Below are positions 1 through 64,000 of a stretch of DNA of 64,000 nt, in pieces. The stretch spans positions 608,001 to 672,000 of the forward strand of contig OZ224045.1 of the NCBI GenBank assembly GCA_963665325.3. The letters run 5' to 3'. Both the position numbers and the translations under genes were made by a program. The notes below the pieces were generated by a model that saw only the letters and a program-made list of their open reading frames with translations, was not told the origin of the DNA and ran no database searches. Source of the DNA: Alphaproteobacteria bacterium. Its GTDB lineage: Bacteria; Pseudomonadota; Alphaproteobacteria; Bin95. Positions within the stretch are counted from its first letter, which is position 1, and every line of letters starts with the position of its first letter.

Positions 1-11
1 CGCGCGCGGGA

Positions 12-666
12 GGCCATGCGGGGCCATGGCGGTGACGATCCGCGAGTTGCGCGCGAAACTCGCTCGCTCCAACAACCGCATGGCCCCCGTTGGCACCGAA
101 AGGCCCCGCAAGGGCACGGGATGGACCCCCATGGCACGCCTGCATCAACGATGCGTGGGGTGTGAAGCCGAAGCCGCCCCGGGCGGTCGGGACGGCCGAA
201 TCGGCAGCATCGATGTTCGGGAAATCGTCGCCGGGGAACCCGGCGGAGGGGAGCCACCACGGCGCTTGAGTGGCGGCTGGCGCGGACACCGCGAAGGGGC
301 GCGGTGTCGAGCGAAGTGACGGCGGGCGCGGCGCGAGCGCCGTCACGAGCACCGGCGGAAGTGCCGGGCGCTCCGCGGGCGGCGGTGCGCGCCGATCGCG
401 ACAGCGGGCGCGCGCAAGTGCATCGGCTGGCGATCGGGCCGACGATCGGCACGGCCGACGGCGGCGAGGGCAGCGGTGCGAAGCACCCTGCCGGGGATGC
501 CGATCATGACGATTGCCATGATGATCGTCGCGACGGTCGCAACGACCGTCGGCGATGGCGAGCGGCGCGAAGCGCGCGAGGATGACGGTGCTGCCGCAAC
601 GCCGTCGGTCGGGAAACGAAACGGGCCGCGCCGCCGTCCCGATGCCGGGATGACGACGCGGCCCGT
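12..666 (+). other. Large structured non-coding region (ssDNA element or ncRNA)
   Basis: Nested inverted repeats 187-196/633-642 and 202-212/586-596 plus many local hairpins; no credible ORF. Confidence 0.55.
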
Positions 667-679
667 CGACGCGCTGCGG

Positions 680-1606
680 TCAGACGCGGCAGACCGGGAT
701 GCCGAGCGAGCGCGCCTTGTCGACGAGGTTCTCGGTGATGCCCGAACCGGGGAACGCGATGACGCCCTTCGGCAGGAGTTGCAGCAGCTCGTCGTTGCGG
801 CGGAACGGGGCGGCGCGTCCGTGACGGTCCCAGTCGGGCTTGCAGACGACCTGGTGGACGCCGTTGCGCTCGGCCCAGCTTGCCGCGATCTTCTCGACGC
901 CGGGGCCGCCGCCATGGACCAGCACCATGTCGCCATGCTTGGCGCGGGTCTTGTCGAGCATGCGGATGACCGCGCCCGGGTCGGCGACGTCCTTGCCGCC
1001 GGCGATGGCGACGAGGGTTCCCTGCGGCAGATGCGCCATGGTCTTGCGGTCCTTCCTCGCGCGCTGGTAGTCGCGGGCGTCGATGGCCGCGCTGGTCAGC
1101 CTGCCGGTCTCGGAGACGTGGCTGCCGCGCCTCGGACGCCAGACGCTACCCGTCGCGTTGCGGTAGGCGTCGGCGGCGGTGTCGCGCAGGGTCTCGAAGG
1201 CGTCGCGGCGGTCGGTGAGGCACTGCGAGCGGTGGGTGGTCATCTCCAGTTCGAGCGACTTGATCTCGGTGCCGTCCTGCGCGCGCTGGAGGTCGCGGAG
1301 TTCGGGCATCAGCTTGTCGGCGGCGCGGTCGAGGCGCCGGGTCTGGGCGTCGAGCATGTTGACGAAGCCCCAGAGCAGGCTCTCGCGTTCGTCGGCGATC
1401 TGGAACCCGTCGGGTGCGACGCCCTCGACCAGGATGCGGAAGGCTTCGCTCACCGCGTCGGTGGCGTCGTCGGCGTCCCAGACCTCGCGGCTGTCGAATT
1501 CGTCGCGCTCGGGTGTCGCGCCGAAGAGCTGCGCCTGTTCGCAGGCGGTTGCGGTGACGGACCGGTCCTGCGCTTCGATGGTGTCGATGTTCTCGATGAG
1601 GGTCAT
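680..1606 (-). CDS. DUF2493 / YspA-related SLOG family protein
   Basis: C-terminal VAIAGG...VLVHGG...W(A)ERNGV...PDWDRHGRAAPFRRNDELL...IAFPGSGITENL motifs; AAGGAG RBS before ATG at 1606. Confidence 0.85.
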   Translation of the reverse strand: MTLIENIDTIEAQDRSVTATACEQAQLFGATPERDEFDSREVWDADDATDAVSEAFRILVEGVAPDGFQIADERESLLWGFVNMLDAQTRRLDRAADKLMPELRDLQRAQDGTEIKSLELEMTTHRSQCLTDRRDAFETLRDTAADAYRNATGSVWRPRRGSHVSETGRLTSAAIDARDYQRARKDRKTMAHLPQGTLVAIAGGKDVADPGAVIRMLDKTRAKHGDMVLVHGGGPGVEKIAASWAERNGVHQVVCKPDWDRHGRAAPFRRNDELLQLLPKGVIAFPGSGITENLVDKARSLGIPVCRV

Positions 1607-1650
1607 GACGATCTCCTTGCGATCGGTTGCACGTACCGGGGCCGATCCCC

Positions 1651-1888
1651 GTCGTGATGTCCTGTTGGGAACCGCGCGCGCAGCGGAAGCACCTGGGCCT
1701 AGAAGCACTTGGGGCGGAGTGGTGCGGAAAGTCGCCGAGTGGTGCGGAAGATCGCTCTGCGATCTTCACGGTCGGCGACTTTCACGGTCCGCCCCTAGAG
1801 CTTCTTGTCCAGGCCGGAGGGAGCTTGCGACCGGAGGACCCGCAGGGTTGCTGTAGCGAGCACGTGGATCACAATGGGACTTCACGAC
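1651..1888 (+). promoter_or_regulatory. Long imperfect hairpin, candidate single-stranded-DNA (Frpo-like) promoter for the DUF2493 gene
   Basis: Stems 1651-1667/1872-1888, 1711-1718/1788-1795, 1727-1738/1772-1783 and 1747-1755/1759-1767; distal arm reads TTGCTG-N16-CACAAT. Confidence 0.6.
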
Positions 1889-1969
1889 GAGGCGAATATC
1901 TCTCCACCTGCACGGCCCCCATCGGCGGTTCGGTCCGGCACGGCGTTCGAAAGGAAGCACGGCGGCGCG

Positions 1970-2311
1970 TCACGCATCGGACCTTTCGGCCAGCGTCTGT
2001 GCCGCCCAGGCGGCCGCCCGTTCGAGCACCTCGCCGTGGCAGGAATGTCCGTCGCCCGCGCACCAGCACGCCAGCCAGCAGCCGTCGAGCTCGGCAAGCT
2101 CTTCGAGCGTGACCTCGCCGGCGCGGATCTGCCGCCAGAGATGAACGCGGTAGCGGGCGACGGCCTCGGCATGCGAGACTCCGCCCGTCACGCGAAACGG
2201 GTTGCCCCACTTCGTGCGGCGGTCGATCAGCACGGTGTTGTTCACCACCTGCGCATATTCGAACGCCTCGCGCAGCTTCGGTTCGTGCCTGAGATTGATG
2301 ACGGCCTCCAT
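1970..2311 (-). CDS. DUF4326 domain protein
   Basis: IDRRTKWGNPF...L(A)CWC...CHGEVL signature; GAGGAGGGAG RBS. Confidence 0.85.
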   Translation of the reverse strand: MEAVINLRHEPKLREAFEYAQVVNNTVLIDRRTKWGNPFRVTGGVSHAEAVARYRVHLWRQIRAGEVTLEELAELDGCWLACWCAGDGHSCHGEVLERAAAWAAQTLAERSDA

Positions 2312-2512
2312 GACTCCCTCCTCGCTCATTGTCGGCTTGCCCGACTCCGTGCTTCTCTCTCCTCCAGCCGGCAGGCACGACGACCGCGGCGGCGGCGTCC
2401 GCCCCCGGCCGGTCGAGGCGCCTGGCCGGGGGCGGGCTCGAAGCCGGCTGCAAAAGAAACAGGCGACCGCCGAAGCAGCCGCCTGAGTTGGGAGGGAGGA
2501 TGCAGTCAGGGC

Positions 2513-2977
2513 TCAAAAGGGAATTTCGGAGCCCAAGTCGTCGCCCTGCGCCGGAGCGCCGCCGGCCGGTACGGTCTCGCCGTTCGCCGACTCCTGCGCG
2601 GCCCGGGCGCCGTTCCCGTTGGCCCCGTTCGGGCGATCCAGGAACTGCACCCTGTGGCCGGGCACGACCAGGATCTCGGTCGAGAAGCGGTCGGAGTCCT
2701 CGCCGTCCTTCTTCCAGCGGCGGGTCTGCAACTTGCCCTCGGCGTGGACCAGGCGGCCCTTCTTCGCATGGCGCACCAGCATGTCGATCAGCCCGTCCTG
2801 GAAGGTCACGACCCTGTGCCACTCGGTCCTGTCGACCTTCTCGCCGTCGCGGTTGAAATACGACTCGTCGGTGGCGATGCTGAGATTGGCCACGCGGCCC
2901 CCGCTCATCAGCTGGTTGACGGTGACGTCGGCGCCGAGGCGGCCGATCAGCTCGACGCGGTTCATTCCGAAGCTCAT
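2513..2977 (-). CDS. ssb: Single-stranded DNA-binding protein (element-encoded)
   Basis: NRVELIGRLGAD, TEWHRVV, EGKLQTRRW, acidic C-terminal EIPF tail. Confidence 0.95.
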   Translation of the reverse strand: MSFGMNRVELIGRLGADVTVNQLMSGGRVANLSIATDESYFNRDGEKVDRTEWHRVVTFQDGLIDMLVRHAKKGRLVHAEGKLQTRRWKKDGEDSDRFSTEILVVPGHRVQFLDRPNGANGNGARAAQESANGETVPAGGAPAQGDDLGSEIPF

Positions 2978-3078
2978 GACGATGCTCCTTCAGTTCTCGA
3001 TGTTGACGATGGTCGAGCGGCGGGACCGGAGAACGCTCTCCCCAGCCCCTTTCCGCTCATCTTCTCCGAAGCCCTCCT

Positions 3079-3234
3079 CTAACTCCGGTCCGCCGGGGCC
3101 TCGCGGTCGGGGCAGCGCCGGGCCCGGTCTTCGCTCAGCGCGTCCCTGACCGAGCGGGCGTCCAAGCCTATTTCGGCGAGGGCGGCGTCGGCGGCGGGGC
3201 CGACAGGGTCGTAATCGGTGTCGAAGGCAAACAT
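3079..3234 (-). CDS. Small hypothetical protein (51 aa, MFAFDTDYDPVG...), absent from the ORF track
   Basis: Read by hand; GGGAG RBS and ccatcATG context like neighbouring genes; co-oriented with them. Confidence 0.5.
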   Translation of the reverse strand: MFAFDTDYDPVGPAADAALAEIGLDARSVRDALSEDRARRCPDREAPADRS

Positions 3235-3405
3235 GATGGGATCTCCCGTGCCGCGCCCGGCCGCGACGGAAACCCTCCCTCGCTCCCAACCGGGCGCCTT
3301 GCCCGGCGAAAGCCCCTCTCGACCTCCCGGCCGGCCCCCCGGCGGACCGGCGGCCCCTGCTCCGACCGCAACGGGCGGGAAGTGCTGCCGCGATACCGGG
3401 CGGCT

Positions 3406-3672
3406 TCAGTGCAGGGTGCTGCCGTTCATGCCGCCGGCACCCGCCCGCAAGCAGCGCGCGGCGAATGCGGTCCAGGCGTTTCGGTCGAGGCCGAGCGCCC
3501 GGTTGAGGGAATCGCATACGGCCAGGCCGTCGGTCCGGTTCAGGGCGACCAGCGCGGTGGGGATGGCGAAGCCGAAGCCCTCGACCAGGATGCGAATCTG
3601 CGGCGGCTCGCCGTCGTCGTCGGCGGCGGGATAGAAGCAATAGGCGGGGTTGTCGGGCAGACGGGCGGTCAT
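3406..3672 (-). CDS. Hypothetical protein (88 aa)
   Basis: GAAGGAG RBS before ATG at 3672; globular-looking sequence. Confidence 0.65.
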   Translation of the reverse strand: MTARLPDNPAYCFYPAADDDGEPPQIRILVEGFGFAIPTALVALNRTDGLAVCDSLNRALGLDRNAWTAFAARCLRAGAGGMNGSTLH

Positions 3673-3792
3673 GATGGAAACTCCTTCGGTGGGGTCCGGG
3701 CCGGCGGGCGCACGGCCGGCCACACGCATGTCGGACGGGGGGGCGGCGGGCCGGCGGCGCAGCAGGGGATGGGTCCGCTGCGCCGCGCGGGA

Positions 3793-5055
3793 TCACCAGG
3801 GCGGAGCGGTCATCGTCGCCATCGGGCTGATGTCGGCGACCACCTCCACCTCGTCGCGCGAGAGCCTGGCGAAGGCGAGGCAGAGCGCGACGTCGGCCTC
3901 GCTGTCATAGGGGCCGTGCTCCCGGCCGGTGGCGATTTCGATCACCGTCCAGCTCGGGTCCCAGATCGGGATGCCGCGGAATGCCCCCGAGCCCTCGCGG
4001 TGCTTGCGGGAACAGGGCTCGCAGCGCGCCACCCCCGGCGAGGGCGTGTTGCATTCGACGCAGCGGCCCCTGGCCCGCCGCTCGGCGTAGCGCCGGCGGC
4101 GGGCAGCGTATTCCGCCTCGCGGTCGCGCCGCTCCTCCTTGGCCACGGCGCAGGGCGCGCAGTAGGCCGCGCCGCCGTAGGTGGGGGTTTGGCACTTGAC
4201 GCAGACCCCGGCGGCTCTCCGGGCATCGTAGCGGGCGCGCGCGGCGTCGCGGCAGGCCTGGCACTCGGCGGCCCCGCCGGCCGGCCTGCCGCAGGTCGTG
4301 CAGTCGCCCCTGGCTCTCCGTTCGGCATAGCGCCGGCGGTCGGTTTCCCGCTTGGTCTTCAGGTTCCGCCGCCCTTCCTTGGCCACGGCGCAGGGTTCGC
4401 AATAGGCCTTGCCGTCCGCCGCGGGCGCCGTGCAATTCACGCACAGGCCGGCGGCGCGGCGCTCGCGATGGCGGGCCCGGGCGGCGTCGCGGCGGTCGTC
4501 CCGGCACGGCTCGCACATCGATCGTCCCTCTTCGGGCGGGACGGCACCGCAGCGGATGCAAAGACCGGCCGCGAGGCGGGCTTCGCTGCGCCGGCGGCTG
4601 CCCTTCCGGCCGGCCCGGCGCCGGGCTACCGGGTCGCGTCCGCCATACGGTATCCCCTCGGCCTTGGCCCTGGCGTGACGAGCGCGGTCACGGGCGCGGT
4701 GCTTCTCCGCGCAGGGCTCGCAGGTCGTGCGATCGGGCCGCGCCGGAGCCCGGCCGCATTTCGTGCAGATGCCGGCGGCCTTGCGCTCGGCGTGCTGGCG
4801 GCGACCACGCTCACGCTCGTAGCGCTTCGCCTGTTCCGGGTCGCGTACGGGCTTGCCCTCGGCCCGGAGCCGGGCGGACCGCGCGCGGTCGGCGGCGCGG
4901 CACCTCTCCGCACAGGGCTCGCAGAGCGTGCGCTCGGGCGCGGGCTCGGTCTTGCCGCATCGCACGCAGAGCCCCGCTGCGCGACGCTCAGCGGTTCGCC
5001 GGTGATAGCGCGCAAGGTCGTTCCTGCGCCGGGCCTCGATATCGCGGTAAGCCAC
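3793..5055 (-). CDS. Arg-rich protein with seven tandem CxxC-x9-11-CxxC zinc-finger-like repeats
   Basis: GTG start with GGAAGGAGG RBS; seven A(A/R)GxCxxC...CxxC units. Confidence 0.85.
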   Translation of the reverse strand: MAYRDIEARRRNDLARYHRRTAERRAAGLCVRCGKTEPAPERTLCEPCAERCRAADRARSARLRAEGKPVRDPEQAKRYERERGRRQHAERKAAGICTKCGRAPARPDRTTCEPCAEKHRARDRARHARAKAEGIPYGGRDPVARRRAGRKGSRRRSEARLAAGLCIRCGAVPPEEGRSMCEPCRDDRRDAARARHRERRAAGLCVNCTAPAADGKAYCEPCAVAKEGRRNLKTKRETDRRRYAERRARGDCTTCGRPAGGAAECQACRDAARARYDARRAAGVCVKCQTPTYGGAAYCAPCAVAKEERRDREAEYAARRRRYAERRARGRCVECNTPSPGVARCEPCSRKHREGSGAFRGIPIWDPSWTVIEIATGREHGPYDSEADVALCLAFARLSRDEVEVVADISPMATMTAPPW

Positions 5056-5140
5056 AACGGCCTCCTTCCTGCCAATCCGGGAGTGGACGGAAGGACGCCC
5101 CGCCGCCAGCAGGCCGGCAGGACGTCCGGGAAGGAGGCCG

Positions 5141-5467
5141 TCAGCCCTTCTGCTTGCGGTCGCACAGGATTCCGGCGGCGATCGAACCCCAGACCTGCAT
5201 GCCGCCGCGGGTCTTCAGGCCAGTGCAGATGATGATCTCGGTGCAGGCGGGGCGCATCTCCCGGACCGCCTTCAGCGTGGCCGTGCTGCGTTTGGCCTTG
5301 CGCCGACTCTTCGCCGCGACCGCTTCGGCGGGGGCGGGAACGATGTCGCCGTCCGCGCGGGCCCGGAAGCGCTCGACCACATAGCGGTCGTCGGCCAGGC
5401 CGGTGCCGAAGAAATGAACCAGAAAGGTCTCCGCCGTGTTGCCGGGGATCGCCATGGCTGCCGTCAT
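5141..5467 (-). CDS. Hypothetical protein (108 aa)
   Basis: AAGGAG RBS; co-oriented with the leading-region genes. Confidence 0.6.
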   Translation of the reverse strand: MTAAMAIPGNTAETFLVHFFGTGLADDRYVVERFRARADGDIVPAPAEAVAAKSRRKAKRSTATLKAVREMRPACTEIIICTGLKTRGGMQVWGSIAAGILCDRKQKG

Positions 5468-5953
5468 GGTGCCGTCTCCTTCGTGCCGATGAGGGGAAAC
5501 GGCGGCCGGACGCCCTCCCCGGACATCCGGCCGCCGCCCCGCTCACGGCCAACCCTCCCCTCTTGCCGGCGAGGAGCGCTCGGGCGGGGAGACCGGGATG
5601 GAAGGCGGCGGGCCGGCAACACGTGTCGGGGCGCGGACGCTGGCATTGGTCTGCGTCACGATTGCTGACGGCGGTATTAACCGTGCATCAGCTTATCGCT
5701 GCCCGGCGCGATCGCCCGTGAGTCGGAGCGAAAGATGACCGGGCGTCTGCGGCAGAACGGTTGAGCCCCGCGAGCCAAAGCGACTACAAGGCCACCATGG
5801 GTTTCGTTGCCCACAGGATCGCGAAGGGGTGTCGATGAGCGTGGAACCGGGACCGGCGGGACCGCGTTTCGTGTTACGTTGGTCGCGAGGTATCCGAGGG
5901 CGCGCGAGCGGCGGGCGGAGGTTCGATCGGGCAGGTCTTCAGGGAGCGAGCGC

Positions 5954-6241
5954 ATGAATAAGGCGGAACTTGTCGGCGACGTGGCCGCTCGAACCGGATT
6001 GAGCCGGACGGATGCGGCCGGCGCGGTGGATGCGGTGTTCGAGGCGGTCACCGAGTCGCTTGGCCGGCGGGAGGAAGTGAGGATCGCCGGGTTCGGCCGG
6101 TTCGCCACCAGGTCCCGGCCCGCCCGTACCGCACGCAATCCGCGCACGGGTGAGCCCGTTGCGGTGGCGGCTTCGACCGCGCCGTCGTTCAAGCCGGCCA
6201 GGGCGCTCCGCGAGACCGTGAACGGCGGAGCCTCCTCGTGA
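5954..6241 (+). CDS. hup: HU family DNA-binding protein
   Basis: MNKAELV...V(R)IAGFGRF...ARTARNPRTGE...PSFKPA(R)ALRE. Confidence 0.95.
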   Translation: MNKAELVGDVAARTGLSRTDAAGAVDAVFEAVTESLGRREEVRIAGFGRFATRSRPARTARNPRTGEPVAVAASTAPSFKPARALRETVNGGASS

Positions 6242-6300
6242 GCCCGATCGGACCTTCGGTGCCAGAGTTCGTCATGTGCCGCGTTTGACGTCCGTGCAGA

Positions 6301-6426
6301 ATGCCCAAGGCACGTGATGCAATTCGCCTCGTCGAACGGGAGGGCTGGTCGCTAGTCCGGGTCAGCGATCGCCACCCAGCTTGAAGGGTTACAAATCGCC
6401 CCGGCTCACTGGAAGTGGGACACTGA
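6301..6426 (+). pseudogene. Decayed HicA-like toxin
   Basis: MPKARDAIRLVEREGWSLVR resembles HicA N-termini; GSH motif lost, in-frame TGA at 6382-6384, then TNRPGSLEVGH. Confidence 0.45.
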
Positions 6427-6511
6427 ACTTGATGCCGCACGAAAGTATATGGTGGGCATTTCGCCTGTTTGGTGTGGCGGTACTGCGATAGCGCAAGGAA
6501 GTTCGTGGCTG

Positions 6512-6754
6512 TTACAAGTCCAACCTCCGTAGGAGATCCTGGATGCCGACTCCGTGATGCCGGGCGATGCTCTTCAGGATGCTGGACAGCGTCTTCGCCC
6601 GGAGCGGGTCGTGCAGCGGGATGACCTCATGGTGCTCGCCTCCGGTCTGCGTCGTGATACGCACGTGCGAGCCGCGTTGGCGCACTTGCTCATAGCCGAT
6701 GCGACGAAGCGCCGCCACCAGGGTGGCGCCGCTCACGTCGCGCGGCAACTTCAT
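6512..6754 (-). CDS. hicA: Type II TA toxin, HicA family
   Basis: GYEQVRQRGSHVRI, IPLHDPL, TLSSILK; ATGA overlap with hicB. Confidence 0.9.
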   Translation of the reverse strand: MKLPRDVSGATLVAALRRIGYEQVRQRGSHVRITTQTGGEHHEVIPLHDPLRAKTLSSILKSIARHHGVGIQDLLRRLDL

Positions 6755-6969
6755 GCCACCAGAACCTCGTCCCGTACGAAATGCAGCCGGATCAGGCTCG
6801 GGCGCTCCATGCCGTCGTCGAAGTAGCAGTCCACCGCTTCTCGCACGTTGCGGCGGAGGTCTTCGAGGCTGTCGCCTTGGGTGTGGATGCCAAAGCCGAG
6901 CGCGCCGGCCGAGTAACCACCGTCCAACTCGTCCTCACTGACTTCGAAGATGATCTCCGTCCCGGACAT
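6751..6969 (-). CDS. hicB: Type II TA antitoxin, short HicB family (no DNA-binding domain)
   Basis: DGGYSA...IHTQGDSLEDLRRNVREAVDCYF; GGAG RBS. Confidence 0.88.
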   Translation of the reverse strand: MSGTEIIFEVSEDELDGGYSAGALGFGIHTQGDSLEDLRRNVREAVDCYFDDGMERPSLIRLHFVRDEVLVA

Positions 6970-7367
6970 TGGTGTCTCCACTTGCCGCTACGTTCATGCC
7001 GCCGCATTCGACGACCATCGCCCACAGTCGATCCTACCCTATGCGGAGCGGCGGTCGAGCGGATTCTTGTTTTGTCCGATCCGCGTGGGCGGTTTGCGGA
7101 GCAACGGACAAGGATATGGCTGTCCAGGCCCATGAATTCGGCATGGTTCCGGGGTTGAATTCAGCCGGTCGAATTGAAGACGGGCGCGCTATGGCCAGTC
7201 TGTGAGCCCTCGACAGTCCTGCGCTGAGTCTACCCGTCCAACGCTCCGTGAGCATTACTTACGGCTGGCCGACATGACCATATACAGAAACTGCGTGGGC
7301 CCAGGGGCCAGGGGGCACGGATCATGTCGCCGGTTGTCTGGTAGAATCAAGGAAGCGGGGCGCCTCC

Positions 7368-8564
7368 CTATAGAACATCGGCGGCAATGCTGACCGCTAT
7401 CCTCTCAGCGGATTCCCTGACCGAGTCACGCGCGAGATGCGCATAGCGCGCGGTGGTTTCTATCCTGCGGTGGCCGAGCAGCCGGCCGATGATCGGCAGG
7501 CCCTCGCCGAGCGCCAGCGCCCTGGACGCGAACGAATGTCGAATGTCGTGGATGCGCACGTCATCCAGCCCGGCCTTCGCGCGGATGCTCTGCCACGCCC
7601 CATCGATGTCGGCCATGTGCGTGCCCGGCTTCGCGCCCGGAACGACCCACGGATTGTCCGGTTCGCGCGGCAGGGCCGCGAGCACGTTCACCGCCGCCGG
7701 CGACAGGTGGACCGTGCGGTCGCCAGTCTTCCCGTTGACGATGCGCATCTCCGCCCTGTCGAGATCGACATGCTTCCAGGGCAGGGTCATGATCTCGTTC
7801 TTGCGGCAGCCCGTCAGCATCAGCAGGCGGATCGTCGTGACCGCCCCCGCCGATACCTGGCTGCCGTTCCCCGACACCTCGTCGAGCACCTGCCCGAGGC
7901 GGGTGAACTCGGCGTCGGTCAGGAAGCGCTCGCGCTTCTTCTTCGGGTTCATTGGAATCGACCGGCACGGATCGTCGTGGTCCTCGGGGACCATGTCCCA
8001 GCCCTTGGCGAGCTTGTACATGTAGGTCAGGGTCTCGACGACCATGTTGGCCATGGCGGGGATTTCGCACAGGCTCTCGTGCAGCGCCATGACGTGGCGC
8101 CGCTCCACCGCCGCGATCGGCAGCTTGCCGAGCGCCGGCACGATGTGGCGGTTGACGACGCTGCGCGCGGTGCGCTGCGTCTTCGGCTTGCAGCGGGCCG
8201 CGACATGCTCTTCGAGATAGCGCCGCCCCAGGTCGGCGACGGTCGGCCCGCCGGCGTGTTTCGCAGGGAGCGGCAGGGGCACCGGATCCTCGCCGGCCTT
8301 GACGCGCGCGATGATGAGCGCGGCCCGCTGGCGCGCCTCGGTGGCGCTCAGCACCGGATGGCGCCCGACCGTGATGCGCCTCGGCCGGTTGGGCCTGCCC
8401 GGCCCGTCGGGACCGCGCGCCTGGGCGACGAAGACCTTGCCGCCGGTCGGGTATACCCGGACGCCGAAGCCGGTCAGGGTGCGGTCCCAGAACACCGTGT
8501 CGCGCTCGACGAAAAGCGCCTCCACCGTGCGGTTGGAGAGCGTCCTGTATTGCAGCACCGCCAT
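7368..8564 (-). CDS. Tyrosine recombinase/integrase with arm-type DNA-binding N-terminus (type B, copy 2)
   Basis: WDRTLTGFGVRV; TGCRKNE, GKTG, HDIRH, LGH...TTARY catalytic set intact. Confidence 0.93.
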   Translation of the reverse strand: MAVLQYRTLSNRTVEALFVERDTVFWDRTLTGFGVRVYPTGGKVFVAQARGPDGPGRPNRPRRITVGRHPVLSATEARQRAALIIARVKAGEDPVPLPLPAKHAGGPTVADLGRRYLEEHVAARCKPKTQRTARSVVNRHIVPALGKLPIAAVERRHVMALHESLCEIPAMANMVVETLTYMYKLAKGWDMVPEDHDDPCRSIPMNPKKKRERFLTDAEFTRLGQVLDEVSGNGSQVSAGAVTTIRLLMLTGCRKNEIMTLPWKHVDLDRAEMRIVNGKTGDRTVHLSPAAVNVLAALPREPDNPWVVPGAKPGTHMADIDGAWQSIRAKAGLDDVRIHDIRHSFASRALALGEGLPIIGRLLGHRRIETTARYAHLARDSVRESAERIAVSIAADVL

Positions 8565-8576
8565 CGCCCGCGCCTC

Positions 8577-9761
8577 CTATGCCGCCTCGGCGTCCGGCGC
8601 CGCGAGGTGGGCGCCGATGCTGTCTCCGGTGCGCGCCGCGGCGGCCTTCTCCGCGTCGTGCACGAGATGCGCATACCGGGCGGTGGTGCCGACCTTGGAA
8701 TGGCCGAGTATGCGCCCGATCATCGTCAGGCTCTCGCCGAGGGCCAGCGCGCGCGAGGCGTGCGAATGACGAAGATCGTGGATGCGCACGCCCTCGATGC
8801 CGGCATGGTCCTTGATGCGGTTCCAGTAGTAGGTGAGGTCGGGCAGGCAGATGCCGGGCTTCTGGCTCGGGATGACCCACGGATTGCCTTCGACGCGCTC
8901 GATGCCGTCGAGCACCTTCAGGGCCGGCGTGGTCAGCGGCACCATGCGCGGGCCACGCTTGCCGTCGCGGAGCCGGAACTCGCCGGCGGTGTGGTCGACG
9001 TCGTCCCATCGGAGTGTGAGGATCTCGGACTTGCGGCAGCCGGTCAGCATCAGCAGCCGGATCGCGGCGATCGCCGGCGGCCACATCCAGCCTCCGGCCT
9101 CGGCTTCCCTGAGCGCCGCGCCGACGCGGCGGTACTCCTCCGCCGTCAAGAACCGCTCGCGGGCCTGCTCGCGGTAGTGCCGGACCATCCTGCAGGGATT
9201 GCGGCCGCGGGGCACCAGTTCCCATGTCTCGGCGAGCGAGAACATCTTCGAGAGCATCGAGACGACGTGGTTGGCCATCGAGGGCGTGTTGCGCAGGCGG
9301 TCGTGGAGCTCGATGACGTGGCTCGACCGCACGTCCTTCACCGCCATGGTTCCGAGCGCGGGGACGATGTGCCGGTCGATGGCGGTGCGGTAGAGCTTCT
9401 CCGTCTTCGGCTTGCAGTGGACCTTCACGTAGGCGCGCATCGCGCGCGCCGCGAGGTCGGCGACGGTGGGGTCCGGTTCCGGCTTCGGAGGCAGCGGCTC
9501 CAGTCCGCGCTTGATGCGGTCGATGACCTCGGCCGCCTCGCGGCGTCTCTGATCGATCGCCTTCCCGGGGACGGGTCCAAGGGTGACGCGCTTGAGGCCG
9601 GCGGGACCGCGCGACTGGACGACATAGACCTTGCGGCCGTTACGCTGGACGCGGACGCCGAAACCGGCGAGGTCGCGGTCCCAATGAACGGCGTCCCTGC
9701 CGGTCGCCGGCAGGGCGGCGACGCTGCGGGTGGTGAGGCGGAGGGTGCTTCTCTTCGGCAT
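8577..9761 (-). CDS. Tyrosine recombinase/integrase (type A, copy 2)
   Basis: MPKRSTLRLT start; WDRDLAGFGVRV; TGCRKSE, HDLRH, LGH...TTARY. Confidence 0.93.
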   Translation of the reverse strand: MPKRSTLRLTTRSVAALPATGRDAVHWDRDLAGFGVRVQRNGRKVYVVQSRGPAGLKRVTLGPVPGKAIDQRRREAAEVIDRIKRGLEPLPPKPEPDPTVADLAARAMRAYVKVHCKPKTEKLYRTAIDRHIVPALGTMAVKDVRSSHVIELHDRLRNTPSMANHVVSMLSKMFSLAETWELVPRGRNPCRMVRHYREQARERFLTAEEYRRVGAALREAEAGGWMWPPAIAAIRLLMLTGCRKSEILTLRWDDVDHTAGEFRLRDGKRGPRMVPLTTPALKVLDGIERVEGNPWVIPSQKPGICLPDLTYYWNRIKDHAGIEGVRIHDLRHSHASRALALGESLTMIGRILGHSKVGTTARYAHLVHDAEKAAAARTGDSIGAHLAAPDAEAA

Positions 9762-9820
9762 GGCGGTCCCCGGGGTCGCGGCGGCTCGATTCGGCTCCGA
9801 ATTGGAAGGTTGCAAATTGA

Positions 9821-9921
9821 GTCATCAAACCGCAAACGAGCGGCATCAACCTGTGGGGATAGCCTAGGCCGGCTCTGGCCTCAATTCAAGGGGTCGTGGG
9901 TGCCGAGGAAAGACAAAAACC
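9821..9921. repeat. Conserved upstream/end segment of integrase pair, copy 2
   Basis: 25/29 identity to 12040-12068, with further collinear blocks (TCAAGGG, GAGGA.AGA.AAA.ACC). Confidence 0.7.
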
Positions 9922-9937
9922 TATGTAAGACGCTAAG

Positions 9938-10810
9938 TTAGACCGCACATGGCCGCGATAGGAACCAGGAGGACGTGGCTGGCCGGGGGAAGAAAAAATC
10001 GCCTGTCTTAGAATCGGGAAGGCGCAACTCGCCGGCATCGAGATCGACGTCCGTCCAGCGCAGCGCGAGGACCTCGCCCTTGCGGCAGCCGGTCAGCATC
10101 AGCAGGCGGATCGCCGCCGCCGCCACGGGAGAGGCGGTTCCGGCCTCCACGGCCTCGTCCAGCGCCCGCCCGAGCCGGGTGAACTCGGCGTCGGTCAGGA
10201 AGCGCTCGCGGCCGCGCTCGGGATGTTTCTCGATCGACCGGCACGGGTTGCAGCCCGCCGGCACAAGGCCCCAGCCTTCGCCCAGACGGTACATGTGCGC
10301 CAGGGTCTTGACCGCCCGGTTGGCCGCCACCGGGCGGCCGCTCAGCCCGCGGTGCAGCTCGACGACCTGCCTGCGCTCCACCGCCTCGACCGGCAGCCGG
10401 CCGAGGGCGGGCAGGATATGGCGGCGCAGCACGCCGCGGAGCTTCGCCTGCGTCCTCGGCTTGAGCCGGACCTCGACATGATCCTCCAGATAACGGGCCG
10501 CAAGGTCGGCCACGGTCGGGCCGCCCCTGGCGCGGGCCGCGAGCGGCAGCGCCACCGGGTCCTCGCCCGCCTTGATGCGCGTGACGATCAGCGCCGCCCT
10601 CCGGCGCGCCTCGTCGGCGTTGAGCACGCCGTGCCGGCCCACCGTCACCCGCTTCGGCCCCTCCGGCCCCCGCGCCTGGGCGATATAGACCTTGCCGCCG
10701 GTCGGATAGACCCGGACCCCGAAGCCGGTCACGGTCCGGTCCCAGAACACCGTGTCGCGCTCGACCGTCATGGCCGCCACGGAGCGGTTGGAGATCGTCC
10801 TCTGCTGCAT
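9938..10810 (-). pseudogene. C-terminally truncated tyrosine recombinase (type B, copy 1)
   Basis: Homologous to 7368-8564 up to DSKTG, then an unrelated tail; lacks HxxR and the catalytic Tyr. Confidence 0.85.
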
Positions 10811-10821
10811 CGCCGTTCCCC

Positions 10822-12006
10822 TCACGCCGCCTCGGCGTCGCCGGGCATGATCCAGGCGGCGATGCTGCCGCCGGTCCGGGCGGCCGCCGCCTTCTCGGCG
10901 TCGCGCACCAGGTGGGCGTATTTCGCGGTGGTGCCGACCCGGGCATGGCCGAGCAGGCGCCCGATGACCGGCAGGCCCTCGCCGAGCGCCAGCGCCCGGC
11001 TGGCGTAGGAGTGACGGCAGTCGTGGAGCCGCACGTCATGGAGCCCCGTCGCCTTCCTGACCCGCCGCCAGTGCCAGGACAGGCAGGCCAGACGGCTCTG
11101 CGGCTTCGCCCCCCTGAGCACCCAGGGAACGCCGTCCTCCCGCTCGATGCCGTCCAGCACCTTCAGCACCGGCCCGGTCAGCGGCACCATGCGCGGGCCC
11201 GTTTTCGAGTCGCGGAGCCGCAAGACCCGCGCCGCGCGGTCGATGTCGTCCCATTGCAGGGTCAGGATCTCGTCCGAGCGGCAGCCGGTCAGCATCAGCA
11301 GGCGGATCGCCGCGATGGCGGAGGGCTGCATCGAGCCCTCGGCCTCGAAGGTCTTCAGCACATCGCCGATGAGCCGGAACTCGTCCGGCGTCAGGAAGCG
11401 CTCGCGGGGCGTCTCGCGGTACTGGCGGACATGCCGGCAGGGGTTGCATCCGGGCGGGACCATCTCCCAGCTCTCGGCCAGCGCGAACATCTTCGAGAGC
11501 ACCCAGATCGCCTGGTTGGCCGCCGCCGGCGTATCGCGCAGTCCGTGGTGGAGCCCCGCCGCGTCTTCCGGCGCGACGTCCTTCAGCGCCTTGCTCCCCA
11601 GCGCCGGCAGGATGTGGCGCTCGATGGACATGCGGTAGTTCTTCGCCGTCCTCGGCTTGCAGCGCGCGGCGACATGGTCCTTCAGGCAGAGTGCCGCCAG
11701 GTCGGCGACGGTGGGCTCGGGCGCCGGTTCCGGCTGCTTCGGGTCCTCGCCCCGCTTGATGCGGTCGATGGCCGCCGCCGCCTCGCGGCGGCGCTCCTCC
11801 ACAGTCTTCTCACCGGCCGGCCCGAGCGTCGCCCGCTTCAGGCCTGCCGGTCCCCTCGACTGGACGATGTAGAGCTTGCGCCCGGTGGCGTGGACCCTGA
11901 CCCCAAAGCCGGCGAGGTCGCGGTCCCAGAAGATGGCGTCCTTGCCGCCGGGCTTGAGCCCGTCCACAATCCGCTTGGTCAGCCTGAGGGTGCTCCGTTT
12001 CGGCAT
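10822..12006 (-). CDS. Tyrosine recombinase/integrase (type A, copy 1)
   Basis: MPKRSTLRLT start; TGCRSDE, DSKTG, HDCRH, LGH...TTAKY; same length (394 aa) as copy 2. Confidence 0.93.
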   Translation of the reverse strand: MPKRSTLRLTKRIVDGLKPGGKDAIFWDRDLAGFGVRVHATGRKLYIVQSRGPAGLKRATLGPAGEKTVEERRREAAAAIDRIKRGEDPKQPEPAPEPTVADLAALCLKDHVAARCKPRTAKNYRMSIERHILPALGSKALKDVAPEDAAGLHHGLRDTPAAANQAIWVLSKMFALAESWEMVPPGCNPCRHVRQYRETPRERFLTPDEFRLIGDVLKTFEAEGSMQPSAIAAIRLLMLTGCRSDEILTLQWDDIDRAARVLRLRDSKTGPRMVPLTGPVLKVLDGIEREDGVPWVLRGAKPQSRLACLSWHWRRVRKATGLHDVRLHDCRHSYASRALALGEGLPVIGRLLGHARVGTTAKYAHLVRDAEKAAAARTGGSIAAWIMPGDAEAA

Positions 12007-12039
12007 CGCCGCGCTCCGTCCCGAAATGCCCGCATATCG

Positions 12040-12140
12040 GTCATCAAACCGCATACGGACGACATCAAATCGGGGGCGATTGAAGGCGATGCTTGGCGGG
12101 AAGTCAAGGGTTCGGATGCCGGTGAGGACAGAAAAATACC
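12040..12140. repeat. Conserved upstream/end segment of integrase pair, copy 1
   Basis: GTCATCAAACCGCATACGGACGACATCAA, matching 9821-9849. Confidence 0.7.
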
Positions 12141-12214
12141 ATACATTACAACACTCTTTCACAATCGTGACACTGGACGGCGGGCGGCGGCAGTGATTGG
12201 CAACAATTCAATGC

Positions 12215-12259
12215 GACCCCGGCTCAAGTCCGGGGTGACAGTTAGGAGGCCGGGGTGAC
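12215..12259 (-). repeat. GTCA-type REP-like palindrome with a partial second copy
   Basis: Minus strand GTCACCCCGGACTTGAGCCGGGGTC; CCGGGGTGAC repeated at 12250-12259. Confidence 0.5.
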
Positions 12260-12343
12260 GGTTTTGGGGGCCGGGGCCAGGCTTCGGGAACTTCTTCATC
12301 CCGCGTAGCGGCGCAGCCGCGTATCGGGGGATGCGCCGCCGCC

Positions 12344-13234
12344 CTACCCCGCGCCCGCCCGCTCCGCCAGCGCCAGCACATGGCGGGCGGCCTTGAGGTG
12401 CGGCATGTCCAGCATCTTGCCGTCCAGCCCGACGGTTCCGGCCCCGCCGGCGTTCTCCATCGCTTCCACGACGCGCCGGGCATGGGCGATTTCGTCTTCG
12501 GTGGGCGCATAGGCGCTGTTGATCGGATCGACCTGCGCCGGGTGGATGGCCACCTTGCCGGTAAAGCCTGTCTTGCGACCCTGCAGCGCCTCGGCGTGCA
12601 GGCCGTCGAGGTCCCGGAAGTCGGGATAGACCGAGTCCACCGGCTCCGTGCCAGCTGCCTTGCATGCCGCCAGGCAGAGCGCGCGCGCTAACCGGTACAC
12701 GTCCTCATACTCGCCGTCAGGCGCTCGGTTGGTCGAGGCTCCGAGCGCCGCCGAGAGGTCCTCCGCACCCCAGGTCATGCCGTAGATGCGCGAGCTTGCG
12801 CCGGTGAAGCTGTCCATCGTGAAGAGCGAACGCGCCGTCTCGGTGGCGACGACGAGGATTTGCGTGGCTCCGGGCGCGACCTCTTCCCGCGTTTCCAGGG
12901 CCGAGAGATAGTTGTCGAGCCTGACGGCCTCGGCAGCGGAAAAGGTCTTCGGCAGCACGATCCCGTCCGGCGCGCCGGCCATCACGGCCGCGAGGTCCGG
13001 CAGCGCCAGTTCGGTGTCGAGCGGGTTGATCCTGACCCATAGCTGCTGGCTGCGGTCGTCCCGGTTGGCTTCCAGCCGTTCCCGGACCATCTGCCGCGCC
13101 ACGGGCAGGTTGGACTGCGCAACGGAATCCTCAAGGTCGAGGATCAGCGCGTCGGCCGGCACGCCGCGCGCCTTTTCGAATTTGCGCGCGCTGTCGCCCG
13201 GCACGAACAGAAAGCATCTGAGCGCGTCGGTCAT
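12344..13234 (-). CDS. CitE/HpcH family CoA-ester lyase
   Basis: LFVPGDS, DLEDSV, WVRIN, GAEDL, GKVAIHPAQV, LDGKMLDMPH; ATGA overlap with MaoC gene. Confidence 0.92.
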   Translation of the reverse strand: MTDALRCFLFVPGDSARKFEKARGVPADALILDLEDSVAQSNLPVARQMVRERLEANRDDRSQQLWVRINPLDTELALPDLAAVMAGAPDGIVLPKTFSAAEAVRLDNYLSALETREEVAPGATQILVVATETARSLFTMDSFTGASSRIYGMTWGAEDLSAALGASTNRAPDGEYEDVYRLARALCLAACKAAGTEPVDSVYPDFRDLDGLHAEALQGRKTGFTGKVAIHPAQVDPINSAYAPTEDEIAHARRVVEAMENAGGAGTVGLDGKMLDMPHLKAARHVLALAERAGAG

Positions 13235-13686
13235 GACGGACGCTTCTTCATCATGCCCTGGCGCTTGCAGCGGGCGACCTCTTCGCCGCGCTGGTTCAAC
13301 GCCCAATGCTCGAAGGTGACGATGCCCACCTCTGGCCGGGACCGGCTCTCCCGCTTGTCGAGGATCTTCGTGTAGGAGGTGATGGTATCGCCGTGGAAGA
13401 CCGGACTGCGGAAGACGCAGTCGGTCATGCCGAGATTGCCGACCGTCGTGCCGAGCGTAGTTTCCTCCACCGACACGCCGATCATCAGCCCCAATGTGAA
13501 GATCGAGTTGACCAGCCGCTGGCCGAATTGCGAGTTCTCCTTCGCAAATTCCTCGTCCAGATGAAGCGGCTGCGGGTTGTGGGTCAACGCCGTGAACAGG
13601 ATGTTGTCCATCTCCGTCACCGTGCGGGTGATCGGATGCTTCCACTCCATCCCGATTTCGAATTCCTCGTACCAAAGACCGGCCAT
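13231..13686 (-). CDS. MaoC family dehydratase
   Basis: RTVTEMDNILF...NPQPLHLD...PVFHGDT hotdog-fold motifs. Confidence 0.92.
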   Translation of the reverse strand: MAGLWYEEFEIGMEWKHPITRTVTEMDNILFTALTHNPQPLHLDEEFAKENSQFGQRLVNSIFTLGLMIGVSVEETTLGTTVGNLGMTDCVFRSPVFHGDTITSYTKILDKRESRSRPEVGIVTFEHWALNQRGEEVARCKRQGMMKKRPS

Positions 13687-13738
13687 TGCCGCTTTCCTTC
13701 CCTTCCGTCTCTATTTCCGGCTGGCGGAGCGTGTTGTG

Positions 13739-14443
13739 TCAGCGCTTCTCGTATTGCGTCGAGCCGAACATGATCTCGCGTTCTTCCTCGGTCATGCCGC
13801 CCTGCCGGCGCCGGTCGGCCAGCACCGCGCAGCCGCGCTCTACCGCCGGGCGCGCTTCGATCTCCCGGAACCAGCGCGCAAGGTTGGGGTGCGCCTCGAG
13901 GTTCTGGCCCTGGTTTTCCCAGCTGCGGAGCCAAGGGTATGTGGCCATGTCGGCGATGGAATACTCGCCGCCGCCCAGCCATTCGCTCTCGCCGAGGCGG
14001 CGGTCGAGCACGTTATAGAGCCGTGTGCCCTCATTGACGTAACGGTCTATGGCATAAGGAATTTTCTCGACCGCATAGTTCCGGAAATGGTTTATCTGTC
14101 CCAGCATCGGACCCACATGGCCCATCTGGGTCATCAGCCATTGCAGGGTGCGGTAGCGCTCCGCCGGGTCGGTCGAAAGGAAGCGGCCCGTTTTTTCGGC
14201 CAGATAGATCAGCATCGCGCCGGATTCCGCGAGCGCAAAAGGCTTGCCGCCGGGACCCTCCGGATCGACCATCGCCGGCATCTTGTTGTTCGGGCTGATC
14301 TTCAGGAAGTCGGGCGCGAACTGGTCGCCCTTCCCGATATTGACCGGAATGACATTGTACCCGAGGCCCGTTTCCTCCAGCATGATATGGACCTTGTGGC
14401 CGTTCGGCGTGGGCCAGGTGTAGAGGTCTATGGCGGCGGTCAT
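13739..14443 (-). CDS. Glutathione S-transferase, YfcG/YghU-like
   Basis: TPNGHKV, ISPNNKMPA, ESGAMLIYLAEK, YSIADMA. Confidence 0.92.
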   Translation of the reverse strand: MTAAIDLYTWPTPNGHKVHIMLEETGLGYNVIPVNIGKGDQFAPDFLKISPNNKMPAMVDPEGPGGKPFALAESGAMLIYLAEKTGRFLSTDPAERYRTLQWLMTQMGHVGPMLGQINHFRNYAVEKIPYAIDRYVNEGTRLYNVLDRRLGESEWLGGGEYSIADMATYPWLRSWENQGQNLEAHPNLARWFREIEARPAVERGCAVLADRRRQGGMTEEEREIMFGSTQYEKR

Positions 14444-14604
14444 GGGCGCGGGCCTCCGCTGGTTTAAGAGGTGGCGCCATTCTAACTCATCGCCGACAGG
14501 TTGCCGGCCCCTGCGACATCGGCGCGTGCCGGCTTCGCAGGACTTGTCGCCCCGCGCGTTCCTGCCTAATCATGCCGCTCTCCTCACGATGGCGGAGACG
14601 TGGA

Positions 14605-15309
14605 ATGGACGCCGGAATTCGCGACGCGCTCGCCAGGTGCTCGACAGCGACGATCACGTTGCAGTTGCTGAAGCGCGGCCTCAGGGCGACGGCCATGCGA
14701 GGTGTGGCGCCGCTCGCCGCCGGCCAGGGGCGCGTTGTCGGCGAGGCCTATACGGTCCGCTTCATCCCCATGCGCGAGGACCTTTCCGACCCGGCGATCC
14801 TGAGCGCAAGCGAGAATCCGCAGCGCCGCGCCATCGACGAATGCCCCGAGGGCGCCGTCCTCGTCATGGACGGTCTCGGCAACGGCAATGTCGGCACGCT
14901 CGGGGACATTTTGGCCGAACGGCTCAGGTTTCGCGGCGTTGCAGGCTGCGTGACGGACAGTGCGGTCCGGGACGCCGAGGCCGTCATCGATACCGGCCTG
15001 CCCGTCTGGTGCAACGGCAGGGCGGCCCCGCCCAATATCACCGGCCTTGCCATGGGAGACCTGCAGACCCCGATCGGTTGCGGCGGCGTGGCAGTCATCC
15101 CGGGCGACGTGGTGGTTTGCGACGGCGACGGCGTGGTGGTGATACCGAAGGCGATGGCGGAGAGCGTCGCCGCCGACGGCGTCGAGCAGGAACGGCTGGA
15201 AACTTTCGTCCAGGAGCGTATCCGCGCCGGCCATCCGGTCGCCGGAACCTACCCGCCCGATGAAGAAACGCTGGCGGCCTACGAGGTCTGGAAGCAGACC
15301 CGGGACTGA
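14605..15309 (+). CDS. RraA/HMG aldolase family protein
   Basis: GTLGDIL, VTDSAVRD, GGVAVIPGDVVVCDGDGVVVIP. Confidence 0.88.
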   Translation: MDAGIRDALARCSTATITLQLLKRGLRATAMRGVAPLAAGQGRVVGEAYTVRFIPMREDLSDPAILSASENPQRRAIDECPEGAVLVMDGLGNGNVGTLGDILAERLRFRGVAGCVTDSAVRDAEAVIDTGLPVWCNGRAAPPNITGLAMGDLQTPIGCGGVAVIPGDVVVCDGDGVVVIPKAMAESVAADGVEQERLETFVQERIRAGHPVAGTYPPDEETLAAYEVWKQTRD

Positions 15310-15343
15310 CCGGCTACCCGAAAGCAAATCAGGGAGGCCGTTC

Positions 15344-16366
15344 ATGGCCCTGAAGATTGACGCGCAATTACGCGGCTTCGACCTCACGCACGTCCCGGCA
15401 CAGGCCCGGCGCCTCGAAGAGCTCGGCTTCGACGCCGCCTGGACCTTTGAGGCGGCGCAGGACCCGTTCCTGCCGCTGGCGGTGGCGGCCACGGCGACGG
15501 AGAAGCTCGAACTGGGCACCAATATCGCGGTCGCCTTCGCGCGAAGCCCCTTCTCGATGGCCGGTACCTCCTGGGATATCCAGCGCGCCTCTCGCGGGCG
15601 GCTGCATCTGGGCCTCGGCACGCAGGTCCGCGCCCATGTCGAGCGGCGCTTCTCCATGCCGTTCGACCGGCCGGCGGCGCGGGTCACCGACTATATCCGC
15701 TGCATGCGCGCGATCTTCGATACGTTCCAGAACGACGCGCGACCCAGCTATGAGGGCCCGTTTTACCAATTCCGGCTGATGAACCCGTTCTTCAATCCGG
15801 GGCCCATCGACCATCCGCATATCCCGATCTACCTCGCGGGCGTCAATCCGCGCATGTGCCGGGCGGCCGGCGAAGCGGCGGACGGCTTCCATATCCATCC
15901 CATGCACTCGGTCTCCTACCTGGGCGAGGTCGTCAAGCCCGCCATCGACGAAGGCGCGAAGACGCGCGGACTCGGTGTGGACGACCTCGATCTCCAGACG
16001 ATGGTCTGGCTCGTGACCGGAGACAGCCAGGCAGAGATGGACGCGGCCTTCGAGCAGGTGCGGCGCGACATTTCGTTCTACGGCTCCACCCCGAATTACC
16101 GGCGCATGCTGGAGCATCACGACCTCGCCGACCTCGGCAAAACGCTGAGCGGGCTGGTGCGCCAGGGCGCGTTCGACGAAATGGCCGCACTCGTGCCCGA
16201 CAGCCTGGTCGAGGATGTCGCCGTCATCGGCAAACCGGGCGAGATCGGCGAAAAGCTCCGCAATCGGTATGACGGCCTTGTGGACCGGGTAGCGCCCTAC
16301 CGGCCGATTCCGGACCACGACCAGGCCGAGCGCTGGCAGGCGTTCACTTCCGCAGTTCGAGGCTGA
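15344..16366 (+). CDS. LLM-class oxidoreductase, probably F420-dependent
   Basis: DPFLPLA, LGTNIAVAFARSP, LGLGTQVRAHVERRFS, FYGSTPNY; GGGAGG RBS. Confidence 0.88.
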   Translation: MALKIDAQLRGFDLTHVPAQARRLEELGFDAAWTFEAAQDPFLPLAVAATATEKLELGTNIAVAFARSPFSMAGTSWDIQRASRGRLHLGLGTQVRAHVERRFSMPFDRPAARVTDYIRCMRAIFDTFQNDARPSYEGPFYQFRLMNPFFNPGPIDHPHIPIYLAGVNPRMCRAAGEAADGFHIHPMHSVSYLGEVVKPAIDEGAKTRGLGVDDLDLQTMVWLVTGDSQAEMDAAFEQVRRDISFYGSTPNYRRMLEHHDLADLGKTLSGLVRQGAFDEMAALVPDSLVEDVAVIGKPGEIGEKLRNRYDGLVDRVAPYRPIPDHDQAERWQAFTSAVRG

Positions 16367-17705
16367 GCGCGCGGGCCGCCTTCGCCTGTTCCCGCGCCAT
16401 GGCCGGCGCCTCGCCGGTGTAGCGGGCGGGATCGAGCAGCGCGGCGATCCGCGGCCCATCCAGATGGGCGGCTATTTCCGGATCGGCGGCCAGCAGGTCG
16501 CGGAATCTGCCCTCGCCCCGGGCCGCCGCCTGCGCCGCCTCATAGACGACGTCGTGCGCTTCCTGCCGGCCGAGCGTCTCGCCGAGAGCCAGCATCAGCG
16601 GCTCCGCCATGATGAGACCGTCCGAGAGGTCGAGATTGGCGCGCATCCGCTCCGGCTTCACGGAAAGGCCCTCCATGATCGCAATGAGGCGCGAGAGCAT
16701 GTCGCCCGCCCCGACGCAGGCCTGCTCCAGCCCGCGCCGGATGAGCATGGAGGTCGCGCGGTCGGCCTCGTGCTCGGTCTGCATGCCTTCCAGCACCAGC
16801 GGCAGGGCGGCCCGCACCTGCGCGGCAGCCGCGACGATGTCCTGGCTGAGGATGGGATTGCGCTTCTGCGGCATGGTGGAAGATCCGACCGTGCCCCGCG
16901 GCACCGGCTCCTCCAGTTCGCCGAACTCCTGCTTCATGCCGGTATAGACCTCGCGCCCGATCTTGGCCGAAGTCGATGCCAGAAGCGCCAGAAGCGCCAC
17001 ATATTCTCCGAAATGGTCGCCTTGGGTGCGGGAGGGCACGGGCATCGAGCCCATGCCGAGATGCGCCGCCATCCGCTCCTGGACCCGGAAGCCGTGCTCG
17101 CCGAATGAGGCCAGCGTGCCCGCCGCACCGCCCAGCATGGCGACGAATGTGCGGCCTTCCAGCCCCCGCAGACGCTCGACATGCCGGGCCATCTCGTCGA
17201 TCCAGACCGCGACCTTGGCGCCGAATGTCGTCGGCACGGCGTGCTGGCCGTGGGTGCGGCCCGGAAGCGCGGCATCGGCCCAGGTTTCCGCAAGCCCGGC
17301 CATCGCGTCGAGCGCGCGCCCGATCTGACCCAGCAACACCCCATGCACCCGGCGAAGCAGCAGCAGATCGCCCGTCTGAACGATGTTCTGGGTCGTGGCG
17401 CCCCAGTGCACATACTTGCCGGCATCGTCCTCGCAGATCTCCGAGAGCTCCCAGACGAGCGGCACCAGTTGATGCGCCGTCCGCCTGAACCCTTCGGCGA
17501 GGCTCTCCCGGTCGATCAGTTCGAGCTTCGCCTTGGCCGCAATCTCTTCCGCCGCCGCTTGCGGGATCATGCCGAGATCGGCTTCCGCGAGAGCCAGCGC
17601 CGCCTCCACATCGAGCCAGGCCTGCCACCGGGCCTCGATATGGAAGAGCGCGCGGATGCCCGGGTCCGGAATTCGCAGGTCAGTCGGGTTGACGCTTGCG
17701 GTCAT
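16344..17705 (-). CDS. Adenylosuccinate lyase / 3-carboxy-cis,cis-muconate cycloisomerase family protein
   Basis: VHWGATTQN, GRTHGQHA, GSSTMPQKRNP fumarase-superfamily signature. Confidence 0.9.
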   Translation of the reverse strand: MTASVNPTDLRIPDPGIRALFHIEARWQAWLDVEAALALAEADLGMIPQAAAEEIAAKAKLELIDRESLAEGFRRTAHQLVPLVWELSEICEDDAGKYVHWGATTQNIVQTGDLLLLRRVHGVLLGQIGRALDAMAGLAETWADAALPGRTHGQHAVPTTFGAKVAVWIDEMARHVERLRGLEGRTFVAMLGGAAGTLASFGEHGFRVQERMAAHLGMGSMPVPSRTQGDHFGEYVALLALLASTSAKIGREVYTGMKQEFGELEEPVPRGTVGSSTMPQKRNPILSQDIVAAAAQVRAALPLVLEGMQTEHEADRATSMLIRRGLEQACVGAGDMLSRLIAIMEGLSVKPERMRANLDLSDGLIMAEPLMLALGETLGRQEAHDVVYEAAQAAARGEGRFRDLLAADPEIAAHLDGPRIAALLDPARYTGEAPAMAREQAKAARALSLELRK

Positions 17706-17785
17706 CGAGTGCCTCTTCGTTCAGCCGGGCCGGACGATGCGCTAGACTTTCCTCATCGGCAAGCACCGGCAAAGGCGGGACGGAC

Positions 17786-18592
17786 ATGGCACTTCGGGTA
17801 GGCATAGGCGGCTTCGGCACGATCGGCCGGGAAGTGGCTACCGCCATCGACGGGGGAATCGAAGGACTGGCGCTCGCCGCCGTATCGGCGCGGGACGCAG
17901 CCCGCGCGGAGACGCGGCAGGCAGGGTTTCGAACGCCGGTGCCGGTCGTTTCCCTGGGCGAACTGGCGGACTGCTCCGACCTGGTGCTGGAATGCGCGCC
18001 GGCAGCCGTTTTCGAAGATGTTGCGCTGCCCGCCATCGAACGGGCGCGGATCTTCATGCCGACCAGCGTCGGAGCGCTGCTGCCGCGCATGCATCTCGTC
18101 GACCGGGCGAAGCAGACCGGCGCCAGGATCGTGGTGCCAACGGGCGCCCTGCTGGGCCTGGACGCCGTCAAGGCGGCGGCGGAGGGCACCATCCACCGTG
18201 TGACCATGGTGACGCGGAAACCGCCCGGCGGGCTCGCCGGCGCGCCTCATCTGGTCGAGAACGGGATCGAGGTGGACGGGCTGACGGAGGCGAAATGCGT
18301 CTTCAGGGGCAGCGCAAGGGAGGGCGCGCGGGGCTTTCCCGCCAATGTCAATGTCGCCGCTGCGCTCTCACTCGCCGGCATCGGGCCCGACCGCACGGAG
18401 CTTGAAATTTGGGCGGACCCGGACGTGGACCGCAATCGGCACAGAATCGAGGTCGAGGCCGAATCGGTACGCTTTACGCTGGAGATCGCAGGTGTGCCCA
18501 CGGACGAAAATCCACGAACGGGAAAAATCGTCGCCCCGAGCGTGATCGCCTGCCTGAAGAGCCTTACCCAGACGCTCAGGGTCGGGACGTGA
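17786..18592 (+). CDS. nadX: L-aspartate dehydrogenase
   Basis: GFGTIG, GALLGLDA, TRKPP, FPANVNVAAAL, NPRTG. Confidence 0.88.
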   Translation: MALRVGIGGFGTIGREVATAIDGGIEGLALAAVSARDAARAETRQAGFRTPVPVVSLGELADCSDLVLECAPAAVFEDVALPAIERARIFMPTSVGALLPRMHLVDRAKQTGARIVVPTGALLGLDAVKAAAEGTIHRVTMVTRKPPGGLAGAPHLVENGIEVDGLTEAKCVFRGSAREGARGFPANVNVAAALSLAGIGPDRTELEIWADPDVDRNRHRIEVEAESVRFTLEIAGVPTDENPRTGKIVAPSVIACLKSLTQTLRVGT

Positions 18593-18619
18593 TGCCAGTA
18601 CCGGGCACCGGCGTGCCGG

Positions 18620-21600
18620 CTACCGGGCGGACTTGCCGTCCGGTGGTTCGTCGGGGTTCCAGTCGCGCCCTTCGGCGCCAAGCAGGGGACCGAACAGGCC
18701 TCGGAGGAAACCGGGAGCAAGGACCGTAAGCGGGTTCACCTTGGTCCGGGGGGCGTCCACAGGCCCATTCAATTCGTAAGTCGCAGCGAACAAGCCTTCG
18801 CCACCTCCTGTCAGCAGGCCCCCGATCAACGGAATTTTCTCCAGGACACGACTGACGAAGTAGACCGGGACCAGCACCCCGTCGAGCGCGACCGTCTCTC
18901 GATCCCGGTCGAATTCCCCGCGAAATGTTACGCCGATGGAAGTTCCGAAGGCCCGGCCCGGACCGAGTCCGATATGGCGGTTCCCTATCCTCACGGGTGT
19001 CTCCAGGCGCTCGAAGCGAAGACCCGCGTCGCTGGACAAAGCGTCGCCGATGCCGGTGATCGAGGCTGCAGCAAGGAGTCGGGCCAGGACGGGGGCGTCC
19101 CTTATCCGGAAATCCTTGACGAGCAGCGAACCCTCGTAGTCGTCCAATGCCCCCGCAGGACCTGAAGCGTTGAAGCGCAAAAGGCCGCCCCGCATGTTGC
19201 GGTACCAGCCAAGCGCGGAAAGCAGCGCGCCGGTATCCTCGGCTTCGACCGTCAGCCTGGCCTTGTCCGCGTCGGGCCGGAGGGAGACCGATACAGCCCG
19301 ACCGCCCTCTGTGAGGGCTTCCGCCGTTCCCTCGAGTAACCGTTCGCCTTCCATGCGGACCTGTGCGCTGAGTCCATGCAGCGGCGCATCGCCTCCGAGC
19401 CAGGCACGGTCGGTATCCAGAAGAATGCCAAGTCGGTCGCCCCCCTCTCGCGGGGACCTTTCGCCGTCTTCCCCCCCCAGGTAGCGCGAGAGATCGACAC
19501 TCGGCCCCGATACTCGGATGGAGACCGCTCCGTCGGATGTTGGCAGGACATCGACCGCAATGTCGGTTCGTTCCCCGAGCCGCAGCCGGTCGAGCGAGCC
19601 TTCGATCAGGCTGTTGTTCGCAATGTCGTAGCGCCCCCTGCCGACAAGTTCGAGAGCCGGCCCGGCAGCAACGACCGAAGACGCTTCGAGCAGGCCCTCG
19701 GGCCCGCGTCGAAAGCTCGCTTCCAGCCAGGCCGGCTCGCCGCCCGGCTTCGCCCAGCCCAGCGGATCCAGCTGGACTTCGCTCTTCCCCAGGCCGGCCT
19801 TGACAGTGTAGTCGGTCGTCCCCGTCCGAAATTCGGTCGCGGCAACGTCGATTTCGACAAGCCCGTTTACGTACGGCGAAAGGTCGAAACCCAGACGGGC
19901 TCGCCCGCCATCGTCGACGGTGGTGCGCAGCCTGTAACGGGACTCCACCGGCTCGCTTTCCAGAAATCGCCGCTCGAAATCGAATGTCGCCGGCTGCCCG
20001 TCGAGCGAGCCGCCGCCGGAAACGGCGAAATGCCGCTTGTCTACCTTCACGTCGATCCGCGCGCCTTCGAGGTTCGTCCTGAGCGCCGTGATAGGCATAT
20101 GGACATCTTCTGCCTCTCCTTCCGCTTCGACCTCAACATCTTCGAATGCCAGTGATTCGAGGAGCGGCAAGCCTACGCGGAGGCGGAACGCAGCATCGCC
20201 CCGAGCTGCCGCCGGGTCCACCTGCAGATAGCGGGCATAGCCGAGCGGCTCGCGGTCGAGCACTTCCAAAACACGGTTCAACGGCCCTTCGAACCGCGCA
20301 TCGACGGCCAGCCTGGAAGGCGGTTTTTCGCGGTTCAAGCCGACGAAATCCACCTTGGCGCCGGCGATCGCGATATCCCGGTACTTTCCGCCCGACAGTG
20401 TCAGCGCGAACGACTTCGCATCGAAGGTAGCAGTGCCGTCGATATCCTCGAAAGGCGGAAGCGGGCGCCAATAACGCGCGGTGACGCCGGAAAAAGACAG
20501 GTTGCCGTCGATTTCGGGCGTTCGGACATCGAAGCCGTGCTCGACCGCAATATCGGCATCGGCGACGATCCCGGCACCGTCTATCCGGCCCCGGCTCAAA
20601 TTCGACACGACCCAATCCCGCGCTCCCGGCGATCCCATGTCGGGAGGCCATAGAAGCCTGAGGTCGTCCACCGGAATGGCTGCCGCCTCGGCCTCCAGGT
20701 GCACGTTCCATGCCGATTCCATGCGCTTGGCGCTGCCGACGGCTTCGACCTGACCGCGGCCCAAGTCCAGGTCCAGCTTCTCGACCAGCACCTGCCCGGC
20801 TGCAAGGTCCATCTGGAACAGGGCGCTGCCGCCCTCGACGGCGACGGCATCCGCCCCGGAGCCGCCGACCCGCAGCTCGCCGGCGCCGATGTTCAGTCCT
20901 GCATCCAGCGCGGCGGGCCGGAACTCCGCATCGAACGTCCACGCCACGGTGCCGGAAATAGGGGCGTCCAACGCAGCCGCAACGGCGAAGCGTGCCGGTA
21001 TCAACGGCAGCAGCAGCTCGGGCAGCACATCCTCCAGATGGGTGAAGGCGGCCAGCGTCCCGTCCTGCCGTCCCCCCGCGCCGGACAGCCGCGCCGTATG
21101 GCCGAGCGCTTTGACCTCCACCGCCTCGATCTCAAGCCGCGTGAGCCCGTCGACCGCACGGGCATTAATGGCGACCCCGTCCACAGGCACGCTACGCCCG
21201 GCATCTGCAGAGTCGACGAGGGCGCCGCCGGCTCCGTGCAGGTCCGCAGCGAGCGCAACGACGGCGAAGTCGGGGGCCAAATGGACCGTGACATTACCGC
21301 TAAGCGGCGTCGTCACATGGCCGAGCAGCGCCAACAGCGGATGGGCTCCCGCGATGTCCTGGGGCCGCAAACCGTGAAGTCGGGCCGAAAGCGACGGGCC
21401 GCCCGCTTCACCGGAAGACGACACAGTGAAGCCGACATCCGTTTCCGCTTGGCCGAGGCGCAATGATGCCGCTCCTTCCGCAATCGTGCCGTCCGCCCCG
21501 TCCCGGAAAGACAGGTCGAGCTGGGGTACGCTCCATTTCGCGTCCATGATGTCATCGACAACAATCAACGCCGCCCGGCGTACGCCGAAGCCCGCAATAT

Positions 21601-22092
21601 CGGCATTCCGTCCGCCCGGCCCGGGGCCAGCAGCCCCCGCAGATCGATCTCCGGGGATTTTCCTTCCGTTTTCGTGCCCGATACGGCGAGGAGGGTGACG
21701 GCGCCGTCGGTCCGGCGCCGCAAGGTGGCGCTGACACCGAGCAATTCCACTTCCCGCGGCATGATCCGGCCGCTCAGGACCCCGCTTGCGCTCAGGACGA
21801 ATTCCAGTCCCTGCGTTTCCACCAGCGGCACGCCTTCCAGGTTCACGAGCTTCGCCTCGGAGACCCTGAAACGCAGCAGCCGTTTCCAGCCGGCCCACAC
21901 GGCCTCGACCGAGTCCATTCTTACCCTGTAGCCGTGTTCGGGACGGGAAAGGGCCATCTCCACATGCGGCGCGAGCAAGGCGAGACTCACCGGCCCCTGG
22001 GACAGGCGCCAGACCGCAACTGCCGCCAGCACCAGGACGGAAATCGCGAGGGCCGCCAATATCCACAGGAAATATCGAAGCCTTACCCGCAA
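18620..22092 (-). pseudogene. AsmA-like/YhdP (DUF3971) envelope protein, split by an apparent 1-nt frameshift near 21592
   Basis: N-terminal TM + RLSQGPVSL in ORF 21565-22092; C-terminal IPLIGGLL...GLFA...VNPLTVLAPGFLR in ORF 18620-~21600. Confidence 0.75.
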
Positions 22093-22141
22093 TTGATCGC
22101 TCCGCTTGACCGTTCCTAACTATATGGGACCTATGGGAACG

Positions 22142-24982
22142 ATGACGACAACAGACAGCAGTCCGCTTCCGGCCGACCCGGAATTGGCCGCCCGCCGGCT
22201 GGGTGACTGGCAGGAGCGGGCGGGACCTCTGGACCGTGATACTGCCAGAGGCCGGGCCGTCTGGGCGGCGCTGGGCTCCAGCCCGTTCCTGGCCGATTGC
22301 CTGCTCAGGTTCCCGGACTTTGCGCGGGAACTCACGATCCACGGGCCGGACGGGCCGGTCGGGGACATATTCGAGCGACTGCGGGAATTCGCGCCCGACT
22401 GCGACGCCGACCGCTGGATGCGGTTCATGCGGGAAGAGCGCGCCCGGCTCGCGGCCGCGGTCGCCATTGCCGATATCGCAGGCGAATGGTCGCTGGGACG
22501 GGTGACCGCGACCTTGAGCGGTTTCGCATCTGCCGCTCTGGATGCCGCCGTGCGACACCTATTGGCCACGGGGCACGAATTTGTCGCCACGGAACCGGAG
22601 GGGTCCGGCATCGTCGTTCTCGGCATGGGCAAGCTAGGCGCCGCCGAGCTCAACTATTCAAGCGATATCGACATCGTGCTCATCTATGACGACGCGGTTG
22701 CGCCGGTGCGGCGGCGCGACCGAATCGGCCAGGCGATGGTCCGCTTCGCACGCGACCTCGTCCGCCTGCTCCAGGAGCGCACCGCGGACGGATATGTGGT
22801 TCGGGTCGATCTGCGGCTCCGCCCGGATCCGGCTTCCACGCCGCTGGCGGTCCCGATACGGGCAGCCGAGGCCTATTACGAGAGCATGGGCCAGAATTGG
22901 GAGCGGGCGGCCATGCTTAAGGCCCGCCCGGTGGCCGGCGATCTGGTCGCCGGCCGGGATTTCCTAGACTACATCCGCCCCTTTATCTGGCGGCGCAGCC
23001 TCGATTTCTGGGCCATTCAGGACATCCATTCCATCAAGCGCCAGATCCACGTCCATCGCGGCCACGACAAGCTGGCGGTCGCCGGACACAATGTGAAGCT
23101 CGGGCGCGGCGGTATCCGCGAGATCGAGTTCTACGTGCAGACGCAGCAATTGATCTGGGGCGGCCGCGACATGAGTCTGCGTGTGCGCCCGACCTGCGAA
23201 GCGCTGGAGGCGCTGGTCGCGGCAGGCCACGTCGAGCGCGCCGCGGCCGAGCGCCTCACGAATGCGTACGAGTTCCTGCGCGGGGTTGAGCACCGCATAC
23301 AGATGATTGACGACCGGCAGACCCATGAGCTCCCGGATGAGAATGGACTCGCGGGGTTTGCGCGGTTCATGGGCTACAGCGGGGAACGCGCCTTCGCGGA
23401 TGCGCTGCTGCGCCATCTGGACAGTGTCCGGCAGTTATACGACAGCCTGTTTTCGGATGCCGACACGCTTGCCGAGCCGGGCAATCTGGTGTTCACCGGC
23501 ACGGACCCCGACCCCGGAACGACGGCAACGCTGGCCGAGCTCGGCTTTCGCGATCCGCAGCGCGTTTTCGAGGTCGTGCGCGCCTGGCATTCGGGCTCGA
23601 TTCGGGCAACCCGCAGCGCAAGGGCGCGCGAAATCCTGACGGAGCTGGTGCCCGCCCTGCTGAAGTCCCTGGCCGACGCCCGCGAGCCGGACCGGGCCCT
23701 GTTGGATTTCGACCGGTTCCTGGCACGGTTGCCGCTCGGCGTTCCGGTCTTCGCAATGTTCCAGACCAACCCGCAACTCATCGACCTTGTAGCGGAAGTG
23801 CTCGGGAATTCGCCGTTTCTGGCCGAGCACATGACCCGTCATCCGGGCGTACTCGAAGGCATACTCGCCGGCGGCGCCGTCCCGGACGGCCGAATGCGCG
23901 CGGACCTCGGCAGCGCGCTCCGAGTGTCGCAGACCTATCAGGACGTGCTCGATATCGCGCGCCGCTGGGCAAACGACGCACGTTTCGATGTCGGCCTCGG
24001 TCTGCTCCGGGGCCGGCGCACGCCGTGGGAAGCCGGCGCCGACCTGTCCGAAATTGCCGATGCGACAGTCGAATCTCTGCTGACGGCGACCCTGGACGAG
24101 TTCGCGGAGCGGCACGGCGCCTTTCCGGGCACCAGCTTTGCCATCCTGGCCTACGGAAAATGGGGAAGCGGAGACCTTACGCTGGGTTCCGACCTGGATA
24201 TGGTTGCCGTTTACGATGCGCCAGCGGAGGTAACGCATTCGGACGGTCCGAAGCCTTTGTGGGCGTCGACTTACTTCAACCGGCTGATGCAACGCCTGCA
24301 AACCGCGATCACGGCCCAGACGGGAGAAGGAAGGCTTTTCGAGATCGACCTGCGTCTCAGACCGTCAGGAAATGACGGGCCGCTCGCCATCCATGCCGAC
24401 GGTTTCGACCGCTACCAGAAGGAGGATGCCTGGACCTGGGAGCACATGGCGCTTGTTCGCTCTCGCGTCGCAATCGGTCCGCCGGAACTGGCGGCGCGAC
24501 TGGACGCCATACGCATGGAAGTCTTGGCGAGGCCTCGCCGCGGCCTGCGCCGCACTGTCCGTGAAATGCGCGCGAAGATGGCGGCACAACGCACAACAAA
24601 CGAGCCGTTCGACCTGAAGCACCGCCCCGGCGGCCTGATCGATCTGGAGTTTCTGGCGCAGTATCTGGTGCTGAAACATACGGCCACCCATCCTCCTATC
24701 GCGGAACGCTCGGCCGCTGCAGTCTTCCGCGCTGCGGGCACCGCCGGGTTCGAGAGCGGCCCCGCCCCGTGGGAAGAGCTGGCAGCGGCAGCCCAGCGGC
24801 TGGCCGGCCTGCAAGCCCTCTTCCGGCTGTCGGGCGCGTCTCCGCCGGACCGGATGCCGGCGCTCGCCCGACTTGCCGCAGAACTGTGCGCCTGCGCCGA
24901 TTTCGAGGGCGTGCAGAAACGGATAGAGGAAGACGGCGCTTTGACACGTCAGTTCTTCCGGCATCATCTCGAAGAAAGGTAG
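22142..24982 (+). CDS. glnE: Bifunctional glutamine synthetase adenylyltransferase/deadenylase (start uncertain)
   Basis: MGKLGAAELNYSSDID, RVDLRLRP, NVKLGRGGIREIEF, second GK/DL module. Confidence 0.95.
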   Translation: MTTTDSSPLPADPELAARRLGDWQERAGPLDRDTARGRAVWAALGSSPFLADCLLRFPDFARELTIHGPDGPVGDIFERLREFAPDCDADRWMRFMREERARLAAAVAIADIAGEWSLGRVTATLSGFASAALDAAVRHLLATGHEFVATEPEGSGIVVLGMGKLGAAELNYSSDIDIVLIYDDAVAPVRRRDRIGQAMVRFARDLVRLLQERTADGYVVRVDLRLRPDPASTPLAVPIRAAEAYYESMGQNWERAAMLKARPVAGDLVAGRDFLDYIRPFIWRRSLDFWAIQDIHSIKRQIHVHRGHDKLAVAGHNVKLGRGGIREIEFYVQTQQLIWGGRDMSLRVRPTCEALEALVAAGHVERAAAERLTNAYEFLRGVEHRIQMIDDRQTHELPDENGLAGFARFMGYSGERAFADALLRHLDSVRQLYDSLFSDADTLAEPGNLVFTGTDPDPGTTATLAELGFRDPQRVFEVVRAWHSGSIRATRSARAREILTELVPALLKSLADAREPDRALLDFDRFLARLPLGVPVFAMFQTNPQLIDLVAEVLGNSPFLAEHMTRHPGVLEGILAGGAVPDGRMRADLGSALRVSQTYQDVLDIARRWANDARFDVGLGLLRGRRTPWEAGADLSEIADATVESLLTATLDEFAERHGAFPGTSFAILAYGKWGSGDLTLGSDLDMVAVYDAPAEVTHSDGPKPLWASTYFNRLMQRLQTAITAQTGEGRLFEIDLRLRPSGNDGPLAIHADGFDRYQKEDAWTWEHMALVRSRVAIGPPELAARLDAIRMEVLARPRRGLRRTVREMRAKMAAQRTTNEPFDLKHRPGGLIDLEFLAQYLVLKHTATHPPIAERSAAAVFRAAGTAGFESGPAPWEELAAAAQRLAGLQALFRLSGASPPDRMPALARLAAELCACADFEGVQKRIEEDGALTRQFFRHHLEER

Positions 24983-24987
24983 AACGA

Positions 24988-25452
24988 ATGGCCCTGAATA
25001 TCGGCGATCCCGCCCCGGACTTTAGCCTGCCCGCTGATGGCGAGGGCCGTGTCGCGCTCCACGATTTCTGCGGCCGCAAGCTGGTGCTGTATTTCTATCC
25101 GAAGGACGACACGCCCGGCTGCACCACCGAAGCTCAGGCATTTCGGGACGCTTCCGACGACTTCGACCGGGCCGATGCCGTCATTCTGGGTGTCTCTCCG
25201 GACAAGCCGGCAAGGCACGACCGTTTCAAGGCGAAGTATGGCCTGCCCTTCCAACTCGGGTCGGACGAGGACCATTCGGTAGCAGAGGCCTATGGGGTGT
25301 GGGTCGAGAAGCGTATGTACGGCCGCGTCTATATGGGTATCGAGCGTTCGACCTTCCTCATCGACGAAGCGGGCCGGATCGCGTGCATCTGGCGCAAGGT
25401 ACGGGTCAAGGGCCACGCCCAGGCAGTGCTCAACGCACTTACCGGCGATTGA
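24988..25452 (+). CDS. bcp: Peroxiredoxin Bcp
   Basis: LYFYPKDDTPGCTTEA, ERSTFLID. Confidence 0.95.
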   Translation: MALNIGDPAPDFSLPADGEGRVALHDFCGRKLVLYFYPKDDTPGCTTEAQAFRDASDDFDRADAVILGVSPDKPARHDRFKAKYGLPFQLGSDEDHSVAEAYGVWVEKRMYGRVYMGIERSTFLIDEAGRIACIWRKVRVKGHAQAVLNALTGD

Positions 25453-26656
25453 AGCCACCGGCTAGCAGCAACAGCTTCGCACCGGCCATGACGGCGGCGC
25501 AGGCGAGGCCGACTTCGGCAAGGCCGGCGCCGGCGTCGATTGCGCGCCCGAATGCCGCCGGCGCGAGCGCGCTCGAAAAGACCATCAGCACGAAATAAAC
25601 CGAGCGGATCGCGCCCAGGTGACCGACTCCGTAAACCTCCGCCCAGATGGCGCCCAGCAGGGTCTGCGTCACGCCGCCCGACATGCCGAGAAATGCCATG
25701 AAGAGGAACGCGATCCAGGTCGCCGCGCCCGCCGACAGGGTGAGGCAGGCGGCTATCAGCGGCAATAGCAACGCCGGCAACAGTGCCCGCGCGCCGAAGC
25801 GGTCGATTGCCGGACCCATGGCAAGCGATGTAGCGACCTTGACGACCGCGAAGGCGCTGAAAGCGGCGGCCACGAGCTTCATGTCCCAGCTCCGCTCTGC
25901 GGCCAACGGCACAATATGAAAGGCGAATCCCGTGGACACGAAGGCAGGCACCAGCACCGCCGGCAGGGTCAGCAGGAACCGCCTGTCGCGAAACAGCATG
26001 CTCCAGGCTCCGGAGCGTGCGGACCCGGAGCGGGCGGGCGCCGGCATCCTGGGAAGCAGCAGCATGGCCGACGGCAATATCGCGACGATCAGCAGGATCG
26101 AGGCCGCCCACCAGACTTCGCGCCACCCGAGCCACGCCGCAGCCGCCACGGCAACCGGCGGCAGCAAGGCTTCGCCCAACGGATGCCCGAGCATGACGAT
26201 GCTCAGCGCCTTGCCTCGGTCTCTCTCGAAGTGCCGCGCGGTCGCCGTATGGGCTGTATGGGTGACGAGCCCCTGGCCGAAGAAGCGCAGCCCGCACAAT
26301 GCCACCGTCAATAGGATCGCATTGGCCGCACTCGCCATGAGAGCACAGGCGCCGGCGAGACCGGCGAGGGCGAATGCCGCGTAGCGGCGAAGCGCAATGC
26401 GGTCGATTGCGCGCCCTGCGAATGCGAACGCCGCACCGCTGAGCAGCGTCCCGACCATGTAGAGCGAACCGAAGCCAGCATGGTCAAGCCCGAACTCGGT
26501 GCGAATCGGCGCGCCGAACAGCCCGATATAGAAGGTCTGGCCAAAGCTGGAAAAACAGGCGAGCAGCAGGCCGAACCCGAGAAACGGCGCGTTCGCGACG
26601 ACGAAGCGGAAATAGGAGACCAAGGACCTGACCGGTTGTGTCGGGGGCGTCGACAA
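25439..26656 (-). CDS. MFS transporter
   Basis: SSFGQTF, GRAIDR motif A, ~12 hydrophobic segments. Confidence 0.88.
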   Translation of the reverse strand: MSTPPTQPVRSLVSYFRFVVANAPFLGFGLLLACFSSFGQTFYIGLFGAPIRTEFGLDHAGFGSLYMVGTLLSGAAFAFAGRAIDRIALRRYAAFALAGLAGACALMASAANAILLTVALCGLRFFGQGLVTHTAHTATARHFERDRGKALSIVMLGHPLGEALLPPVAVAAAAWLGWREVWWAASILLIVAILPSAMLLLPRMPAPARSGSARSGAWSMLFRDRRFLLTLPAVLVPAFVSTGFAFHIVPLAAERSWDMKLVAAAFSAFAVVKVATSLAMGPAIDRFGARALLPALLLPLIAACLTLSAGAATWIAFLFMAFLGMSGGVTQTLLGAIWAEVYGVGHLGAIRSVYFVLMVFSSALAPAAFGRAIDAGAGLAEVGLACAAVMAGAKLLLLAGGFNRR

Positions 26657-26706
26657 GCCATAACCGGCCCGCTGGCAAAATGTAACGAGGAAACGGGCGT
26701 AGCTCC

Positions 26707-27492
26707 ATGTCGCACTCCGAATCGCTGTTCGATCTCACCGGCGAGGTCGCCGTCGTCACGGGCTCTACCAAGGGCATCGGCAAGGCTATTGCCTGCCGCA
26801 TGGCCGAGGCCGGGGCCAATGTCGTGGTGTCTTCGCGCAAGGCCGACGCCTGCGAGGCCGTGACGGCCGAAATCAACGAAAAATGGGCGCGCAACGGGGC
26901 CGAGGCCATCTCCTGCCCTACTCATGTCGGACACAAGGAGGAGCTGCAGAATCTGGTCGATTGCGCCGTCGAACGCTGGGGCAGGCTCACCATCGCCGTG
27001 CCCAACGCCGCCGCGAATCCCTATTACGGGCCGATAGCCGGAATACCCGACTCTGCGTTCGACAAGATCATGGAGACGAATATCCGCTCCACCCACTGGC
27101 TGTGCACACTCGCGCTGCCGCATATGGAGGCCGCCGGCAGGGGATCGATCATCATCATTGCGTCGATTGCGGGCCTGAAGGGCAATACCACGCTCGGGGC
27201 CTACGCGATCTCGAAGGTTGCGGAGCACCAGATCGCCCGCAATATCGCCGTGGAATACGGGCCGCAGAACATCCGGGCCAATGCGATTGCACCGGGACTC
27301 ATCAAGACCGATTTCGCTAAAGCGCTGTGGACCGACCCGGTCCGGCTTGACGGCGTCAACCAGATGCTGCCGCTCAGGCGGATAGGGGACCCGGACGAGG
27401 TCGGCTCCGTCGCCGTCTTCCTCGCCAGCCGGGCTGCATCCTATGTCACCGGCCAGGTTATCAATGTGTGCGGCGGCGCAGCCGTTGTCTGA
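26707..27492 (+). CDS. Short-chain dehydrogenase/reductase
   Basis: TGSTKGIG, YAISK, NAIAPG. Confidence 0.93.
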   Translation: MSHSESLFDLTGEVAVVTGSTKGIGKAIACRMAEAGANVVVSSRKADACEAVTAEINEKWARNGAEAISCPTHVGHKEELQNLVDCAVERWGRLTIAVPNAAANPYYGPIAGIPDSAFDKIMETNIRSTHWLCTLALPHMEAAGRGSIIIIASIAGLKGNTTLGAYAISKVAEHQIARNIAVEYGPQNIRANAIAPGLIKTDFAKALWTDPVRLDGVNQMLPLRRIGDPDEVGSVAVFLASRAASYVTGQVINVCGGAAVV

Positions 27493-27499
27493 CAGGCCG

Positions 27500-28453
27500 A
27501 TGCGGATCGCAGTAGCCGGCCTCGGCGCGATGGGCGGCATGATTGCCGCCCTGCTCTCACGCGGCGGCGCGGAGGTATCGGGCCTTGCCCGGGGCGCGAC
27601 CCTAGAGGCGGTCCGGTCGCGCGGCCTGGTCCTGGACTTAAAGGGCGAACGGTACCAGGCGCCGATCACCGTCGATGACGACCCTGCGGCGCTGGGCGTC
27701 CAGGATGCGGTGATTATCGCCGTCAAGGAGCCGGCCCTGGCGGGGCTGGCGCCTTCGCTCGCCCCACTGATCGGTCCGGAGACGGCAATCGTCACCGCGA
27801 TGAACGGGCTGTCCTGGTGGTTCTTTCACGGTGCGGGCGACCGGCGGATCGCCTGCCTGGACCCGGAGGGCCGGATCGAGGCTGCGCTTCCCTCGCACCA
27901 GGCAGTCGGGGCTGTGCTGCACCTCTGGGCGACTGTGCCGGAACCAGGCCGTATCGATGCCGGGCCCGGCGACCGCGTCATTCTTGGCAGCCCCGGCGAG
28001 ACGGACATTTCCCCGTTGGCTGCCGCGTTCGAGGCCGGCGGTTTCCAGGTGCAGCGCTCCGGCGATATCCGCGCGGAAGTCTGGAGCAAGCTGCTCGGCA
28101 ATCTCTCCGGCAACCCCATCAGCGCGGTCACCGGGGCGACGCTCGACCGGATTCTGTCGCCCGACGGCACGCTGGATGTCGCCATGGCGTTGATGGCCGA
28201 AACAACGGCGGTCGGCCGCGCCATCGGCATCGAGCCGGTGATCTCGCTTGAAGCGCGGGTCGAGCTCGGGCGTAGCCTCGGCGCTTTCAAGACCTCCATG
28301 CTTCAGGACTTCGAGAACGGCAAGCCGCCCGAGATCGCCGCATTGATGACATGCGTCAGCGAAATCGGCGCGGCGGAGGGTGTGCCGACGCCGCTGATCG
28401 ACGCGATGGAAGCAGTGGTGACGCTGCGCGCGAAAGCCGCCGGGATCCTCTGA
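27500..28453 (+). CDS. panE: 2-dehydropantoate 2-reductase (ApbA/PanE family)
   Basis: GLGAMGG, WSKLLGN, KTSMLQD. Confidence 0.85.
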   Translation: MRIAVAGLGAMGGMIAALLSRGGAEVSGLARGATLEAVRSRGLVLDLKGERYQAPITVDDDPAALGVQDAVIIAVKEPALAGLAPSLAPLIGPETAIVTAMNGLSWWFFHGAGDRRIACLDPEGRIEAALPSHQAVGAVLHLWATVPEPGRIDAGPGDRVILGSPGETDISPLAAAFEAGGFQVQRSGDIRAEVWSKLLGNLSGNPISAVTGATLDRILSPDGTLDVAMALMAETTAVGRAIGIEPVISLEARVELGRSLGAFKTSMLQDFENGKPPEIAALMTCVSEIGAAEGVPTPLIDAMEAVVTLRAKAAGIL

Positions 28454-28502
28454 ACCCGGAAGTCGCGCGGGACTCGCGATTCCGCCGCTACAATCGCCAT
28501 CC

Positions 28503-29699
28503 ATGTCGCGACCTTCACCAACCGAGCGGCGCGTCCTGATCTGGATGTGCGTGCTGATCGGCGTCAACCAGCTCGGCTTCGGCGCGATCGTGCCGGTGCT
28601 CCCGCTCTATGCGCAGGCTTTCGGCGTCACGGCGTCGGCAGTTGGCATGGCCGTTGCCATATACGGCCTCGCACGATTCCTCATCGCCATGCCCGTCGGG
28701 CGGCTGTCCGACGCGCTCGGGCGCCGGACCGCGCTGGCGCTTGGCGGATTGCTATCGGCGACGGGCAATCTTTGGTGCGCGTGGGCGGCCGATTTTCCCG
28801 AATTCGTTCTCGCGCGATTCGTCGCCGGCGCGGGCGCAGGCGCGGTTATCACAACGGGTCACGTCGTACTCGCCGACATCACCCGGCCTGAATGGCGGGG
28901 CCGCGCCCTCGGCATCTATCAGGGCACATTCATCTTCTCGGTTGGTATCGGTCCCTTTCCCGGGGGATGGCTGGCCGAGACCTGGGGCCTGGACGCGCCC
29001 TTCGTCGCCTGTGGGCTCGCAAGCCTCATTGCCGGCGCCATCGCCTGGTTCGCGGTCGGCGAGACCCGAGACCTCGCAGGCAATGGAAAAGGAAGCGGCC
29101 CCCGCCCCGACTATCTCCGGCAGTTGCGCCTTGTTTTCTCGAACCGCGCGTTTCTGCTGGTGAGCTGGGTTTCCTTCATCAATGCGTTCTCCCGGACAGG
29201 CGGCCTCTTTACCATCGTGCCAATCCTGGGAGCTTCGCGGCTCGGACTGGGAACGACCGAGATCGGCTTCGGAATTGCGCTCGGCGCCGTTCTCGGCCTG
29301 CTTGCCGCCTGGCCGACCGGTGCGGTGACGGACCGGTTCGGCCGCAAGACGGTGATCGTTCCCGCAACCGCGATTTCAGGCGGCGCAATGCTGTTGTTCG
29401 CGCTTGCGCCATCCTATTTCTGGTTCGCGGCAGCCTGTGCGCTCTGGAGCGTCGCAACATCGGTCGGCGGCGCAGCCCCGGCGGCCTATGCGGCGGACAA
29501 CGCGCCTGCCGGGATGAACGCGGCGGCCATGAGCAGCTTCCGCATGCTCGGCGACGCCGGCTATGTGCTCGGGCCGATCCTTCTGGGCGTCGTCGTGGAC
29601 GCCAGCGGCGAGCATGCCGCCCTCTACCTCGCCGCCGGCCTGCTTGTCGTGGCGGCGCTCGCATTTGCGGGTTTCGCCCGCGAAAGCCACCGTTTGTGA
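28503..29699 (+). CDS. MFS transporter (DHA1-like)
   Basis: GRLSDALGRR and GAVTDRFGRK motif A copies. Confidence 0.9.
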   Translation: MSRPSPTERRVLIWMCVLIGVNQLGFGAIVPVLPLYAQAFGVTASAVGMAVAIYGLARFLIAMPVGRLSDALGRRTALALGGLLSATGNLWCAWAADFPEFVLARFVAGAGAGAVITTGHVVLADITRPEWRGRALGIYQGTFIFSVGIGPFPGGWLAETWGLDAPFVACGLASLIAGAIAWFAVGETRDLAGNGKGSGPRPDYLRQLRLVFSNRAFLLVSWVSFINAFSRTGGLFTIVPILGASRLGLGTTEIGFGIALGAVLGLLAAWPTGAVTDRFGRKTVIVPATAISGGAMLLFALAPSYFWFAAACALWSVATSVGGAAPAAYAADNAPAGMNAAAMSSFRMLGDAGYVLGPILLGVVVDASGEHAALYLAAGLLVVAALAFAGFARESHRL

Positions 29700-31225
29700 G
29701 CCCCGCCGAGTCGACCCGCATCAGCGGTCGGCAGTGGCTGATCGTCGTGACGGTGCAGTCCGTCACCCTGCTCTTCGGCATCACGCTCACCAGCGTCACC
29801 GTCATTCTGCCGCAGATGAAAGGGGCGCTGTCGGCGACCCAGGACCAGATTTCCTGGATCCTCACCCTCAACCTCGTCGCGGCGGCCGTTGCCACGCCAC
29901 TGACCGGCTGGCTTGCGGGAAAACTTGGCCAGCGCAACCTTCTGCTCGGCTCGGTGCTCGGTTTCACCGGCGCCTCCGTGTTGTGCGGTTTCGCCACATC
30001 GCTGGAGTCCCTGATCGCGCTCCGCATCGTTCAGGGCGCTTTCGGCGCGCCCATCTTCCCGCTCGGGCAGGCGATCCTGCTCGGCAGCTTCAGCCGGGAG
30101 CAACAACCGTTCGTCGTCATGATGTGGGGCGTCGGCGGCGTGTTCGGACCGATTCTCGGGCCGACTTTCGGCGGCATCGTCGGCGAACTGCTGGACTGGC
30201 GATGGGCCTTCTTCCTGATACTGCCGCTGGGCCTTGCGACCTGCATCCCGATCCTGCTGGCCATCGACCATCGCGAACGCGGCACCGCGCGACGTTTCGA
30301 TGCTGCCGGTTTCGTGATGATCGCGGTCGCCATCGGCGCGACGCAGCTCTTCTTCGACCGCGGCCAGCGCAACGACTGGTTCGACTCGCTGGAGATCGTC
30401 GTCCAGGCCGTGCTGGCGGCAGCGGGCTTCTATCTCTTCCTGGTCCATAGCTGGCTTGCACGCGCTCCGCTGTTCGCACCTGCCGCCTTCACGGATCGCA
30501 ACTTCGTGCTTGGGCTCTTCTTCGCCTTCGCCATGGGCATGCTGCAATTCACGCCCATGGTCCTGTTTCCGCCGCTGCTGCAGGAGTTGCGCGGCTATCC
30601 GGAAGCGGTCGTCGGCTACCTGATCGCAACGCGCGGCGTCGGTAACCTGCTGAGTTTCCTCGTCGTCGCGCAGTTTACCCGCCGTTCGCCGCGCCTCTGC
30701 CTCGCGACCGGCATGGTCATCCAGGCCTGTGCCGGGGTCTGGATGGGATCGCTCGACATCAATCTCCGGAGCGAGGACGTGTTCTGGTCGAACCTGATGC
30801 ACGGCTTCGGCTTCGGCCTCTCCTATACGCCGCTCGCGATTCTGACCTTCTCCACCCTGCCACCGGCCTATCTGACGCAGGGGAATGCAGTGTTCAGCCT
30901 CCTGCGGATGCTGGGCAGCAGCATCTTCATCTCGCTGACCCTGCTGCTGTTCGTGCACACGGCCGCCGAGACGAGAGTCGCCCTGACGAGTCTGGTCAGC
31001 ATTTTCGACTTCGGCCTCGGCGCCCCCTGGCTCGCGCCGTTTGCCGACGCGGACGGAGCTGCCAATGTCGGCCGGCTCGACCGTGCCCTCTATCTCCAGT
31101 CCAGCATGGTCGGATATCTCAACACCTTCCACCTGCTGACCCTGGTGCCGCTTGTCGCTGCGCCGCTCGCATTCCTGTTCGCATCCCGGCGCGCCAATGC
31201 GATTGCCGCAAGCAACCAGTCTTGA
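29696..31225 (+). CDS. DHA2 (EmrB/QacA) MFS efflux transporter
   Basis: GTGA overlap with upstream stop; DQISW, RIVQG, GPILGPTFGG, WRWAF. Confidence 0.9.
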   Translation: MSPAESTRISGRQWLIVVTVQSVTLLFGITLTSVTVILPQMKGALSATQDQISWILTLNLVAAAVATPLTGWLAGKLGQRNLLLGSVLGFTGASVLCGFATSLESLIALRIVQGAFGAPIFPLGQAILLGSFSREQQPFVVMMWGVGGVFGPILGPTFGGIVGELLDWRWAFFLILPLGLATCIPILLAIDHRERGTARRFDAAGFVMIAVAIGATQLFFDRGQRNDWFDSLEIVVQAVLAAAGFYLFLVHSWLARAPLFAPAAFTDRNFVLGLFFAFAMGMLQFTPMVLFPPLLQELRGYPEAVVGYLIATRGVGNLLSFLVVAQFTRRSPRLCLATGMVIQACAGVWMGSLDINLRSEDVFWSNLMHGFGFGLSYTPLAILTFSTLPPAYLTQGNAVFSLLRMLGSSIFISLTLLLFVHTAAETRVALTSLVSIFDFGLGAPWLAPFADADGAANVGRLDRALYLQSSMVGYLNTFHLLTLVPLVAAPLAFLFASRRANAIAASNQS

Positions 31226-31264
31226 TAGACCCCGCAAGCCCTTCATTCCGGAGCCTAGAATTCC

Positions 31265-33430
31265 ATGGTCGAACGAGTGCGAGTCGGACAAAGCCAGGTC
31301 GCCGCCGAGCTGTACGCATTTGTCGAAAACGAGGTTCTGCCGGGTCTCGCCCTTGCGAGCGATGCCTTCTGGCGGGACTTCGATGCGCTGCTGCACGATC
31401 TTGCGCCCGTCAACCGGGACCTGCTCGCCAGCCGCAAGGCGCTGCAGGCGGAAATCGACGCCTGGCACAAGGCCCGGCGCGGCCAGCCCATCGACGCCGA
31501 CGCCTACCGGGCCTTTCTCGCCGAGATCGGCTACCTGGTGCCCGAGGGGCCCGATTTCAGCATAGAGACCTCGCATATCGACGAGGAAATCGCCCGCATG
31601 GCCGGCCCGCAGCTCGTCGTGCCGGTGACCAATGCCCGCTATGCCCTGAATGCGGCCAATGCCCGCTGGGGCAGCCTCTACGACGCGCTTTACGGCACCG
31701 ACGCGATCCCGGAGGACGGCGGCGCAACCCGGGCCGGCGGCTACAACCCGGTGCGCGGCGACAAGGTCATCGCCTGGACCCGCGCCTTCCTGGACGAAGC
31801 GGCGCCGCTCGCCGCCGGCTCGCACAGCGATGTCCTCGCCTACCGGGTAGAGGGGAATGCCCTTGCGGCGGACCTGCCCAATGACGCCGTCGGCCTTGTC
31901 GATCCGGGCCTGTTCGTTGGCTACCGAGGCGACAAAGCGAAGCCCGAGGCGGTGCTGCTCCGGCACAACGGACTGCATATCGAGATTACGATCGACCGCG
32001 GCCACCCGGTGGGGCGCACCGACAAGGCCGGCGTTTCGGACGTGCTGCTGGAGTCGGCCGTCACCACCATCGTGGACTGCGAGGATTCGATCGCCGCTGT
32101 CGATGCCGAGGACAAGGTTCTCGCCTACCGGAACTGGCTCGGCCTTATCAAGGGCGACCTTGCCGCCAGCTTCGACAAGGAAGGCGGAGCGGTCGAGCGC
32201 CGTCTCAACCCGGACCGCCGCTATACCGGTCCCGACGGAGGCGAGGTCGTGCTGTCCGGACGGTCGCTCATGCTCTGCCGCAATGTCGGCCACCTTATGA
32301 CCAACCCGGCGGTGCTGGACGGCGAGGGCCGGGAAGCGCCGGAGGGCATTCTCGACGCCGTCTTCACCTGCCTGATCGGCCTGCACGATCTCAAGGGCAA
32401 CGGTGCGCTCGGCAACAGCCGGGCCGGTTCGATCTACATCGTCAAGCCGAAGATGCACGGGCCGGAGGAAGTCGCGTTCGCGGACACGCTCTTCGCCCGT
32501 GTCGAGGACATGCTGGGCCTGGAACGCTACCGCATCAAGATCGGCATCATGGACGAGGAACGGCGGACTACCGTCAACCTCAAGGAGTGCATCCGCGCGG
32601 CGCGGCGCAGGGTCGCCTTTATCAATACGGGATTCCTCGACCGGACCGGCGACGAGATCCACACCTCGATGGAAGCGGGCCCGATGATCCGCAAGGCGGA
32701 CATGAAGGCCGCGCCCTGGCTGCGAACCTACGAGGACTGGAATGTCGATACCGGTATTGCCTGCGGCCTGCGCGGCCGGGCCCAGATCGGCAAGGGCATG
32801 TGGGCGATGCCGGACCTGATGGCGGACATGCTGGAGCAGAAGATCGGCCACCCGATGGCCGGCGCCGACACCGCCTGGGTGCCCTCGCCCACCGCGGCGA
32901 CGCTGCATGCAACGCACTACCACCGCGTCCGGGTCGAGGACCGCCAGGAAGCGGTCGCCGGCCGCGCGCGAGCCAGCCTCGGCGATATCCTGTCGATCCC
33001 GGTGGCGCCGCGCCCCAACTGGTCGCCGGAAGACATCCGCGCCGAACTGGAGAACAATGCCCAGGGCATACTCGGCTATGTCGTGCGCTGGGTGGACCAG
33101 GGCATCGGTTGCTCGAAGGTGCCGGACATCGACGATATCGGCCTGATGGAGGACCGCGCCACCTGCCGCATCTCCAGCCAGCACATGGCCAACTGGCTGC
33201 ATCACGGCGTCTGCACCGAGGACGAGGTACAGGCGGTCATGCGCAAGATGGCGGCGGTGGTGGACCGGCAGAACGCCGGCGATCCTGCCTATACGCCGAT
33301 GGCTCCCGCCTTCGACGGCCCCGCCTTCAATGCCGCTTGCGACCTCGTCTTCCAGGGCCGGGAACAGCCTTCGGGCTACACCGAGCCGGTACTCCACCGC
33401 CGTCGCGCCGAAGCCAAGCAGGTCGGCTGA
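31265..33430 (+). CDS. glcB: Malate synthase G
   Basis: [54 protein letters not shown]. Confidence 0.98.
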
Positions 33431-33486
33431 CGGCGCGGCACAGGCTCGGGATCGGGTTGGGGGCCTGGCGTGTCCGACGCCGGGCC

Positions 33487-34437
33487 TTACATTTCCCGTC
33501 CCAGAGCGAGAAAGCGTTCGCGGCGGGCTCGGCGCAGTGCGCTGCCTTCGATACCGTCGAGATCGCGGAAGGCTTCGTCCAGGGCCTCGCCGAGTGAGGC
33601 AATCGCCGCTTCGGGGTTGCGGTGCGCCCCGCCCAGCGGTTCCTCGACAACGCGGTCTATGACGCCCAGCCCCAGCAAGTCCGTCGCCGTCAGCTTGAGC
33701 GCCTCGGCCGCTTCGGGGCCGTGCTCGCTGCTGCGCCAGAGGATCGAGGCGCAACCCTCGGGAGAAATCACCGAATAGATCGCGTGCTCCATCATCAACA
33801 CGCGGTCGGCGGACGCCAGAGCCACGGCTCCCCCGGAGCCGCCCTCACCAATTACGGATGCGATATAGGGTACGCGCAGTTCCAGGCCGATCTCGATGCA
33901 ACGCGCGATCGCCTCCGCCTGGCCCCGTTCCTCGGCCTCGACGCCGGGATAGGCGCCAGGCGTGTCCACGAAGGTCAACACAGGAATGTCGAACCGGTCG
34001 GCAAGGCGCATCAGGCGTTGCGCCTTGCGGTAGCCTTCGGGATGCGCCATGCCGAAATTATGCCGGCGGCGCGATTCGAGATCGGCGCCCTTTTCCTGCC
34101 CCAGCACCAGGACCGACCGGCCCCGGAATCTTCCGAGGCCGCCGATCACCGCCGCGTCGTCGCGAAACGCCCGGTCGCCCGAGAGCGGAAGGAATTCGTC
34201 GATCAGCTCTTTAACGAAATGCGTCAGGCGCGGTCGCCCCGGATGGCGGGCCACCTGGACGCGCTGCCAGGGCGACAGCTTCGAGTAGGTCTGGACCAGC
34301 AGCTTTTCCGCCTTGGAGCGCAACTCCGCGATTTCCTCGGCGATGTTGAGGTCATCATTGCCGCTCAACTGGTTCAGCTCGTCGATCTTGGCTTCGAGCT
34401 CCAGAACCGGCCGTTCGAACTCCAGGGGCACCAGCAT
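33487..34437 (-). CDS. accA: Acetyl-CoA carboxylase carboxyltransferase alpha subunit
   Basis: ARHPGRP, PEGYRKA, DTPGAYPG, GEGGSGGA, YSVISPEGCASIL. Confidence 0.97.
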   Translation of the reverse strand: MLVPLEFERPVLELEAKIDELNQLSGNDDLNIAEEIAELRSKAEKLLVQTYSKLSPWQRVQVARHPGRPRLTHFVKELIDEFLPLSGDRAFRDDAAVIGGLGRFRGRSVLVLGQEKGADLESRRRHNFGMAHPEGYRKAQRLMRLADRFDIPVLTFVDTPGAYPGVEAEERGQAEAIARCIEIGLELRVPYIASVIGEGGSGGAVALASADRVLMMEHAIYSVISPEGCASILWRSSEHGPEAAEALKLTATDLLGLGVIDRVVEEPLGGAHRNPEAAIASLGEALDEAFRDLDGIEGSALRRARRERFLALGREM

Positions 34438-35339
34438 CAGGAATCGCTCCTCGACGCGAGCGGATGATGATCGAAGACGGCGCGCCGCAACTGCTCCTCC
34501 ACGACGTGGGTATAGATCTGTGTCGTCGCAATATCGGCGTGGCCGAGCAATTGCTGAAGACTCCGCAAATCGGCCCCGCCTTCGAGCAGATGCGAGGCGA
34601 AAGCGTGGCGCATGACATGCGGCGACACCCGGGCGGGGTCCAGTCCCGCGCGAACCGCCAGTTCGTCGAGCAGCTGGCCGACCCGGCGCCGCGTCAGGTG
34701 GCCCTCCTTGCTGCGGGACGGGAACAGCCAGCGCGAGCGACGCCCGCCGACAAGATAATGATTACGCGCAGCGGTCCAAGCGTCGATGGAGGCGCGCGCA
34801 TGGTCGCCGAGCGGGACGACTCGCTCGCGACCGCCCTTGCCCCGTACCGTCAACCAGCCGCGTCCGGGCGGCACGTCGGACATGACGAGGCCGACAAGCT
34901 CCGAGACGCGCAGCCCAGCCCCGTAGAGCAGTTCCACGATGCAGCCGAGCCTGAGGCGCGCCGGCCCGTCATAGCTTTCGATGGCCTCGATGATTGCGCC
35001 CAATTCCTCGATGCCGAGATGGCGCGGCAAGGGCCGGCCGATCTTGGGCGCATCTAGCCGGTCTGCGGGATTGTCGCCGCGATAGCCCTCCGCCGTGCAG
35101 AACAGGAAAAACTGGCGCAGCGCCGAACGACGCCGCGACACGGTCCGGGGCGACCGGCCGGCCCTGAGCAGGCCGGCCAGGTAGCTTCTAAGGTCCGCTT
35201 CCCCGGCTGTCTCCAGGCCGCCGCCGAGTGTGGCCTGTGCGTCTTCGAGGTCGCGGCGATAGGCAGAGACCGTGTTGGCGGCAGCCCCGCGCTCTACCAC
35301 AAGCGCCTCCAGAAAGGCGTCGAGCGCGCATACGGTCAC
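34437..35339 (-). CDS. xerD: Site-specific tyrosine recombinase XerD
   Basis: NTVSAYRRDL, GLRVSEL, GKGGRER, SPHVMRHAFASHLL, LGHADIATTQIYTH; upstream of accA. Confidence 0.92.
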   Translation of the reverse strand: MTVCALDAFLEALVVERGAAANTVSAYRRDLEDAQATLGGGLETAGEADLRSYLAGLLRAGRSPRTVSRRRSALRQFFLFCTAEGYRGDNPADRLDAPKIGRPLPRHLGIEELGAIIEAIESYDGPARLRLGCIVELLYGAGLRVSELVGLVMSDVPPGRGWLTVRGKGGRERVVPLGDHARASIDAWTAARNHYLVGGRRSRWLFPSRSKEGHLTRRRVGQLLDELAVRAGLDPARVSPHVMRHAFASHLLEGGADLRSLQQLLGHADIATTQIYTHVVEEQLRRAVFDHHPLASRSDS

Positions 35340-37033
35340 TGTGCCGCCTCGACGAGGCTTTCGAACGCGTAGGCCCGCGCCTCTGCCGCCAGTCCGACGG
35401 CCGCCAGGGCCCGCACAATGGCAGTCGCGGTCGGCAGATCGGCCCGAGGCCGGCCGCCGGAAGCTATGACGGCATAAAGCACAGCTTCGCCGATCCGGCC
35501 GCCTCTGCCGGCGGCGTCAAGCCCGCGCCATACCACCGGTGCGGGAAATTCGCCCTCTACGCCTTCGAGATCGGTCAACAGGGCGTTCCAGTCGTCCGGC
35601 CGCACGGGCTCGCCCACCGCCTCCATCAGCGCAAACACCGTGACGGCGCGGGGATAGGGAGGCTCGCCACCGCCCGCCTCCAACCAGCGTCTGAGACCGT
35701 CCTCCGCCCACGATACGGTATCGCCGGCGTCGGCGAGTTTCATCAGCGGCCAGGCGAGAACCGCGGGCTTGCTGTCCGCTTCGAGGGTCTCTCCCCGTTT
35801 CACCGCGGCGACATACCAGCGCTCCGCAATATCGAGGCGTCCCGCCGCAAGCGCGGCAAGGACGGTCGTCACCGTATGCGGCGCCAGTTCGGATGACGGA
35901 ATCACCGGCCCGACATAGTCGACGGTCGCGGCCGCCACGGGCGCCAACAGCCCCGCCGAGAGCGCATCCTCCCAGAGCAGCACCAGCGCTTCCATCTTCT
36001 TCTGCGTGTCCGTCGCCTCGACCGCATCGCGCGCGAGCAAAGCACGGGGATGTCCGGCGTCGGCGGCCCGGAGATACCGGGCAAGCAGAGCTTTCGGTGC
36101 GATCAGGCCGTTCCGGGCGGCTTCCTCCGCATCTGCTTCCGTGCGGACGAGGCTCGCACGCGCACGCACAGCCACAGGGTCGTTGCGGAGGCTCCATACC
36201 TCCGGCGGCGCTTCATCGAGCCAGGCCAACATCGCCACATTAAGCGGAGTGATCGGGCCGTCGTCGGGCAGCGCGGGCGCACTGTCGCCTGTTGCACCCA
36301 TCGCACGCAGCATCAAGCCCTCGAACAGCGGGTCGCCGTCCGCATCCACTTCGCGGAGAATGTCCAGAATGAGCCGCGCCCGGTCCAGATTACCCGCCCT
36401 AGCGGCGCAAAATGCGGCCGCGCGCTGAACATAGGTTGCGGGCGCGCGCGCCATTTCCGCGTCCGCCGCAGTGCAGGCGGCATCCAGGTCGCCCGACGCC
36501 AGTGCCGGATCGACCGGCTCGGATCGGGCCATGGCAGGAGGCGCCTCAAGGCCGGCCGCTCCGGCCAGCAGCGACGCCTCCCGGTCGCGGCCCAGATTCC
36601 GTAATTGACGCACCCGCAATGGCGCGAGGCGCGGCCCCTCGCCCTCCGGCGGCGCCGCACCGGCTGCCAGAACCCGGAACAGAACGCCCCGCAGCACCGG
36701 CGACGCAACGGTTTGCGGCAACCCTTCGAGCAGGCGGGCGACCGCCTCTTTCGAACTCCCGCGCCATAGCGGCAGGCCGAATCCGCCCTCAAAGCCCGGC
36801 AGGCCGGCCGAGTCGGGGTCGCTCGGCTCGGCCGGCGCGCTCAGGACCGTTTGCGGCGCCAGCGTTTCCGGTTGCTGCGGCTGGCGCTCCGGCTCCGGAC
36901 TCGTCTCCGCCGCGGACGGGGGAGCAGCCGGGATGAGCCGGATCGGCGCGCGCTTCTCGGCGGCCCCGGCCGCTGCGGCCACAAAAACGGCAGCGAGCCC
37001 GCAAATCAGGGCCCTAGCGAGGGAAACGGTCAT
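35336..37033 (-). CDS. Conserved exported alpha-helical protein upstream of xerD
   Basis: Signal-peptide-like N-terminus, Pro-rich linker, GFGLPLWRGS, C-terminal GLAAEARAYAFE; GTGA overlap with xerD. Confidence 0.75.
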   Translation of the reverse strand: MTVSLARALICGLAAVFVAAAAGAAEKRAPIRLIPAAPPSAAETSPEPERQPQQPETLAPQTVLSAPAEPSDPDSAGLPGFEGGFGLPLWRGSSKEAVARLLEGLPQTVASPVLRGVLFRVLAAGAAPPEGEGPRLAPLRVRQLRNLGRDREASLLAGAAGLEAPPAMARSEPVDPALASGDLDAACTAADAEMARAPATYVQRAAAFCAARAGNLDRARLILDILREVDADGDPLFEGLMLRAMGATGDSAPALPDDGPITPLNVAMLAWLDEAPPEVWSLRNDPVAVRARASLVRTEADAEEAARNGLIAPKALLARYLRAADAGHPRALLARDAVEATDTQKKMEALVLLWEDALSAGLLAPVAAATVDYVGPVIPSSELAPHTVTTVLAALAAGRLDIAERWYVAAVKRGETLEADSKPAVLAWPLMKLADAGDTVSWAEDGLRRWLEAGGGEPPYPRAVTVFALMEAVGEPVRPDDWNALLTDLEGVEGEFPAPVVWRGLDAAGRGGRIGEAVLYAVIASGGRPRADLPTATAIVRALAAVGLAAEARAYAFESLVEAAQ

Positions 37034-37163
37034 CCGGCAACACTTTCTCCACCGCCGCTTCAGGCGGAGGCGATTCGACGAAACCGAAATACAGCAACCC
37101 GGCCACCACCGCCGCGCCAAGAAGCCCGACCAACACGTTCAGGACCAGTCTGCGAGCGTCCAT
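37014..37163 (-). CDS. Small single-TM protein (49 aa, MDARRLVLNVLVGLLG...VEKVLPDDRFPR), absent from the ORF track
   Basis: Read by hand; GAGGAAGG RBS; overlaps the start of the downstream gene. Confidence 0.65.
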   Translation of the reverse strand: MDARRLVLNVLVGLLGAAVVAGLLYFGFVESPPPEAAVEKVLPDDRFPR

Positions 37164-37312
37164 AGCCCTTCCTCGATTTCGCCTTCCGGGGTGGCGGTCC
37201 GGCGCTCATTCCCGATAATGCGATTCTAGCGAAAGTCGTTCAAAGGCGCGAATGCGGCAAAATCGAGGCTTTGCTTCCTGCCACGCGCGCCCATATCCCG
37301 GGAATGCCCCGT

Positions 37313-37864
37313 ATGAGCTTCAACAGAACTGTCGCACTGATCGGCATGATGGGCGCCGGCAAGACCAAGGTCGGCCGCTTGCTGGCGCAACGCCAGGGTC
37401 TGAAATTCATCGACGCCGACACCGAAATCCAGGAAGCGGCCGGCTGTTCCATCGAGGACATTTTCGAGACGCAGGGCGAGGCTGCCTTCCGCGAGGGCGA
37501 GCGCAAGGTTATCGCACGGCTGTTAGACGGGCCGGTGCATGTGCTCGCCACCGGCGGCGGCGCCTTCCAGAACCCCTCGACGCGTGCCGTCATCGGCAAG
37601 CGCGCGGTTTCGGTTTGGCTGAAGGCGGATTTCGATGTGCTCTGGGAGCGCGTGTCGCGGCGGGCCAACCGTCCGATGCTCAAGACGCCTGATCCCCGGC
37701 GCACCCTCGCCGACCTGATCGAGAAACGCTATCCGGTCTATGCACTCGCCGACCTGACGGTAGTCAGCGAGGGAGGGCCGGTCGAAGAGACCGTTGCGCG
37801 GGTGGAAGACGCACTGCAGGGCGCGGGCTATCTGGCAGCCGAGCGCGCGAGGGCCGGCCGATGA
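37313..37864 (+). CDS. aroK: Shikimate kinase
   Basis: GMMGAGKT P-loop, GEAAFRE, ATGGG, RPML. Confidence 0.96.
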
Positions 37865-38976
37865 ACCCGGCACGGAAGATAGAGGTCGGGCTCGGCGACC
37901 GCAGCTACGACATTTTCGCCGGGCCGGGTTTGATGGAGCGCGCTGGAGACTATCTGCTGCCGGTGCTCAAACGCCGCCATGTGGCGGTTGTCACGGACGA
38001 GAATGTCGCCGCGCACCATCTTGCGCGGCTGACGGCCGGGCTGGACGCTGCGAACATTTCCTTTGCACCCGTCGTGCTGCCGCCCGGCGAGGCAACCAAA
38101 TCCTTCGGCCACCTGGAAGATCTGCTGAACCGCCTGCTGGACGCCGGCCTCGACCGGGGCGGCTGCATCGTCGCGCTCGGCGGCGGCGTGGTGGGTGACC
38201 TTGCGGGCTTCGCGGCTGCCATCCTGCTGCGCGGCATCGACTATGTGCAGATACCGACCACCCTGCTCGCGCAGGTGGACAGCGCCGTCGGCGGCAAGAC
38301 CGCCATAGACACGCCGCAGGGCAAGAATCTGGTCGGCGCCTTCCATCAGCCGCGCCTCGTGCTCGCCGACACGACATCGCTCGCCACCCTGCCCGACCGC
38401 GAACTTCGGGCGGGTTACGCGGAGATCGTGAAATACGGTTTGATCGACCGTCCCGACTTTTTCGGGTGGCTGGAGGACAACGGCGCACGCGTGCTCGCCC
38501 GCGAGGACGACGCGCTCGCCTACGCCATTGCCGTCAGCTGCGAGGCCAAGGCCGATGTCGTGGCGGCAGACGAGCGCGAGGTCGGCCGCCGCGCCCTGCT
38601 CAATCTGGGTCACACCTTCGGGCACGCCTTCGAGGCGGAAGCCGGGTTCGGCGATGCGCTGCTCCACGGCGAGGCCGTGTCGCTCGGCATGGTGCTGGCA
38701 TTCCGTATGTCGGTCCGGCTCGGGCTCTGCCCGGAGGAGGATTTGGCGAGGATGCGGTCGCATCTCGCGGGCGCAGACCTGCCCGTGGACCCGCCCGGCG
38801 CCAACGCCTCCCTGGGCCGCCGCGACGCGCTGATCGAACGGATGCGCCGCGACAAGAAGGCCGAAGCAGGACGTATCGTGCTTGTGCTGGCCCGCGGTAT
38901 CGGCCGCGCCTTCGTCCACCGCGAAGTCGGGGAGGACGTGCTGGCCGCCCTGCTCGACGAGGCGCTTGCGCCATGA
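37861..38976 (+). CDS. aroB: 3-dehydroquinate synthase
   Basis: [37 protein letters not shown]. Confidence 0.97.
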
Positions 38977-40235
38977 CGGTCGAGTTCTGGATCGTCGTCG
39001 GCGCCATAGTCGCGCTGCTGGTGCTCTCGGCGTTCTTCTCCGGGTCCGAGACGGCCCTCACCGCAGTCAGCAGCGCGCGCATGCACCACCGCGCGCGGCG
39101 CGGCGACGCGCGCGCCGCGGCCGTGCGCCGCCTGCGCGCCGACCGGGAGGGGCTGATCGCGGCAATCCTGCTGGGTAACAACCTTGTAAACATTCTGGCC
39201 GCCTCGCTGGCGACAAGCCTGTTGATCGGCCTGTTCGGAGAGGCCGGCATCGCCTATGCAACCGCCGCGATGACCTTGCTGATCCTGGTCTTCGCGGAGG
39301 TATTGCCCAAGACCTACGCCTTCAACCGCGCCGACCGGGTAGCGCCGGCTGTGGCGCCGGGAATAGCCTTTTTTGTGCGGGTGTTCGGGCCGCCGGCGCG
39401 GGCGGTCCAGTTGGTTGTGCGCGGCATACTTCGCCTTTTCCGCATTGCGGGCGGTCCGGCGGGCGGGTCCGAGGAGCACGAGGAAGAGCTCAGGGGCGCC
39501 ATCGAACTGCACCGCGGCGAGGGCGAGGAGATCCGCGACGAACGGCGGATGCTGCGCAGCGTGCTGGACCTTGGCGATGTGTCGGTCGGCGAGGTGATGA
39601 CCCACCGGCGCAACATGGCGATGGTGGACCTCTCCCTGCCGCCGGAGGATATCGTCGTGCAGGTGCTGGCCAGCCCGTACACCCGCTTGCCGCTCTGGCG
39701 GGACGACTCCGACAACATTGTGGGCGTGCTGCATGCCAAGGCCGTTCTGCGGGCGTTGCACGAAACCGGCGCGGCGAGCCTCGACGCGGCTGCGCTCGCG
39801 GCCAGGCCATGGTTCATCCCCGACCAGACCACCCTGCTCGACCAGCTGCACGCCTTTCGACGGCGGCGGGAGCATTTCGCCCTTGTCGTGGACGAATACG
39901 GCGCGCTGATGGGACTGGTGACGCTTGAAGACATTCTGGAGGAAATCGTCGGCGACATCGCCGACGAGCACGACATTGCCGTGCCGGGTGTGCGCGCCGA
40001 ACCAGACGGCTCCTATGTCTGCAGCGGCGGCGTGACCATCCGGGACCTCAACCGCGAATTCGAATGGTCGCTTCCCGACCAGGACGCCACCACCATCGCA
40101 GGACTGATGCTGCGCGAGTCGCGGCGCATCCCCACACCCGGCCAGGCATTCGATGTCCACGGATTCCGTTTCGAGGTGCTGCGCCGCAACCGCCAGCAGA
40201 TTGCGACCATCCGCATCACACCGCCCCGACGGTGA
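38973..40235 (+). CDS. HlyC/CorC (CNNM-CBS) family transporter
   Basis: [35 protein letters not shown]. Confidence 0.92.
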
Positions 40236-40288
40236 CGACAGGGCCGCGGCGGGGGCTATAATCGGCGCGATTTCGAGGGAGGGCCCCC

Positions 40289-41068
40289 ATGGCCGAGCGC
40301 GAATACTGCACCGTCGAGCGCGACGGGCGCCTGTTGATTGTCACCCTGAACCGTCCGGAGCGCTATAACGCGCTGCATTTCCCGGCGCATTTCGAACTGG
40401 CGGAAGTCTGGGACGAGTTCGCCGCCGACCCCGAACTCTGGGTCGCCATCGTCACCGGGGCGGGCGACAGGGCGTTCTGCGCCGGCAACGACCTGCGCTT
40501 CCAGGCCGAGGGCAATATCCGCAAGCGCTGTCCGACCGGCTTTGCTGGCCTCACCGACCGTTACGACCTCAACAAGCCCGTCATCGCCGCCGTCAACGGC
40601 TTCGCGATGGGTGGCGGTTTCGAGACCGCGCTGGCCTGCGACCTGATTATTGCGGCCGAGAACGCGATTTTCGCCCTGCCGGAGCCTCGCGTCGGCCTCA
40701 TGGCGGGCGCCGGCGGCGTCCACCGCCTACCCCGGTTGATCGGCGAGAAGCGGGCTCTCGGCATGATCCTGACCGGGCGGCGCGTGGGCGCGGCGGAAGG
40801 CAAGGAACTCGGCTTCGTCAACGAGGTCGTGCCCGAAGGCGAGGCCGTGGCGGGCGCCCGGCGCTGGGCCGAGCAGATTCTGGAATGCGCGCCGATCTCG
40901 ATCCGGGCATCGAAGGAAGCGGTCTATGCCGGCATGAACGAGGCGACCCTGCAGACGGCCATTGCCCGCACCTATGAAGAGCAGCATGTACTGATCGGCA
41001 GCGCCGACTATATCGAGGGCCCGAAGGCATTCGCCGAGAAGCGCCCGCCGGTCTGGCAGAACCGGTGA
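40289..41068 (+). CDS. Enoyl-CoA hydratase/isomerase family protein
   Basis: AFCAGNDL, KPVIAAVNGFAMGGGFE, FALPE. Confidence 0.93.
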   Translation: MAEREYCTVERDGRLLIVTLNRPERYNALHFPAHFELAEVWDEFAADPELWVAIVTGAGDRAFCAGNDLRFQAEGNIRKRCPTGFAGLTDRYDLNKPVIAAVNGFAMGGGFETALACDLIIAAENAIFALPEPRVGLMAGAGGVHRLPRLIGEKRALGMILTGRRVGAAEGKELGFVNEVVPEGEAVAGARRWAEQILECAPISIRASKEAVYAGMNEATLQTAIARTYEEQHVLIGSADYIEGPKAFAEKRPPVWQNR

Positions 41069-41931
41069 TGGAACCGCAAACCTGGCTCGACGGGGTCTGG
41101 CACGCCGGCAACCCGCCGATCTTCGGGCCGATGACGCATGCGGCGTGGATGGCCTCGGTCGTTTTCGACGGCGCGCGGGCCTTCGAGGGCGTCGTGCCGG
41201 ACCTCGATCGCCACGCGGCCCGCGCCATCGATTCCGCGCACGCGCTCGGCCTCGCTCCGAAGATTGAGGCCGAGGAGATCGCCAGGCTCGCCATCGAGGG
41301 CGTGCGGCGCTTTCCGGAGGGGACGGAGCTCTATATTCGCCCGCTGTTCTGGGCCGATGAAGGCTTCGTGGAGCCGGAAGCCGAGTCCACCCGTTTCATG
41401 CTGACGCTCTTCGAGCTGCCGCTGCCCGCGCCCGACGACAGCGTGACGGCGGCCGTTGCCGAGGAGCGCCGCCCGCGGCCCGCCATGGCGCCGACCGACG
41501 CCAAGGCCTCGTGCCTTTATCCCAATGTACAGCGAATGATACGCAAGGCGCGCCAGCGCGGCTTCTCGACCGCCGTGGTGCTGGACCCGGACGACAAGGT
41601 AGCCGAATTCGCGACCGCCAACCTCTTCATGGTCAGGGACGGCAAGGTCGCTACACCTGCCGACAACGGCACCTTCCTCAACGGCATCACCCGCCAGCGG
41701 CTCATCGGGCTGTTGCGGGAGGACGGACACGATGTCGCCGAGCGGACCATCGATCTGGAGGAGCTGCTGGAAGCCGACGAGGTGTTCGCGACCGGCAATG
41801 CGCCGAAGGTGGTCTCCGCGAGCCGCATCGAGGAACGCGACTTCCAGCCCGGACCGGTTGCGCGCCGGGCCCGCGAACTCTACTGGGCGTTCGCCCATGC
41901 GCACGGGAAGCCGGAGGATTTCGGACTGTGA
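41065..41931 (+). CDS. Class IV PLP aminotransferase (branched-chain amino acid aminotransferase-like)
   Basis: VFDGAR, LYIRP, AKASCLY, EFATANLF, LNGITR. Confidence 0.88.
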   Translation: MMEPQTWLDGVWHAGNPPIFGPMTHAAWMASVVFDGARAFEGVVPDLDRHAARAIDSAHALGLAPKIEAEEIARLAIEGVRRFPEGTELYIRPLFWADEGFVEPEAESTRFMLTLFELPLPAPDDSVTAAVAEERRPRPAMAPTDAKASCLYPNVQRMIRKARQRGFSTAVVLDPDDKVAEFATANLFMVRDGKVATPADNGTFLNGITRQRLIGLLREDGHDVAERTIDLEELLEADEVFATGNAPKVVSASRIEERDFQPGPVARRARELYWAFAHAHGKPEDFGL

Positions 41932-42386
41932 AGGCCATCGATCCCTGGACGCTTCCGGCCAAGACCGGCTCCGCCTATCCACCGCCGTTCGACGAACCCG
42001 TCCGCAACCGGGAAAAGCGCGCGCTCGGAGATCCGTTCAGCCTCCGGAACTTCGGCGCCAATCTCGTGCGCCTTCCTCCGGGAACGGAAAGCTCGCAGCG
42101 CCACTGGCACAGCCGGCAGGACGAGCTTGTCATGGTCCTGGAAGGCGAGCTGGTGCTGCTGACGGATGAGGGTGCGCAGGTGATGACGCCCGGAATGGTC
42201 GCGGGCTTTCCGGCCGGGACGCCCGACGGGCACAAGCTGGTCAACCGCTCCCCGGAAGACGCCGTCTATCTCGAGGTCGGAGACCGGATGCCCGGCGACG
42301 CCACCGCTTATTCCGACATCGATATGCGCTCTCTGGCAACCGAAGGCGCCCGGCAATTCGTCCATAGGGACGGTACCCCTTACTGA
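41928..42386 (+). CDS. Cupin domain protein
   Basis: SSQRHWHSRQDE, GFPAG...GH; GTGA overlap. Confidence 0.9.
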   Translation: MKAIDPWTLPAKTGSAYPPPFDEPVRNREKRALGDPFSLRNFGANLVRLPPGTESSQRHWHSRQDELVMVLEGELVLLTDEGAQVMTPGMVAGFPAGTPDGHKLVNRSPEDAVYLEVGDRMPGDATAYSDIDMRSLATEGARQFVHRDGTPY

Positions 42387-42401
42387 GGAGCAACGCGCGT
42401 C

Positions 42402-43028
42402 ATGGCGCTCACGATCTACGGCATCGCATTCAGTCGCGCCTTCCGGTCGCTCTGGGCGGCGAACGAGCTCGGGCTCGACTATACCCATGTGCCGACGCAC
42501 TTCATGAAGGAGTCGAAGCAGGCCGACTATCTCGCCGTCAACCCGAACGGGCGGGTGCCGGCTATGGTGGACGGCGACCTCGTCCTGTTCGAGTCGATGG
42601 CGATCAACCTCTACCTGGCCCGCACCTACGGGGCGCCGCTGCGCATCGACGACGCCAGGGACGAAGCGCGCGCGGTGCAGTGGAGCTTCTGGGGGATCAC
42701 CGAGCTGGAGAGCACGCTGCTGAGAGCGATGTTCACCGCGCTCGGCCTCTTCGGCGAGGAGGCCGATCCCGCCAAGGCCAATGAGACGCTGAACAAGGGC
42801 GCCGGCCGCGCGCTGACCGTCCTCGACCGCCATCTGGACGGCCGTGACTGGCTTGTCGGCGAGGACTTCAGCGTCGCCGACCTGAACGTCGCCGGGGTCC
42901 TGAACCTCGCCCGCACCGCGAAGCTGGACCTTTCGCCGTGGCCGAATGCCGCCGGCTGGCTCGACCGCTGCTACGACCGGCCGGGGGCGAGGAAGACGCT
43001 GGAGATGGCCCGCTCGGCGCGCGGCTGA
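42402..43028 (+). CDS. Glutathione S-transferase family protein
   Basis: NPNGRVPA, ESMAINLYLA, FSVADL. Confidence 0.92.
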   Translation: MALTIYGIAFSRAFRSLWAANELGLDYTHVPTHFMKESKQADYLAVNPNGRVPAMVDGDLVLFESMAINLYLARTYGAPLRIDDARDEARAVQWSFWGITELESTLLRAMFTALGLFGEEADPAKANETLNKGAGRALTVLDRHLDGRDWLVGEDFSVADLNVAGVLNLARTAKLDLSPWPNAAGWLDRCYDRPGARKTLEMARSARG

Positions 43029-43052
43029 ACCCTCCGGCGGCGGGAGGCGGCG

Positions 43053-44225
43053 ATGAAGATTGTCGAAGTGGAGGCCGTCGCGCTTGCCGTTCCGATGAAG
43101 AGGCCGATCGCGGCGCCGATCAGCATGCCGAGGGCCGACGAGACCGCCGGGATCGTCTTCAGGGAATACCGCTCGGTCATCGTCCGCATCCGCACGGATG
43201 ACGGCATCGAAGGCGTCGGCGAATGCATGACCCGGCTCTCGGGAACGGCGCTGCGCGATATCGTCCGCTATGTCGCCCCGCTGCTGGTCGGCAAGGACCC
43301 GCGGGACGTCGAATATCTCTGGGACCTGCTCTGGTCCGTGATGATGAACCGCGGCCACCAGAAGGGCTTCTACCTTGAGGCCATGGCCGGCATCGACACC
43401 GCGCTCTGGGACATCTGGGGCAAGTCGGCAGGGGTTCCGGTCTGGCGCCTGCTCGGCGGCAGGACCAATCGGAAGCTGTGGGCCTATGCCTCTTCGCTCC
43501 GGCTGCGCGACATCGGGATATTGCGGGACGAGATCGACGCGCACAAAGAAAACGGCTTCAACGCGATGAAGATCAAGATCGGCAAGGACCCGATGAACTG
43601 GCGCGGGGAAATCCGCACCGTCGAGCAGATCCGGGACCATGCCGGCGACGGGATTACCCTGATGGCCGACGTGAATTGCGGCTACGGGCACGACCGCAAG
43701 ACCGCGCTCCAGGTCGGACAGGCGCTCGAATCACTGGGCCTCTATTGGTACGAGGAGCCGCTGGCGCCGGACGATATCGACGGCTACGCCTTTCTCCGCG
43801 AGAAGCTCGGCATCCGGATTGCGACCGGGGAGGCCGATTTCAACCGTTTCAGCTTCGCGCGCTTCTTCAAGCGCGATGCGATAGACATCGTCCAGCACGA
43901 TGCGGCGCGGGCGGGCGGCATTACCGAGGCGCGGAAGATCGCCGACATGGCGTCGGCCTTCCATGTGCTTTACGCGCCGCATACCGGCAGCTCCTCCAAC
44001 ATCATCATGACGGTGTCGCTGCATCTGGCGACCTATGCGCCCAACTTCCTGATCTACGAATACATGCAGAGCGACTGGAACCGCGAGGAGCGCAATCCGC
44101 TTCGCGAGGACCTGTGCAAGCTGCCGATCAAGTCGTTCGAGGACGGTTATCTGGAGATGGAAGACCGCCCGGGTCTCGGCATCGCGCTGAACGAGGAAGT
44201 CGTCGAGAGATACCGCCTGCCCTGA
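43053..44225 (+). CDS. Mandelate racemase/muconate lactonizing enzyme family protein
   Basis: IDTALWDIWGK, KIK, D/E/E metal ligands (MADVN, EEP, GE), RPGLG. Confidence 0.93.
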   Translation: MKIVEVEAVALAVPMKRPIAAPISMPRADETAGIVFREYRSVIVRIRTDDGIEGVGECMTRLSGTALRDIVRYVAPLLVGKDPRDVEYLWDLLWSVMMNRGHQKGFYLEAMAGIDTALWDIWGKSAGVPVWRLLGGRTNRKLWAYASSLRLRDIGILRDEIDAHKENGFNAMKIKIGKDPMNWRGEIRTVEQIRDHAGDGITLMADVNCGYGHDRKTALQVGQALESLGLYWYEEPLAPDDIDGYAFLREKLGIRIATGEADFNRFSFARFFKRDAIDIVQHDAARAGGITEARKIADMASAFHVLYAPHTGSSSNIIMTVSLHLATYAPNFLIYEYMQSDWNREERNPLREDLCKLPIKSFEDGYLEMEDRPGLGIALNEEVVERYRLP

Positions 44226-44431
44226 CGCGAGAGCATTGCGCCGGACCTCGCCACCAGCCTTTTCGGTCGGTCGGGAACGCCGGGACTATCGTTTCCATAC
44301 CGGCGGGGCTCCTCGACTCCTGCCCCCGGCATATGCCAAACTTTGTCTTTACATATGCTTTCGGGGCTCCCGATGGTACCGGGTGTATCAGAGCATTCTT
44401 CGTCCAGCCCCAACATGCAAAGGGATGACGA

Positions 44432-44635
44432 ATGGCCGAAGACCCCAACACCGGGCAACGCCTCGATCATATCGAGGAAGCGATGGTGTACTTCAATCGC
44501 CGCCAGAATGAAGACCTCGCCCTGTCGCAAGAGATGAGGCTGGACTTCCTGCAGGAGTTCAAGGCGGTTCGGAAGGCGATCTACATCATGGCCGCGGCGC
44601 TGGTCTTCACCACCGTCGCGGTATCGTTCGTATGA
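44432..44635 (+). CDS. Small protein with coiled-coil-like body and C-terminal TM anchor
   Basis: 67-aa ORF, high-GC3 codons, hydrophobic C-terminus. Confidence 0.55.
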   Translation: MAEDPNTGQRLDHIEEAMVYFNRRQNEDLALSQEMRLDFLQEFKAVRKAIYIMAAALVFTTVAVSFV

Positions 44636-44700
44636 TTCCCTGCAAGGCCTGACCGGCGCGGGGCAATCCCGCACCCTTCACCGAATACGCTGTCCCTTCT

Positions 44701-46248
44701 TCAGGGCATCACGCCGTGGCGCAAGGTCGGGCCCGGTGCCTCGGTGCGGCGCATTTCGGCGCGGTCGAGCGCCTCGATCAGGCGCGAGCGGGTTTCCGCC
44801 GGGTCGATCACATCGTCGATCTTCATAGCTTCGGCCGCCGGCCAGGCGCCGCAGAGGCGCCCATATTCCCGGACCAGACGGTCGTAAAACGCATCCGGGT
44901 CCTCGGCGGCCTCGATCTCGGCCTTGTAGGCGGCGCGGATGCCGCTCTCCAGCGGGATGGCGTTGAAGTCCGCCGTCGGCCAGGCAAGTACCGCCGACTG
45001 CTCCGCTCCATAGCCGCCCATGGCCGCCGCGCCGTAGCCGAACGCCTTGTGCAGCACCACCGTCACGAGCGGTGTGTCGGCGAAGGCGAAGCTGCTGGCC
45101 ACTGCCATTCCGACCCGGAGCGCCCCTTCCCGCTCCGATTTCGGCCCCGTCATCACGCCCGGCGTATCGGTCAGGAAAACGACCGGCAGATGGTAGGCCG
45201 CCGCCAGGTCGATGAAGCGGCGCAGCTTGTGGCCGGCCGCTGCCGTGATCGCCCCCGCCATCACCTTCGGCTGGTTCGCCGCTACCGCCACCGCCCGCCC
45301 GTCAAGGCGCGCGAAGCCGGTAATCATCATGCGGGCATATTCGGGCTTGAGCTCGAAGAAGCTCCCCCGGTCGAAGATCGCCGCAACCGCCTTCTTCATG
45401 TCGTAAGGCCGGCGCCGGTTCGCAGGTATGAGACTGCGCAGCGTCTCCGGCGCCCCGTCAGGAGCGGGCGACGGTTCCACCTGCGGCGGCCAGGCCCAGG
45501 CATTGGCCGGCATGAAGGAGAGGTAACGCTTGAGTTGCCGGATCGCATCGGCTTCGTCCTCGGCGGCGTTGTCGGCGACGCCCGAGATGCGGCAATGCAC
45601 CTCCCAGCCGCCCAGCTCCTCCTTCGAGACGCGTTCGCCCGTGCCCATGGCGACCAGGGGCGGGCCGCCAGCGGCCAGCATGCCCTCCCCCTTCACCATG
45701 ACGATGAACTCCATCATCGAAGCCAGAAGCGAGCTGTCCCCGGCGGTCGGGCCCAGCACCGCCGCAATCGTCGGCGCGGTGCCGGAGAGCCGCGCGACAT
45801 TCATGAAGTGGTGCATCGGCGCGAGCCCCTCGCCGATATACTCGTCCGTGCGCGCGCCGGCGCCGTCGAACAGCCAGACCAGCGGCACCCGGTCCCGCCT
45901 GGCCAGTTCGATCATCCGGTTCTTCTTCTCGAAGTTCACCAGTCCGAGCGAGCCGCCGAGCACGGTGAAATCCTCGGCGACCACGCCGGCAATGCGCCCG
46001 TCGATCCGCCCGAAACCGGTCACGACGCCGTCCGCGGGCGTGTGCTTGTCCTTCACGGGCGTGACGCGGGTGGGGGCATGCGTTGCAAGGCCGCCAATCT
46101 CGGTGAAGCTGCCCGCGTCCATGAGCATCGCGACCCGCTCGCGAGCCACCTGCTTGCCTGCCCGGCGCTGGCGCGCGACCTTCGCCTCGCCTCCATGCGC
46201 TTCGGCCACGGCCCGGCGGCGCGCCAGTTCCTGCAGCAGGTCGGTCAT
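44701..46248 (-). CDS. Acyl-CoA carboxylase carboxyltransferase (beta-type) subunit
   Basis: ARERV, ADGVVTG, DFTVLGGS, EELGG, DTPG, DDVIDPAETR. Confidence 0.92.
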   Translation of the reverse strand: MTDLLQELARRRAVAEAHGGEAKVARQRRAGKQVARERVAMLMDAGSFTEIGGLATHAPTRVTPVKDKHTPADGVVTGFGRIDGRIAGVVAEDFTVLGGSLGLVNFEKKNRMIELARRDRVPLVWLFDGAGARTDEYIGEGLAPMHHFMNVARLSGTAPTIAAVLGPTAGDSSLLASMMEFIVMVKGEGMLAAGGPPLVAMGTGERVSKEELGGWEVHCRISGVADNAAEDEADAIRQLKRYLSFMPANAWAWPPQVEPSPAPDGAPETLRSLIPANRRRPYDMKKAVAAIFDRGSFFELKPEYARMMITGFARLDGRAVAVAANQPKVMAGAITAAAGHKLRRFIDLAAAYHLPVVFLTDTPGVMTGPKSEREGALRVGMAVASSFAFADTPLVTVVLHKAFGYGAAAMGGYGAEQSAVLAWPTADFNAIPLESGIRAAYKAEIEAAEDPDAFYDRLVREYGRLCGAWPAAEAMKIDDVIDPAETRSRLIEALDRAEMRRTEAPGPTLRHGVMP

Positions 46249-46302
46249 CCCCTCATCCTTCAGCGCGCCGTGCAGCAGCAGCCGGGCGCGACAGCCTCCG
46301 GT

Positions 46303-46839
46303 TCAGACCGCGTCCCTCAGCTTGAGCTTGAGGCCGACCACCGCATAGCGGTCGAGGCCCGTGATCTCGGCGATCTCGGCAAATGGCAGGCGCGTTTCGT
46401 TGAGCAGCACCGTCGCATGCTGGACGGGCTCCAGCCGGCGCCGGCTTCGCCATATGAAGCTCGGCCCCGGCTGCCTGCGCACACGCTCTTCCTCGCGGTC
46501 CAGCCCCCGGCGCAACGCGTCTTCCCATGCGGCGCGGAAGCGGGCGCGGTCCTCCTCCGCGTGCCGTTCGCTCTCCCGGAAGGCTTGCGCACGCGCCGCC
46601 GCCCGTTGCCGCCGCATCCGCTCGAACGGGCTCTCCTCGCGAACGAATTCCGGTTCTTCGCCCGACCGCGCGGCTTCCGAGAGGGACATACCGTGGCGTG
46701 AGGCCAGCCGCCGGGCCGCCGCCAGCGCCGCCTCGCGCTCGCCGTCGTAGGAACTGCCGGCCGCCAGTGCCAGCAAGCTCCGGAAACGGGTCCGCTCCGC
46801 CTCTGCAAATCCGGTCGGGATGGAACCTCTCCCTCGCAC
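46303..46839 (-). CDS. Hypothetical protein with DUF2786-like N-terminus and C-terminal HTH-like segment
   Basis: LLALAAGSSYDGEREAALAAARRL; LPFAEIAEITGL. Confidence 0.6.
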   Translation of the reverse strand: MRGRGSIPTGFAEAERTRFRSLLALAAGSSYDGEREAALAAARRLASRHGMSLSEAARSGEEPEFVREESPFERMRRQRAAARAQAFRESERHAEEDRARFRAAWEDALRRGLDREEERVRRQPGPSFIWRSRRRLEPVQHATVLLNETRLPFAEIAEITGLDRYAVVGLKLKLRDAV

Positions 46840-46945
46840 GAAACTACAATTCTACAATCCCGGCACCGGGTAGGGAAACCGTTATTCGACGCACGCGGCC
46901 GGCAGCGAATGCCGTTATGGTGGCGGAAAACGGGAGTGGCGCAGC

Positions 46946-47815
46946 ATGGCGGACGGGACTTTCGGCTTCATCGGCCTTGGCAATATGGGCGGGCCGATGG
47001 CCCGTCATGCCGCCGCGACCGGACGGGAGACGGTCGTGCACGACATCGCCGGCACTGCGGACCGGGCGCCCCCCGGAGCGATGGTCGCGCAGTCCAATGG
47101 CGAGGTCGCGCGCCGGGCCGGCATCGTCGCGCTTTCGCTGCCTACGGTCGCCTCCAATCGCGAGGTCGTGCTGGAAATTGCCGCAGCCGGACGCAAGGGG
47201 CAGATCGTGGTCGATACCTGCACTATCGGCCCGGCCGCCGCGCGCGAGAACGCTCGCATCCTGGCCCAAGCCGGCATCGCCTATCTCGACAGCCCCGTTT
47301 CAGGCATGAAATTCCGCGCCGAGGAGGGCACGCTGGCCAGCATGGCGTCCGGTTCACAGGAAGTCCTGGACCGTGCGCGGGAGATGGTCGGGGCATGGTC
47401 CCGGACGATCTTCCATGTCGGCCTCGAACCGGGGCTCGGCCAGACGATGAAGCTCGTCAACAACGCGCTCAACATTTCCACCCTCGTGACCTCCTCGGAA
47501 GCGGTGTCCTACGGCGAGCGCGCCGGACTCGACATCGCCACGATGCTGGAGGTCATCAATGCCAGCACGGGGCAGAATTTCACGACCCTGCATGCCTTCC
47601 CGAAGCATGTTGCGACGGGCGAATTCAGCGGGTCGGGTGCGGAGGCCCATGTCGTCAAGAAGGACCTCGGGCTGTTCGTCGAGGGCGCCGGGGCGGACGG
47701 CGCGCCCTGCCCAACGATCCTCCGCGCCTACGACACGGTTGCCGCCTTCGCGGACTCCGATCCGGGCCAGGACATGATCCGGATCTACCCCTTCGTGCGC
47801 GACGGGGCGTCCTAG
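46946..47815 (+). CDS. NAD(P)-dependent oxidoreductase, 3-hydroxyisobutyrate dehydrogenase family
   Basis: GFIGLGNMGGPMA, DSPVSG, KLVNN, KDL. Confidence 0.92.
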   Translation: MADGTFGFIGLGNMGGPMARHAAATGRETVVHDIAGTADRAPPGAMVAQSNGEVARRAGIVALSLPTVASNREVVLEIAAAGRKGQIVVDTCTIGPAAARENARILAQAGIAYLDSPVSGMKFRAEEGTLASMASGSQEVLDRAREMVGAWSRTIFHVGLEPGLGQTMKLVNNALNISTLVTSSEAVSYGERAGLDIATMLEVINASTGQNFTTLHAFPKHVATGEFSGSGAEAHVVKKDLGLFVEGAGADGAPCPTILRAYDTVAAFADSDPGQDMIRIYPFVRDGAS

Positions 47816-47888
47816 CATGAACTTTTTTGTGGCGCGGACCGACCCCGTTCGCGGGTAAGGTCTGGCGTTCTCCCCTTCCGGCCGGTCC

Positions 47889-49076
47889 GTGATGCTCAAC
47901 GATCCCGTCAAGCGCAATGTGCTGCTGCTTGCCGTCTGCCAGGCGCTCTACATATCCGCCACGACCCTGATGATCGTGACGGTGCCGCTGGTCGGCAAGA
48001 TGCTGGCGGACGATCCCGGGTGGGCGACCGCGCCGCTCTTCTTCCATCACGCCGGCGTCATGAGCGCCTCGATTCCGGCCTCGCTGCTGATGCGCCGGAT
48101 CGGGCGTCGTGCGGGCTTCATGCTCGGCACAGTGATCGGGTGCGTGGGGGCGCTGATCGCCGTCCAGGCAATTTACGACATGAGCTATTGGGGCTTCTGC
48201 CTCGGCGTGACCGTAGTCGGCTGGTTCAACGGATTCGCGATCTTCTACCGCTTTGCCGCTGCCGACATCGCAACGCCCGAGTTCCGGCCCAAGGCCATTT
48301 CCCTGGTGCTGGCCGGCGGACTGCTGGCGGCCATCATCGGCCCGGAACTGGCAAAGCACACGCTCGACTGGCTGGCGCCGGTCTTCTACGCCGGCAGCTA
48401 CCTCTCGCTGGTCGGGCTCTATCTCCTCTCCTTCTGCCTTCTCGCCTTTGTGAAAATTCCGAGGATGAGCGCGGAGGACCGGCGCGACACGGGCCGTCCC
48501 CTGCTCGAAATCCTGCGCCAGCCCGCCTGTATCGTCGCCATCCTGGCGTCGGCGGCCGCCTACTCCACCATGTCGCTGGTGATGAGCCCGACGCCGCTGG
48601 CGATGGAGGCCTGCGGCTTCGACACAGACGACACCTTCACCGTCATGCAGGCGCATGTCATCGGCATGTTCCTGCCCGCCTTCTTCACCGGCCATCTGGT
48701 GTCCCGTTTCGGGGCGCGGCCGATCATCCTGTCGGGCATTGCGATGATCGCCGTCTGCGCCGCCGTCAACCTGACCGGCATCACGCTCGCGCATTTCGCC
48801 GTGGCGCTCTTCCTGAACGGGGTCGGCTGGAACTTCATGTTCGTCGGCGGCTCCTCGCTGCTCACCGAAGTGCACACGCCCGCCGAGCGGGCCAAGGTGC
48901 AGGGAATCCACGATTTCACCGTCTTCGGCACGATCGCCGTCTCGGCGCTGTTCTCCGGCCGCATCCTGGAGGACCTCGGCTGGGACTGGATCAATATCGG
49001 CATCCTACCGATGATTGCCGTGGCGCTCATCGCCACCCTGATACTTGCCGGCTCCCGCCCCCAGCGGGCAGCCTGA
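47889..49076 (+). CDS. MFS transporter
   Basis: YRFAAAD, TPLAM, HVIGMFLP, GWNF; ~12 TMs. Confidence 0.9.
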   Translation: MMLNDPVKRNVLLLAVCQALYISATTLMIVTVPLVGKMLADDPGWATAPLFFHHAGVMSASIPASLLMRRIGRRAGFMLGTVIGCVGALIAVQAIYDMSYWGFCLGVTVVGWFNGFAIFYRFAAADIATPEFRPKAISLVLAGGLLAAIIGPELAKHTLDWLAPVFYAGSYLSLVGLYLLSFCLLAFVKIPRMSAEDRRDTGRPLLEILRQPACIVAILASAAAYSTMSLVMSPTPLAMEACGFDTDDTFTVMQAHVIGMFLPAFFTGHLVSRFGARPIILSGIAMIAVCAAVNLTGITLAHFAVALFLNGVGWNFMFVGGSSLLTEVHTPAERAKVQGIHDFTVFGTIAVSALFSGRILEDLGWDWINIGILPMIAVALIATLILAGSRPQRAA

Positions 49077-49116
49077 CCCGAAGCACGACTGTCATCTTCG
49101 GCCTCTCTGGAACAAA

Positions 49117-49177
49117 AATCTATTATCTATGAAAAAATTCATATAATAGATTGACTCAAGAAGGCTGGGTCCTATAT
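49117..49177 (+). promoter_or_regulatory. AT-rich palindromic operator overlapping a sigma70-like promoter
   Basis: AATCTATTAT-CT-ATGAA-AAAA-TTCAT-ATAATAGATT; TTGAC-N16-CTATAT. Confidence 0.6.
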
Positions 49178-49533
49178 GTAGCGGACGGAAGCAGGCGGCA
49201 TCCGCGGAACCGCCTCGACCTCCGCGTCGGCGCCGACGCAAAAAACACCCTGAGGAGATGACAGGAGAAGTGCGCCTTGCGGCCGGCCCGCGCGCGGGCG
49301 CAATCAGGCGCGCGAACCGCGCCGGCACCAGCGGGCGCGGGCGCGCCCCCGCGATACGCGCGAAACAGGGTCCCGCCGCGCCAGACGAACCGGCGGCGGG
49401 GCGAACGGAACGGAGAGCGACCGGGAGGAACGACCGATGCCGAAGACGCCAAGCCGGAAAATCGGAAGCAATATCCGGAACGGCGGCAGCATGCCCGAGG
49501 AGACAACGGCATATGCGCCGTCCGTATGCGGAA

Positions 49534-49588
49534 CATGACAGTCCATGACAATTCCGTAGGGCCGCATGACAAAACATGACATTCCCGG
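49534..49588 (+). repeat. Four phased CATGACA direct repeats
   Basis: Starts at 49534, 49544, 49565 and 49575. Confidence 0.75.
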
Positions 49589-49699
49589 GGGCATCCGCGC
49601 CGCGCGCCGTGCTCATGCGACAAATCGGGGCTTGAGGGACACCCGCCCTTCCCTTACACGCGCCGGCGGCGCTTCCATCCACTCGAGGGGAACCCTCCC

Positions 49700-51808
49700 A
49701 TGTCGCCCGTCCTGATTTTTGTCGTCGTCTGCGGCCTTGCCGCGCTGCTCTATGGCGTTGCCGCGTCGCGGTCCGTGCTCGCGGCGAGCCCCGGAAACGA
49801 GCGCATGCAGGAGATCGCGGCGGCAATCCAGGAAGGCGCGCGCGCCTATCTGAACCGGCAGTACCGGGCCATCGCCATCGTCGGCGTCGTCATCTTCGTC
49901 GTGCTGCTGCTGCTGCTCGGGGTTCACGAAGGCATCGGCTTCCTGATCGGCGCCATTCTCTCCGGCGCGGCCGGCTATATCGGCATGAACGTCTCGGTGA
50001 AGGCGAATGTCCGCACGGCGGAGGCGGCTCGGCAGGGACTGGCCCAGGGACTGGCCGTGTCATTCCGGTCCGGTGCGGTGACGGGAATGCTGGTCGCAGG
50101 CTTGGCACTGCTCGGCGTCGCCGTTTACTACACCGTCCTGGTCAATACCGGCGCCGAGGGACGCGGCCTGATCGACCCGCTCGTGGCGCTGGGCTTCGGC
50201 GCCTCTCTCATCTCCATCTTCGCGCGCCTCGGCGGCGGCATCTTCACCAAGGGCGCCGATGTCGGCGCGGACCTCGTGGGCAAGGTCGAGGCCGGCATTC
50301 CGGAGGACGACCCGCGCAACCCGGCCGTGATCGCGGACAATGTGGGCGACAATGTGGGCGACTGCGCGGGCATGGCCGCCGACCTGTTCGAGACCTATGC
50401 GGTCACCGTCGTCGCGACCATGGTGCTGGCGTCGATCTTCTTCGCCGCCGATCCTGCGCTTGCCGCAAAGGTGATGTCCTACCCGCTCGCCATTGGCGGC
50501 GTGTGCATTCTCGCCTCCATCGTCGGCACCTTCTTCGTCAAGCTCGGCGCCTCCCAGTCGATCATGGGCGCCCTCTACAGAGGCTTCATCGTGTCGGCAG
50601 TGATCTCGCTCGGGGGCATACTGGCGATGACCGCATGGACCGTGGGCATGGGCCCCATCGGCGAAAGCGGCTTCACGGGCACGCAATTGTTCATCTGTGG
50701 GGCCGTCGGCCTTGTCGTTACGGGGCTCCTCATCTGGGTGACGGAATACTACACCGGCACCGAATACCGCCCTGTCCGCTCTGTGGCCCAGGCCTCGACC
50801 ACCGGCCACGGCACCAATGTCATCCAGGGGCTCGCCGTCTCAATGGAAGCCTGCGCGCTGCCCGCCATCATCATCTGCGTCGCCATCATCGCCTGCCACC
50901 AGCTTGCGGGCCTGTTCGGCATCGCCATCGCCGTTACGGCCATGCTGGCGCTCGCGGGCATGGTGGTGGCGCTGGACGCCTACGGCCCCGTCACGGACAA
51001 TGCCGGCGGCATCGCCGAGATGGCGGAGCTGGAGGAGGATGTCCGCGAAACCACCGACAAGCTGGATGCTGTCGGTAACACCACCAAGGCCGTCACCAAG
51101 GGCTATGCCATCGGCTCGGCGGGTCTCGGCGCGCTGGTGCTGTTCGCGGCCTATACGGAAGACATCAAGTTCTTCAGCGCGGCCGGAGACCAATATCCGT
51201 TTTTCGACGGCATCGCAGAACAGGTAACCTTCTCGCTGTCCGACCCCTATGTGGTCATCGGCCTGTTCGTGGGCGGCTTGCTGCCCTTCCTGTTCGGGGC
51301 GATGGGCATGATGGCCGTGGGTCGCGCGGGCGGCGCCGTCGTGGAGGAGGTGCGCCGCCAGTTCCGGGAGATCCCCGGTATCATGGAAGGCACTGCCAAG
51401 CCGGAATACGGCCCCTGCGTGGACATGCTCACGCGCGCGGCGATCAAGGAAATGATCGTGCCGTCGATGCTGCCGGTGCTCTCGCCGATCGCGCTCTTCC
51501 TGCTGATCTGGCTGGTCGCCGGCAAGGCGGCGGCACTGACCTCGGTCGGCGCCATGCTGCTCGGCGTCATCGTCACCGGCATCTTCGTCGCCATCTCTAT
51601 GACCGCCGGCGGCGGCGCTTGGGATAACGCCAAGAAATACATCGAGGATGGCCATCACGGCGGCAAGGGCTCGGAAGCCCACAAGGCCGCCGTGACGGGC
51701 GACACGGTCGGCGACCCCTACAAGGACACCGCCGGTCCCGCCGTCAACCCGATGATCAAGATCACCAACATCGTGGCGCTCCTGTTGCTCGCCGTGCTCG
51801 CGCATTGA
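49700..51808 (+). CDS. hppA: Membrane H+-translocating pyrophosphatase (K+-independent type)
   Basis: [25 protein letters not shown] (Lys determinant), [11 protein letters not shown]. Confidence 0.96.
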
Positions 51809-51887
51809 CGGGCCGGTCCGGCAGGCCGTGACCGTGGGGAGGAATCCCGGCTAAGCTGGCGGGCGTTCCCCGACGGACCCGTCTTCC

Positions 51888-53441
51888 ATGCAGGCCGATA
51901 CGGTCGATGACCTTTTTCGCCGTTTCGGCCCGAACTACCGCTGGTATGTAACCTTTGCCGGCCTGATCGGCGGCTTTTCGATGGTGCTGTCGGCCACCAT
52001 CGTCAATGTGGCCGTGCCGGAGGTCATGGGCGCGTTCGGCGTCGGGCAGGACCAGGCGCAATGGATGGCGACCGCCTTCCTCGCTACGATGACCGCCAGC
52101 CAGCTGCTCAACGCCTGGATCACCGAGGCATTCGGGCAGAGGCTCGGCTTCGCGCTGACGCTCGCGGTCTTCATGGCCGGGGCCCTGATGAGCGCCACGG
52201 CCACTTCGATGGACATGCTCATCCTCGGCCGCATCCTGCAGGGCGTGGCGGCGGGCATCGTCATGCCGATGACGATGGTGACCATCTTCACCGTCTTTCC
52301 GCCGGAACGCCGGGGCATGGCGATGGGCGTTTACGGCGCCGGCGTGGTGCTGGCGCCAGCGCTCGGGCCAGCGGTCGGGGGGATCGCCATCGACACGCTG
52401 TCCTGGCGCGCCATGTTCCTGCTGCCGCTGCCCTTCTGCGGCCTGGCGCTTCTCGCCGGCATGGTGTTCATGCCGTCCAAGGGGCGCATCGGCAGGCTGC
52501 CGCCCTTCGACTGGTTCGGCTTCGTCTTCCTGGGAGCGGCGCTCTTCCTGTTGATGACGGCCGCGGCATCGGGGCCGAGGGAAGGTTGGCTCTCCGATCA
52601 TATCCTGCTCTACGCCGTGCTGGGCACGGTCTCGGCGGCCATGTTCGTGATTATCCAGGTGAAGAGCCGGGCGCCGCTTCTGGATGTGACGCTCTTCCGC
52701 AACCGCACCTTCACGGCGGCGGTGATCGTCGCTTTCGTGTTCGGTGTCGGCAACTTCGCCTCCGGCTATGTCATTCCCGTATTCGTCCAGCAGGTTCAGA
52801 GCTTCACGGCGACCAAGGCCGGGCTGCTGCTGATGCCCGCCGGTCTGCTGCTGGTCTTCGCACTACCGCTCACCGGACGCGCCGCCGACCGTTTGCCCGA
52901 CCATATCCCGATCCTGGCCGGCCTCGGCTTCTTTGCGTTCGGCACCTTCCTGATGGCGACGGCCGACGCCAATACCGGTTTCTGGGCCTTCGCCGTCTTC
53001 ACGATGATCAGCCGGGTGGGCATGTCCTTCATCATGCCGGCGCTGTCCGCATCCGCCCTTCGCGCGCTCCCGAACGAAAAGCTGGCCCAGGGATCGGGCG
53101 CGATGAACTTCATCCGCCAACTCGGCGGGGCGTCCGGCACCAACCTGATCGTGGTCTGGCTGCAATTACGGACGCACTGGCATGCGGAATCGCTAGCCTC
53201 CACCCAGACAGCGGCGAACACGGCAAGCCGGGGATTCCTCGAGATCGTGGCGGACCGCCTCGGCATCGCCGGCCTGCCGGACCCGGCCCGGCTCGGCGCG
53301 GCGCTCGACTATCTGAGCCAGGTCGTCCACGCCCAGGCACTCGCCTTCGGCTTCCGGGACTGCTTCCTGGCGCTCGGCGCCGTCTTTGTGCTGGCGATGC
53401 TGCCGGCGCTCAATCTGGCGCGCGTCCCCCGCAGGGAGTAG
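51888..53441 (+). CDS. DHA2 (EmrB/QacA) MFS efflux transporter
   Basis: TIVNVAVP, GRILQG, APALGPAVGG, WRAMF, RQLGG. Confidence 0.92.
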   Translation: MQADTVDDLFRRFGPNYRWYVTFAGLIGGFSMVLSATIVNVAVPEVMGAFGVGQDQAQWMATAFLATMTASQLLNAWITEAFGQRLGFALTLAVFMAGALMSATATSMDMLILGRILQGVAAGIVMPMTMVTIFTVFPPERRGMAMGVYGAGVVLAPALGPAVGGIAIDTLSWRAMFLLPLPFCGLALLAGMVFMPSKGRIGRLPPFDWFGFVFLGAALFLLMTAAASGPREGWLSDHILLYAVLGTVSAAMFVIIQVKSRAPLLDVTLFRNRTFTAAVIVAFVFGVGNFASGYVIPVFVQQVQSFTATKAGLLLMPAGLLLVFALPLTGRAADRLPDHIPILAGLGFFAFGTFLMATADANTGFWAFAVFTMISRVGMSFIMPALSASALRALPNEKLAQGSGAMNFIRQLGGASGTNLIVVWLQLRTHWHAESLASTQTAANTASRGFLEIVADRLGIAGLPDPARLGAALDYLSQVVHAQALAFGFRDCFLALGAVFVLAMLPALNLARVPRRE

Positions 53442-53453
53442 GCTTCAGGCCGT

Positions 53454-53540
53454 GGCCGCTTGCTGGAATTGGTAGACAGACCGGACTTAAAATCCGATGG
53501 GAGAATTCCCGTGAGGGTTCGAGTCCCTCAGCGGCCACCA
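53454..53540 (+). tRNA. tRNA-Leu(TAA)
   Basis: Acceptor GGCCGCT/AGCGGCC + A + CCA, D-loop TTGGTA, anticodon loop CTTAAAA, long variable arm, GGTTCGAGTCC T-arm. Confidence 0.92.
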
Positions 53541-53571
53541 ACATAATCAGCTAGAATGGGGGCAGAGAATG

Positions 53572-53594
53572 GGTGGCCTTCAGGGCCGCCTTTT
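53572..53594 (+). terminator. Probable intrinsic terminator after the tRNA
   Basis: GGTGGCC-TTCAG-GGCCGCC-TTTT. Confidence 0.55.
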
Positions 53595-53678
53595 CGCTTC
53601 CGTGATTCCGTGGGGCCAAGGAACCGGAGAGCTATGCCGGAACCGGGTAAGAAACATGTACCCTGTACAGGTCAGCCC

Positions 53679-53712
53679 CGTGACCACGCATGACAAAACA
53701 CGACATTTCCGG
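53679..53712 (+). repeat. Second copy of the CATGACA repeat motif
   Basis: 53687-53712 matches 49563-49588 at 24/26. Confidence 0.7.
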
Positions 53713-53724
53713 TAGCTGCGCTGC

Positions 53725-54300
53725 ATGTCCCTGCTCGTGCTTGCCTCCGCTTCGCCCCGCCGGCTCGAATTGCTCCGCCGTATCGGCATTGAACCGGACC
53801 GGATAGCGCCGATGGAGATCGACGAAACGCCGCGCCCCGGAGAGTTGCCGCGAGACCTTGCCGCGCGGCTTGCCGGAGAGAAATGCGCAGAAGCGTCGAA
53901 TCACTTCCCGGACAGCTATGTGCTCGCTGCGGACACTGTGGTTGCATGCGGGCGCCGGGTGCTCGGCAAGGCGCAGGATGTCGAGGAGGCGCGGCGCTTT
54001 CTCACGATGCTTTCCGGTCGCCGCCACCGCGTATGGGGGGGAATCGCGGTCCGGGCACCGGACGGCCGCCGGGCAGACCGGACGGTGGTGACGCATGTGG
54101 CGTTCAAACGGCTGGAGACGCGCGAGATCGAAAGTTATCTCGACTGCAGCGAATGGCGCGACAAGGCCGGCGCCTACGGTATCCAGGGCCGTGCAGGCGG
54201 CTTCGTCAAGGCGATTACCGGCTCCTACCCGAATGTCGTGGGCCTTGCCCTTTACGAAGCACGGTCGCTGCTTGCCGGCCTAGGTTATCCCGTACCGTGA
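53725..54300 (+). CDS. maf: Maf family nucleoside triphosphate pyrophosphatase
   Basis: LASASPRR, ADTVV, DKAGAYGIQG, NVVGL. Confidence 0.95.
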   Translation: MSLLVLASASPRRLELLRRIGIEPDRIAPMEIDETPRPGELPRDLAARLAGEKCAEASNHFPDSYVLAADTVVACGRRVLGKAQDVEEARRFLTMLSGRRHRVWGGIAVRAPDGRRADRTVVTHVAFKRLETREIESYLDCSEWRDKAGAYGIQGRAGGFVKAITGSYPNVVGLALYEARSLLAGLGYPVP

Positions 54301-55382
54301 ACCGGGCACTATTGACGGAAGCGCCCTGGGGCCGAACGGCCGCATTGCTGGCGGGCGGGGCGGCGGTGGAATTGCGGCTGGAGCGTCCGGCGGACGAAAT
54401 GGGTTCTATCTGGCGCGGTCGCGTACTGCGCGTGGAGCCGGGCCTCGGCGCGTTCGTCGATCTGGGAGATGGCAGCACCGGCCTGCTCGGCGGAAGCAAG
54501 CCACCGCACGAAGGCTCCTCGCTTCTGGTTCAGGCGACCCGGCCCTCGGTCGGCGGTAAAGGGCCTGCTCTCGGCAGGGCTCCGAGGCTCGCCGGCCGCT
54601 ACCTGGTCTTTACGCCCCGGAATCCCGGTGTCGTCGCATCTAAGCGGCTTCCTGACGATGGAACCCGCACCCGTCTGCAAGGCCACGCGCGCCGGCTTGT
54701 CGGGCCAGGCGAGGGAGCGGTCGTACGTGCCGCGGCCGCAGCGGTGGCGGATACAGCCTTTGCAAGGGAACTGGACATGCTTCGGGCGCGTTGGCAACGC
54801 ATCGAAGCAGCTTCGGATGAGGCGCCCGCCCTCTTGTGGAGGGAAGGCGACCCTCTCCGGGCTTTCCTGCGGGACCGCCTTGCTCCCGGCGGCACGGTGC
54901 TTGCGGACCGCAGGCTGCGCTCTTACGCGGAACGCTTGGGTTTGCCGGACATACGGATCGAGTTGCTGGACGAGCCAGGCTGGCAGGCTTTCGACCTCGA
55001 AGACGCAATCCAGAGGGCGCTGGAACCGGTGGTGGCGCTCGCCAGCGGCGGAAGCATCTCCGTCGAAGAAACGCGGGCTGCGGTTGTAATCGACGTGGAC
55101 GGCGGCGGACGGAAAGACGCGCTGGCGCTAAACCTAGAGGCTGCGGAAACGGTTGCGCGGGAGATCCAGCTGCGAGGGCTCGGCGGCCTTGTGCTGATCG
55201 ATTTTGTCGATCTCGACCGGGCGGTCGAGCGGCGAAGGGTCGAGCGCCGCTTGGCGGACGGGTTCGCGGGCGATCCCGCCGCGCGGCGGCAATTGCCGTT
55301 CTCGCCGCTCGGGGTGATAGAGATGACCCGCCAGCGTCTCGGAGTCCCGCTTGCCGAGCAATGGGCGCTGCGCCGGAGGTAG
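54297..55382 (+). CDS. Short ribonuclease E/G family protein
   Basis: AFVDLG S1-like region, VIDVD, EIQLRGLGGLVLIDF, EMTRQR; GTGA overlap with maf. Confidence 0.85.
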   Translation: MNRALLTEAPWGRTAALLAGGAAVELRLERPADEMGSIWRGRVLRVEPGLGAFVDLGDGSTGLLGGSKPPHEGSSLLVQATRPSVGGKGPALGRAPRLAGRYLVFTPRNPGVVASKRLPDDGTRTRLQGHARRLVGPGEGAVVRAAAAAVADTAFARELDMLRARWQRIEAASDEAPALLWREGDPLRAFLRDRLAPGGTVLADRRLRSYAERLGLPDIRIELLDEPGWQAFDLEDAIQRALEPVVALASGGSISVEETRAAVVIDVDGGGRKDALALNLEAAETVAREIQLRGLGGLVLIDFVDLDRAVERRRVERRLADGFAGDPAARRQLPFSPLGVIEMTRQRLGVPLAEQWALRRR

Positions 55383-55384
55383 CT

Positions 55385-55591
55385 ATGGCCAAAGAGCCCG
55401 TTAAACTTCGTCCTTTCGGTTCCTGCCCGATCTGCGGGCGGCCTGCCGTCGAGGCGGTGCGCCCCTTCTGCTCCCCCAATTGCCGCCACCTGGACCTCGG
55501 CCGCTGGTTGACGGAAGGCTATGTCATCCAGGAAGGCGGTGCGCTTGGAGAAGCGCCGGCGGCGAACCCTTTCGCCGACGAGGACAGATGA
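55385..55591 (+). CDS. yacG: DNA gyrase inhibitor YacG
   Basis: CPICG...RPFCSPNC..LDLGRWL. Confidence 0.92.
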   Translation: MAKEPVKLRPFGSCPICGRPAVEAVRPFCSPNCRHLDLGRWLTEGYVIQEGGALGEAPAANPFADEDR

Positions 55592-55689
55592 CTGCCCCCG
55601 GCCGACGGACGCAGATGCCGCAAAATCGCGCAAAGCACGACGTTTACGGCCTTCTTTCGTCGCTTGTCCTGGTTTAGAAAGCGCTTCTC

Positions 55690-57078
55690 ATGAGCACTCC
55701 TCCTATCGGCCACAATGCGGCGATCGCCGCGCTGCGCGATGTATTCGGCGACCGGCTTTCCACTTCCGATGCGGTTCGGGAGCAGCACGGCCGAGGCGAA
55801 GACTATTTCCCGCTCGCACCGCCCGACGCTGTCGCTTTTGCGTTGACGACAGAGGAGGTGAGCGCTGCTCACCGGATCTGCGCCGAGTTCGGTCTGCCGA
55901 TCGTTCCTTTCGGAACGGGCACATCGCTCGAAGGGCATGTCAGCGCTGTTGAAGGCGGTCTTTCCATAGATCTGAGCCGCATGAACGAGGTGCTGGAGGT
56001 CAATGGAGAAGACAGCGACTGTAGGGTCCAGGCAGGCGTTACCCGTAAGCAACTGAACGAGTATCTGCGCGACACCGGGTTGTTTTTCCCCATCGATCCC
56101 GGCGCCGACGCATCGCTTGGCGGGATGGCAGCGACCGGTGCTTCGGGCACAAATGCCGTGCGTTACGGCACGATGAGCGAGAATGTGCTCGGGCTGACCG
56201 TAGTCATGCACGACGGCGAGATCGTCGAAACCGGCGGCCGGGCGCGCAAATCGTCGGCTGGCTACGACCTGACGCGATTGTTCGTCGGGTCCGAAGGGAC
56301 GCTTTGCACCATTACTGAAGTACGCCTCAAACTTTACGGCATCCCGGAGAGTATCGCGTCGGCCGTCTGCCAGTTTTCGAGCCTGGAGGCAGCCGTCGAC
56401 ACCGTAACGCTCACCATGCAGTCGGGCGTTCCGGTGGCGCGTATCGAGTTGCTGGACGACACGCAGATGGACGCCTGCATCCGTTACTCCGACCTGGAGG
56501 ATTTCGAGGTCAGGCCGACCCTGTTCTTTGAGTTCCACGGTTCCCCTGCCGGAACAGCGGAGCAGGCGGAGACAGTCCAGGACATCGCCGCCGAACTCGG
56601 CGGCAGCGCCTTCCGCTGGACGCAAAGCCAAGAAGAGCGGAACAAGCTCTGGCAGGCCCGTCACGATGTCTATTACGCCTGCATGGCACTCAGGCCCGGC
56701 TGCCGGGCCTGGTCCACCGATGTTTGCGTGCCGATCTCCAGACTGGCCGAGTGCCTGATAGAGACGCGCCGCGATGTGGACGAGACCGGTCTCGTCGCGC
56801 CCATTGTGGGTCATGTTGGCGATGGCAATTTCCACTGCGGCATCGTCATAGACCCCGACGACCCGGAGGAAATGGCGACCGCTCAGGCCTTCAACAAGCG
56901 CCTTGTTGCACGGGCGCTGGCGATGGGCGGCACCTGCACCGGCGAGCACGGCGTCGGCCAGGGCAAGATCGATTCCGTCGAGGCGGAACGAGGCGAGGCC
57001 GTGGATGTGATGCGCGCGCTCAAACTCGCTCTCGACCCGGCAAACAGGATGAACCCCGGCAAGGTGATACGGCTATGA
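55690..57078 (+). CDS. FAD-linked oxidase, D-lactate dehydrogenase/GlcD family
   Basis: PFGTGTSLEG, DPGADASLGG, GHVGDGNFH, GEHGVG, NPGK. Confidence 0.93.
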   Translation: MSTPPIGHNAAIAALRDVFGDRLSTSDAVREQHGRGEDYFPLAPPDAVAFALTTEEVSAAHRICAEFGLPIVPFGTGTSLEGHVSAVEGGLSIDLSRMNEVLEVNGEDSDCRVQAGVTRKQLNEYLRDTGLFFPIDPGADASLGGMAATGASGTNAVRYGTMSENVLGLTVVMHDGEIVETGGRARKSSAGYDLTRLFVGSEGTLCTITEVRLKLYGIPESIASAVCQFSSLEAAVDTVTLTMQSGVPVARIELLDDTQMDACIRYSDLEDFEVRPTLFFEFHGSPAGTAEQAETVQDIAAELGGSAFRWTQSQEERNKLWQARHDVYYACMALRPGCRAWSTDVCVPISRLAECLIETRRDVDETGLVAPIVGHVGDGNFHCGIVIDPDDPEEMATAQAFNKRLVARALAMGGTCTGEHGVGQGKIDSVEAERGEAVDVMRALKLALDPANRMNPGKVIRL

Positions 57079-57824
57079 CACAGCTCGCCCATGCCGAAAT
57101 GCGGGAAGACCTCGCCTGCGCGCTTCGCTGGGCGGTAAGGCTGAACCTGCATGAAGGCGTCGACAACCACTTCTCTGCGGTCGTGCCGGGCGAAGACGGC
57201 GAAATGCGTGGCGACCGTTTCCTCATCAATCCCTACGGTGTGCACTGGTCGGAGATGACCGCATCGGCGCTCTGCCTCTGCAACGAGGAAGGCGAAGTGC
57301 TGGAGGGCGGAGACAAGGTCGAGAACACGGCCTTTTATATTCACAGCCGCATCCATGTGAATGTGCCGTCCGCGAAGGTCGTGCTGCACACTCACCAGCC
57401 CTACTCGACGGCGATTACCCTGCTGGAAGGCGGAAGGCTGGAGATGTGCGAGCAGAACGCGCTGATGTTCGACGACCGCATCGCCTATGACGACGACTAT
57501 GACGGCCTTGCGCTGGACAATGACGAAGGCGACCGGCTGGCCAGCGCGATGGGCAACCGGTCCATCGCCTTCCTGGCCAGCCACGGCATCGTCGTTTCCG
57601 GCGAGACGGTCGGCGAAGCGTTCACCGACCTCTTCTATCTGGAACGCGCTGCCCAGTTCCAGATGATCGCAAGGGCGACCGGCGGAAAGCTGCGGAAGAT
57701 TTCGGACAAGGTGCGGGATTCGGTGCGCCAGCAGTTCGCCGAGGAACGACCGAAGCTCGCCGACAGGCATTTCGCGGCCCTGAAACGCATCCTGGATCGC
57801 GAAGAGCCGGAATACCGGCTGTGA
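57075..57824 (+). CDS. Class II aldolase/adducin family protein
   Basis: NHFS, FLINPYG, IHSRIH, LHTH, HG; ATGA overlap. Confidence 0.9.
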   Translation: MTQLAHAEMREDLACALRWAVRLNLHEGVDNHFSAVVPGEDGEMRGDRFLINPYGVHWSEMTASALCLCNEEGEVLEGGDKVENTAFYIHSRIHVNVPSAKVVLHTHQPYSTAITLLEGGRLEMCEQNALMFDDRIAYDDDYDGLALDNDEGDRLASAMGNRSIAFLASHGIVVSGETVGEAFTDLFYLERAAQFQMIARATGGKLRKISDKVRDSVRQQFAEERPKLADRHFAALKRILDREEPEYRL

Positions 57825-57834
57825 GGCCCTAACA

Positions 57835-58700
57835 ATGAAAATCGAACGCGTCGGCGAGACCATCGACATGCTCGGCGAAGGTCCGCTCTGGGACGTGACC
57901 GAGCAGGCGCTCTATTGGGTGGACAGCCGCGGCTGCAAGATCCACCGGCTGGACTGGGCCACCGGCGAGCGTCGGGACTGGGACGTGCCGGCGATGATCG
58001 GCTCCATGGCGCTTCGCGAGGCCGGCGGCGCGATCCTTGCGCTCCAGACCGGCATCCACACCTTCGATTTCGAGATCGGCGAGGCAACGCCCATCGCCGA
58101 CCCGGAGGCGGACGATCCTTCCACGCGCTTCAACGACGGCAAGGTGGATCGGCAGGGCCGTTTCCTGACCGGCACCATGGCCACGCGGATCGGCGAAGAG
58201 CCGCGCGGCTCCATCTACCGTCTCGACACGGACCTCTCGCTGCACCGGCTGAAGGGCGGCGTCATCGTGGCGAACGGCCCCTGTTTCAGCCCGGATGGCG
58301 AAATTTTCTACTTCGCCGACACGCGCCGGAACGCGATCTTCGCCTACGACTACGACACGGCGACCGGCGATATCGGGCCTGAGCGCGTCGCCGTGGATAC
58401 GACGCCCTATGACAGCGGCCCGGACGGCGGCACGGTGGACAGCGAGGGTTATCTCTGGACCGCACTCGTCCATGCAAGCCGGATTGCCCGCTTTGCGCCC
58501 GACGGGAGTCTGGACCGACTGATCGACATGCCCTGCACGCGCCCGGCAAGCGTCATGTTCGGCGGTCCGGACCTCGACATCGTCTTCGTGCCGTCGATCC
58601 GGGACTCCGGCAATGTGCGCGGCGACAAGGAAATCGACGGCGCCCTGTTCGCGGTCCACGGCCTCGGCGTTACTGGAATCCCCGAACCGCGCTTCGCCGG

Positions 58701-58704
<4 letters not shown>
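57835..58704 (+). CDS. SMP-30/gluconolactonase/LRE family protein
   Basis: LGEGPLW, RFNDG, NGPCFSPDG, PDGGTVD. Confidence 0.93.
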
Positions 58705-60694
<1,990 letters not shown>

Positions 60695-60705
60695 TTATAC
60701 CCGCC

Positions 60706-61410
60706 TCAGCCGGAATGTGAAGCCGTGCCGCCCGCAGCCCGGAAATCGGTCGCCACAAGATAGAGTTCCGAGGACTCCTTGCGGCTCGCATCCGGCTTCA
60801 CATGCCGTACTTGCGCAAAGTCCTTCTTCAGAACATTCAGGAGGTCATGGTGCATACCTCCTTGAAAAATCTTGACAACAAAGGCTCCGCCCGGCCGCAA
60901 TAATCCGCGTGCTGTGTCATAGGCCAGATCCGCAAGCGCGGCGATACGCAACCGGTCCGTCGTCGCGTGCCCGGTGGTGCGCGGAGCCATGTCGCTTAAC
61001 ACGACGTCCGCGCCGTCCGGTAATGCTGCTCCGAGTCGCGCCGGACTATCGTCGCTTTCCAGGTCCATAGTGAGGCAAAGGGCGCCGGGAACCGGCTCCA
61101 TCGACTGGAGGTCCACCGCGATCACCCGCCCGCCCGAACGCGCCACCGACACCTGTGTCCAGCCGCCGGGCGCCGCCCCGAGGTCGAGAACCGAGCTGCC
61201 CGGCTTAAGAAGGCGGAAGCGGTCGTCGAGCTGCATCAGCTTGAAGGCCGCGCGGGAACGCAGTCCCTGCCTCTTCGCTTCTGCTACATAAGAATCGCTG
61301 TGTTGGCGCTGCAACCAGCGCGTGGAGGCCGTCTTGCGCCCCTTCGCCGTGCGGAGCCGGGCCTTCAGTCCCGCCTGTCTTCCTGGCCTTGTGCGGGGAG
61401 GTCGGCTCAC
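60706..61410 (-). CDS. rlmE: 23S rRNA Um2552 methyltransferase
   Basis: RSRAAFKL, DLGAAPGGW, SDMAP, KP.ASR.ES.E; GTGA overlap with ppx. Confidence 0.95.
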   Translation of the reverse strand: MSRPPRTRPGRQAGLKARLRTAKGRKTASTRWLQRQHSDSYVAEAKRQGLRSRAAFKLMQLDDRFRLLKPGSSVLDLGAAPGGWTQVSVARSGGRVIAVDLQSMEPVPGALCLTMDLESDDSPARLGAALPDGADVVLSDMAPRTTGHATTDRLRIAALADLAYDTARGLLRPGGAFVVKIFQGGMHHDLLNVLKKDFAQVRHVKPDASRKESSELYLVATDFRAAGGTASHSG

Positions 61411-62408
61411 GCGGTCCCGCCGTCCCTGGCGATCAGGCGGAACAGAATGCCCTCGCGCACCCCTCGGTCGGCGACCCGGATCGAGCCGACAGGCCACATC
61501 CGACAGATTGCTTCGAGGATGGCGCAGCCGCCGACCGCCATGTCTGCCCGGTCGCGACCGATGCATGGCAGTCGCGCCCTGCCCTCCCTATCCAACCGGC
61601 GCAGTCTGGCGGACACGACGTCGAGGTCGTCGAAGGCAAGGGAGCACCCGTCCACGAGGTCACGGCGATAACGCACAAGGCCGAGATGCAGCCCGGCAAC
61701 GATCGTCACCGGGCCCGACGTGCCAAGCATCTGAACTCTACCCGCCGCGACCGCCGCAGAGATGCAGTTCGCCTCGTCGAACCGGCGCAGCCAAGGCGTT
61801 ACCGCCGCTGTCATGGCCCGGTAGGCGCGATCCGAAATCCTGTCTGAGCCAAATGTCTCGGCCATGCGGGCCACGCCCCACGGAAGCGAAATCGAATCCA
61901 GCATCCGGGCGGTTCCCTGGCCTTGCACCGCCAGCCACATGAGCTCGCTGCTGCCGCCGCCGATATCGAACACCAGTGCGCGCCCGCAGGACGGGTCGAG
62001 CAGAGGCGTGCAACCGGCCGCCGCCAGAGCTGCTTCCTCCCGCGTGCCGATGATTTCCAGCCGCACACCCGTCTCGCGCTTCACCCGCGCCACGAAGCCG
62101 GCGCAGTTGTCCGCGCGGCGACAGGCGTCGGTCGCCACGCAACGCATCTTCGTGACGCGCCGCTGCCTTATCTTGCCGGCACAGATATGGAGGGCTGCAA
62201 TTGCCCGCTCAATGGCCTGCTCCGAAAGCCGGCCGGTGCTTTGCAGGCCTTCACCCAGCCGGACGATGCGCGAAAAGCTGTCCAGGACGTCGAAGCCCCC
62301 GTCCGAAGGCCGCACGACGAGCAGGCGGCAATTGTTGGTGCCGAGATCGAGCGCTGCATAGACCGGTGCTCCAGTCTGCGGTCCCGTTTCCTGCTGCTGC
62401 CGTTGCAT
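61407..62408 (-). CDS. ppx: Ppx/GppA family exopolyphosphatase
   Basis: ALDLGTNNCRLL, VRLGEG, DIGGGSSE, GVREG. Confidence 0.92.
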   Translation of the reverse strand: MQRQQQETGPQTGAPVYAALDLGTNNCRLLVVRPSDGGFDVLDSFSRIVRLGEGLQSTGRLSEQAIERAIAALHICAGKIRQRRVTKMRCVATDACRRADNCAGFVARVKRETGVRLEIIGTREEAALAAAGCTPLLDPSCGRALVFDIGGGSSELMWLAVQGQGTARMLDSISLPWGVARMAETFGSDRISDRAYRAMTAAVTPWLRRFDEANCISAAVAAGRVQMLGTSGPVTIVAGLHLGLVRYRRDLVDGCSLAFDDLDVVSARLRRLDREGRARLPCIGRDRADMAVGGCAILEAICRMWPVGSIRVADRGVREGILFRLIARDGGTA

Positions 62409-62538
62409 CGCTGCCCGAACTCCCCCGGCATGATAGCGGGGAAGCGGCAACATTGCTGCCTCTCAACGAAACGGCGACAGGACTGCCACTATGATTGCCC
62501 GGCCCGCAATCGGAGGCGCCGGAAATTCTTAGTTGAGG

Positions 62539-62949
62539 TCAGGGTGTATCGGCTTGGACCGACGTGGCGCCGGCACGCGCGCAATCCTCGTCTTCCTGTC
62601 CAGTGCCGCCGCCGACGCCGCACGCGCCGACCACCTGTCCACCGCGCATGATGGGCACCGCACCCTGCCCGTAGATCAGGCGTCCACCGTCTGCGGCAGC
62701 AATGCCGCGGAAGGTCGGATGGTCCGCCCGCTCAGTCAGGTCGCCGCTCGGCCTGGCGAAAGCGGCGGACGCGGCAGCCTTGCCCTGCGAGCCGTAGACC
62801 GCGGCCCAGATCGCGCCGTCCATGCGCTGGAAGGAGATGAGCCGCCCACCGGCATCCACAACAGAAACGCAAATCAGAATGCCGAGGCTCTCCGCATGTG
62901 CAATGGCGGTCGCAGCGACGCGGTTGGCATCCTGTAGGGTGAGCGGCAT
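62539..62949 (-). CDS. GlcG/HbpS family heme-binding protein
   Basis: VSVVDAGG...RMDGA...GKA...GAVPI...GACGVGG...ED..CA; GGAG RBS before ATG at 62949. Confidence 0.88.
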   Translation of the reverse strand: MPLTLQDANRVAATAIAHAESLGILICVSVVDAGGRLISFQRMDGAIWAAVYGSQGKAAASAAFARPSGDLTERADHPTFRGIAAADGGRLIYGQGAVPIMRGGQVVGACGVGGGTGQEDEDCARAGATSVQADTP

Positions 62950-63054
62950 GGAAGGTCTCCGGATGGCATGGGTTGGAGGTCGAGCGGTCGGCCGCCGATA
63001 GTGTATAGCATCCCCCGTTGTCGCCGAATGGAAACACGGCACGGGAGCCAGCTC

Positions 63055-64000
63055 ATGCGACCGAACGAAAGAACGCTGGACCTCAGGTCCTTCCTCGAAG
63101 ATCTGGAAGCGGTGGATCCGGACGCAATATTGCGCATCCCGGAACCTGTGAGCATCGACTTCGATGTAACGGCTGTGGCGATGGAACTGGAGAACCGGGG
63201 CCGCGCGCCGGTGATCCTGTTCGAAAAGGTGGGGGACTCGCCCTTTCCCGTAGTCGCCAACCTGTTCGGCGATCGTCGGCGCTACGCCCAAGCGCTCGGC
63301 GTCGCGGACTCGGTCCTGATCGAGACCTGGGGCGGGCTCGGCGACAGGACGATCGATCCGGTAATCCGCGAGACTGGCCCGATTCTGGATAACGTGACGA
63401 CGGGCGAGAAACTCGATCTGGGCGCACTGCCGATCCTCAACCACTTCGCGGAGGATGGCGGCCCATACGTCACCAACGGTATTGTCGTGGCAAGGGACCC
63501 GGATACCGGGGTGCGCAACGCCAGCTACCATCGGCTGCAGGTCATGGGCAGGACCCGCTTCGGCACCAGCCTGCACAGCCGCCGGCATCTCTGGAACTAT
63601 GCGCAGCGGGCCGCCCGGCGGGGCGAAGCGATCCCGGTGTCGATAGTCATCGGGCACCATCCGCTGTTCGCGTTCGGCAGCGGCTTGTGGAAAGGACCGA
63701 TGAACGCCGACGAATACGCCGTCGCCGGGGGCTTCATGGGCCGGGCACTGGAATTGGTCGCGGGCGTGACGGTGCCGGTCGAGGCGCCGGCCTTCGCCGA
63801 GTTCGTCATCGAGGGCCATATCGTGCCCGGCGAAGAGGCGGACGAGGGCCCGTTCGCCGAATTCACCGGCTATGCGTCGGCCCGTTCGACCCGGCATGTC
63901 ATCGAGGTCTCGGCGATCCTGCACCGCAGGGACGCAATCTACCAGGATATCGTCCCGGGCATTTCCGACGAACATACCGGCCTCTTGGCAGTGCCGATGG
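63055..64000 (+). CDS. UbiD family (prFMN) decarboxylase, runs off the window end
   Basis: Hand translation: MRPNERTLDLRSFL..., PVVANLFG, EDGGPYV, N.SYHR, EGPFAEFTGY; no stop before 64000. Confidence 0.9.
   Translation, partial: MRPNERTLDLRSFLEDLEAVDPDAILRIPEPVSIDFDVTAVAMELENRGRAPVILFEKVGDSPFPVVANLFGDRRRYAQALGVADSVLIETWGGLGDRTIDPVIRETGPILDNVTTGEKLDLGALPILNHFAEDGGPYVTNGIVVARDPDTGVRNASYHRLQVMGRTRFGTSLHSRRHLWNYAQRAARRGEAIPVSIVIGHHPLFAFGSGLWKGPMNADEYAVAGGFMGRALELVAGVTVPVEAPAFAEFVIEGHIVPGEEADEGPFAEFTGYASARSTRHVIEVSAILHRRDAIYQDIVPGISDEHTGLLAVPM

Follow-up and report, generated by a model that had tools for sequence, protein, structure and literature searches.

A predicted MOBF-type oriT with a covarying post-nick module and a strand-biased hairpin array in a chromosomal ICE

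How an entering strand is protected and converted into a duplex is poorly known outside F-like plasmids, IncI plasmids and ICEBs1. ICEBs1 carries a functional, orientation-specific sso directly downstream of oriT and nicK (PMC4595007); its authors reasoned that, with the sso placed there, the att site does not become double-stranded before the element has recircularised. This sso1 spans ~200 nt with three defined stem-loops. The leading regions of F, ColIb-P9 and pESBL contain Frpo/ssi promoters, which two papers (PMC11541004; PMC12672017) present as transferred-strand structures, active only as ssDNA and proposed as a source of primer RNA. Frpo-type promoters are single large stem-loops that rebuild the −35 and −10 elements upstream of leading operons, and current work seeks large promoter-mimicking stem-loops. 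DNA mini-hairpins far exceed the equivalent RNA hairpins in stability, are poorly bound by SSB and withstand nucleases (PMC13037366); they are known at the phage G4 complementary-strand origin, RSF1010 ssiA and the ssDNA promoters of phage N4, where they were tied to primase or polymerase entry and SSB exclusion. Loops of the d(GNA) type are very stable, with a C:G closing pair worth ~2-3 kcal/mol extra (PMC3201870). The TrwC relaxase needs a purine 3′ of the nick (PMC4176350). R388 accepts every base at positions 27-32 past its nick, so the model MOBF systems offer no precedent for a required post-nick module. REP/BIME arrays consist of GC-rich palindromes in variable number between convergent genes, and HUH enzymes recognise these units as ssDNA hairpins.

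The window analysed here is the whole 64,000-nt stretch of DNA. We read its positions 1-680 as the oriT region of an ICE with an F-type T4SS and a MOBF relaxase, together with the start of the leading region, and not as one folded molecule; the probability of this whole explanation is, in our estimate, about 0.5. The features are as follows.

1..141, no strand assigned: trailing side of oriT, with iterated GAGTTGCGC- and GCGAAACTCGC-type direct and inverted repeats
142..154, + strand: H1, the putative relaxase recognition hairpin, GCATC-AAC-GATGC, 5-bp stem
153..164, + strand: nick core GCGTGGGGTGT/G (the slash marks the nick), predicted nick between T163 and G164
164..277, + strand: conserved post-nick module with three covarying hairpins (H2, H4, H5)
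173..187, + strand: H2, GCCGCC-CCG-GGCGGT, starting 10 nt 3′ of the predicted nick
229..245, + strand: H4, CGCCGGG-GAA-CCCGGCG, 7-bp stem and GAA triloop, perfect in the window
253..277, + strand: H5, with the nearly invariant 9-nt loop GGCG(A/C/T)TTGA, closing the post-nick module
285..577, + strand: variable hairpin-cassette array (285-308, 316-346, 352-367, 431-448, 475-487 with GCGAAGC, 531-551, 565-577 with GCGAAGC)
610..666, − strand: terminator-like hairpin, stem 666-657/630-621, then GTTTCGTTTCC (620-610)
680..1609, − strand: DUF2493/YAcAr (SLOG) gene, the first leading-region gene, converging on the oriT region (Pfam PF10686, E 6.3e-24)

Window 142-164 is a predicted MOBF-type oriT, with the 5-bp hairpin H1 followed by GCGTGGGGTGT/G. 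The nick core at 153-164 matched the F oriT oligonucleotide 5′-TTTGCGTGGGGTGT/GGT (PMC2504302), which carries the nic core of F TraI, over 12/12 nt. It was unchanged across the copies found by BLAST, which were not chosen by pattern. The layout of IR2-nic of R388 TrwC, a 5-bp stem and 9 nt before the nick, recurs in the window; an A follows the nick in R388 and G164 follows it here, which fits the purine requirement of TrwC. Among 87 distinct homologues, H1 was paired in 97.2% of cells and 3/5 of its pairs had changed on both sides, the pair 8/33 occurring as UA 36, GC 22, CG 19 and AU 4 times. The initial annotation did not contain the nick site at 142-164.

The cognate relaxase gene, of the TrwC/MobF family, ends ~830 nt upstream of the window start. 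The 1077-aa product matched Pfam TrwC (E 3.7e-88) and helicase domains, as well as NCBIfam MobF with 308.8 bits (cut-off 100) and relax_trwC with 288 bits (cut-off 145.5), and its relaxase domain shares ~40% identity with the TraI proteins of F-like plasmids. Upstream of oriT there are also genes for an F-type T4SS and for a coupling protein. The features by which a MOBF oriT is recognised were found side by side: a cognate TrwC/MobF relaxase, the nick sequence of the family, and a 5′ hairpin, the spacer that in this family forms a single-stranded U-turn before the nick, and a 3′ purine. A 127-aa ORF upstream of the nick is a member of the + strand transfer operon that includes the T4SS, coupling protein and relaxase genes. 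It had no family in Pfam or NCBIfam and appears ribbon-helix-helix-like only from reading its sequence.

The + strand is predicted to be the transferred strand, with 164 onwards as the first DNA into the recipient. The nick motif on the + strand points to this assignment, and the orientation of the leading genes is a second, independent line. All 11 called genes between 680 and 12162, SSB among them, are − strand genes, for which the + strand serves as template; leading-region genes run in the same sense relative to the T-strand (PMC11541004). In an F-like plasmid chosen by tblastn for comparison, the nick motif was found once, between the SLT gene and traM, where oriT is known to lie. This plasmid has a hairpin beginning 9-10 nt past the nick, as H2 does in the window, and its leading genes likewise point towards oriT. 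However, the first 600 nt past its nick are the SLT transglycosylase coding gene, whereas the window has a hairpin array. Unlike in the plasmid, the relaxase operon runs towards oriT here, and the element is chromosomal with integrases at its flanks and ~70% G+C in oriT.

The nick site splits the 12-666 span, taken earlier as a single folded element, into two functionally different halves. The first half is the trailing side of oriT, which extends ~130 nt upstream of the window start. It contains the palindrome 42-63 (42-52/53-63) and the inverted repeat 9-21/76-88, which correspond to L001 1542-1552/1553-1563 and 1509-1521/1576-1588; a repeat scan of L001 1365-1665 gave 3 direct-repeat families and 11 inverted pairs. 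The inverted repeats of a "separate domain at 12-85" are therefore present, as parts of the trailing side. The paralogues were alignable only downstream of ~130-142. We regard the trailing-side repeats as putative binding sites for a relaxosome accessory protein.

The homologues are kin, and 80 of their loci were found by pattern, so that counts taken over the homologues make them look more independent than they are; in the 80 loci, invariance of the two motifs used as patterns is a circular result. The family extends over many phyla, with MAGs labelled Alpha- and Gammaproteobacteria, Binatia, Acidobacteriota, Thermodesulfobacteriota and Poribacteria, and a genome often has several copies, up to 10 per chromosome. 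A blastn search of PLSDB with window 100-700 gave no match. Our literature search, which did not extend to subscription journals and supplements, found nothing direct on the oriT or leader of this ICE family.

The post-nick module at 164-277 was conserved among these homologues, and its hairpins covaried. In a sequence-only alignment of 104 homologues, covariation was 0.199 vs 0.109 after shuffling (0/500 shuffles reached the observed value) and 0.058-0.077 with the partners slid. In a model-based alignment of 87 distinct sequences, which as a model-fitted alignment is biased towards the structure that built it, 79.1% of cells were paired vs 67.5% when shuffled, and 22/29 pairs had changed on both sides, a count reached by 0/500 shuffles. 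H2 was paired in 80.6% of cells, with 5/5 modelled pairs changed on both sides, and H4 in 85.0%, with 7/7 pairs changed on both sides across homologues. For H5, 76.6% of cells were paired, and the pair 247/261 showed A-T/G-C covariation (GC 63, AU 17, GU 5). The invariance of the H5 loop is circular in the pattern-selected loci; the loop was also kept in 26 copies found by BLAST. A further helix, H3b (CGAT...ATCG, window 210-226), was dropped with only 43.9% of cells paired. A leader that acts as ssDNA does not account for the invariant loop motif of H5.

Total leader length varied: the DUF2493 stop codon lay 252 to 1204 nt from the nick in 68 distinct loci. The hairpins of the array at 285-577 have perfect stems in the window, and in 9 close homologues they showed compensatory changes, with 82.2% of cells paired vs 25.5-44.8% with the partners slid and a covariation of 0.147 vs 0.090 when shuffled (0/500 reached it). 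In other copies the cassettes were duplicated or reordered, forming a mosaic that is not a single repeated consensus. The first kb of the window contains 9 perfect triloop hairpins (stem of at least 5 bp), and the whole 64 kb contains 115, or ~1.8/kb.

The GAA triloops and the two GCGAAGC motifs (478-484 and 567-573) pointed out in the initial annotation are present and proved the most informative lead. In 68 homologous intergenic regions, perfect triloop hairpins with a stem of 5 bp or more numbered 125 (distinct ones only), 60 of them with GNA and 2 with TNC loops on the + strand; once 4-bp stems were admitted, the counts were 86 and 10. At the latter threshold a C:G pair closed 63/86 GNA loops vs 73/190 other triloops, and only 3/87 tetraloops in the homologous regions were GNRA. 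GNA exceeded TNC in 59/68 regions and fell below it in 1/68. The flanks served as controls, with 15 GNA vs 10 TNC upstream (250 hairpins) and 28 vs 7 downstream (116 hairpins). Such C:G-closed GNA loops are the signature of DNA mini-hairpins and not of the RNA GNRA type. The number of GNA hairpins reached 10 per region, whereas the smallest members of the family (252-294 nt) had 0-2. In consequence, the array cannot be essential, and an indispensable function must lie in 164-277.

The leader shares several traits with the described single-strand signals. Like sso1 of ICEBs1 (PMC4595007), it is non-coding, predicted to be highly structured as ssDNA, and placed directly after oriT with the relaxase gene as neighbour. 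It differs from the three stem-loops of sso1 in pairing a conserved module with an array of variable number. Furthermore, the ICEBs1 lineage belongs to Firmicutes and our element is a Proteobacteria-type MOBF element with an F-type T4SS. The likeness noted here is one of structure and position. The C-GNA-G and GCGAAGC hairpins on an ssDNA strand recall the G4 origin, RSF1010 ssiA and the promoters of the N4 virion RNAP; those sites, however, have one to three hairpins and a defined enzyme partner, as against up to 10 GNA hairpins per region here. Similarly, the array resembles REP/BIME in its GC-rich palindromic units of variable number between convergent genes, but our searches found the cassettes only beside this oriT module and showed no transposase of the RAYT type, and the units do not follow one consensus.

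The observed anatomy, conservation and covariation, strand bias, and family assignments of relaxase and nick motif are the starting point for a proposed function, in which nicking between 163 and 164, folding of the ssDNA in vivo and priming are steps that we infer. The TrwC-family relaxase would recognise the hairpin 142-154 and nick the + strand at the 3′ end of GCGTGGGGTGT, separating 163 from 164. Led by its 5′ end, the + strand would go out of the donor, and 164 onwards would enter the recipient first. The leader, made up of the module at 164-277 and the array at 285-577, would work as single-stranded DNA, its GNA mini-hairpins on the transferred strand being unusually stable, nuclease-resistant and poor substrates for SSB. 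It may be a signal of the single-strand-origin or priming type, or may offer an SSB-free landing pad where complementary-strand synthesis starts, acting after transfer and perhaps also in rolling-circle replication in the donor. The conserved, extensive secondary structure expected of sso/ssi sites was found here, both as covariation and as folding relative to shuffles. A primer made in the leader would run towards the nick and could continue only once the strand had recircularised, so that the end with the attachment site and integrase would become double-stranded last. The logic proposed for ICEBs1, in which the second strand waits for recircularisation, would thereby carry over to the leader. 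An ssDNA signal on the entering strand, of the sso/priming or the SSB-excluding type, is to us the most likely function.

A more specific joint reading is doubtful but deserves to be stated. The MOBF/F-type ICE family may start its transferred strand with an ssDNA organelle, composed of the ~115-nt module and an expandable C-GNA-G array, that would fold on emergence in the recipient into an SSB-proof and nuclease-proof cap, perhaps with a folding ratchet that commits entry, and would also be the start site of complementary-strand synthesis. It would be a single-strand origin using DNA-specific loop chemistry and not promoter mimicry, and the searchable literature describes no conjugative system in these terms. 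Should the array prime or protect the leading end, the sso concept would extend to MOBF elements of Gram-negative and other phyla, and a one-strand GNA triloop bias beside the nick site could become a simple signature for predicting oriT, and which strand is transferred, where an element is unannotated. Should the array be dispensable, the finding shrinks to an ordinary oriT annotation with palindromic filler. In either case, the locus gives a confidently placed predicted nick site for an uncharacterised ICE family of broad apparent host range and often multiple copies, a conserved post-nick module in which hairpins covary and one loop motif is invariant, and a strand-specific mini-hairpin array whose loop chemistry argues for a function in DNA over RNA.

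It is rather unlikely that the repeats act instead in the donor, on double-stranded or supercoiled DNA, as sites for relaxosome or regulatory proteins or as cruciforms that melt the GC-rich oriT for loading of the relaxase-helicase 3′ of the nick. Inverted repeats are classical protein sites, the invariant H5 loop and conserved 164-277 suggest recognition by a protein, and the region has ~70% G+C. The relaxase also matches, weakly and below the cut-off, the ssDNA-binding domain associated with the TraI helicase (E 9.7e-05). Moreover, both strands folded better than shuffles: with RNA parameters over 1-680, z was −5.34 for the + strand and −5.16 for the − strand (0/20 shuffles as good for each), and with DNA parameters over 164-612 the + strand reached −155.4 kcal/mol (z −3.22, 1/100) and the − strand −141.3 kcal/mol (z −4.22, 0/100). 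The excess of inverted repeats is thus real, but fold energy alone picks no strand. The energy of the + strand was lower than that of the − strand in 36/41 regions, a comparison confounded by the G-richness of the + strand, seen in 41/41 regions examined (G 0.38-0.47, C 0.23-0.34). Wobble pairs likewise make a weak strand test. The statement that most wobbles are G.T on the + strand holds only weakly, with G.T in 17/183 pairs of the window MFE structure on + and 12/182 on −; in the conserved helices across homologues, G.T occurred 75 times vs 49 for A.C, with the order reversed in H4 (19 vs 25). Sites acting on double-stranded DNA predict, however, no strand bias of the loops, in disagreement with the 60 GNA vs 2 TNC observed, and no compensatory upkeep of pairing beyond palindromic half-sites. 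In addition, the iterated repeats typical of accessory-protein sites are on the other side of the nick.

We consider it unlikely that the hairpins act in + strand RNA, either at the 3′ end of a transfer-operon read-through, where they would terminate or stabilise the mRNA, or as an unnamed ncRNA. The upstream operon is transcribed in the + sense and stops ~290 nt ahead of the hairpins, and the covariation and + strand loop bias suit + RNA as well as + DNA. GC-rich hairpins stacked between convergent genes are also a common terminator arrangement. Nevertheless, the loops are C:G-closed GNA triloops and not GNRA or UNCG tetraloops, and the RNA counterparts of such mini-hairpins are much less stable (PMC13037366). 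No T-run follows the hairpins on the + strand, and the number and order of the cassettes vary, unlike in a defined ncRNA. A large named RNA found no support in Rfam, with no match in 1-680 at gathering thresholds; the best permissive match was MIR531, with 21.2 bits against a gathering score of 70 and E 0.31.

It is quite unlikely that the array at 285-577 lacks a function in its own right, with its palindromic cassettes multiplied through slippage, duplication and recombination because the non-coding gap separating the convergent genes tolerates them, and with selection on the nick site, module and terminator only. The mosaic of duplicated and reordered cassettes, the wide range of lengths and the near absence of GNA hairpins from the minimal members would agree with this explanation. 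Compensatory changes that keep the pairing do not, and loop type, closing pair and strand are biased well past the flank controls, in a pattern that recurs in 59/68 regions and several phyla.

The non-coding character claimed for the region stands. Mismatches lacked 3-base periodicity in 10/10 pairwise comparisons (p 0.08-0.99), while the adjacent gene, used as a control, showed it in 8/10 (p<0.002). A small protein encoded on either strand, for example in a hydrophobic stretch at ~497-560, is very improbable: despite high-GC3 open frames on both strands, one of which resembles a membrane helix, and a 9-nt (3-codon) deletion within 497-560 in one paralogue, none of the 4 ORFs tested had a Pfam family, the indels, mostly not multiples of three, break the frames, other paralogues lack the segment, copies less closely related have it replaced, and long open frames are expected by chance at 70% G+C.

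The fold drawn in the initial annotation was a ~650-nt multibranch element closed by long-range helices. Every complementarity on which it was built is present: 187-196/633-642 has 10/10 Watson-Crick pairs, 202-212/586-596 has 10 and one T.G, 621-630/657-666 has 10/10 pairs, and the hairpins at 229-245, 285-308, 316-346, 475-487 and 531-551 are perfect. The part of that reading concerned with local hairpins was borne out by their conservation; the single multibranch fold was not, as its long-range helices are not conserved. The helix 187-196/633-642 was paired in 46.6% of cells in the 9 close homologues without any compensatory change, and its 3′ partner was deleted in two paralogues, whereas 202-212/586-596 was paired in 63.6%. 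Taken jointly, the three long-range helices gave a covariation of 0.073 vs 0.071 when shuffled, a value reached by 215/500 shuffles. One global fold was also tried with RNAalifold on the 104-sequence MAFFT alignment and rejected, yielding 3 pairs, all within the invariant H5 loop region, and alifold on a sub-family gave little. Since the hairpins were not column-aligned between sub-families, global alignment folding was abandoned for named structures and a covariance model.

The third of these helices, 621-630/657-666, had been described as a pseudoknot or switch and behaves instead like a terminator for the DUF2493 gene, on the opposite strand. It was 98.8% paired and invariant, hence carrying no covariation information; in the 9/9 close homologues the stem was unchanged, with the loop shortened by deletion in two paralogues. 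On the − strand, the 10-bp stem starts 14 nt past the DUF2493 stop codon and encloses a 26-nt loop, followed by an interrupted T-run. In 11/37 matched homologues the stem had C.A on the + strand, which only the − strand can pair, as G.U, and the − strand continues into T-rich tails. A consensus terminator scan made no call at 621-666, where the loop exceeds 8 nt and the T-run is interrupted. We find 621-666 best read as a putative minus-strand terminator of the convergent gene. A DUF2493 homologue was located downstream of the motif and on the opposite strand in 51/80 pattern-found loci with flanks, and no other arrangement was seen.

The array had also been considered as an ssDNA promoter for the leading genes. 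It lies, however, at their 3′ end, so that transcription templated by the + strand and starting in the array would run into the nick. A consensus scan of window 1-2000 found neither sigma-70-like hexamer pairs nor consensus terminators. In comparison with Frpo, the array therefore has many short hairpins at the 3′ end of the leading genes and no sigma-70-like hexamers, and so lacks the traits of an Frpo-type promoter. No element-encoded primase was seen among the high-GC3 ICE ORFs that were scanned, a part of all ORFs. We also observed a better Frpo-like candidate at window ~1684-1829.

The feature at window positions 1-680 sits between two convergent gene ends, with TraE, TraC, TraU and TraN of an F-type secretion system farther upstream.

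Genes around the feature (window positions; upstream genes read from the genome)
Upstream, + strand: TraG_N protein; TrwB/TraD-type coupling protein; 1077-aa relaxase-helicase; NYN-domain fragment; 127-aa ORF
680-1609, - strand: DUF2493/YAcAr gene
1970-2329, - strand: DUF4326 gene
2513-2977, - strand: SSB gene
Then, - strand: unnamed ORFs and four tandem tyrosine integrases (7368-12162); housekeeping genes beyond

The relaxase-helicase matched Pfam TrwC (E 3.7e-88), carried AAA_30 and UvrD_C_2 domains too, and scored above the NCBIfam cut-offs for MobF (308.8 bits; cut-off 100) and relax_trwC (288 bits; cut-off 145.5). Its relaxase domain shared ~40% identity with TraI from F-like plasmids. 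The 127-aa ORF upstream of the nick was assigned no family. The gene content on both sides places the start of the window within an integrative conjugative element, close to its right end. The tandem tyrosine-recombinase genes at that end encode 398, 412, 295 and 446 aa, the third without most of the catalytic domain, and suggest that insertion has recurred at a single site. Immediately before the window (locus L039, 9161-9487), a 109-aa ORF flanked by the relaxase gene and the 127-aa ORF retains only the C-terminal part of a NYN domain (positions 104-142 of the 145 in the profile) and is probably a gene remnant. In the leading region, a 420-aa ORF built from Cys-X2-Cys repeats with abundant Arg, Ala and Glu (3793-5055, - strand) matched no Pfam or NCBIfam family.

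The initial annotation had outlined a folded non-coding element at 12-666 and overlooked its key feature, a putative oriT nick site at 142-164. There, GCATC-AAC-GATGC is followed by GTGGGGTGT|G. The 12 bases GCGTGGGGTGTG are identical to the nicked-strand oligonucleotide of F oriT, 5'-TTTGCGTGGGGTGT|GGT (PMC2504302). The layout, i.e. a 5-bp hairpin, 9 nt, the nick and a purine, is that of the R388 substrate GCGCACCGAAAGGTGCGTATTGTCT|ATAG, for which a purine is reported to be obligatory right after the nick and the following six bases free (PMC4176350). Because of this F- and R388-like sequence and layout, with a MOBF relaxase gene adjacent, we predict a cut at 163|164 on the + strand. This would make the + strand the one that is transferred, led by position 164. 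As a second line for this strand assignment, the + strand is the template for all 11 called genes in 680-12162, and leading-region genes have been reported in that same orientation, with the T-strand as template (PMC11541004). The earlier idea of a transferred-strand element was supported. In an F-like plasmid, the leading genes are oriented as in the window, and after the same nick motif come a single hairpin, equally far from it, and then an SLT gene; the main anatomical difference is that the plasmid, unlike the window, has no hairpin array after the nick. The predicted oriT is of an already known kind, and the putative transferred-strand ssDNA element beside it is a new variant.

On the trailing side of the nick (window -89 to 63; 1411-1563 of L001, the locus carrying the window), we observed at least six copies, direct and inverted, of a 9-13-nt motif (GAGTTGCGC, complement GCGCAACTC, variant GCGAAACTCGC), which are likely accessory-protein sites. 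Across this stretch, the paralogues are unrelated in sequence to the window.

The stretch after the nick, 164-277 (the module), was found in all homologues. Besides its own copy, the window's genome held five further long copies (73-99% identical), one of them ~72 kb upstream on the same contig, and two partial ones (contigs C1, C3, C4, C5). A search of the window's own genome and 60 relatives found matches in 16/61 genomes, and in 13 of the 16 that belong to the same genus; in those copies ~130-286 and ~557-680 were conserved and the middle varied. A scan for TGCGTNNGGTGTG-N90-102-CGGCGNTTGAG, with one genome per species, matched at least 89 stretches. By record title, the matches listed came from Alpha- and Gammaproteobacteria, Binatia, Acidobacteriota (Bryobacterales, Terriglobia, Vicinamibacteria), Thermodesulfobacteriota and Poribacteria, mostly MAGs, a breadth that binning errors could inflate. 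The 4.99-Mb MAG chromosome OZ241969.1 held at least 10. Three matches (two Streptomyces, one Senegalimassilia) showed no similarity beyond the pattern and were dropped as chance. Among the matches listed, 80 loci were examined together with their flanks, the three chance matches included: a DUF2493 homologue lay downstream on the opposite strand in 51 and in any other arrangement in none, DUF4326 lay downstream in 18 and SSB in 11, a homologue of the 127-aa ORF lay upstream in 23 (7 oriented as in the window, 16 reversed), and a relaxase was within reach in 7. None of these was present in 21, including the chance matches.

A protein-coding reading was rejected. Mismatches between the window and 10 homologues showed no 3-base periodicity in the intergenic part (p 0.08-0.99; p<0.002 in 8/10 of the same comparisons for the adjacent gene), indel lengths there were mostly not 3n, and the four ORFs crossing the region matched no Pfam family; the conserved frame that would have contradicted the initial annotation was not found. 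Nor did Rfam point to a known RNA, with no match at gathering scores and, permissively, only a 21-bit match to a miRNA model (E 0.31).

Every complementarity listed in the initial annotation is present, and the region is more stably folded than its dinucleotide shuffles. Folded with RNA parameters, 1-680 gave z -5.34 (+) and -5.16 (-), 0/20 shuffles being as good on either strand; with DNA parameters, 164-612 gave -155.4 kcal/mol on the + strand (z -3.22, 1/100 shuffles) and -141.3 kcal/mol on the - strand (z -4.22, 0/100). The inverted-repeat excess is real, and fold energy does not choose between the strands. The expected covariation was also seen in local hairpins. For five hairpins named on the window sequence, in a sequence-only MAFFT alignment of 104 homologues, it was 0.199 vs 0.109 +/- 0.005 in shuffles (0/500 reached it) and 0.058-0.077 with partners slid. 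A covariance model built from 37 sequences had 93 matches in 100 loci searched, with 24 further loci left out and no match to the chance loci. In its alignment of 87 distinct sequences, which is fitted to the model and consists of kin, 79.1% of cells paired vs 67.5% shuffled and 32-51% slid, and 22/29 pairs had changes on both sides, which 0/500 shuffles reached.

Hairpins in the model alignment (87 sequences)
142-154, + strand: H1, paired in 97.2% of cells
173-187, + strand: H2, 80.6%; 5/5 modelled pairs compensated
229-245, + strand: H4, 85.0%
253-277, + strand: H5, 76.6%; nearly invariant loop GGCG(A/C/T)TTGA

A further helix of our own proposal, H3b (210-226), paired in only 43.9% of cells and was dropped. 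In pattern-found loci, the invariance of the two motifs used for the scan is circular; both were conserved in 26 BLAST-found copies, where no pattern selection applied. The single large fold initially proposed was not supported: its long-range helix 187-196/633-642 paired in 46.6% of cells with zero compensation, its 3' partner being deleted in two paralogues, 202-212/586-596 paired in 63.6%, and jointly the three long-range helices covaried at 0.073 vs 0.071 (215/500 shuffles reached that). The crossing pairing 621-630/657-666, previously taken for a pseudoknot or switch, we read instead as a probable terminator of the DUF2493 gene on the - strand. There the stem starts 14 nt past the stop codon and is followed by GTTTCGTTTCC, and the corresponding tails are T-rich in homologues. 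The stem is invariant in 9 close homologues, and 11/37 matchable homologues have a C.A on the + strand, i.e. a G.U wobble on the - strand only. A consensus terminator scan did not flag it because of its 26-nt loop.

Two module sub-families were observed. In one (L042, L045, L047, L050, L059, L076, L078, L086, L088, L094, L110, L113, L117, L118 and others), H5 is replaced by AGCCCGAGCGGCGCTTGAGCGGCAGCGCCC, and nearly all loci are without a DUF2493, DUF4326, SSB or 127-aa ORF homologue within 2.5 kb; L094 has the last of these upstream. In the other (L043, L048, L056, L057, L082, L085, L123, L125, L127), CACACC occurs ~55 nt 3' of the nick; it is complementary to the nick core GGTGTG and could pair with the nick site or constitute, on the opposite strand, an inverted nick-like site. 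Locus L083 has a second, weaker module match (1311-1453, - strand; 24 bits, E 3.4e-4), in opposite orientation ~1 kb upstream of the main one.

Loop sequences were surveyed in 68 distinct regions, 40,970 nt altogether, each bounded by the nick and the stop codon of DUF2493. They contained 125 distinct perfect triloop hairpins whose stems had 5 or more pairs. On the + strand, 60 of these had GNA loops and 2 had TNC loops, which read as GNA on the - strand (86 vs 10 with stems of 4 or more), and GNA made up 48% of triloops vs ~10% estimated from loop base composition. GNA outnumbered TNC in 59/68 regions and TNC outnumbered GNA in one; the 8 ties were mostly the shortest regions. Flank controls gave 15 GNA vs 10 TNC among 250 triloop hairpins upstream of the same loci and 28 vs 7 among 116 in the downstream leading genes. 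With stems of 4 or more, a C:G pair closed 63/86 GNA loops vs 73/190 other triloops. The + strand was G-rich in 41/41 regions examined. Triloops of the d(GNA) type with a C:G closing pair are classical DNA mini-hairpins, and that pair contributes ~2-3 kcal/mol (PMC3201870). Such mini-hairpins are described as nuclease-resistant and poorly bound by SSB, with far less stable RNA counterparts, and are known at the phage G4 complementary-strand origin, RSF1010 ssiA and phage N4 ssDNA promoters (PMC13037366). The clue in the initial annotation, GAA triloops including GCGAAGC, was supported; its claim that wobbles are mostly G.T on the + strand survived only as a weak excess (75 G.T vs 49 A.C in H1, H2, H4 and H5). 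A rival reading takes the region for the 3' end of a + strand RNA. GNRA loops numbered only 3/87 among tetraloops. With the GNA bias pointing to the + strand, and the C:G closing and DNA-specific stability of mini-hairpins to DNA, the region more likely acts as + strand DNA than as RNA, on indirect evidence. A second rival, action in the donor as double-stranded DNA or a cruciform, would fit a fold energy that is similarly low on both strands; the loop preference is for one strand.

The leader consists of the module and, beyond it, an array of hairpin cassettes (285-577), which is a mosaic, with the window's cassettes reordered or duplicated in other copies. Because of this mosaicism, a total length of 252-1204 nt from the nick to the DUF2493 stop codon and only 0-2 GNA hairpins in the shortest family members, the array is expandable and probably not essential. 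Neutral palindromic filler could look like this; in 9 close homologues of 134-682, 82.2% of cells paired vs 25.5-44.8% slid, with covariation of 0.147 vs 0.090 (0/500).

With a probability of about one half for the statement as a whole, we favour reading the leader as an sso-like or priming signal, or as an SSB-excluding ssDNA signal. In ICEBs1, a functional, orientation-specific sso directly follows oriT and the relaxase gene (PMC4595007). A primer synthesised on the + strand within the leader would run toward the nick, and could be extended past it only after the relaxase recircularises the strand; the ICEBs1 authors argue likewise that synthesis waits for recircularisation (PMC4595007). The ssDNA-promoter option of the initial annotation was excluded for the leading genes, as the array lies at their 3' end and is without promoter hexamers. 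Elsewhere, the + strand at ~1684-1829, which lies 75-220 nt before the start codon of DUF2493 (1609), is predicted to form a long, unbranched, imperfect hairpin (57 pairs in the DNA MFE) that carries GAGTGGTGCGGAA twice on its 5' arm, each facing TTCACGG on the 3' arm, which gives two conserved bubbles. This hairpin is a candidate ssDNA (Frpo-like) promoter or operator, and hairpins of at least 25 pairs occurred upstream of DUF2493 homologues in 13/52 distinct loci.

Follow-up and report, generated by a model that had tools for sequence, protein, structure and literature searches.

A predicted single-stranded DNA promoter of a new class in integrative conjugative elements of Alphaproteobacteria

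Introduction

To our knowledge, the function of single-stranded DNA (ssDNA) promoters has been demonstrated solely in enterobacterial IncF and IncI plasmids. [quoted passage not shown] These hairpins are described as rebuilding -35 and -10 boxes, as active only when single-stranded and as a source of primers (accessible parts of PMC9849209 and PMC12672017), and membership of the Frpo/ssi family was defined by a BLAST E value below 1e-6 (PMC11541004). Non-homologous ssDNA promoter classes 2 and 3, with starts mapped by 5' RACE, were described in pESBL and F (PMC12672017, accessible part), and the hairpin of the F ssDNA promoter ssp2 was reported to stall complementary-strand synthesis (bioRxiv 10.64898/2026.01.09.698686, accessible part). 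Leading-region genes of pESBL, whose induction was ascribed to ssDNA promoters, were induced far less in an alphaproteobacterial recipient, according to the same accessible part of PMC12672017. GNA-triloop mini-hairpins, which are exceptionally stable in DNA, are described as occurring at ssDNA origins and at the ssDNA promoters of phage N4, and are present in the phage G4 origin and RSF1010 ssiA (PMC13037366, accessible part).

Here we describe a hairpin in DNA from Alphaproteobacteria bacterium (Bin95; assembly GCA_963665325.3, contig OZ224045.1, positions 608,001-672,000 of the forward strand), a stretch of 64,000 nt referred to as the window. A sequence-only reading had proposed that a rod of about 240 nt upstream of a DUF2493 gene is an Frpo-like ssDNA promoter.

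The Rod and Its Homologues

The whole folded element, a branched rod delimited by fold, alignment and stability comparison, occupies 1648-1889 of the + strand, and its full helix is closed by the pair 1648/1889. As ssDNA, the + strand of the rod folds at -74.2 kcal/mol, compared with -45.8 +/- 3.5 kcal/mol for 200 dinucleotide shuffles, none of which folded as well (z -8.0). The - strand reaches -64.3 kcal/mol (z -6.2), and the + strand fold was the stronger one in 23 of 23 distinct homologues. Other intergenic stretches of the leading region gave z values from +1.2 to -6.2, the strongest being a stretch of 85 nt, against -8.6 for the rod with the same script, and a fold scan of the intergenic stretches in 1-7400 found no second hairpin comparable to the rod.

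The coordinates given earlier for the rod's features were all correct to the base, and the perfect stems 1711-1718/1788-1795, 1727-1738/1772-1783 and 1747-1755/1759-1767 were found again by an inverted-repeat search. The strong + strand fold was thus borne out, but the picture of a plain rod was not: the structure is branched, and between the apical rod and the -35 box the 3' arm holds about 28 additional bases, which fold as two side hairpins (1819-1832 and 1838-1848). At the base, the 5' (template) strand of helix P1 (1650-1691, + strand) pairs with +1 to -35 of the 3' arm; G1668 stands opposite the -11 A and G1664 opposite the -7 T, and A1688-A1691 is paired with T1849-T1852 of the -35 box. 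The apical rod (1695-1812, + strand), defined by fold, repeats and a subfamily alignment, contains two bulge modules and ends in the terminal hairpin 1747-1767.

Four copies of the rod, at 96-100% identity, are present in its own genome, and 17 of 151 related genomes, among them 12 of the 16 of the genus, gave matches. A pattern scan of genome contigs gave at least 34 homologous loci among 80 fetched; the other 46, which lacked the GGAGGAC motif and the rod and mostly held a look-alike coding word, were dropped before all counts. The alignment set comprises at least 56 distinct sequences, which are related to each other, so that all counts below are non-independent, and from which the structures tested were partly derived. 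With this in mind, 92.9% of the cells in the 56-sequence alignment were paired, compared with 31-42% when the alignment was slid; 18 of the 45 modelled pairs were changed on both sides, and the covariation score was 0.215 against 0.085 for shuffles, a value reached by none of 500. The stems are therefore kept with covariation in the 56 distinct homologues listed, which was one of the checks proposed for the earlier reading. In the apical rod, 94.2% of cells were paired in 38 subfamily members, compared with 33-50% when slid, and covariation in the main subfamily was little: both partners had changed in 6 of 41 pairs, and 162 of 500 shuffles reached as many.

A BLAST search of the rod against PLSDB (72,556 plasmids) gave no match, and Rfam gave nothing at gathering score at the rod, where five weak matches (E 0.36-9.4) were all far below gathering. 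The only Rfam match at gathering in the window is a tRNA at 53454-53537. In public RNA data, one metatranscriptome library (0.07 of words) yielded short contigs of related elements, which carry no information on strand, start or level.

Leading Region and Predicted Transferred Strand

As judged from its genes and sites, the host element is an F-type/MOB_F integrative conjugative element (ICE). F-type T4SS genes, TraD and a TrwC-type relaxase gene on the + strand follow one another, the last ending about 1 kb 5' of a nic-like site; its relaxase domain is similar to TrwC (E 1e-65) and to F TraI (E 2e-53). The nic-like motif, TGCGTGGGGTGT followed by G, lies at 152-164 of the + strand, and directly 5' of it is the inverted repeat GCATC-AAC-GATGC (142-154, + strand), a putative oriT relaxase recognition hairpin whose arms change in compensation among homologues (CATC/GATG, CAGC/GCTG, CACC/GGTG). 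This hairpin and the following GCGTGGGGTGT are located about 1.5 kb (1.49 kb) 5' of the rod on the same strand; at 11 of 11 bases, GCGTGGGGTGT agrees with what F has 5' of nic (PMC2504302). The best BLAST match to the F leading region and oriT was an exact match of 13 nt, at F nic. All the marks of a MOB_F oriT, namely the nic sequence, the preceding inverted repeat and an adjoining MOB_F relaxase gene, were thus found at 142-164, and the ICE has a MOB_F relaxase, an F-type T4SS and these 11 bases in common with F.

The nick is predicted between 163 and 164, with the transferred strand running rightwards from 164. Because the nic-like site is on the + strand, downstream of the TrwC/TraI-family relaxase gene, the + strand would be the transferred strand and hence the template of the leftward genes. 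Relaxase and oriT orientation, which could have spoken for the - strand, thus favours the + strand. The arrangement recurs: of the 30 listed loci with sufficient flanking sequence, 25 have the motif on the rod's strand, 875-1998 nt 5' of it, and none of the 34 listed loci has the motif on the other strand. In its own genome, the motif was found in seven of eight modules, and a TrwC gene lies 3-4 kb 5' of it in six of the seven with room.

Seven consecutive leftward genes come after the nick. A non-coding, highly structured leader (165-679, + strand), in which no ORF has coding-type GC3, extends from the nick to the end of the DUF2493 gene; its fold has z values of -4.2 (+ strand) and -5.6 (- strand), with -5.8 for 100-700, and it is partly conserved in homologues. 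The only gene between the nick and the rod is the DUF2493/YAcAr (SLOG) gene (680-1606, - strand; 308 aa; Pfam PF10686, E 6e-24), the presumed target of the rod promoter. Its ribosome-binding site AAGGAG, read from the sequence at 1613-1618 (- strand), is 6 nt before the ATG at 1606-1604, and both are 40-50 nt beyond the rod base. The next leading-region gene, encoding a DUF4326 protein (1970-2329, - strand; PF14216, E 2e-19), is upstream of the rod and so cannot be served by it. The SSB gene (2513-2977, - strand; PF00436, E 3e-23) and the other leading genes are likewise upstream, so that the rod, unlike its counterparts in F, can serve one gene only. NCBIfam and PHROGs added nothing beyond Pfam on the leading genes.

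The coupling of the rod to this gene is close to invariant. In 31 of the 34 listed loci, the start of a DUF2493 homologue is 32-119 nt away from the rod; in two further loci only DUF2493 residues 124-308 align, at a position extrapolating to the same start, and in the last a paralogue abuts the rod. In its own genome, the rod is upstream of all eight short-type DUF2493 genes and was found nowhere else, which rules out a MITE or other dispersed repeat. The DUF2493 family has 2733 relatives at E values up to 1e-5; an AlphaFold2 model of the protein, built with 28 close relatives, had a mean pLDDT of 59.8, too poor for a fold search.

Promoter-Like Boxes

The 3' arm carries, exactly as read earlier, a -35-like box TTGCTG (1848-1853, + strand) and a -10-like box CACAAT (1870-1875, + strand) separated by 16 nt. 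The pattern TTGnnn-N16-nACnnT is kept on the 3' arm of all 56 distinct homologues listed, with a spacer of 16 nt and an invariant TTG in every one. Among these sequences, the -35 box is TTGCTG in 39, TTGGCG in 14, TTGGTG in 2 and TTGCTT in 1, the -10 box is CACAAT in 45, CACGAT in 7, GACAAT in 3 and CACACT in 1, and a TGn extended -10 is present in 40 of 56. The -35 box is located at a multi-helix junction, which may count against binding by sigma region 4.

The -11 A and the -7 T are the bases that sigma-70 must flip out. In the window, A1871 (-11) is mismatched with G1668 and T1875 (-7) forms a wobble pair with G1664. Across the 56 homologues listed, -11 is an A opposite G in all, and the -7 T faces G in 49 and T in 7, with no Watson-Crick pair, while positions -8, -9, -10 and -12 are Watson-Crick paired in 54-56. 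In Frpo, mismatches near the -10 box matter. Positions 4-5 of the -35 box show covariation with their partners on the 5' arm, being A-T/G-C in 42/40 sequences and G-C/C-G in 14/13, and in three diverged copies of the own genome the stem from -6 to +2 has been rewritten with compensating changes, both non-pairs being retained. Box spacing places the predicted start region 7-9 nt past the -7 T, at 1882-1884 (+ strand), corresponding to template bases 1657-1655 and to about 49 nt of 5' UTR; all listed homologues have C and A at 1883-1884.

The boxes match the E. coli consensus at 7 of 12 positions (3/6 at -35, 4/6 at -10), and a sigma-70 consensus scan of 1-3400 returned no promoter-like site. 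The same scan also returned no site in the F Frpo region, and is therefore insensitive to known ssDNA promoters. Because the whole rod base is highly conserved in sequence, the invariant TTG, A and T could reflect another ligand. A sigma-54 reading of TGGCAC, found in the majority variant, was rejected, since TGGCAC is absent from the window copy and no GC element is found at the proper distance after it. An intrinsic terminator was rejected as well, given that no T/U run follows the rod on either strand; the sole terminator-like site found by a scan of 1-3400 is at 2485-2460.

Side Hairpins and Proposed Priming

SH1 (GGGAGC-TT-GCGACC, 1819-1832, + strand; alignment pair 248/285 being GC in 32 and CG in 20 sequences) has a TT loop in the window, and the word GCG-N-AGC is present at this place in 39 of the 56 homologues listed. 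SH2 (ACCC-GCA-GGGT, 1838-1848, + strand) is a mini-hairpin with a GNA triloop, its final base being at the same time the first T of the -35 box. Its loop is GNA in 44 of the 56 homologues listed (GCA 19, GGA 13, GAA 11, GTA 1), and its stem varies from 4 to 9 bp among homologues, with one compensating change from C-G to G-C. The defining words of mini-hairpin DNA (C-GNA-G or GCG-N-AGC, N free) are thus found in SH2 and in the SH1 set. In the leading region as a whole, GCGNAGC is neither enriched nor strand-biased (11 versus 9, against an expectation of about 6.6 per strand).

Whereas a virion RNA polymerase transcribes from the N4 promoters and RepB' primase acts at ssiA, the ICE showed no gene for either enzyme. 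The mini-hairpins of the rod also differ from those of N4, G4 and ssiA in flanking a sigma-70-like box pair. What the rod shares with the N4 early promoters, the G4 origin and ssiA, as described in the accessible part of PMC13037366, is a mini-hairpin with a GNA loop, which in the rod has a stem of 4-5 bp and lies directly at the putative promoter.

That the G4 origin and ssiA hold such hairpins (PMC13037366, accessible part), that Frpo transcripts are reported to prime DNA synthesis (accessible parts of PMC12672017 and bioRxiv 10.64898/2026.01.09.698686), and that the rod lies near the 5' end of the presumptive transferred strand would all suit an ssi signal alone, i.e., a priming site for host primase/primosome, or for RNA polymerase as a pure primase, with boxes that do not serve expression. 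However, priming needs neither the invariant coupling to a co-oriented gene start with a good ribosome-binding site 40-50 nt away nor the specific non-pairing at -11 and -7, and a primer made at the rod would copy only the first 1.6 kb. We consider priming alone unlikely; since Frpo does both, priming is compatible with a promoter.

Bulge Modules of the Apical Rod

The two identical asymmetric loops described earlier were recovered as such: GTGGTGCG on the 5' arm of the + strand at 1719-1726 (module 1, core GGTGCGG 1721-1727) and 1739-1746 (module 2, core GGTGCGG 1741-1747), opposite ACGG at 1784-1787 and 1768-1771, respectively. Both originate from a 20-nt tandem repeat on the 5' arm. GGTGCGG opposite CACGG was present in all 56 homologues listed, with one module in 18 and two in 38, although the surrounding stems differ completely between subfamilies. 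The check proposed earlier, on loop conservation across homologous elements, thus found the modules in every listed homologue, and, in keeping with the earlier suggestion, the promoter model does not account for them. Most likely, the GC-rich apical rod with its modules, which the promoter model does not need, helps the fold to withstand SSB and replication, or serves as a binding site for a protein.

In the oriT of F and R388, a hairpin is followed by a single-stranded stretch whose end, ahead of the nick, is GGTGT. The module core GGTGC-GG resembles this GGTGT, and in F a T-to-C change at -1 of nic left TraI binding at 43 nM and 0.35 of wild-type transfer (PMC2504302, Table 1). Unlike F oriT nic, the modules have C at -1, have a shorter and variable spacing from the helix, and sit inside the rod. 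A protein scaffold or replication roadblock could be built on this likeness: the modules would bind the relaxase, as uncleaved nic look-alikes, or another protein of the element or host, and would mainly hold or protect the leading 1.6 kb as a single strand, or mark it, rather than recruit RNA polymerase. Such a role fits the persistence of GGTGCGG/CACGG amid differing stems, the confinement of TGGTGCGG to the rod (its two copies there being the only ones in the 64-kb window), the resemblance to the element's own nic core (GGTGT-GA, nicked at the hyphen) with a change at -1 that F tolerates (PMC2504302), and the replication barrier reported for the ssp2 hairpin of F (bioRxiv 10.64898/2026.01.09.698686, accessible part). 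On the other hand, the nic resemblance covers 5-6 bases and the spacing to the flanking helix is different, a copy 1.5 kb away from nic would, if cleavable, make transfer abort, in 2 of the 56 homologues listed (L020 and L094) a perfect duplex takes the place of the outer module, and the box pattern on the 3' arm is left unexplained. A scaffold without promoter function therefore appears decidedly improbable.

Strand Asymmetry

An intergenic position between two co-oriented genes, and 20-bp repeated units readable as protein sites, would be expected of a regulatory palindrome in double-stranded DNA, acting in the donor as an operator or cruciform that, for example, represses the DUF2493 gene or separates operons. 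The conserved asymmetries of the rod are, however, strand-specific: in the 45 modelled pairs (2520 cells), G.T occurs in 204 and A.C in 10, bulges of fixed sequence are on one arm, and the 3' arm has its ~28 extra bases. As a 240-bp operator would also be unusual, we give this explanation very little credence. A structured RNA, either a + strand antisense RNA or a structure in a polycistronic - strand mRNA, is equally hard to credit, because, although the + strand G.U-compatible pairs would suit RNA too, there is no Rfam family match, no evident + strand promoter and no reason for TTG-N19-A-N3-T with forced non-pairs, an RNA from the + strand would run antisense to all of the neighbouring genes, the - strand folds less stably in 23 of 23 homologues and has no U-tract after the fold, and GNA triloops are a DNA motif (PMC13037366, accessible part).

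Comparison with Known ssDNA Promoters

As in F Frpo1/Frpo2 (class 1; ssp1, with ssi1-3 of ColIb-P9), the rod is a long stable hairpin in the leading region, on what appears to be the transferred strand, upstream of a gene templated by that strand, and its -35 and -10 boxes are rebuilt by folding in a similar manner. It differs from Frpo (about 330 nt) in being 240 nt long and branched, with two side hairpins and bulge modules, in residing in integrated elements of Alphaproteobacteria in a host of 67% GC, and in serving the nick-proximal DUF2493 gene alone rather than ssb/psiB. BLAST of the rod region (1640-1900) against F 52000-68000 gave a best E of 0.04, outside the Frpo regions and above the class 1 threshold. 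Since the rod is no sequence relative of Frpo, the label Frpo-like is apt for the mechanism and not for the sequence family.

Like classes 2 and 3 of pESBL and F, the rod is an unrelated hairpin with the same proposed job, and those classes, too, were found by energy scanning and box search (PMC12672017, accessible part); their starts were mapped, whereas that of the rod is predicted from box spacing. The diminished pESBL induction in an alphaproteobacterial recipient reported in the accessible part of PMC12672017 fits a host-adapted class for the rod.

The rod thus combines the traits of ssDNA promoters, i.e., a position on the predicted transferred strand near the predicted nick, a large stable fold, and boxes pointing into a gene templated by that strand. 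Strand, conservation and the non-pairing at -11 and -7 support the earlier proposal of an alphaproteobacterial ssDNA promoter, and on this evidence we regard it as fairly probable that the rod represents a class of ssDNA promoter and priming site, both new and non-homologous, in alphaproteobacterial ICEs. Besides its promoter role, it probably serves for priming and as a barrier to complementary-strand synthesis. The analysis shows the fold with its conservation and strand asymmetry, the box pattern, and how the rod is placed and oriented with respect to the nic-like site and the gene; the nick, RNA polymerase binding, the start site and the timing are what we infer.

Proposed Mechanism and Significance

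We propose that the TrwC/TraI-type relaxase would nick the + strand after T163 and lead it into the recipient with the 5' end ahead. After the entry of about 1.9 kb, 1648-1889 would snap into the branched hairpin, in which helix P1 and the coaxial GNA mini-hairpin SH2 may imitate a duplex promoter, with TTGCTG-N16-CACAAT of the 3' arm as the non-template strand and the -11 A and -7 T unpaired or in a wobble pair from the outset. RNA polymerase of the host could then start near 1882-1884, read the 5' arm and continue leftwards on the single-stranded template, up to the 5' end of the strand, producing an mRNA for the DUF2493/SLOG protein from the first gene to enter the new host. When the complementary strand had been made, the hairpin would be gone; as a -7 T is missing from the mirror image of the palindrome on the - strand, leftward transcription from the rod would stop.

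A composite mechanism, in which a pre-melted promoter across a three-way junction is joined to one or two decoy copies of the nick core, each in a bulge beside a helix, that capture the relaxase or another element protein in the recipient, is conceivable but improbable. Such capture would pin the incoming 5' end to the hairpin and block complementary-strand synthesis, so that the first 1.6 kb would stay single-stranded and be transcribed until the protein left. If true, the rod would be an ssDNA promoter gated by a protein, of which no description exists so far.

If the promoter reading is correct, the ssDNA-promoter strategy would be general and host-adapted, and a -11 A and a -7 T that are unpaired while the rest of the promoter helix is paired would provide a homology-free search rule. 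The DUF2493/SLOG protein would then be the first product of the element in a new host, which would make a large uncharacterised family testable.

Structure of the rod

The rod, which lies between the DUF2493 and DUF4326 genes, is closed by the pair 1648/1889, and all coordinates that the sequence-only reading had assigned to it proved exact when its stems, loops and boxes were re-read. The + strand forms perfect stems at 1711-1718/1788-1795, 1727-1738/1772-1783 and 1747-1755/1759-1767, interrupted, as had been claimed, by two identical asymmetric loops, GTGGTGCG facing ACGG; its 3' arm likewise carries TTGCTG (1848-1853), a 16-nt spacer and CACAAT (1870-1875). A repeat search recovered the same stem arms and also identified a 20-nt tandem repeat on the 5' arm. 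Folded as single-stranded DNA (ssDNA), the + strand reached -74.2 kcal/mol, against a mean of -45.8 (sd 3.5) for shuffled sequences (z -8.0), with 0 of 200 shuffles folding as well; the - strand reached -64.3 (z -6.2). When the intergenic stretches from the predicted nick to the integrases were scored in one common scan, the rod gave z -8.6 and the others +1.2 to -6.2 (an 85-nt stretch giving the -6.2), no second stretch in that scan being its equal. These comparisons demonstrate that the rod is real and far beyond chance.

Compared with a plain Frpo-like rod (Frpo1/2 being the ssDNA promoters of the F plasmid), the present one has ~28 extra bases on the 3' arm and two side hairpins, SH1 (1819-1832) and SH2 (1838-1848). 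SH2 reads ACCC-GCA-GGGT, and because the first T of the -35 box is also its last base, SH2 would be able to stack on P1, the basal helix that pairs the 5' arm with the promoter-like boxes, and lengthen the promoter helix upstream; in the modelled junction, the apical rod and SH1 can leave from the template side while SH2 stacks in this way. SH2 has a GNA loop in 44 of 56 homologues (GCA 19, GGA 13, GAA 11, GTA 1); its stem is 4-9 bp long and shows one compensating change. GCG-N-AGC occurs in SH1 of 39 of the 56, the window copy having a TT loop instead. GNA mini-hairpins were reported to be exceptionally stable in DNA (Tm 70-76 C) and nuclease resistant, and to occur at the G4 origin, RSF1010 ssiA and the phage N4 single-strand promoters (PMC13037366); their presence in the rod fits a structure that acts at the DNA level. 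The bare word GCGNAGC was neither enriched nor strand-biased in the leading region.

Host element and gene context

The window begins in the interior of an integrated conjugative element. To its left on the same contig, all on the + strand, are the F-type mating-pair genes TraE, TraC, TraU, TraN, TraH and TraG, together with genes for the coupling protein TraD, a relaxase-helicase of the TrwC type and a small NYN protein. Among solved structures, the N-terminal domain of the relaxase is matched by TrwC with E 1e-65 and by F TraI with E 2e-53. Gene and domain calls place on the - strand DUF2493/YAcAr (680-1606), DUF4326 (1970-2329), SSB (2513-2977) and, beyond SSB, four further small or repeat-rich ORFs. 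A 420-aa leading-region ORF (3793-5055, -) has repeated Arg-rich units and paired, zinc-ribbon-like Cys-x-x-Cys motifs, and comparison with Pfam, NCBIfam and PHROGs gave it no family. The stretch that separates the leading genes from the integrases contains a gene for an HU/IHF-like DNA-binding protein (5955-6242), on the + strand and thus opposite to the leading genes, and a HicA/HicB pair (6512-6969, -). Four tandem tyrosine integrases follow (7368-12162, -; 398, 412, 295 and 446 aa), the third with a truncated catalytic domain; four such genes in a row suggest serial element insertion at one site.

Located 70 kb upstream is another, diverged element with the same organisation; past its relaxase come ~27 kb of uniformly leftward genes, among them those for SSB, a helicase of the Strawberry-notch type, RadC and ParB. 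Two MOB_F conjugative elements or remnants stand in tandem immediately left of the window, and the source genome (C1, C3, C4, C5) holds 8 oriT-like/DUF2493/rod modules and 24 TrwC-domain matches. Judged by these matches, its load of MOB_F conjugative elements or remnants is unusually heavy.

Predicted nick and transferred strand

A nic-like site occupies 142-164 of the + strand, reading GCATCAACGATGC and then GTGGGGTGT, followed after the predicted nick by G. The F oriT oligonucleotide used in a paper on F TraI recognition reads TTTGCGTGGGGTGT, nick, GGTGCTTT (PMC2504302), and the 11 bases 5' of the predicted nick are identical to F. When window 100-330 was compared by BLAST with F 52000-68000, the top match was an exact one of 13 bases, at F nic. 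In F and here alike, the strand bearing the motif is the template strand of the leading genes. The motif was found at all four near-identical copies with room for it and in the diverged element, at 7 of 8 DUF2493 modules of the source genome (the eighth being at a contig edge), and 875-1998 nt 5' of the rod on the same strand in 25 of the 30 listed loci from other genomes whose flank reaches 2269 nt or more, four other loci having <1 kb; among the matches listed, none of the 34 homologous loci had it on the opposite strand. The inverted repeat preceding it shows compensating changes among homologues, and in 6 of those 7 modules of the source genome it has a TrwC gene 3-4 kb to its 5' side, on the same strand.

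A relaxase remains on the 5' end that it makes, and this end goes into the recipient before the rest. Given a nic-like site on the + strand, we infer that the + strand rightwards of 164 is the leading end of transfer, the nick being predicted by homology. Transfer of the - strand would have spoken against the sequence-only reading; the predicted nick is on the + strand, with an orientation reversed in none of the 34 listed loci. The rod would thus lie ~1.5-1.7 kb in from the predicted leading end, with DUF2493 as the sole gene between them. From the predicted nick to the DUF2493 stop runs a 0.5-kb non-coding leader (165-679, +) with GC up to 0.8, strongly structured (z -4.2/-5.6; 100-700, z -5.8), with short perfect hairpins at several places, of which two (~476-488 and ~565-580) have GAA triloops, and one block conserved in homologues.

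Conservation and covariation

Among 151 related genomes compared by BLAST, 17 contained the rod, 12 of the 16 in the genus being among them, and multiple copies per genome were frequent. When one genome per species was searched with a degenerate pattern for the rod 5' base, at least 99 stretches were found; of 80 loci examined among the matches listed, 34 had a rod, and the 46 without one, most of which share a coding-sequence look-alike, were left out. The titles of the 34 name Alphaproteobacteria, Rhodospirillales, Thalassobaculaceae and Defluviicoccus MAGs, apart from two short contigs assigned to Gemmatimonadetes bins. Both sources combined gave at least 56 distinct sequences, in which the rod ends are conserved and the apical parts, all of them rods, form at least three subfamilies that cannot be aligned with one another.

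In 31 of the 34 listed loci, a DUF2493 homologue (60-94% identity) starts 32-119 nt past the rod base; two further loci align over the C-terminal 185 residues alone, with the same extrapolated start, and in the last, a paralogue adjoins the rod. The source genome has a rod upstream of 8/8 short-type DUF2493 genes, and three of these rods had diverged too far for the first BLAST to detect. This tie to DUF2493 genes led us to reject a dispersed repeat. The DUF2493 protein (680-1606, -) begins with ~190 residues lacking a family match, modelled as mostly long helices before a Rossmann-like SLOG domain (pLDDT only 59.8); metagenomes hold 2733 relatives at E up to 1e-5. One homologous locus, L079, has ~1.4-1.9 kb 5' of its rod a far more diverged structured intergenic region between DUF4326 and a second DUF2493 gene, with an SH2-like GGAGGACCCGCGAAGCGGGTTG motif, which hints at a family wider than the pattern can recover.

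The pairing model for the 56 sequences comprises P1 (base to -35), the first six apical-rod pairs and the two side hairpins; it was partly drawn by RNAalifold from the same sequences, which are related to one another. Of its 2508 cells, 92.9% were paired, compared with 31-42% when the partner was slid 1-3 columns; both-sided changes occurred in 18 of 45 pairs, and the covariation score of 0.215 (shuffles, 0.085) was reached by 0 of 500 shuffles. Absence of stem conservation had been named as grounds for rejection; the stems are instead kept with covariation. In the main subfamily (n=38), the apical rod was 94.2% paired, against 33-50% when slid, with both-sided changes in 6 of 41 pairs, a count reached by 162 of 500 shuffles; this weak covariation is attributable to near-invariant sequence. 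G.T stood in 204 cells and A.C in 10, which identifies the + strand as the folding strand, and the + strand fold was the more stable in 23/23 of the first homologue set.

Promoter-like signature

Across the 56 sequences, the -35 box is TTGCTG (39), TTGGCG (14), TTGGTG (2) or TTGCTT (1), and the -10 box CACAAT (45), CACGAT (7), GACAAT (3) or CACACT (1); the spacer is 16 nt in 56/56, with TGn 5' of the -10 box in 40. Variable positions covary with the 5' arm, for example at -35 positions 4-5 (A-T/G-C in 42/40 sequences vs. G-C/C-G in 14/13), at -9 (T-A 49, C-G 6) and at -12. Positions -8, -9, -10 and -12 are Watson-Crick paired in 54-56 of 56, whereas -11 A is opposite G in all 56 and -7 T is opposite G in 49 and T in 7, Watson-Crick in none. 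It is these two bases that sigma-70 flips out of the helix. The source genome has three diverged copies in which other, mutually complementary sequences wholly replace the -6 to +2 stem, with both non-pairs and the 16-nt spacer kept. The - strand mirror has C or A at the would-be -7 T, and the palindrome would thus lack a leftward promoter in duplex form; as double-stranded DNA, the boxes of 1848-1875 aim rightwards, antisense to DUF4326 and SSB.

Box spacing predicts a transcription start at 1882-1884 (template bases 1657-1655) and a 5' UTR of ~49 nt with AAGGAG 6 nt ahead of the ATG; DUF2493 is the one gene within reach. The boxes match the E. coli consensus at 7 of 12 positions, and a consensus promoter scan did not flag them, the same scan also missing the known F element. 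Among RNA libraries, related sequence turned up in one, a metatranscriptome in the form of contigs. The high conservation of the rod base may reflect another ligand. The ssDNA promoter proposed earlier is supported in silico by the transferred-strand prediction, the conserved boxes and the -11/-7 non-pairs, and we consider it fairly probable that the rod is such a promoter, and probably also a primer site and roadblock.

Bulge modules

The two loops, or bulge modules (5' arm, 1719-1726 and 1739-1746), had been put forward as a motif beyond the Frpo model; their conservation and their place outside the promoter explanation both stand. GGTGCGG on the 5' arm with CACGG on the 3' arm is present in 56/56, once in 18 and twice in 38, between stems wholly different among subfamilies. 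TGGTGCGG occurs twice in the window, both times inside the rod, with 3.9 expected by chance anywhere. In the predicted fold, GTG can pair with CAC within a module, so that CGG bulges out and a small internal loop remains. At two homologous loci, L020 (1501-1789) and L094 (2741-3028), a perfect duplex with a complementary 3' arm takes the place of the outer module and the inner one is kept; these are natural controls for the role of the modules. The module core resembles the element's own nick core, GGTGT/GA (slash, nick), but has C at -1; F nic with C at -1 was bound by TraI at 43 nM (wild type, 0.44 nM) and transferred at 0.35 of wild type (PMC2504302). This likeness is a lead, not a finding. 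The bulge modules are the part of the rod that the promoter model leaves unexplained.

Relation to known ssDNA promoters

Frpo1/2 drive early expression of leading genes in F (PMC9849209), and a homology search has collected 13,089 sequences resembling Frpo from 6,006 elements, with further candidates picked out by their boxes and fold (PMC11541004). In pESBL and F, two non-homologous classes (2 and 3) with mapped starts were also described, and in Sinorhizobium the leading-region genes of pESBL were induced far less strongly (PMC12672017). The F promoter hairpin ssp2 reportedly stalls complementary-strand synthesis (bioRxiv 10.64898/2026.01.09.698686). By BLAST, the rod had no similarity to Frpo in the F leading region and no match among PLSDB plasmids, and it matched no Rfam family; the limited collection of literature searched contained no ssDNA promoter work in Alphaproteobacteria or ICEs and did not link DUF2493 to any leading region. 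The earlier label "Frpo-like" is thus retained for the proposed mechanism and dropped for the sequence family: the rod appears Frpo-like in its working, lies outside the Frpo sequence family, and would best be called a new class of ssDNA promoter.

Follow-up and report, generated by a model that had tools for sequence, protein, structure and literature searches.

A 64-kb stretch of alphaproteobacterial DNA (the window) contains four related tyrosine integrase genes in a row. Lambda-type integrases normally act as one protein, in a homotetramer. Because islands normally carry one such enzyme and a conserved pair is found here, the two enzymes are suggested to share the job. The four genes belong to two mobile islands, one inserted in the other, each with a conserved integrase pair (A and B). 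Our main reading, to which we assign a probability of roughly 60%, is that A-B is a two-gene integration module of ICE/IME-like islands, that A and B share a synapse, and that two such islands are nested in the window.

Two related integrase pairs in one array

All four genes are real and lie on the minus strand, in the transcription order A1-B1(truncated)-A2-B2 given in the preliminary description. Island 1 carries intA1 (12006-10822, 394 aa), an intact arm-binding tyrosine integrase of the A clade, and intB1 (10810-9938), a 290-aa open reading frame of the B clade whose own sequence covers only 10810-10007. Island 2 carries an intact A-clade gene, intA2 (9761-8577, 394 aa), and an intact B-clade gene, intB2 (8564-7368, 398 aa). 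As already described, A1 and A2 both start with MPKRSTLRLT, end with DAEAA and have 394 aa, B1 and B2 share the motif WDRTxTGFGVRVYPTGGKVxxAQARGP, and the B genes start 11 and 12 nt after the A stop codons. Within the array span originally given (7368-12140), 12007-12140 is leader and not A1 coding sequence, and A1 starts at 12006.

Protein identity is 63% for both A1/A2 and B1/B2 and 47-49% between A and B. All four proteins match the Pfam domains Arm-DNA-bind_3 and Phage_int_SAM_3 above cut-off. Phage_integrase is above cut-off in A1, A2 and B2 and just under it in B1. The full R-K-H-R-H-Y set and arm-binding-type N-terminus noted earlier for A1, A2 and B2 were recovered by residue check and Pfam (R243, K268, H328, R331, H354 and Y363 in A1 and A2; R254, K279, H339, R342, H365 and Y374 in B2). 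B1 retains R243 and K268 only, and H-x-x-R, H and Y are absent. The R-K-H-R-H/W-Y catalytic set and integrase fold place the family among tyrosine recombinases of the lambda integrase type, and the top structural match of a predicted A2 model is lambda integrase (1z1b, E 2e-13, TM 0.39).

A1-B1 is 90-92% identical in DNA to intact pairs of two other genomes (L070 and L020), and protein-collection matches reach 97% for A2 and 99% for B2. The A1-B1 and A2-B2 units are 72% identical in DNA. An assembly artefact, named in the preliminary description as a possibility, is ruled out because the units differ to this extent and A1-B1, A2 and B2 each have close relatives elsewhere.

A-B order is conserved across loci

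We surveyed 60 GTDB loci. B lies directly after A for 40 of 43 assessable A genes, and A directly before B for 34 of 34 full-length B genes, with a median A-B gap of 16.5 nt (34 of 36 pairs). A family gene follows 13 of 13 A genes versus 0 of 16 B genes in 39 short loci. The 60 loci contain no intact stand-alone B, and an intact A lacks a neighbouring B just once (in L062, where IS21-like genes follow). Two further loci (L030 and L080) have tandems of two non-A genes. This census, which the preliminary description had proposed for the cassettes and their flanks, identifies A-B order as a conserved unit and contradicts the alternative that A and B homologues usually occur alone.

Nothing is encoded between A and B, and no conserved helper gene follows B among 129 open reading frames compared with Pfam, a search that a small unannotated helper could escape. 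The scanned downstream reading frames likewise include no conserved Xis-like third gene after B; HTH_17 directly follows B in L066 alone. We considered and rejected a true A-B fusion family. Of seven long matches, four read through from A into B. All four are single sequences, at least two of them have frameshifted stretches, and they count as adjacency evidence only. Family members occur in at least four phyla, as labelled in the sequence records.

Pairs sit behind att-like leaders

Each pair sits at an island left end, behind a conserved att-like leader. The attL-like leader of island 1 (12007-12212, minus strand, outer limit approximate) shares 76% identity with its L070 counterpart over 12152-12002. 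That of island 2 (9762-10006, minus strand) aligns with the leaders of L021, L064 and island 1 and is 76% identical to L021 over 9954-9821. Both contain a conserved minus-strand repeat (12040-12068, TTGATG...TTTGATGAC, in island 1; 9821-9849 in island 2) that may provide arm-type sites. A profile of the leader motif, trained on the same regions as those scored, matches 37 of 44 leaders versus at most 5 in shuffles. An IHF-like site is present in 13 of 35 leaders (against a mean of 3.0), and the IHF consensus fits both window leaders poorly (3 mismatches each). A sigma-70 promoter and terminator scan returned nothing on the minus strand. One profile match near window position 60200 lies inside a guaB-like open reading frame and was taken as chance.

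DNA similarity between loci ends at the B stop codon, and no shared right end was found after B. The L006/L014/L044 clade has an identical core at left- and right-type ends, though these are not two ends of one element.

Island 2 interrupts intB1

The intB1 gene is cut after the Lys268 codon (10009-10007), and its reading frame continues into island 2 leader DNA, where it stops at 9938. The DNA match to the intact B genes of L070 and L020 (90-91%) stops at 10014. Comparison with L021 and L064 marks the junction AAG/ACAGG (10002-10009, minus strand) as a candidate crossover region of island 2 within intB1, and the identical 8 letters occur at the L021 and L064 junctions. An integrase gene is likewise cut in L064, at D-S-K-T-G, the same codon as the B1 break. 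B1 was probably disabled when island 2 inserted after the catalytic-Lys codon, which would make island 2 the later arrival. Tandem accumulation at one locus had been proposed; A-B-A-B occurs in 0 of the 60 loci, and the array here appears to derive from an island inserted into B1.

The 3' part of B1 is found nowhere else in the window (tblastn), nor are the right ends of the two islands. Under nested insertion, the right end of island 2 should show an AAGACAGG-like core and, beyond it, the 3' portion of a B gene. We rejected an SSV-type arrangement, in which the element would recombine at a site within its int gene: in intact pairs the leader precedes A, and several different codons are broken.

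A and B co-diverge under purifying selection

A phylogeny, suggested in the preliminary description, recovers A and B as two co-diverging clades whose trees mirror each other (Mantel r 0.86). This co-phylogeny covers 40 pairs (0/5000 permutations, 24 of 37 splits common, no strong conflict), with r 0.82 for 20 dereplicated pairs. It is explicable by linkage alone and does not point to contact between A and B. AU tests reject a clade made up of the four window genes and likewise one of A2+B2 (p 9e-6 and 2e-52). Gene conversion between partners was rejected as a major force, with own-partner identity only ~1 point above other-B identity.

The R-K-H-R-H-Y residues are retained in the A and in the B positions, and both genes are under purifying selection (dN/dS 0.13-0.41). 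A/B divergence is shallow (family-wide identity of 56% for A-A, 58% for B-B and 52-53% for A-B). The few diagnostic residues are charged in A (R257, E371) and hydrophobic in B (L, V). Within a pair, A and B have different putative recognition helices, and these also vary from clade to clade.

Two sister clades with a single integrase, S and T, share 65-75% identity with B-type proteins. T clade loci (L011, L074, L077 and L078) have a single integrase behind the same leader as the pairs. One enzyme thus suffices in close kin, since this clade has near-identical copies at two different sites (L011 and L077). Natural A/B chimeras and deletions also exist (P0065, P0066; L021).

Cargo, flanks and integration targets

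Island 2 cargo includes a HicA toxin gene (6512-6754, minus strand, Pfam match) and a neighbouring gene without a PHROG match (6751-6981, minus strand) that, from its position beside HicA, putatively encodes the HicB antitoxin. HicA/HicB-like DNA also directly follows B in L046. Other cargo genes encode an HU-like DNA-binding protein (5954-6241, plus strand; PF00216) and a 420-aa Cys-rich repeat protein (3793-5055, minus strand) that has no match in Pfam, NCBIfam or PHROG; homologous DNA lies downstream of B in L021. A minus-strand backbone (680-2977) comprises Pfam-identified ssb (2513-2977), DUF4326 (1970-2329) and YAcAr/SLOG (680-1708) genes; L028 and L053 have homologous DNA behind their A-B pairs. 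Pfam searches of the 7.3 kb of cargo that the window covers detected no relaxase or conjugation genes. Other islands of the family encode TrwC (L068) or TraL/TraE (L066). The pair, initially described as defining its own mobile unit, is better seen as an integration module: it occupies the left end of larger islands whose cargo varies.

On the other side of the array, an HpcH/citrate-lyase-like gene (12344-13237, minus strand; Pfam) is probably host DNA, judging from its function, and is followed by MaoC and GST genes. A REP-like hairpin (12213-12239, no strand assigned, single copy in the window) lies where island 1 is expected to join the host DNA. A similar hairpin adjoins the L070 leader and is repeated in L034, L041 and L076. 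Folding of 12205-12290 is no better than shuffles (z -0.9).

Targets differ by clade, are short and degenerate, and include integrase genes, a lipoprotein RBS and REP-like hairpins. A tRNA adjoins none of the paired loci among the 60 scanned, and only the solo locus L045 adjoins a tRNA (tRNA-Lys). No tRNA or Rfam target was found near the window array.

A proposed mechanism and its alternatives

The family may have originated when an arm-binding tyrosine integrase was duplicated once, long ago, after which A and B were inherited jointly. Islands would have a lambda-type left end, composed of a short core, often an IHF-like site, a promoter-like box and arm-type repeats, and then a coupled intA-intB operon and variable cargo. 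We infer a mixed complex: A and B would most likely act in one synapse and divide a short asymmetric core between them, one half each. Such a half-site split could make short, degenerate, clade-specific targets usable. In the window, island 1 would have landed beside the REP-like hairpin, on the downstream side of a host gene. Island 2 would have followed, its insertion behind the catalytic-Lys codon inactivating intB1 and bringing A2-B2 to lie after it. A stricter version, which we rate as less likely than not, is that the enzyme would be an obligate heteromer in which A and B each take one half-site. Some clades would then hit conserved integrase-gene codons (catalytic Lys, H-x-x-R, arm-domain W-D-R-D) and so disable resident islands.

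A and B could instead form separate homotetramers that divide the work, with integration falling to one and excision to the other, or each serving its own type of target. Both have full catalytic sets and arm domains, no conserved Xis-like third gene follows B among the reading frames scanned, and the charged A and hydrophobic B residues could favour like-with-like contacts. However, A and B lie behind a common leader that has a single set of conserved repeats, and 0 of 34 full-length B genes have a leader of their own; we regard this division of labour as unlikely. It is more doubtful still that either enzyme works alone, with the second copy widening target range or raising dosage, or with B modulating A. 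Intact S and T clades (T being apparently mobile), the natural chimeras and deletions, and the short degenerate targets are consistent with such autonomy. The scarcity of intact lone genes (no B and one A in 60 loci) argues against it, as do purifying selection of equal strength on the two catalytic domains and the finding that none of 40 pairs shows a strongly supported exchange of partners.

The layout first proposed, a small self-contained transposable A-B cassette stacking up in tandem at one locus, could draw on genomes with several different pairs (three each on OZ242260 and OZ244799) and on an arm-like motif just past the second gene in L080. We consider it highly improbable given the missing A-B-A-B arrays, the lack of a common right end, the presence of shared island backbone genes after B, and the cutting of B1 by the A2 leader. 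Least credible of all is a local duplication or assembly artefact, which four similar genes in a row might suggest but which the AU tests against local clades and the 72% unit identity, with separate close relatives in other genomes, refute.

Relationship to known multi-recombinase systems

XerC and XerD are two paralogues in a common synapse, and A and B would resemble them as a paralogue pair sharing one. In contrast, the window proteins carry arm domains, are located on mobile islands and have NCBIfam XerC/XerD scores of 48-61 against cut-offs of about 330. With two genes, both encoding an arm domain, the array has neither a Xer nor a RIT layout, in agreement with the preliminary description.

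PF13356, which we take to be the former DUF4102, scores above cut-off in all four proteins, and A2 has a weak NF007246 match (E 5e-4). This N-terminal arm domain is that of the IntSXT subgroup, described as integrases of islands, ICEs and phages that target tRNA genes, guaA and prfC (PMC8138268). The family resembles IntSXT as described there in its Arm-DNA-bind_3, SAM-like and catalytic domains, its att-like leader before the gene and its island cargo. It differs in having two paralogous integrases per element, short clade-specific targets and no tRNA at paired ends; genes upstream of the loci are diverse, without the insertion in tRNA, guaA or prfC.

Multi-recombinase elements as a kind are already known, and our literature search found no description of this paired family. 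The CcrA/CcrB operon of SCCmec, in the cited account, also comprises two linked, co-moving recombinase genes, with a solo sister type (CcrC) and composite stacks at one locus (PMC12648241). Ccr proteins are large serine recombinases with one fixed attB in rlmH (PMC12648241), whereas the A-B family has tyrosine recombinases and many targets; the window proteins have no Resolvase or Recombinase Pfam domains. By analogy, A-B most likely resembles a tyrosine-recombinase counterpart of CcrAB. Mobilisable elements of Prevotella intermedia (MTnPi1/2/3/6/7/9) and Tn1806 have two tandem tyrosine integrases, both suggested to be necessary for excision. Their genes are reported to lack significant mutual homology (PMC4755523), whereas A and B are 47-49% identical paralogues of the same size and domains.

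Tn554 (TnpA/B/C), SE (IntA-Tfp-IntB-Srap) and GInt (GinABCD) share with the family two catalytic tyrosine recombinases in a coupled left-end operon, and the cited reports describe every component as required where tested (PMC10214605, PMC5385486, PMC3414803). As described, these elements combine one ordinary and one large recombinase with one or two helpers (TnpC, Tfp/Srap, GinC/GinD), whereas A and B are both about 390-400 aa with arm domains. RIT elements likewise link several recombinases, each with a catalytic motif, and occur in truncated combinations. They are portrayed as three overlapping simple recombinases of about 3.5 kb without the usual core/arm sites (PMC3414803, PMC8138268), unlike the two arm-domain enzymes at the head of large islands here.

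A co-diverged duplicated pair with living single-gene sisters offers a natural experiment on the transition from homomeric to heteromeric recombinases, a question still open for RIT, GInt and SE elements. If the heteromer reading is true, target choice would be set by two separately evolving proteins, and the many A/B pairs with different short targets could be a source of half-site-programmable integrases. Nested insertion also explains broken-integrase stacks in these genomes, which is relevant to island annotation.

Matches occur in 3 GenBank phage records (identity at most 33%) and 163 plasmid records (best identity 43.6%), and the plasmid relatives at about 40-44% identity are single genes in 4 of 4 cases examined.

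Paired integrases in the window

We identified four minus-strand genes, A1 (12006-10822), B1 (10810-9938), A2 (9761-8577) and B2 (8564-7368), arranged as the preliminary description had it: B follows A after 11 and 12 nt, A1/A2 and B1/B2 are each 63% identical, and A and B share 47-49% identity. All four encode Arm-DNA-bind_3, SAM-like and integrase domains, and their scores fall far short of the XerC/XerD cut-offs. The catalytic set is complete in A1, A2 and B2, while B1 is no longer integrase past Lys268. Lambda integrase is the nearest match to the predicted AlphaFold structure of A2 (mean pLDDT 81, with an unreliable C-terminal tail). Elsewhere in the window, a weak tblastn match to the catalytic domain (34479-35033, minus strand) is probably a host Xer-type recombinase.

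Conservation and co-divergence of A and B

A GTDB scan with a motif common to A and B, favouring neither, returned at least 119 stretches. Among the matches listed, 60 were non-overlapping loci with flanks and 39 were loci of 648 bases or fewer. B directly follows A in 40 of the 43 assessable A genes of these 60 listed loci; the exceptions are frameshifted A genes (L027, L048) and an intact A preceding IS21-like genes (L062). Locus L061 stops at a contig edge, and the first gene of L010 was classed as A by the tree, its best-hit label having been T, a clade of single integrases. In the same 60 loci A precedes every full-length B (34/34), and lone B genes are fragments or contig-edge cases. Among the short loci listed, another family gene begins behind 12 of 13 A genes, and the thirteenth has its B on the same contig, 1.2 kb further downstream; no family gene follows B (0 of 16). 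In 34 of 36 pairs, A and B are separated by a median of 16.5 nt. The locus count agrees with a conserved A-B pair. We found neither B-A order nor A-B-A-B arrays in the 60 listed loci, which argues against the proposed tandem build-up of cassettes. Tandem pairs in L030 and L080 consist of two non-A genes, and four plasmid relatives (40-44% identical) are all single genes. Natural B/A and A/B chimeras, formed by deletion between similar stretches, are seen in database proteins P0065 and P0066 and in L021.

The phylogeny (65 rows: 26 of 40 pairs plus 13 single genes) bears out the suggestion that A and B form two co-diverging clades. One clade (SH-aLRT 96) unites 23 of 26 first-position proteins and is mirrored by the second-position proteins; a tree holding 23 B proteins together scores slightly better than the free tree. 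A distances correlate with B distances across the 40 pairs (r 0.86; 0/5000 permutations), and the two trees share 24 of 37 splits with no strongly supported conflict. With L030, L077 and L080 excluded and the set dereplicated at 70%, the remaining 20 pairs give r 0.82. Catalytic residues are retained in both positions of the 40 pairs, truncated genes excepted, and dN/dS is 0.13-0.41 for A and B alike (nine close comparisons). Grouping the window's four genes as one clade was rejected (AU p 9e-6), as was A2 with B2 (AU p 2e-52).

Leader and island context

Upstream of A is a conserved att-like leader, the left end of the island, which ends in a repeated TTGATG/TTGATTAC-type motif. This motif occurs in 37 of 44 leaders versus at most 5 in shuffles, with a profile trained on these same leaders; the profile additionally scores two outgroup leaders. 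Scored against what we take to be the IHF consensus, 13 of 35 leaders contain an IHF-like site (shuffle mean 3.0), both window leaders being poor matches. Motif and host junction lie about 155-170 nt apart. In one clade, an identical 10-base core occurs at host junctions and at right-type ends with motif and IHF-like site, a layout matching lambda-type att sites. No tRNA was found at the ends of paired loci among the 60 listed; the sole tRNA in the window, Leu (TAA) (53454-53540, plus strand), is far from the array. Leader order is unusual upstream of A in L047 and L056 and at 5870-5990 of L027, being either repeats, AT-rich stretch and A start in turn, or two motifs back to back. IS66-like and DruA-domain genes recur beside the leader upstream of A in L013, L036 and L057.

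A scan of 91 ORFs upstream of the pairs showed varied host genes or IS. On the downstream side, where 129 of 209 predicted ORFs were scanned, we found toxin-antitoxin pairs, IS and HU; L068 also encodes a TrwC relaxase there, and L066 encodes TraL/TraE. Homologues of the window's ssb, YAcAr, HicB-like and Cys-rich genes lie downstream of pairs in L028, L053, L046 and L021. Given the conserved leader, varied flanks and shared downstream genes, the A-B pair is the integration module of larger islands with cargo rather than, as first proposed, its own mobile unit. The window's Cys-rich repeat protein (420 aa; 3793-5055, minus strand) has no family match; its nearest atlas cluster comprises 53 hypothetical proteins (score 0.97), and a weak double-zinc-ribbon lead falls below 0.9.

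Origin of the four-gene array

Nested insertion accounts for the four-gene array. As far as position 10014, A1-B1 shares 90-92% identity with the intact pairs of L070 and L020; there the sequence changes abruptly. The DNA beyond aligns with the L021 and L064 leaders, starting at AAG|ACAGG, and in L064 these letters interrupt another integrase gene at D-S-K-T-G. Together, these sequence comparisons indicate that island 2 (A2-B2) entered intB1 behind the catalytic-Lys codon. Neither the right ends of the two islands nor the remainder of B1 was found within the window. A REP-like hairpin adjoins island 1 (A1-B1), as in L070, L049 and L052; its region folds no better than shuffles, so the hairpin is a weaker candidate for the target.

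Left junctions fall inside integrase genes in 4 of 37 cases examined (window island 2, L064, L062, L072). Of 237 database proteins, 10 are broken at the H-x-x-R-H position seen in L072. These counts suggest that integrase genes may be targeted, yet islands also offer elements a neutral place to land. The ten proteins (P0053, P0059, P0061, P0065, P0066, P0070, P0072, P0177, P0184, P0185) end just past H-D-x-R-H-S/T, and in several of them the short tails are alike and resemble a leader motif read outward; the cause could be insertion at this codon or an internal inversion turning the integrase off. L010 and L062 are near-identical elements at different places: one site lies within a CHASE2-domain gene and the other within an integrase B gene, with only a short similar target in common.

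Function and relation to known systems

A and B most likely act within one synapse, where each would bind its own half of the core, a short asymmetric site. This reading draws on both being predicted catalytic, on one leader and operon, and on the differing helices expected to read DNA, a role presumed from other tyrosine recombinases. An obligate heteromer is plausible; counting against it, linkage alone yields co-phylogeny, the A/B split is shallow, and two clades close by, S and T, consist of single integrases. It is also possible that A and B have separate integration and excision roles, or that the second integrase is optional redundancy.

The two-integrase module is real, conserved and apparently undescribed: we found no paired paralogous arm-binding integrases of this kind in the accessible portions of the open literature (including PMC12884075 and PMC5587801). 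Family members may be listed in the protein tables of PMC8138268 and PMC3414803. Elements with at least two tyrosine recombinases include Tn554 (PMC10214605), SE (PMC5385486), GInt (PMC3414803), RIT (PMC3414803, PMC8138268) and Prevotella MTnPi (PMC4755523), which, in the available parts of these sources, differ from the A-B pair in gene number, size or homology. The closest organisational parallel there is CcrAB with solo CcrC (PMC12648241), which nevertheless uses serine chemistry. By record titles, the family spans Alpha- and Gammaproteobacteria, Binatia, Acidobacteriota, Nitrospinota and Thermodesulfobacteriota MAGs. Two titles contain sponge-related names, and from names alone we would guess at a sponge-symbiont bias.

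Insertion sites in other clades

The leader also precedes T genes. Three lie at D-V-G-G codons of gene starts (frame recognised by eye) that we take to be hydantoinase-like/oxoprolinase-like, and the T clade appears to target these codons near the start of such genes. The sites are in L011, L074 and L078 (left ends) and L079 (right-type end); near-identical T copies L011 and L077 occupy different sites.

At the left junctions of L006, L014, L022, L041, L069 and L076, a large lipoprotein-like gene adjoining a SlipAM (Slam) gene has the clade core as its ribosome-binding site. Right-type ends of this clade occur in L006, L014 and L044. Downstream of B, L006 and L014 have another end with this core, in inverted orientation; the arrangement could permit an inversion switching surface-lipoprotein expression.
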